DNA of 63,542 nucleotides, the filler included, from Octopus bimaculoides (Eukaryota), in NCBI RefSeq assembly GCF_001194135.2. It is 8 parts of 7 records of this genome, joined end to end, with 100 filler letters (N's around TTAATTAATTAA, not from the genome) between each part and the next. Parts side by side here need not be neighbours in the genome. Positions count along the whole stretch, not along the records: positions 12,951 to 29,618 come from NC_068988.1; 7 more parts are not named here. One strand, written 5' to 3'. The notes below the pieces were generated by a model. The model saw only the letters and a list, made by a program, of their open reading frames with translations, did not search any database and was not told where the DNA came from. Both the position numbers and the translations under genes were made by a program. Shown here one piece after another: positions 1-63,542 of this stretch; position 1 is the stretch's first letter, and each line of letters starts with the position of its first letter.

Positions 1-50
<50 letters not shown>

Positions 51-215
51 TTGTGTGTTTCTGCGTGTGTGTTTTCGTGAATGTATGTACTTATATATGT
101 TTGGGTGAATAGAAATATATCTATACCATACTTACAAATATAGATGAATCAGTATATTGCCATTTATAAATAATTATTTTAGCGGTAGTTCACTTTATCG
201 TTAAATTTATTCTTC

Positions 216-647
216 TCATATCGAATCTATAGCTAATAACAGTCTATTTTTTACTTCAAAATCTTCACACTGATCCATGATCCATTTGAGAATATGTTTT
301 ACTGATATTCTACGGTTAATATATTCCAGCACACTGCACATCCGATTTTCATCTCTCTCTGGATTGGATTGTGTTAAAAATGCAAAGTATGTAACTGGCA
401 ATGTAGGACATACTGAGCGCTCAGCAAACTCTAAACAGGAATCTAACAGCAAAAGTAATGTTAGAAACAAGAGCGATCGGAAACCTAATCGTACTAAAGC
501 AACAAGCAAAGCGAAATAAACGAGATAGACGAAGATCACCGAAGCTGTTTCAATTGCAGTCAAACCTTTAAATGGAAGATAATATGAAGGACTTTCCACT
601 AAGTATTCAATAAATATTGCGGAGCCTCCTCTTATGAGGGCATCCAT
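216..647 (-). CDS. Candidate coding segment or terminal exon of an unknown membrane protein
   Basis: 143-aa non-repetitive ORF whose frame stays open upstream to about 715. It has a long hydrophobic stretch (VIFVYLVYFALLVALVRLGFRSLLFLTLLLLL) and a polar C-terminal tail. No family recognised. Confidence 0.3.
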   Translation of the reverse strand: MDALIRGGSAIFIEYLVESPSYYLPFKGLTAIETASVIFVYLVYFALLVALVRLGFRSLLFLTLLLLLDSCLEFAERSVCPTLPVTYFAFLTQSNPERDENRMCSVLEYINRRISVKHILKWIMDQCEDFEVKNRLLLAIDSI

Positions 648-1545
648 TTTGACGCTTGTGTGTGATTCCTTTGTAATGTTTTCAGAAAAACCGAGGGTTG
701 ATGGAATATTTCTTCATAAAAGTCGAAACCCTTCACTTGAAAGGGAACCATTTAAAAAGAAGTCCTCNNNNNNNNNNNNNNNNNNNNNNNNNNNNNNNNN
801 NNNNNNNNNNNNNNNNNNNNNNNNNNNNNNNNNNNNNNNNNNNNNNNNNNNNNNNNNNNNNNNNNNNNNNNNNNNNNNNNNNNNNNNNNNNNNNNNNNNN
901 NNNNNNNNNNNNNNNNNNNNNNNNNNNNNNNNNNNNNNNNNNNNNNNNNNNNNNNNNNNNNNNNNNNNNNNNNNNNNNNNNNNNNNNNNNNNNNNNNNNN
1001 NNNNNNNNNNNNNNNNNNNNNNNNNNNNNNNNNNNNNNNNNNNNNNNNNNNNNNNNNNNNNNNNNNNNNNNNNNNNNNNNNNNNNNNNNNNNNNNNNNNN
1101 NNNNNNNNNNNNNNNNNNNNNNNNNNNNNNNNNNNNNNNNNNNNNNNNNNNNNNNNNNNNNNNNNNNNNNNNNNNNNNNNNNNNNNNNNNNNNNNNNNNN
1201 NNNNNNNNNNNNNNNNNNNNNNNNNNNNNNNNNNNNNNNNNNNNNNNNNNNNNNNNNNNNNNNNNNNNNNNNNNNNNNNNNNNNNNNNNNNNNNNNNNNN
1301 NNNNNNNNNNNNTATATATATATATATAAAGAACATGTCTACTTTTTGCGTTCGAATTTCGTGAAAGAGGGAATTTGAACTTCATCCACCTAGGTTATTG
1401 CTAATATAGATACGTCGAAGGGTGGTGAGCTGGCAGAATCGTTAGCACGTCGGGCAAAATGCTTACGTTCTGAGTTCAAATTACGTTACGTTCTGAGTTC
1501 AAATTCCGCGTACACTCGATTTAGCCATCTCGTAAAAATGTGAGG

Positions 1546-1770
1546 CGTACTTTCAATATGCTCCCCTCGTATAAGTATTTCGTACTCTCAATATAGACCT
1601 CTATTGTAAATGTATGACGTACTCTCAACACAGTCTTCTCATGTAAATACGAATGTGCTGTCAATATAGTCCACTCGTATAAATGATGTACTCCTTTCAC
1701 GCATAAATGTGTGACGTCCTCTCTACATAGTTCACTCATATAAATGTTTGACATACTATCAAAATAGTAC
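1546..1770 (+). repeat. Degenerate ~36-bp minisatellite, about 7 units
   Basis: Consensus about CGTACTCTCAATATAGTCCACTCGTATAAATGTGTGA. Confidence 0.8.
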
Positions 1771-2771
1771 GAGAACGGCTGGAATCTCTTTGATTATAGA
1801 GGTATATGATCAGAGCTGAATGGCAGTTAAAGTACGGTATTATGAAAAAAAAAACAAAAAAACATACAGCAATAACCTCTCTATTTTTCTAGTACGCTTT
1901 TAAGGCAATTTTGTTAATAACGTTACAACTTTTAATTGATTAAACTATAACCGTTTTCATCTTGTTTGGTAGCTGAGGAAGAATTTATTTCAGCGCTTGC
2001 AAAGACAAGCTTACGCTTTCAACATTCTCGTAAAATAACACAAAATTGAACAACACAAGAATAATTAATCAACACAAAATATCACAAAACCACATTTCAA
2101 AATCAACAACAACAACATTCCCGATGAAAAACATTTTTTTTTTGTGTCGTCTGTGAACAATAAATCAAAGAATAACGCTAACTTTCATTTACAATTCTGC
2201 TGCTTGCCAAGGGATTGGCACAGATTTCAGCCTTATCAGAAGTACTGTGTAGTTGAACCATTCTGTCCTCGTATTGGTGGTAACATTATATTCGTAATAT
2301 ATCTGTTTTATATGTATTTCATTCGACTAATATTGACAATATCCTTGAGATAACAAAACTATTTGATCAGCACAAAAATAATTCTATAACATCAAAAACC
2401 CACATTCCAGAATAACAATATACACAATGAAAAACTTGTTAATCACCGAAAGTGAAAGTAGCTACAATTTGACAAAGCGAAGCTGATAAAATATTACTGA
2501 AAATTGTCGTCTTTCAATTCAGAACTCTCTGATACTTCTCCCTTTTATCCTATTCCTGTTTTCTCTAACTACCCACCCTCTTCTAAACACGTTACTACGT
2601 TCCTGCAAATCCATTCGATGTTTTTATGTGACTCTTTGCCTATTGCTATTCTTTTTTATATCTCTCTTTTCTCCATTATTCTTTTTATCGTTTTCTTGCT
2701 TCTGTTTCAGTTTTCGTTTTCTTCGCTCAGTCTTATTGGTCTACGGAACTGTTCTCTGAACGTCTGTCAAT

Positions 2772-2835
<64 letters not shown>

Positions 2836-4219
2836 NNNNNNNNNNNNNNNNNNNNNNNNNNNNNNNNNNNNNNNNNNNNNNNNNNNNNNNNNNNNNNNNN
2901 NNNNNNNNNNNNNNNNNNNNNNNNNNNNNNNNNNNNNNNNNNNNNNNNNNNNNNNNNNNNNNNNNNNNNNNNNNNNNNNNNNNNNNNNNNNNNNNNNNNN
3001 NNNNNNNNNNNNNNNNNNNNNNNNNNNNNNNNNNNNNNNNNNNNNNNNNNNNNNNNNNNNNNNNNNNNNNNNNNNNNNNNNNNNNNNNNNNNNNNNNNNN
3101 NNNNNNNNNNNNNNNNNNNNNNNNNNNNNNNNNNNNNNNNNNNNNNNNNNNNNNNNNNNNNNNNNNNNNNNNNNNACTCCCATCTCTTTTTGAGAGACTC
3201 ATCATGAATATTTTATTTACAGAAGACGCATGCCTTTTATATATATGTGAATTAGTTGAAAAATTCCTAGTTCAACTTCAAATTTGTTCAACACACACAC
3301 ACACACACACACATATGTATGTATGTATGTATGTATGTATATATGTATATACAGTGCGCTTCTACATAGGGCCAATGTACCAAACCCATTCGCAAGGTAT
3401 TAGCCGGTCCGGGGCTATGGTAGAAGACACCGACCTAAGATGTTGCCGCGCGGTGGGCTCGAATTCGGAAGCCTGTGGTTGCAAAGCGCACTTCTTAACC
3501 ACACAGACATGCTTTCGCTGAAATAAACGTAGATATAATTTACATAATTACAATCTATACCTAATTACTGAGAGTATGTAGGAGTGTATGTGGTCAGTGA
3601 ATAGAAGCAGCCATTGTTTATGCAGACATTAGCTTCTTTCTAATAAAATAGATGCTGAGACAATGAAAAATCAAATAATAGAAACACCGTGGGTTAGTTC
3701 AAATTCATTTTAACCAATAGCAATCGTCCACGTCATTATCATGCTGGGAAAAACCATGTAACTATGTTTTGTCTTCTTTGCGTTGCATGTACGTGGTTTT
3801 ATCGATTCATGAATATTGACTTGTACCCACGCAAATGTTCAATAAAATGGACAGTAAAATATCATAAAATATATAAGACAACAAAGCGTATACCATAAAA
3901 CGAAATGTGTAAAGAATTAACTTAACTTTGGATAGACAAACAGCAGTTGAATGGCTGGATAAAACTGATGTTTTCTTTTTATATCAGAAGTGGTTAATGA
4001 TATTAGTTCAATAGCGAAGCTTTATAAAGCTATACAATTAATGTATTCACAACGAGGTATGCAACTGCGTGTGCGTGTGTATATGTGCATGTGTATATAT
4101 GTATTGTATATATAAATATATATATATATATGTATGTATTATATTGTATTATATATATATACATATATATATGTATGTATATATGCATTATGTATGTGTG
4201 TGTGTGTATATATATATAT

Positions 4220-4306
<87 letters not shown>

Positions 4307-5242
4307 CATATGGTTTAAATATCTCCACATACAATGATTGGCTATACAGCAATGTATACACATATGGATATACACACAAATTTGTACATACGTTTATCCC
4401 CAAGAATATAAACATATATGTACACACACACACACACACACACACACAGCGAAGCATATACACGTACACATATGCGGAACCTTAGAGTAACGAAGACGGC
4501 TGATATAGCAGAATACTTCTGGGTTTCTTTCGTTTTATATTTCTTCTTCAGGACCCACTCGTGGCTTTATCGAATTAGTTTTCAGCAAGAAACAGCTGCA
4601 CAATCTTCTTAGTTGAATGTTTCGCTCCAATGTCGGTGGGAAACGACAATCACCGAATGGCCGCCTGTGTGCAGGATCAACACTGAAGACTTACAGTAAC
4701 AGTCCTTACCTATGCCCGTCGCTTTTTTCCACTATCGTCACTGAACGTATGAAGAATGTGTGATGGTTGTTAGTGATTATGTCTTGGATTGCTGAAACCG
4801 TTGCACGATGAATATTATCATAGTGTGCTTGGTTTGTGTAAATCCTGTCCCACTCTCTGAGCCTCAAACCTTTTATTGGTCTGGTGCTAAATGATACGAG
4901 CGCCACGAAACAGATGTGTGTAGAGTTACCTTCTCTTAGATAAGCAGCTAAAGAGCTGAAGCTCCTTATTTGTGTGACGTACTTTCAGAGGCAATTCTGT
5001 GGCGCAGGCCCAAATATTCTATCTTGTGTTATGTTCAGAACAGCCGTACCCGATCCTACAATGTTATTCTAAGAATAAACAATCACATCTCCAAAATCTA
5101 GAAGCTACGAGATACTGCATGATTTATTCCGAACGATGTGGATAAATAAGTATTACAATGGGGGTAGTTTTGGTGAATCATTGTGTGGAATAACTTTTAA
5201 GAATGTAGTTGTGTAAAGGCGGAACAATGCGTCAGGGTACAA

Positions 5243-5582
5243 ACTGGCATTCCAACAATTGCGACGCCGAGGGTTCCAGTTGATCCGATCAACGGAACTG
5301 CTTGCTCGTGAAATTAACGTGCAAGTGGTTGAGCACACCGCAGACACGTGTACCCTTAACGTAGTTTTCGGGGACATTCAGCGCGACACAGAGTGAGATA
5401 AGGATGGCCTTTTGAAATACAGGTACAACAGAAACAGGAAGATAGAGTGAGAGAAAGTTGTGATGAAAGAGTACAGCAGGGTTCGCCACCACCTCCTTCC
5501 AGAACCTGGTGGAGCTTTAGGTGTTTTCGCTCAATAAACACTCACAATGCCCGGTCTGGGAATCGAAACTGCGATCCTACGC
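5243..5582 (-). mobile_element. 5'-truncated SINE family A
   Basis: The reverse complement matches the family A body, including CAGACACGTGTACCCTTAACGTAG and the B-box region. Confidence 0.85.
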
Positions 5583-6768
5583 CAGTGAGGGCCACAGTCA
5601 AATGACTGAAACAAGTAAAAGAAAGCAAAAAGAGAGTAATTTAACCAGTTAACTAATCGACTGCCAATTGTTCGATTATTAGTTCGGTTAATCAATCAAT
5701 CAATCAATCAATCGATCGATCGATCAATCAATCAGCTAGACGTGAAAAGGAGCTGGAATAGAGAGGAAATGTCACCGATGAAGAAATCGTGAATGATGAG
5801 GGGAGAACTAGCTCAGTTAACTTTGCAAGTTAACTGATTGGTTGGACAATCAGTTAATTGTTACATGGTTGATTGATTGACTAATAATAGTGAAAAACAA
5901 AAGAAGAGAAATGGTACACATGTTTATTATTTATATAATGGTTCTCTCGAAATATAAGAAAATGCGTTTTAAATAACGAGCTTGATATGAACTCGTTTGT
6001 TGAAACTCATTTTCCTGTATTTCGAGAGGGTCACTATCTCACTAAGGAACACACGCCCTGGTTTTATTTCACTTCTTTAAAATTGTTTGTAGTTTTTAGT
6101 TGTCTTTCAATACTCGTTCTAATCAATTATGGTAATAGGAAAAAAAAAAAAACGCTAATTTTCATTAAGAGTTCCGCTGCTCGTTCAGCTTAAATCAAAC
6201 TTTAGCCTTATGAAAGGTAATTTATAATAGCATCCATCTTTTCACACAATGGTGGTAACATTATACGCATAATATATCTATTATGTATACTTTATTTCCT
6301 TTGTATTGACGACATCGAGAAAACTACAGTATAGAGTTTCAATTCTTTTGTCTACAACCTCGACTGCTTGCGTTCGTGTAGGAAAGCAGTAAACACTTTT
6401 GTCAGTTACGGTATATAAGACACGAATGTCCTATCACAAATTGAACTTACAAGGACTTCAAAAATGTTTCTATGACAAACTGGTTGGTTCTGTTATCTTT
6501 ACATCATAGTCTCAAAAGATTCTTTCATAATATTTTCTTAAGTGCTTTTACGCCTTTTATAGTAGACAAATATAATCCATAAATAAGATTGAAGATTAAA
6601 AATCCTATTAATGATAAATGTTTCTTTATCTTGGTTTTGGTCCCAGACGCAAATTTTGCCACATAGTACAAACACAGTTGTATCACCAGGGAATTTTTGC
6701 AAGTTTATCTATTGTAAATAAGATAGCGATCGCCATATTAGGCAGCTTTATGGAATACAGCAGTACCA

Positions 6769-6840
<72 letters not shown>

Positions 6841-7134
6841 GTGATGATGATGATGATAATGATGATGAAAATGAAGATGATGATGATGATGATGATTCAT
6901 CTCTGTTCTAAGTATACAACGCCAAATATTTTGTGGGCGGGGAAAAAAAAATTGTGGACTGGTTCGACAGATTAAAAAAAAAACCCCACAAAAAACCAAA
7001 ACAAAACAAAAAAAGATAAAAACTAACTCAAACAGGAATTTTAGAAAAACAGAATCCAACATTTTGTTATTGTCGAAGCTTAATGACCAACAGCAAAGAT
7101 CATTAATGGTGTCCCAAGTGTACTGGGTCATGTC

Positions 7135-7166
<32 letters not shown>

Positions 7167-7211
7167 CTTCTTCTTCTTCTTCTTCTTCTTCTTCTTCTTC
7201 TTCTTCTTCTT

Positions 7212-7242
<31 letters not shown>

Positions 7243-8305
7243 TTATTATTATTATTATTATTATNNNNNNNNNNNNNNNNNNNNNNNNNNNNNNNNNNNN
7301 NNNNNNNNNNNNNNNNNNNNNNNNNNNNNNNNNNNNNNNNNNNNNNNNNNNNNNNNNNNNNNNNNNNNNNNNNNNNNNNNNNNNNNNNNNNNNNNNNNNN
7401 NNNNNNNNNNNNNNNNNNNNNNNNNNNNNNNNNNNNNNNNNNNNNNNNNNNNNNNNNNNNNNNNNNNNNNNNNNNNNNNNNNNNNNNNNNNNNNNNNNNN
7501 NNNNNNNNNNNNNNNNNNNNNNNNNNNNNNNNNNNNNNNNNNNNNNNNNNNNNNNNNNNNNNNNNNNNNNNNNNNNNNNNNNNNNNNNNNNNNNNNNNNN
7601 NNNNNNNNNNNNNNNNNNNNNNNNNNNNNNNNNNNNNNNNNNNNNNNNNNNNNNNNNNNNNNNNNNNNNNNNNNNNNNNNNNNNNNNNNNNNNNNNNNNN
7701 NNNNNNNNNNNNNNNNNNNNNNNNNNNNNNNNNNNNNNNNNNNNNNNNNNNNNNNNNNNNNNNNNNNNNNNNNNNNNNNNNNNNNNNNNNNNNNNNNNNN
7801 NNNNNNNNNNNNNNNNNNNNNNNNNNNNNNNNNNNNNNNNNNNNNNNNNNNNNNNNNNNNNNNNNNNNNNNNNNNNNNNNNNNNNNNNNNNNNNNNNNNN
7901 NNNNNNNNNNNNNNNNNNNNNNNNNNNNNNNNNNNNNNNNNNNNNNNNNNNNNNNNNNNNNNNNNNNNNNNNNNNNNNNNNNNNNNNNNNNNNNNNNNNN
8001 NNNNNNNNNNNNNNNNNNNNNNNNNNNNNNNNNNNNNNNNNNNNNNNNNNNNNNNNNNNNNNNNNNNNNNNNNNNNNNNNNNNNNNNNNNNNNNNNNNNN
8101 NNNNNNNNNNNNNNNNNNNNNNNNNNNNNNNNNNNNNNNNNNNNNNNNNNNNNNNNNNNNNNNNNNNNNNAAAATTGCTAACAATCCAGCCTTATTGTTT
8201 ATGATCTACACCTTTACTATTTATGAAACCAGCCTATGATTTCAACGGTGATCTATCTTATAAGGTGACAAGGCGAGTTGAGTTTAACCCAAGATGCCGG
8301 TAACA

Positions 8306-8352
8306 GCCACTGACGAGCATTAATGTAAAAGCGAAATCACTGGTGATCTGGC
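8306..8352 (+). ncRNA. Type I hammerhead ribozyme motif
   Basis: gcca-CTGACGA-gc(attaatgtaaaa)gc-GAAA-tcac(tg)gtga-TC-tggc. Stem I GCCA/TGGC, intact core, stem II closed by G-C and C-G pairs, stem III of 4-5 bp, AUC cleavage triplet (cut after 8348). Confidence 0.65.
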
Positions 8353-10401
8353 CATGCTCGGTGCTTAGAGAGCTTGCCTCCCTTGTCAGTCAATAAAATG
8401 GTGTCTATTGTGGCTATGAGTTGCTTTAACTGTTGTTTCTTGCAATACTAGTGCTTTATAGCGCCCTCGGTTGTTTTAGGGACGTGTACATTTTTGTTTT
8501 TCGGTTGAAAAATTTCTAACAGGTCACCCTTATTATATACATATGTATATGTGTGTATGTGTGTATGAGTGTTTCGTCACATGCATAGGAATTTTTAAGT
8601 TCGTTTGATAATCTTTAGAAGTTGCTGTGAATGAATTAATTTTATGTTGATTTCAGCGAAATCTTGACACTGTCTTGAATTTGAGACAGAGAGACAAAGA
8701 GCTGTAGTTGTATATAAAACAAGGTAGTTCATAAAGCTATCCGCGGTATTTTGAATCGCAATATTTACTACAACAATTGCAAGAACAAAATGGCAGATGA
8801 GAAATTTAAACACGAAAAGGAAGTACAGAAACCTATATTACTCATTGTGTAGGAGGCGAAGAGTTAAACTAGCCAAACCTCGCCTATTGCATATTAAATA
8901 TCATAAAATTAGCAACATCTGAGAGTAAAATAGGAAAATTTTCACTGCTAAAAATATTTCTTTTTTTTGCATCTTAACAATGTATAATTAAAACTATCAT
9001 CAAATTGCTGTTAGAAAACAGTCGAATGATAACAGAATAAGCTGTGTTATATGTTTTGCGTGGCCGTGTGGTAAGATGCTTGCTTCCCAACTAAATGGTT
9101 TCGAGTTCAGTCCCACTGCGTGGCACCTTGAGATAGTCTAATGACTGAAACAACTAAAAGATGCACGCACGCATACACACACGCACGCACACGCACGCAC
9201 ATACACACACACATACACACACACATTAAGACAAGCAAACACGCATAGAGCAGAAAAGAGAAGTGGTGTGAGAGAGTACATTTTATTCCATACGTTTACA
9301 AGTGTTTCATAATCTTATTAATTATATACTACATGTTACATCAATATTAACACATATAGGGTATACAAATATATACAAATATATACAAATAAATATATTT
9401 GAGTACCCTTAGATCGAAGGGCACAGATATGGAAGCCAAATATGAGAAGTAACCGACTAATCTTCAGAGCGACACATGGTCCCCCACCACGGCTTGACAA
9501 CCGGCGTTGGTATGTTGATGTCCCCGTAATCTAGCGGTTGAGCAAAAGAGAGTAATAATCCTTTCTACTATAGGCACAAGGCCTGAAATTTACTGGTACT
9601 TAATTTATCGACCCTGAATGGATGAAAGGCAAAGTCGACCTCGGCGGAATTTGAACTCAGAACGCAGCGGCAGACGAAACACCGCTAAGCATTTCGCCCG
9701 GCCTGCTAACGATTCTGCCAGCTTGGGTTTGAGTTGTTCAACTAAACCTTTTAAAGCTGCGTTCCGATATGGCCGCAGTTCAATGACTGAAAGGGAGTAA
9801 ACAATAAGATATGGGACGGCTCATTACCTGATTTCAAATTTTAGCACAAGGCCAGCAATTTCAGGGACGGGTTAAGTCGATCACATCGACTCCAGTGCTT
9901 AACTGATAATTCTTTGGTCGACCGCAAAAGGACGAAAGAAGTCAAACTCGATAGAATTTGACCTCAGNNNNNNNNNNNNNNNNNNNNNNNNNNNNNNNNN
10001 NNNNNNNNNNNNNNNNNNNNNNNNNNNNNNNNNNNNNNNNNNNNNNNNNNNNNNNNNNNNNNNNNNNNNNNNNNNNNNNNNNNNNNNNNNNNNNNNNNNN
10101 NNNNNNNNNNNNNNNNNNNNNNNNNNNNNNNNNNNNNNNNNNNNNNNNNNNNNNNNNNNNNNNNNNNNNNNNNNNNNNNNNNNNNNNNNNNNNNNNNNNN
10201 NNNNNNNNNNNNNNNNNNNNNNNNNNNNNNNNNNNNNNNNNNNNNNNNNNNNNNNNNNNNNNNNNNNNNNNNNNNNNNNNNNNNNNNNNNNNNNNNNNNN
10301 NNNNNNNNNNNNNNNNNNNNNNNNNNNNNNNNNNNNNNNNNNNNNNNNNNNNNNATATATATATATATATATATATATAAATATATATGTATATATATAC
10401 A

Positions 10402-10820
10402 TACTCTTTTACTCTTTTACTCTTTTACTTGTTCCAGTCATTTGACTGTGGCCATCCTGGAGCACCGCCTTTAGTCGAGCAAATCGACCCCAGGACTTAT
10501 TCTTTGTAATCCTAGCACTTATATTCTATCGGTCACTTTTGCCGAACCGCTAAGTGACGGGGACGTAAAAACATCACCATCGGTTGTCAAGTGATGTTGA
10601 GGAGACAAAGACAGACACACAAACATACACACACACATAATTATATATACATATATATACGACAAGCTTCTTTCAGTTTCCGTCTACCAAATCCACTCAC
10701 AAGGCTTTGGTCGGCCCGAGGCTATAGTTGAAGACACTTGCCCAGTGCCACGCAGTGGAAATGAACCCGGAACCATGTGGTTGGTAAGCAAGCTACTTAC
10801 CACACAGCCACTCCTACGCC
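10402..10820 (-). mobile_element. Full-length tRNA-derived SINE, family C (internal microsatellite, AAAGAGTA tail repeats)
   Basis: Minus-strand head GGCGTAGGAGTGGCTGTGTGGTAAG...CCGGGTTCATTTCCACTGCGTGGC, a central (TA/CA) tract, and a 3' part ...GACTGGAACAAGTAAAAGAGTA. Near-identical copies occur elsewhere in the window. Confidence 0.88.
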
Positions 10821-11074
10821 TATATATATAGATATAAATACCTATCCATATTTAGACTTTTTCGTTAAGTAACAATAAATAAAAACAAAAAAAAAACAAA
10901 AAAACAAATAAGAAAACAAAAAAATCATAATTTTTAGGAAACCTATATTTCTAACTTCACCTCCACCATATATTTTAAATTTGTCTTAATCGTTTTATTT
11001 CTATTCAACTCGTCTTTTATCTAATTCATCGAATTGCTTTTATATAAACCAAATGTGATCCATACGAGATATTA

Positions 11075-11147
11075 ATATTCCTGATGAAGGAAATAGCGAT
11101 ACTGGAATGACTTTTAAGTCTATGTTAGTGAAACGGCCGTAGGATGT
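11075..11147 (+). ncRNA. Minimal type I hammerhead-like motif, Penelope-terminal-repeat style
   Basis: atattc-CTGATGA-(42-nt stem II region)-GAAAC-GGCC-GTA-ggatgt. Stem I has 6 bp with 2 G-U pairs, stem III is the palindrome ACGGCCGT, and the triplet is GUA. Confidence 0.5.
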
Positions 11148-12716
11148 ATACATTACTTTTCACATTTACCTTATATGTGCTCTTGTTAGCTTTAATATTA
11201 GCGCCTCTGACGCGACGAACTGATCCTGTATGTACAAATTTATATGATTTAAATATCGCTGCATATGTATTGTTTCAATGCGTATATTCGCCTCTCATAT
11301 CGAAATATTTATTTTGCATATATTATATATTTTTATGAAGCATTTAATGGATTAAAATTTTACTTTTCATATATGGACTGATAATCCAAAATGTTGTCTC
11401 AGATACAAAATTTTCCGTAATATTCCATTAGCCCAATTAACTTTATAGTTAAATAGTTGTACTATATAAAGAGTATATTTCCCCCTATTCATTATATATA
11501 TATATATATATANNNNNNNNNNNNNNNNNNNNNNNNNNNNNNNNNNNNNNNNNNNNNNNNNNNNNNNNNNNNNNNNNNNNNNNNNNNNNNNNNNNNNNNN
11601 NNNNNNNNNNNNNNNNNNNNNNNNNNNNNNNNNNNNNNNNNNNNNNNNNNNNNNNNNNNNNNNNNNNNNNNNNNNNNNNNNNNNNNNNNNNNNNNNNNNN
11701 NNNNNNNNNNNNNNNNNNNNNNNNNNNNNNNNNNNNNNNNNNNNNNNNNNNNNNNNNNNNNNNNNNNNNNNNNNNNNNNNNNNNNNNNNNNNNNNNNNNN
11801 NNNNNNNNNNNNNNNNNNNNNNNNNNNNNNNNNNNNNNNNNNNNNNNNNNNNNNNNNNNNNNNNNNNNNNNNNNNNNNNNNNNNNNNNNNNNNNNNNNNN
11901 NNNNNNNNNNNNNNNNNNNNNNNNNNNNNNNNNNNNNNNNNNNNNNNNNNNNNNNNNNNNNNNNNNNNNNNNNNNNNNNNNNNNNNNNNNNNNNNNNNNN
12001 NNNNNNNNNNNNNNNNNNNNNNNNNNNNNNNNNNNNNNNNNNNNNNNNNNNNNNNNNNNNNNNNNNNNNNNNNNNNNNNNNNNNNNNNNNNNNNNNNNNN
12101 NNNNNNNNNNNNNNNNNNNNNNNNNNNNNNNNNNNNNNNNNNNNNNNNNNNNNNNNNNNNNNNNNNNNNNNNNNNNNNNNNNNNNNNNNNNNNNNNNTAT
12201 AGACACACACGTATATACATACATACATATCCTTATATCTATACATACACAAACACACACACACACATATATACGATAGACTGTTTCATTTTTTTTCTCG
12301 TCTTCGAAATTCACTCGCAAAGATTTTGTCAACTCGAGGTTACAATAGAAAGCACTTGTCCAAGGTGCCGCTCAGTGGAAGCGAATCCAAGACCACATAG
12401 TCGGGAAGCAAGATTCTTAACCCACACAGTTAGTCGGCAACCTACGTGAGGCTAGACTGAATTTCACTCCTTCAAGATTTTTATCAATATTACTGATTAC
12501 ATATCAAGATCGATGAGAAATCAATGCGATCCAGGGTAACAGATGGAAATTTGCGTAGGCAAAAATTGTATTATTAGTAAAATTGAACGTAGGCGCATGC
12601 ATGATTGTGCTAAGAAGCTTGCGGCTCTTTGAACAAGTGTTTTCAACTATTGCCTTAGGCCGACCAAAGCCTTGTGACTGTATTTGGTTGACGGAAACTG
12701 AAAAAAGCTCGTCGTA

Positions 12717-12765
<49 letters not shown>

Positions 12766-12850
12766 CTCTCACACACACACACAAAAACACACATACACAC
12801 TAACAGATAAACAACCAAACAACGCACACACACACACACACACACACACA

Positions 12851-12950
12851 NNNNNNNNNNNNNNNNNNNNNNNNNNNNNNNNNNNNNNNNNNNNTTAATT
12901 AATTAANNNNNNNNNNNNNNNNNNNNNNNNNNNNNNNNNNNNNNNNNNNN
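12851..12950. other. 100-bp assembly gap placeholder (44 N + TTAATTAATTAA + 44 N)
   Basis: The same pad sits at 12895, 29663, 45939, 47212, 49434, 52938 and 61311. It places stop codons in all six frames. Confidence 0.95.
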
Positions 12951-12972
12951 TCTATCTATCTATCTGTATGCA

Positions 12973-13041
<69 letters not shown>

Positions 13042-13048
13042 GTATGCA

Positions 13049-13088
<40 letters not shown>

Positions 13089-13281
13089 AGTATATATACG
13101 ATGATCAACTTAGTGGAAAATAATATTTTTCTAAATTTGGTGGGTCTGTATTACATTTAGCCGGGCGATATTTATTGTTAAACCGGCCTGGTTGGGGCGT
13201 GCGCGTGCGCTTGTGTAAGCATATGTGTGTGTTTCTTCTTTTCTGCAGCAAAGAAAAACGGAAAGATTATAGTCAGGTTAA

Positions 13282-13291
13282 ATGACGTCAT
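13282..13291. promoter_or_regulatory. Palindromic CRE/ATF-type site ATGACGTCAT upstream of the metalloprotease-like gene
   Basis: A perfect TGACGTCA palindrome lies about 85 bp 5' of the ATG at 13375. The transcription start is unknown. Confidence 0.25.
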
Positions 13292-13374
13292 AAGAGAAAC
13301 TGTGCTAAATGGGAATATTCCAAGGGTTCGTGATATCGACAGAGTATTTGCTGAGTTTGTAAAAGTGTTTTCAT

Positions 13375-15294
13375 ATGGGGCGATTTCTGGCCTATCTACT
13401 TTTAAGCATTCTTTATTGTTACTTTTGTGAAACAAATGCTGGAAGTCACGGCTCAAAACCCTTTGCTGCCTGGGTATATAATATCAAAATCCCGTATACC
13501 AACAAGACCCAGAATAAAGATGCACTTTATTTTAGGGTTCAAGCAAATAAACATGAAATAATTTTAAAACTGAGAAAATCTTCAAGAACATATGAATCGT
13601 TTGATACGTATATCTTAAATTATAAAGGTTTTCAGAAGAATCACATCCAACATAACGTTACATGTGTTAATACATCTGGTATATACGTCAACGAAAATGG
13701 CTATTTTACAGTTCAATGTAAAAAAGAGCAAACACGAAACGAAACTTTCAAACAATATTTTTTAACTGGAATGTTTTGCTACAATGGTTTCCATTTCGTT
13801 CTTTATCCTGATTTTTTAAAACTCGATGTCGGAAGATTCCAAGGTAAATATGGACACCGGCATACAATACACTCTCTGCAAGGAGCAGCATCACAGAATG
13901 CGTGTGATCGTATTTCAGAGAATAATACGGCTAATTTAAAACCTCCTTATTCACAATCTAGGAAAAAGCGAGAAAACATGGGCTTTGCTAATTTGAATAT
14001 TGAATTATCACTTATACTAGACTATACAATATATGCGCACTTCATGTCGATAATACCACCTTATGTTGAAGACGTAGAAGAAAGAACGAACGAATTATTA
14101 CAATCATATTATAGTAGTCTGATTTCACTGATACATTATATATTCCATTCTCTGACTACTGAAAATTTTTCTTTAAATGTAATATGTAATTACATGATTA
14201 TTACTAAAACGGAACACGTGCACAACTTGGTTCTTGCTGAATCGAAAACAAGGGATCCAAAAGACATTTGGATGCGCTTGAGAAATTGGTTGATTCATTC
14301 AAGCGAGGAATATACTAGCGGTGTGGACCATATAATATTCATAACATTACAAGACATAATTCCATATGTTAAGGCACTTGATTTCGGCAAGGCAAACGGA
14401 ATTTGTTCAAGTGATTCTATAAGCATACTTGCTGAAAGGTTAAGTTTGAGAACAGCTTTTGCTGCAGTCCAGTTAATTGGACGCTCGGTTGGAATACCAT
14501 TTGATACGATTGACACTGAGTGTTCCCCCGAAAACAGATTCACAATGTCTCAACTCCTTGCATTATTCCAGAACACGGATTTAAGCTTAAACCTGTTTTC
14601 CTTTTCAGAATGTTCGAGAGACTTCGTATTAGGTATTGTCAAAAAAGGTCACACCGACAAGAGGTACGCTTGTTTGTGGCGAAGAAGCATAGCGCAAGAG
14701 TACCAGCTTAATACCTTAATCAAACCTGGACAATGGCTCAGCGCGAGTCAACAATGCTATCACAGATTTTTACACGAATCGAATATATACAATTGCGAAT
14801 ATGAGAATTTCAAAACAACAGACAGATTTTGTATCCATATGAAGTGTTACCAGAAAGGCATGTGTATTGGAATGATGCCACTAGAAGGTACAACGTGTGG
14901 CAACGGTAAGTGGTGCATTAAAGGGCACTGTACAACGGAGGGAGACCCACCAAAAATTGATATGGGTTGTTGGTTGGGGGATAAACAACCCGATGTAATC
15001 GATGAGCTTAATATTACGTGTAATTATGCTACATTCGGAAGAAATTATTATTGTTATAATGAATACTTCTTTTCTGTGTGTTGCTGGACTTGTGCTTTGC
15101 TACGCAGGAAAGCAGACAGCTGCACATTCGGGGACAAGCTTGATGGATGTCGAAAAAAACTTTGTAAATATTATGACGATTCAATGAAACAAAATTGCTG
15201 TGAAACCTGTGGACTAGAGGCTATCAGTTCGTCGAATCACCTCAAGACAATTTTATACCTATATATTTTACAATGTATTATTTGGTTTATTTAA
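13375..15294 (+). CDS. Intronless ADAM/ADAMTS-like M12B metalloprotease homolog, predicted catalytically inactive, secreted and probably GPI-anchored
   Basis: Uninterrupted 639-aa ORF in AT-rich DNA. It contains an N-terminal signal peptide (MGRFLAYLLLSILYCYFCETNA), a prodomain with a cysteine-switch-like NACD (C177), and furin site RKKR (aa196-199, nt 13960-13971). M12B motifs: IELSLILDY, DHIIFIT, GICSS, Met-turn RFTMS, FSECS. ADAMTS-type Cys-rich region PGQWLSASQQC...EGTTCGNGKWCIKGHC. Two C-x-x-GDK...CCxTC repeats and a hydrophobic C-terminus follow. The zinc motif position reads QLIGRSVGIPFD. Confidence 0.9.
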   Translation: MGRFLAYLLLSILYCYFCETNAGSHGSKPFAAWVYNIKIPYTNKTQNKDALYFRVQANKHEIILKLRKSSRTYESFDTYILNYKGFQKNHIQHNVTCVNTSGIYVNENGYFTVQCKKEQTRNETFKQYFLTGMFCYNGFHFVLYPDFLKLDVGRFQGKYGHRHTIHSLQGAASQNACDRISENNTANLKPPYSQSRKKRENMGFANLNIELSLILDYTIYAHFMSIIPPYVEDVEERTNELLQSYYSSLISLIHYIFHSLTTENFSLNVICNYMIITKTEHVHNLVLAESKTRDPKDIWMRLRNWLIHSSEEYTSGVDHIIFITLQDIIPYVKALDFGKANGICSSDSISILAERLSLRTAFAAVQLIGRSVGIPFDTIDTECSPENRFTMSQLLALFQNTDLSLNLFSFSECSRDFVLGIVKKGHTDKRYACLWRRSIAQEYQLNTLIKPGQWLSASQQCYHRFLHESNIYNCEYENFKTTDRFCIHMKCYQKGMCIGMMPLEGTTCGNGKWCIKGHCTTEGDPPKIDMGCWLGDKQPDVIDELNITCNYATFGRNYYCYNEYFFSVCCWTCALLRRKADSCTFGDKLDGCRKKLCKYYDDSMKQNCCETCGLEAISSSNHLKTILYLYILQCIIWFI

Positions 15295-15829
15295 ATAGCA
15301 TTAAGATGTTTTCTTAAGTTACCACGAATCGTTTTCAAGAAAACCAAAATGAGGCCTATAAGTGAATCTTTTTATTATGACTGTTTATACATTGTTCTTT
15401 AATTGTACATCACAAACATACGAAGGAGTCTCTCTGTGGCTACCCAACATGCATGACATGCCAGTCAAATTTCCTTCATACCGTACCATAGTTTTAAAAA
15501 AGGAAGGAGAAATTGACAAATTGCTTAGAAAATATAGTCTTAGATACTATTATAAATGCATGCAAGATATTATTACATATGCATGCATACATGTATACTA
15601 TCATAGATTCTGTTATATATGCATGCATGCATACATACGTACATACATATAGAAACGTATACTTATACACGTACATACATATCTGTGTATGTATGCATGT
15701 ATACATGTATGTGTTTATACACACACACACACACATAACTACATGATACATGCTATGTGTGTGTATATATATATAAATGTGTGTGTCGTATATATTTTAT
15801 ATTTGAAAAAAGAAAAAGAATGACTTCAC

Positions 15830-16980
15830 TGGTAGTTCTAATCAGTTTAATTTATTATTTTTTAGAAAGTTAAAGAAGTGATTTTAAATTCTCAATCGCA
15901 TTATTATTTTTTATATTTTTAATAATATAAATTTTACACTTTAGTTTGTAGATCTAGTAAGTTCTTTGTTAACTTGGGTGGGGAGATTTAAAAAAAAAAT
16001 TCCTTGCTAACTTTCTTGCATTAGTTGTCAAATAGATCTGAGGATTTGGGGCTTTGTGATTCTATATATGGGATTTGGGTGTGTTTGGGGGTGGGGTTGG
16101 GGTTTGTTAATTAGTATGGGAGTGAAAGAATGTTGATGAATAATAGATGAAAGGAAGTAATGTTAGAGTGTTTTATGAAGCCATTTGAATAGTTGACCTT
16201 GGGTGAGAAATCTAATTGTCAGATGTTTTCCCAAATTCTTTCTTTTAGCAATTTTCTATGTTTTAGGGGTATGANNNNNNNNNNNNNNNNNNNNNNNNNN
16301 NNNNNNNNNNNNNNNNNNNNNNNNNNNNNNNNNNNNNNNNNNNNNNNNNNNNNNNNNNNNNNNNNNNNNNNNNNNNNNNNNNNNNNNNNNNNNNNNNNNN
16401 NNNNNNNNNNNNNNNNNNNNNNNNNNNNNNNNNNNNNNNNNNNNNNNNNNNNNNNNNNNNNNNNNNNNNNNNNNNNNNNNNNNNNNNNNNNNNNNNNNNN
16501 NNNNNNNNNNNNNNNNNNNNNNNNNNNNNNNNNNNNNNNNNNNNNNNNNNNNNNNNNNTGAATAAAAATAAAGGGTTTTGTATGATAGTGTATAGAGGAA
16601 TATATTATTTAAAAGAGTTCCAACTCTGTCTGATTTTTATGTTTTATTTATATTCTATAAAATTAATGTGGGATATAGGATATGGAATATATAATATAAA
16701 TAGTAAAATGAAATGAAGTATTGAATGTCTTATTGAATATATGAAATATTGAGTATCAAATATTGAGTATCAAATATATAAGGACTAGTATACTTTCCTG
16801 CCTCGTGGCAGTACATCTGTCAGACGGGACCTTGAGTATTTGTATAGGTATGGTGTGTGTTGAGGTACTATATATGTAGGGGTTTATATTGGGCTTGAGG
16901 TGGGAAAAATCAAATACATAACAATAGTCACTCCAAGTTATTTCTCTGAGCTCATTTTCGCTTAGATTTTGCAAGCAACC
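15830..16980 (-). mobile_element. Possible very old APE-type LINE remnant
   Basis: Strong G/T strand skew and weak frame-broken motifs resembling the APE end (TATRQESILVLI) and the pre-RT region (ITKPQILRSI). Interrupted by a gap at 16275-16558. Confidence 0.3.
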
Positions 16981-17016
16981 TATTTCATTCTAATAAGACG
17001 GTTATGGATACAATTT

Positions 17017-18304
17017 AAAGTCCGTAATAAAATAGAAGCCCTCCACCTCCCTGGTTGATATTCCGTCATCGCTTCAATTCAATCGTCTGCTCCTTTCTTG
17101 TGGTAAAAAAAATACTGTTCTTTTCTGTTTTTTTTTTCTTATTAACTTCTCAGTGAAGGCGTGTGGCCTAGTGGTTAGGGCATTGTTCCCACCAGGTGGT
17201 TTGTTGTGTTGTTGAGCAGAACACTTAATTTCATGTTGCTCTGCGTTCACTTCGACATCTTCTGTGCGGCATACCTTGCACTTGCACAGGTAATGTCGCT
17301 TTGATGGCGAGAGGTAATGTACAACATAAACAGCTGATCACTATATACAAATCATCTGTGCAGGTTGTTCAGAAACTAATTACTGAACCGTCTTTCTCGG
17401 ATTATAGACTATCATTAATTAGTCTCACAGATTTTCCTGTTTCAATGCTGTCCGTTGATTAAATCACAACAAACAAGTGAAAGAACTCCAAACAGTTTGT
17501 AAACTTATTGCTTATTGTGTAAATGTGTTTTCTGGAGCATCGACCGTTCAAATTGATGCGATGCCAGATTTCATTACTGGCTGTTTTGTATTCAGAACCA
17601 AGAAATACAACTTACAATTAACTTAGATAAATAGGTTAAGAGTATGTCTGCGTAGTTCAAAGGTTCGCTTCGTCAGTCGTGGATTCCAGTGTTTGCTCTC
17701 CCTCAGTGACACTTGTACGGAAAGCTTTTATTATAACTTCATATGTATTCAATCCTTTTGAGTGAAATCAAGTGGACAGAAACTGCAAGGATATTTAGAA
17801 ATAGAAGGAATATAAAGACGCTGATGATGAATATCAAGATGGCTGGAGAAAAATTCCCGAGGAAAGTGTTCTGCATACCAAATTTATATTGGTAATATTG
17901 ATCTCTACTTAAACGTGGATGTTCTGTTAAAGCAAACTATACTGCGGTAGATCTGAGAGAAATTCTCATGCTGGTCTTTGGTGCAAAATGCACACTTGTT
18001 TATATCGCTAGCGGGGAAATAAACCGCCGCCATCTCGTGATTTCGACCTTCCTTGGTCTCGTCATTGATGGACGCTCGACTGCGAGAGACAGCAGCGACT
18101 CATCTCACCGCCAGCGATATATAGAAATATATACCAAAGTCCGTAATAAAATAGAAGCCCTCCACCTCCCTGGTTGATATTCCGTCATCGCTTCAATTCA
18201 ATCGTCTGCTCCTTTCTTGTGGTAAAAAAAATACTGTTCTTTTCTGTTTTTTTTCTTCTTATTAACTTCTCAGTGAAGGCGTGTGGCCTAGTGGTTAGGG
18301 CATT
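17017..18304 (+). repeat. 168/169-bp near-identical direct repeat pair (17017-17184 and 18136-18304)
   Basis: The copies are identical by eye except within a T-tract (T10CTT vs T8CTTCTT). Confidence 0.92.
17153..17400 (+). mobile_element. tRNA-headed SINE, family D head with a different body
   Basis: Head GTGAAGGCGTGTGGCCTAGTGGTTAGGGC matches the head at 40382. The body is unrelated to family A. The 3' boundary is approximate. Confidence 0.55.
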
Positions 18305-20777
18305 ATATATCTTAAAACTAAATATGTGCTGTAGAGGCTAACTTACCTTTATCTTATCTTTTAATGTTTTCTTGTTTTAGTCATTGGACTAAGCTGGTGC
18401 TGGGGCACGGCCTTGAAACCTTCAGTCGAACAAATCGATCTTAGTACTTATTTTTTAAAAGCCTAGTACTTATTTTATCGGACTCTTTTATTCAATCAAC
18501 TAGATACAAGGACGTAAACAAACCAACACCGGTTGTCAAGTGATGGTGTTTCACACACGCACACACACGCGCACACACGCACACACACATACACACAGAG
18601 ACACAGACACACACACACACACACACACACCACGGGATTCTTCAGCACTTTTCTCATTCATGTCTTGACGGAAAAAAAACAACAATATTATTACAGTAAT
18701 AAAAAAGAAAAAATTCATAAGGGACGTAACTCTGCTACAGCATGGAAGAGTTAATGGCCTTCTAACTATCTATATTTACATGAATATCATTTTACGGTGC
18801 ATTTAAGAACACTAGTTCTTTTTACTACCCAAATTCATATATCAGAATTTATTTGCATTAATTTGGAATTTTCTTACGCAATCAATTAAGAAAAGTTAGT
18901 ACAATTATAGCTTTATGAATACAAGACAAAAATGTTGTTGTCACCTAACAAAAATATGGCTACGTTTTCGTTGTATATAACTTCAGAATGCCGGAAACTA
19001 TTCAGTTTTTGCAAAGAGTTAACATGCAGTTTAGGATTTAAAAAATGAATGAAAATTGACCTGAAGTAACGATAATGATATTCCATAATTTTTTAAAGAA
19101 AGCATAAATAGAACTTATGAAATCCCTTAATTTTATTACTTGAACTCATTCTTCATTATGCCGTATTCGCATGTACTTTCTTATATTGTACTTTTAAGAA
19201 GTGACTTAAGTGTTTCAGAAAGAGTAGCTGAGGCACACCGTAGAAATGTTCCCACGGTTTATCTCAGCTGCTATAAATGTGATTGTTTTTTTATCTTATA
19301 TGAAATAAGTATACGTTCTGCACATTGGTTATGTCATGCAACGGTAAGATATTTTCTGAATTTTGATAATCAACAATATGATGATTTGCCTGAAGCGAAG
19401 TCGATAAAAAGAACACAAATTTCGTAGATATGTCAAATGTAAAAAACAAAAACAAAAGACAAAACAAAAACAAACAAACAAACAAAAATACGTTATCAAA
19501 CATCATGTTGTTACTTCGAACTACAAAGAGATGTTTACACCAAATAAGAATAGTTCAAAGTTTGTATGGGATATTGTTGTGGCCAAGCATGACAATACTG
19601 TCATTGTTATCGTCGTCCGTCATCGCCGTCCGACAGCTACAGACACTAGTTAAAAGTGAGCACCACTACTAGACGCGAATGGCAAGAATTTGTGTCAGTT
19701 CAAGAAAAAGTGGCGTGAAAAAAAAAAAAAAAAAAAACCTTGCTGGGGTCATTTTTGTAATGATGTTTATGAATTGTGTTCGTGCTGTTTATTTGTTTTT
19801 GTATCGGACACAATGATAGAATCAATCCAAGTTCGATTTTTAGGTGTTTTTGGACTGCCTAGTCGTGGCTGTGTGGGAAGAAACTTGCTTCAAAAACCAC
19901 GCGCGCACGCACACACACACACACACACACACATACATACATACATGCGTGATAGATCGCTGACCACTNNNNNNNNNNNNNNNNNNNNNNNNNNNNNNNN
20001 NNNNNNNNNNNNNNNNNNNNNNNNNNNNNNNNNNNNNNNNNNNNNNNNNNNNNNNNNNNNNNNNNNNNNNNNNNNNNNNNNNNNNNNNNNNNNNNNNNNN
20101 NNNNNNNNNNNNNNNNNNNNNNNNNNNNNNNNNNNNNNNNNNNNNNNNNNNNNNNNNNNNNNNNNNNNNNNNNNNNNNNNNNNNNNNNNNNNNNNNNNNN
20201 NNNNNNNNNNNNNNNNNNNNNNNNNNNNNNNNNNNNNNNNNNNNNNNNNNNNNNNNNNNNNNNNNNNNNNNNNNNNNNNNNNNNNNNNNNNNNNNNNNNN
20301 NNNNNNNNNNNNNNNNNNNNNNNNNNNNNNNNNNNNNNNNNNNNNNNNNNNNNNNNNNNNNNNNNNNNNNNNNNNNNNNNNNNNNNNNNNNNNNNNNNNN
20401 NNNNNNNNNNNNNNNNNNNNNNNNNNNNNNNNNNNNNNNNNNNNNNNNNNNNNNNNNNNNNNNNNNNNNNNNNNNNNNNNNNNNNNNNNNNNNNNNNNNN
20501 NNNNNNNNNNNNNNNNNNNNNNNNNNNNNNNNNNNNNNNNNNNNNNNNNNNNNNNNNNNNNNNNNNNNNNNNNNNNNNNNNNNNNNNNNNNNNNNNNNNN
20601 NNNNNNNNNNNNNNNNNNNNNNNNNNNNNNNNNNNNNNNNNNNNNNNNNNNNNNNNNNNNNNNNNNNNNNNNNNNNNNNNNNNNNNNNNNNNNNNNNNNN
20701 NNNNNNNNNNNNNNNNNNNNNNNNNNNNNNNNNNNNNNNNNNNNNNNNNNNNNTATATATATATATATATATATACC

Positions 20778-21681
20778 CAAACGAAGTTAAAAACAAGCAA
20801 AAAGAACAGAAATCATCTGACTGGCAAAAGAAGGCGTTGCATGGTAGATTCCCAAAGATAGTTGCCGCAAATAGTAGTAGTAGTAGTTGTAGTAGTAGTA
20901 GTAGTAGTAGTTGTTGTTGTTGTGATACATGGTTATGATTGCAAAAAGGAAAAGTGAAGAGGGAGACAGAGTTTGTTAGTAGCTGCATAAGATCAAGGAT
21001 TAAGGACTAATTGAATAAAAGCCAAAACAGACAAAAAAAGATGATTCCCAATGTAGATCATGCAAATCAAAAGAGGAAAGCGTTACTCATATAGTAAGTG
21101 AATGTAGCATGCTGGCACAGAAAGAATACAAGAAAAGACATGACAGTCTAGGGAGAGTAATCCACTGGGATCTATGTTGAAAGCTAGGATTTGAACATAC
21201 TGATAAATCGTATGAATATGAACCTAGTAAAGTGCTAGAAAGTAAGAAATAAATGATGTTGTGGGACTTTAATATTCCGACTGACAGAGTAATAAAAGCT
21301 AGAAGACCTGATTTAGTAGTAATAGATAAAGAGAATAGTAAGTGCCAGATAATTGACTTTACAGTCCCAAATAATGAAAACATTAATATGAGAAGTATAT
21401 AAAAGATAACGAAGTACCAGGACCTAATTATTGAATTACAGAGACAATGGAAAGTGCGGGTAAAATGTATTCCACTAGTTATAGGTACATTGGGAACTAT
21501 CCCTAAAGATCTGAACATGTGGATAGAAGAAATAGGAATAAAACCCAGTTTAGTACAGCTCCAGAAAACAGTATTATTAGGGACAGCTAGGATACTTAGG
21601 AGGGTTCTTGGCATCTAAGGTTACTTTTAGCCCGATGTTAGGATTTTTTTCTTTTTTAACAGTCTAATCTGTTGAGTGTAT

Positions 21682-21710
<29 letters not shown>
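20778..21710 (+). mobile_element. 3' portion of a REL-endonuclease non-LTR retrotransposon (R4/Dong-like)
   Basis: Degraded translation gives WQKKALHGRF..KRETESLLVAA, CCHC knuckle CRSCKSKEESVTHIVSEC (21052-21105), KRHDSLGRVIHW, LWDFNIPTDRVIKARRPDLVVIDK..IIDF, IPLVIGTLG, and a stop at 21616-18. A short 3' UTR and a (TGA)n tail follow. A (TAG)n microsatellite interrupts it at about 20872-20921. Confidence 0.88.
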
Positions 21711-21711
<1 letters not shown>

Positions 21712-21713
<2 letters not shown>

Positions 21714-21804
21714 ATGTGGAGATGGACAAGAAACAATGAATCATATTGTCACTGGCTGCTCAGTCCTGGCTAAGAAGTAATATATTCACAAACACGACCG
21801 AATT
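21712..21804 (+). mobile_element. Short fragment of a second REL-type non-LTR element (CCHC region)
   Basis: Translates as ICGDGQETMNHIVTGCSVLAKK*YIHKHDR, the zinc-knuckle/RHD region, but diverged from the neighbouring copy. It sits between (TGA)n and (TTC)n tracts. Confidence 0.7.
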
Positions 21805-21848
21805 CTTCTTTTTCTTCTTCTTCTTCTTCTTCTTCTTCTTCTTCTTCT

Positions 21849-21883
<35 letters not shown>

Positions 21884-22298
21884 TTCCTCTTCTTCTTCTT
21901 CTTCTTCTAATTTACGACCACTCCTAAGCAGTCCTCTCACCCTCCTTGTTGATTCGTCCTCCCTCTTTCACGAGACATTTATCACCTACAATACTATAAG
22001 AATGTAATGCAGTAGGGATTATACTGAACATGCTTTGTTAAATGGTTTCCTCTCTTCCCCAGTTGTTGTTTGTTTCTTTTTTCCCTTTGTTCACCTTGTC
22101 TCGCTCTGTCTTGTTCACATTGAATCCGGTATGGTGTGGTCTATATATATATATTCATATAGTTTTTAACAAGCATTCTCCTAATTTAATACGAATCAGG
22201 TTGAAGTGATTCCGGTGCAGTGAGAGATAGGGGCAATCTTGTATCTTGGACATTTGTTCGCGGAGCAATGTCCTTAAACCAGTACCCCTTAAAATGGC

Positions 22299-22340
<42 letters not shown>

Positions 22341-22599
22341 AATAATGAGTTCTTTATTAACCACAAAGGGTTTAGATTAAGAAAAAACATGGAGATTACA
22401 GGACAAAACAAAGAATGTGTGTGTGTGTATGTGTGTGAATTTGTGTTGTTGTGAGGGTTTTGCGTGTAAACAAGATTAACATAATAAAAGAAAAAAAATC
22501 AACAATGTGTAATCCTCAAAAGAGTGGAGACGTTCGAGGGATACTCATGGAAAAAAAACCCTTGTAAAATCATGGGTTTTCTTTTCTCCAACTATAGGC

Positions 22600-22663
<64 letters not shown>

Positions 22664-23454
22664 CCATTCTTTTATTGGCCACAAGGGCTGTTCGATTTGT
22701 TCGACGTCGTAAGCGACGGAGTGTCAACAACATATCCTGGCAGATCAATAAAATATATCTAACAATATACGTGTAGGCGTGGCTGCGTGAAAAGAAGCTT
22801 GCTTTCCAGCCACATGTTCCGGGTTCAATCCCACTGCGTGGTACCTTCGACAAGTGTCTTCTACTACAAGAGAGAGCATGAGGGACAGAAACAAAGGGAG
22901 TGAGGAGAAGGGAGAAGGAACACGAAAGCTAGTAGGGAGTGGAAGAAAGACAGGGGACAGCAAAGAACGAGGGGGAGAAACGGAAAATAAAGAGGGTTAT
23001 AAAGGGATAGAGAAAACAGAGTGTGGAGGCACAGAAATTATAAATACATAATAAGAACTTACTGTGGACAAGGCTGCGAGGCGTTCGGTTATAGATAAAT
23101 AAAAAATACACATTAAGTACAGGATATCACCAACGAGCGAAAAACACGTAAACACACGGGACAAAATACGTAGTTGGTGATGTCCTGTACTTAATGTGCA
23201 TTATATATATATATATGTATGTATATATCTATGTTTATATATATATATATCTATGTTTATATCTTTGTCTTTGTGCCTATGTTTGTCCCCCATCACCGCT
23301 TAACACTCGATGTTGGTGTGTTTACGTTGCTGTAACTAGCGGTTCGGAAAAAGAGACAGATAGAATAGATCTCGAAGGTTTTCCTCCATTTGGGGAATTT
23401 TTCTTTAATTAGAACTTTTTTTGTTTTTGGTTTTGCACGATTTTTTAAATGTAA

Positions 23455-23880
23455 TCCCACACTGGCAGAATCGGTGAGGATGTTTAAGAATATCTGTTCC
23501 GGCTTCATGCTGAGTTCAAATTTCGCTGAGGTTGACTTTGCTTTATATCCTTTAGGGCGTGATAAAATAAGTACCATTTGAGCACTGGGGTCCATGTAAT
23601 CGACTTAACCCTCCTACTAAATTTCAAGCCTTGTACCTATAGCAGAAAATATCAGCAGCAGTAGCGGCGAACTAGCAGAATCATCGTCAGCACGCTGGTC
23701 AAAATCCTTCGCGGTATTTCCTGCTTCTTTATGTTATAAAATCAAATTTCACCAAAGTCGACTTTCAACCTTTCAGGGTTGATAAAATAAGTATCTGTTG
23801 CATATTGATGTTGATATAACCGACTAGCCTTCTCCTCTAAAAATTTCAGGCCTTGTGCCCATAGTAGAAAGGATCGTCAT

Positions 23881-23911
<31 letters not shown>

Positions 23912-23960
23912 AGTAGTAGCATGAAAGACGAGTTGGCAGAGCCGTTAGCACGCTGGGAAA
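23455..23960 (+). mobile_element. Tandem cluster of family B SINEs (two near-complete copies plus a head fragment)
   Basis: Repeated CTGGCAGAATCG..GAGTTCAAATT..GTTGACTTTGC..GATAAAATAAGTACC..GCCTTGTGCC modules separated by CAT/CAG triplet tracts. Confidence 0.75.
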
Positions 23961-24267
23961 ACAATGGAAAAAAAAATCCTCTGTTTGCCGTCGTTTGTGT
24001 TTTTATTTTAATATTGTAAACTTTTATTTGAAGAAAATGATTGTAAAAGGAAAATTGAATGAACGAGTATCAATCAAGTTTCCTGTTGCTGCTTCTGTTT
24101 CTAAAATTGCCTTTGCGTTTGTCCCACAATATAATTTTAGTTAGCCTCTTAATAATGTTAGTTGAGGTTAAATATGTTGATATTAAAAATATTATTGCTT
24201 TTATTACGCTGCATATTTGGAGCAGAGGTAACATCGCTTAAATAGCTGTGACTGAAGAAATGCTTGC

Positions 24268-24328
24268 GTGTCGCAATCTGGGTAGGTGTCGCAATTTGGG
24301 TAGGTGTCGTAATCTGGGTAGGTGTCGC
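24268..24328 (+). repeat. 18-bp tandem repeat, about 3.4 copies
   Basis: Unit GTGTCGCAATCTGGGTAG. Confidence 0.9.
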
Positions 24329-24379
24329 TGCGAGCTGATTTTAAGTGTATATATACCATTTGTCTACAGCGAGAAATAG

Positions 24380-63490: not shown

Positions 63491-63542
63491 CAACTAACTT
63501 ATTATTATTATTATCATTATTATTATTATTATTATTATTATT

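Follow-up and report, generated by a model that had tools for sequence, protein, structure and literature searches.

A catalytically dead, probably membrane-tethered ADAMTS-type protease encoded by an intronless octopod gene

A single-exon gene of Octopus bimaculoides encodes a metalloprotease-like protein that has lost its zinc-binding histidines and its catalytic glutamate. It lies in the part from NC_068988.1 of the window, which is the whole stretch of DNA that was analysed (63,542 nucleotides, filler included). The gene encodes a pseudoenzyme: the catalytic residues are lost, the open reading frame (ORF) is under purifying selection and the gene is expressed. We hold it very probable that the product is a secreted, furin-processed and probably membrane-tethered pseudoprotease of an octopod-specific intronless (retrogene-derived) branch, and that it acts by binding.

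Loss of the zinc site in an open, transcribed frame

Positions 14461–14505 read A363-A-V-Q-L-I-G-R-S-V-G-I-P-F-D377 in the frame of the ORF. A phmmer search against PDB sequences aligns this stretch ('afaavqligrsvgipfdt') to ADAMTS-5 ('afTVAHEIGHLLGLSHDD'), where HEIGHLLGLSHD is the equivalent of Q366–D377. Translation and alignment agree with what the first-pass annotation had read here. The three zinc histidines are replaced by Q366 (CAG), R370 (CGC) and F376 (TTT), and the catalytic glutamate by L367 (TTA). Neither binding of the catalytic zinc nor activation of water should be possible in the dead copies. G369, G373, D377, M391 and 24 conserved cysteines are retained. The consensus of a 114-sequence family alignment is AAHELGHSLGAxHDG...YIMA; D377, C383 and M391 are at least 90% conserved in it, and C344, C433, C461 and others show no variation. 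All of these residues are present in the window protein, which confirms the annotated retention of the glycines, D377, the Met-turn and the flanking cysteines. A cysteine-switch-like residue proposed at the same time does not survive comparison: C177 is common only to the three orthologues and is absent from the paralogues P0004 and P0008 and the active sisters P0006 and P0160, and is thus not a family feature.

The motif is identical in O. sinensis, and differs by V372I in a third species (species 3) and by V372L in two further ones. Paralogues carry differing replacements at the motif positions (Y/I/V/E, Q/L/Y/F and K/M/Q/A). The domain cysteines, D318-H319, D377 and M391 are conserved across paralogues of only 25–33% identity.

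The 639-codon frame is intact, as first described, and is preceded by an in-frame stop five codons 5′ of the ATG. Contigs of one RNA run and of four DNA runs, independent of one another, show 0 differences from the gene; each carries the dead motif, and an intact HExxH was found in none of them. Assembly error is rejected on these grounds as the source of the motif. Restoration by RNA editing is likewise rejected, because A-to-I changes cannot regenerate His or Glu at any of the four codons.

Transcription is tissue-restricted. A colinear transcript of 2.5 kb is present in one of about 17 O. bimaculoides RNA runs (X2), and was not found in the others sampled, which include X21, X22 and X27–29; for three of the runs without it, about 12 M reads apiece were examined. 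The contig does not define the true termini of the transcript, because its 3′ end passes into low-complexity sequence; a candidate promoter element (Table 1) lies 4 nt 5′ of the contig start. Species 3 has the transcript in four runs, one of which also contains the active paralogue, and RNA fragments of the gene are present in another species. Expression may belong to one specialised tissue. This piece of the window holds no second family member, nor does the sequence up to 6 kb from the O. sinensis orthologue; the other ORFs of the piece have no Pfam match.

Table 1. Features of the pseudoprotease gene, in window coordinates.
Feature	Position	Strand	Basis or remark
CRE-like octamer TGACGTCA, candidate promoter element	13283..13290	+	perfect palindrome; sequence reading
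Transcribed region	13294..15835	+	one colinear RNA contig, 2,545 nt, word depth 89, intronless, 0 differences
Complete single-exon CDS	13375..15294	+	639 codons + stop; orthologues of 642 and 640 aa
Signal-peptide-like hydrophobic N-terminus MGRFLAYLLLSILYCYFCETNAG, residues 1–23	13375..13443	+	hydropathy; conserved in orthologues
Propeptide, residues 24–199, beta-rich	13444..13971	+	modelled with low to moderate confidence
Furin-type site R196-K-K-R199	13960..13971	+	paralogue and family alignments
M12B (adamalysin/ADAMTS-type) metalloprotease-like domain, residues 200–450	13972..14724	+	fold retained in the model, catalytically dead
Degenerate zinc-binding/catalytic motif QLIGRSVGIPFD (Q366-L-I-G-R-S-V-G-I-P-F-D377) replacing HExxHxxGxxHD	14470..14505	+	on predicted active-site helix (H359-372)
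Met-turn methionine M391 (FTMS against family YIMA)	14545..14547	+	alignment; column at least 90% conserved
ADAMTS-type disintegrin-like domain, residues 451–520	14725..14940	+	Pfam ADAMTS_CR_2 (PF17771)
Cys module 1 (C532...C569-C570-x2-C573), PLAC-like six-Cys pattern	14968..15093	+	family alignment
Cys module 2 (C583-x8-C592-x4-C597-x10-C608-C609-x2-C612), family 'CEYGD' module, PLAC-like	15121..15210	+	family alignment
Tail: small residues SSS618–620, then hydrophobic stretch ILYLYILQCIIWFI	15220..15291	+	sequence reading

Domain architecture, predicted fold and known relatives

The N-terminus is hydrophobic (mean KD 1.66 over residues 5–19). The furin-type site has been kept, as annotated: R196, K198 and R199 are invariant in six paralogues, and R199 is at least 90% conserved in the family. 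Secretion and furin cleavage are predicted from these features. Pfam Reprolysin (PF01421) does not match the whole protein, and the isolated domain scores 17.6 bits, under the cut-off of 20.8. The ADAMTS-type disintegrin-like domain matches PF17771 with E 1.1e-12 (48.6 bits against a cut-off of 27.3). Two six-Cys modules, both ending CC-x2-C, follow it. PLAC is the commonest Pfam match among the family's Cys modules, a weak one (9 of 26, best E 0.024), and the window copy's own modules are unmatched; a profile of the Cys modules gave only a chance match against PDB sequences. No TSP_1, ADAM_spacer or further Pfam domain appears in the window protein at E ≤ 1, nor do the Pfam domains of ADAM-type disintegrin, Cys-rich and EGF regions. 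TSP1 repeats and a Cys-rich/spacer region were found neither in the paralogues nor in the wider family.

The hydrophobic tail consists of 14 residues at the very end of the protein, with no cytoplasmic part. It is identical in O. sinensis, has one change in species 3, and is found in dead copies and absent from active paralogues. The small residues followed by the hydrophobic stretch fit the pattern of a GPI signal (small-residue omega site, short spacer, hydrophobic tail). The tail thus looks like a GPI-anchor signal or a tail anchor, a membrane anchor is predicted, and the protein is probably tethered to the surface.

AlphaFold2 reaches a pLDDT of only 31 on an alignment of the three orthologues; the model used, built on the 114-sequence family alignment, has a pLDDT of 78 and a pTM of 0.71, with values of 85–96 over residues 200–530 and 82–94 in Cys module 1. 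The top Foldseek matches are the catalytic and disintegrin-like domains of ADAMTS-1, -5, -4 and -13 (ADAMTS-1, 2jih_A: E 3e-15, TM 0.77). In the model the adamalysin/ADAMTS catalytic fold is retained, and the cleft architecture is probably preserved. The protein had been labelled ADAM/ADAMTS-like. The second half of that label stands and narrows to a TSP1-less, MIG-17-like ADAMTS branch, whereas an ADAM-type identity is rejected, since the ancillary domains are ADAMTS-type and ADAM22 comes only at rank 49 in the fold search.

Several described systems invite comparison. MIG-17 of Caenorhabditis elegans has a signal sequence, prodomain, metalloprotease domain, disintegrin domain and C-terminal PLAC (PMC4856095). 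The octopus family matches this layout, with PLAC-like modules at the C-terminal end, and, like MIG-17, is without TSP1 repeats; the active O. bimaculoides sister carries the NCBI name 'metalloprotease mig-17', and the likeness is one of layout and name. The window protein has the putative signal sequence, the propeptide with its furin-type site, the metalloprotease fold and the disintegrin-like domain. MIG-17 is reported to work via its catalytic activity (PMC11232982), whereas the window protein is without catalytic residues and has a hydrophobic C-terminal tail. The octopus family also differs in having two PLAC-like modules, which match Pfam PLAC weakly. Vertebrate ADAMTS-1, -4, -5 and -13 are the best sequence and structure matches and share the ADAMTS-type disintegrin-like domain, the cysteine framework and the Met-turn, but identity is only 16–21%, and TSP1, the Cys-rich/spacer region and the zinc site are missing from the window protein. 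The ADAMTSL proteins and papilin are non-catalytic ADAMTS relatives that work in the matrix through binding, some of them with PLAC. ADAMTSLs are made of TSP1 and spacer modules without propeptide and protease domain, whereas the window protein keeps a dead protease domain and has no TSP1.

The best functional analogy is offered by the non-catalytic ADAMs (ADAM11/22/23 and C. elegans UNC-71/ADM-1). In these M12B pseudoproteases the fold is intact but HExxH is degenerate, and they act by protein–protein binding. ADAM22 binds LGI1 by a surface other than its pseudo-active site (PMC11266112). Unlike the octopus protein, the non-catalytic ADAMs are type-I membrane proteins; they carry disintegrin, Cys-rich and EGF regions of the ADAM type and also possess a cytoplasmic tail, and their activity was lost independently of the octopus gene.

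Origin of the octopod branch and selection on it

The family is mollusc-wide, and is built of propeptide, M12B domain, ADAMTS-type disintegrin-like domain and PLAC-like Cys modules. The octopod branch comprises an active gene (O. bimaculoides "mig-17", XP_014768561.1, HELGHSLGVLHD) and, as its sister clade, dead paralogues of four or more lineages. The dead clade is monophyletic with 82% bootstrap, and groups with the active Argonauta/Octopus lineage at 100%. The annotated notion of a lineage-specific family is thereby given a definite form, that of an octopod-specific intronless branch. A homologue search based on the six-paralogue alignment added no sequence to the three orthologues already in hand. 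The coding sequences of the window gene and of P0004, P0005, P0006, P0008, P0160 and P0171 are all single-exon, those of gastropod relatives multi-exon (Patella at least 12, Lymnaea at least 15 coding exons). This difference suggests that the octopod branch is of retrogene origin; no cephalopod parent gene with several exons was identified.

Dead motifs also occur in Saccostrea ('ADAMTS19-like', XP_061177722.1), Sinanodonta (KAL3872408.1), Lymnaea (CAL1548554.1) and Bulinus (KAH9487982.1). These members share family and architecture with the window protein, and none has been characterised. Since they occupy different parts of the tree and different molluscan classes, their dead motifs are independent losses. 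Replacement of the first histidine by Gln and of the second by Arg recurs among dead molluscan members (QELGRSLG, QQVARSLG, HYIARSMG).

Purifying selection and ORF conservation mark the octopus gene. Whole-gene dN/dS, calculated from only three full orthologues, is 0.68, 0.57 and 0.47 (P = 0.043, 1.7e-4 and 1.8e-7). The frame is open in three octopus species, with colinear copies in further ones, and none of 2,000 simulated neutral ORFs stayed open, even at 10% divergence. Selection is uneven along the protein. In two species-3 comparisons omega is 0.21–0.29 for the active-site helix and Met-turn (355–395), 0.20–0.26 for the disintegrin-like domain and 0.23–0.34 for the Cys modules. The propeptide, at about 0.5–0.6, is akin to that of the active paralogue. 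Matched species pairs give the catalytic domain an omega of 0.07–0.10 in the active gene against 0.65–0.84 in the dead one, the active paralogue of the same three species at similar dS being the control (Fisher P 8e-5 to 2e-11). Tested against neutrality, the higher values yield P = 0.03–0.23, and dN of the dead domain is about 10 times that of the active one. The first-pass claim that the gene is kept by selection and is not a pseudogene therefore holds for the gene as a whole, but the protease-like domain is almost neutral.

That the gene was recently inactivated and is becoming a pseudogene, or is a processed pseudogene, is scarcely credible. The intronless, retrocopy-like structure would fit, as would a whole-gene omega that exceeds what conserved genes tend to show. 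Yet introns are missing from the active sister too, and the dead motif is common to orthologues at dS up to 0.33 and recurs in altered form in the 25–33% paralogues, all frames being open. Indels in related species are in-frame or compensated. The shared motif and open frames, with the simulations and the depth of the transcript, refute a recent pseudogene. Continued proteolysis, with other residues serving as metal ligands and general base, is also very improbable. D377 and the Met-turn remain, the cleft is probably preserved, and other enzyme families do include unconventional metal sites. Against this, Gln, Leu, Arg and Phe are no usual zinc ligands (His, Glu, Asp, Cys), the general base is now an aliphatic Leu, constraint on the domain is down 10-fold, and the paralogue replacements differ, so that no alternative site is conserved.

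Two other readings concern the pace at which the protease-like domain evolves. It is possible, though doubtful, that the pace is set by diversifying (positive) selection acting at a recognition surface, and not by relaxed constraint; the protein could, for example, be a component of saliva or venom, or have a part in reproduction, and be engaged in an arms race. pN/pS exceeds 1 in residues 211–255, 286–330 and 406–435, no segment significantly so with three sequences, a sampling at which relaxed and diversifying selection are inseparable. Expression is extremely restricted (one run among those sampled). PSG-specific reprolysin (M12B) paralogues have been reported in O. bimaculoides and C. minor (PMC7656900); their link to the window gene is tentative, the text giving no gene identifiers. 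A table of proteins from the salivary gland of a predatory snail includes an 'ADAM family mig-17-like' entry (PMC5519703). Somewhat less likely, the function could reside only in the C-terminal part (disintegrin-like domain, PLAC-like modules and tail), and the protease-like domain could be a decaying spacer, a degenerating passenger kept only because it shares the exon and folding or secretion requires it. The near-neutral omega, the 10-fold dN and a pN/pS of about 0.7–1.5 over residues 196–345, against 0.2–0.34 in the disintegrin-like domain and Cys modules in the species-3 comparisons, are what such a passenger would show. Yet the cysteines, D318-H319, D377, M391 and the constrained helix segment are conserved across the distant paralogues, no deletions erode the domain in four or more paralogue lineages, and it is modelled at high pLDDT.

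Possible function and wider meaning

The reading of a binding pseudoprotease, which we prefer, can be set out in steps. (i) Retroposition and then duplication would have taken place in the octopod branch of the TSP1-less ADAMTS-type family. (ii) One copy would have remained an active protease, the present 'mig-17'. (iii) The zinc histidines and the catalytic glutamate would have been replaced in the ancestor of the sister clade. (iv) Constraint over most of the protease-like surface has relaxed about 10-fold. (v) The fold and its 24 conserved cysteines have stayed under purifying selection, as have the central helix with the Met-turn, the Cys modules and the disintegrin-like domain. (vi) The dead protein would work by binding, not cutting, as the dead motif and the retained constraint on fold and modules together suggest. 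In such a binding or decoy role, the protein would most likely either retain a partner, from the matrix or a ligand, at the surface of the cell or vie with the active paralogue for substrate, in one specialised tissue.

A more far-reaching version is tentative and, taken whole, unlikely. A single MIG-17-like retrocopy would have given rise to a set of surface-tethered dead proteases whose cleft is under diversifying selection, and which would act as traps or regulators beside the active paralogue. The site of this action would be a specialised secretory organ, perhaps the posterior salivary/venom gland.

Most large protease families include pseudoenzymes, so the result is by itself a moderate and unsurprising one. 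Among the ADAMs, M12B pseudoproteases are familiar (ADAM11/22/23, UNC-71). In a 2024 review of pseudoenzymes among metallopeptidases, ADAMTS is named a single time, in a list of metzincin families (PMC11266112), and a description of this family was absent from the literature searched (inactive molluscan ADAMTS, cephalopod metalloproteinase retrogene, octopus ADAMTS). Maintained dead proteases are familiar as a kind of protein, but have yet to be described in this branch of the family. Here a full-length ADAMTS-type pseudoprotease has an active sister gene in the same genome. The order of events (retroposition, duplication, then motif loss) is clear, the release of constraint on the catalytic domain is measurable at about 10-fold, and other molluscan classes provide parallel independent losses. 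Together these properties make the branch a convenient system for asking why a dead protease fold is kept. If the salivary-gland lead is true, a non-enzymatic component would be added to cephalopod saliva biology. If the single-retrocopy trap reading is true, the octopod clade would form, with the dead lineages in oysters, unionid mussels and pulmonate snails, a repeated natural experiment in turning ADAMTS proteases into binding proteins.

Loss of the catalytic site

The piece at 12951-29618 contains a single long ORF, on the plus strand and of 639 codons (see table). In its frame the motif segment translates as A363-A-V-Q-L-I-G-R-S-V-G-I-P-F-D377. A PDB sequence search matches the protein to ADAMTS-5, -1 and -13 over the catalytic and disintegrin-like domains (E 1e-6 to 3e-5), and 'afaavqligrsvgipfdt' is aligned to ADAMTS-5 'afTVAHEIGHLLGLSHDD'. 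None of the three zinc histidines is therefore left, nor is the catalytic glutamate: their positions hold, in sequence order, Q366 (CAG), L367 (TTA), R370 (CGC) and F376 (TTT), and the zinc-binding motif of active metzincins is absent. The degenerate motif sits on the predicted active-site helix (H359-372). In a 114-sequence alignment the family consensus is AAHELGHSLGAxHDG...YIMA, and the protein retains the nearly invariant D377, C383, M391 (Met-turn) and every framework cysteine.

A sequence artefact is ruled out: four independent DNA runs and one RNA run yield contigs that cover the gene and agree with it at every position. Restoration of the motif by RNA editing is also ruled out, as none of the four codons can be turned into a His or Glu codon by A-to-I changes. 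Translation, the ADAMTS-5 alignment and the contigs thus confirm the loss of all four residues claimed in the first-pass annotation, and its view that the Met-turn, D377 and framework cysteines are kept is borne out by the family alignment. A pseudogene is excluded on other grounds. Whole-gene dN/dS (Nei-Gojobori), in the three pairwise comparisons among O. bimaculoides, O. sinensis and species 3 (a further octopod, represented by transcript contigs), is 0.68, 0.57 and 0.47 (P for ω below 1: 0.043, 1.7e-4 and 1.8e-7), and none of 2,000 neutral ORF simulations stays open, even at 10% divergence. These values uphold the earlier proposal of a pseudo-protease under selection.

Constraint along the gene is uneven. 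The matched control is an active paralogue (HExxH intact) from the same three species, with similar dS and a catalytic-domain ω of 0.07-0.10. Amino-acid change in the catalytic domain of the dead gene is about 10 times that of the active paralogue (Fisher P 8e-5 to 2e-11), and overall protein identity is 72-84% for the dead gene versus 91-94% for the active one.

Features of the gene, its protein and the surrounding piece. Segment ω values marked with an s come from the two species-3 comparisons; the O. bimaculoides-O. sinensis pair has too few substitutions per segment for these rows.
Feature	Position	Observation
5' flank repeats	12951-13164	High-copy simple/low-complexity repeats, (TCTA)n and CA/TA-rich; word depths thousands to hundreds of thousands
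Acceptor-like sequence	13233-13248	Polypyrimidine tract then CAG (TTCTTCTTTTCTGCAG); about 46 nt upstream of RNA contig start
CRE-like octamer	13283-13290	Palindromic, perfect (TGACGTCA); 4 nt upstream of RNA contig 5' end
RNA contig	13294-15835	2,545 nt, run X2
ORF	13375-15294	Plus strand
Segment with degenerate motif	14461-14505	Residues A363-D377
Start of 3' UTR	15295-15479	185 nt; compared with O. sinensis locus L001 7930-8114
3' flank repeats	15519-15946	As 5' flank
Assembly gaps	16275-16558; 19969-20753	284 N; 785 N
Remainder	18552-29056	Nothing but microsatellites ((CA)n, (TTC)n, (AAT)n, (TATG)n), some short minisatellites, and ORFs no longer than 175 aa
N-terminus		Hydrophobic, signal-like (from sequence); precedes propeptide
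Propeptide		Between signal-like N-terminus and protease-like domain
Furin-type site	residues 196-199	RKKR; R196, K198 and R199 invariant in six paralogues
Protease-like domain	residues 200-450	ω 0.65-0.84
N-terminal half of same	residues 196-345	pN/pS about 0.7-1.5
Active-site helix and Met-turn	residues 355-395	ω 0.21-0.29 (s)
Disintegrin-like domain	residues 451-520	ADAMTS_CR_2, E 1e-12; ω 0.20-0.26 (s)
Two six-Cys modules	downstream of disintegrin-like domain	Each ends CC-x2-C; ω 0.23-0.34 (s)
C-terminal end		SSS then ILYLYILQCIIWFI; GPI-signal-like or tail-anchor-like (from sequence)

Domain architecture and transcription

ADAMTS_CR_2 is the sole Pfam domain in the whole protein, and neither a TSP1 repeat nor a spacer is found by Pfam. 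Scored in isolation, the protease-like domain falls just below the Reprolysin threshold (17.6 versus 20.8 bits). A structure model built from the family alignment (pLDDT 78, pTM 0.71; 85-96 over residues 200-530) has as top matches the catalytic and disintegrin-like domains of ADAMTS-1, -5, -4 and -13 (E 3e-15, TM 0.77), with snake-venom enzymes and ADAMs ranking below. Of the earlier label 'ADAM/ADAMTS-like', the ADAMTS half stands and the ADAM half is rejected: by structure and phylogeny the protein is of ADAMTS/MIG-17 type. PLAC is the commonest Pfam match among 26 family Cys modules scanned singly, weakly and in nine (best E 0.024); the protein's own two modules give none. The C-terminal tail of the O. 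sinensis orthologue shows no change, and that of species 3 a single one. The furin site noted earlier is indeed kept. The supposed 'cysteine switch' C177 is conserved in the three orthologues only and is not regarded as a switch, because the dead paralogues P0004 and P0008 lack it, as do the active sister genes.

The gene is transcribed, as the single contig in O. bimaculoides RNA run X2 shows (word depth 89, colinear, no intron, no mismatch). This contig is missing from two other runs of the same study; the share of words is 0.00 in eleven further O. bimaculoides runs, and three deep 2026 runs gave zero reads, with about 12 million examined per run. With one run positive and the others negative, expression is real and tightly restricted. 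Colinear fragments are also present in RNA runs of another species. The CRE-like (cAMP-response-element-like) octamer may serve this gene as a core promoter element; conservation of the surrounding 5' flank with O. sinensis is about 82%. The acceptor-like sequence may point to a further non-coding exon at the 5' end; no contig at the gene is spliced. The start of the 3' UTR is more conserved between O. bimaculoides and O. sinensis (94.6%) than the CDS (about 92%), which suggests a conserved regulatory element.

Because of the flanking repeats, layouts of reads and contigs show many 'joints' that are spurious. The assembly gaps inflate several mechanical ORFs, and such ORFs (e.g. 19690-20790), created by runs of N, are rejected as genes. 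No ORF of the remainder matches Pfam, and no second family member is found in the rest of the piece.

Octopod clade and mollusc-wide family

The O. sinensis orthologue (XP_029639699.1, named 'ADAMTS18-like') is 83% identical and that of species 3 is 72% identical; both carry QLIGRS[V/I]GIPFD. In three more related species V372L is the sole motif change among the differences listed, and indels are in-frame or compensated. The closest paralogues, P0004, P0005, P0007 and P0008 (the last from O. sinensis), are 25-33% identical. All of them are dead and have replacements of their own (YILAVSFGIKED, QLIAYNIG[I/V][E/N]FD, KMIAQNIGLTAD). Together with this gene they form a clade (82% bootstrap), joined at 100% support to an active lineage comprising Argonauta hians GAB1611091.1, O. 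bimaculoides XP_014768561.1 (NCBI name 'metalloprotease mig-17') and O. sinensis XP_029657283.2, all with HELGHSLG[I/V]LHD. The lineage-specific family suggested earlier is thus an octopod dead clade inside a mollusc-wide family.

HMMER, run exhaustively, recovers 389 relatives, those named being from chitons, gastropods, bivalves, cephalopods and one bryozoan. All family members share a propeptide, M12B domain, ADAMTS_CR_2 and then one to many Cys-module pairs, without TSP1, and many have a hydrophobic tail or transmembrane segment. This layout corresponds to the SS-Pro-MP-DI-PLAC order described for C. elegans MIG-17 (PMC4856095), with the PLAC-like Cys modules in the place of PLAC. About one-fifth of family representatives lack HExxH, some being fragments that do not span the motif. 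Replacement patterns differ by molluscan class (oyster QELGRSLG, unionid HYIARSMG, Lymnaea RELGQSLS), and these sequences indicate that activity has been lost repeatedly and independently. Gln at the first His with Arg at the second (Q-E/Q-x-x-R) recurs in independent dead lineages (family proteins P0033, P0063, P0072, P0075, P0085, P0108-P0110, P0113, P0136 and P0140). Gln and Arg codons are each single-nucleotide neighbours of His, and an Arg where zinc used to bind might stand in for the cation.

Throughout the octopod branch each gene, whether active or dead, consists of one unbroken ORF; the Patella homologue has at least 12 coding exons over 43 kb, and that of Lymnaea at least 15 over 29 kb. 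In the simplest history, retroposition of a family member in an ancestral octopod, or in a cephalopod before it, would have been followed by duplication of the retrocopy and by a single loss of the catalytic site in the common ancestor of the dead copies. A tandem arrangement survives for P0004 and P0005, which share one orientation and are separated by about 20 kb (L006 10001-11887 and L009 10001-11440; ENA ERZ21867824 ctg111803l), amid transposon-derived ORFs (RVT_1, rve, DUF1759, HTH_48). An upstream ORF (9466-9831) carries the continuation of the N-terminal part of P0005, which makes the 479-aa call a truncated or frame-shifted product.

Proposed function

With the catalytic positions occupied by Gln, Leu, Arg and Phe, and by other residues in each paralogue, no canonical or conserved alternative metal site is left; judged by its sequence, the protein cannot work as a protease of the metzincin type. 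It lies outside the definition of active metzincins (zinc motif absent) and of ADAMTS (TSP1 absent), and differs from ADAMTSL proteins in keeping the entire protease domain. In function it would most resemble the non-catalytic ADAMs (ADAM11/22/23, UNC-71), which work through binding (PMC11266112). Fold cysteines, central helix, disintegrin-like domain, PLAC-like modules, furin site and hydrophobic tail are all conserved, which points to function by binding, as a properly folded extracellular protein. The hydrophobic tail, present in the dead octopod copies and lacking in the active ones, suggests attachment of the dead proteins to the cell surface and a soluble active enzyme. In species 3 the active paralogue (L014 462-2465) and the dead gene (L003 297-2219) are assembled as transcripts in one run, SRR11869384, so the two may be co-expressed.

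A salivary-gland setting is plausible, since posterior salivary gland-specific reprolysin (M12B) paralogues are reported in O. bimaculoides and C. minor (PMC7656900), and a salivary gland protein table of a predatory snail includes 'ADAM family mig-17-like' (PMC5519703). The favoured interpretation is a pseudoprotease tethered to the cell surface, which would bind a matrix or ligand partner, or compete with the active paralogue, within one specialised tissue. A literature search found no published description of the octopod clade or of recurrent dead molluscan members. Pseudoenzymes are common; here a matched active/dead pair, a probable retrogene origin and parallel losses make a tidy evolutionary case.
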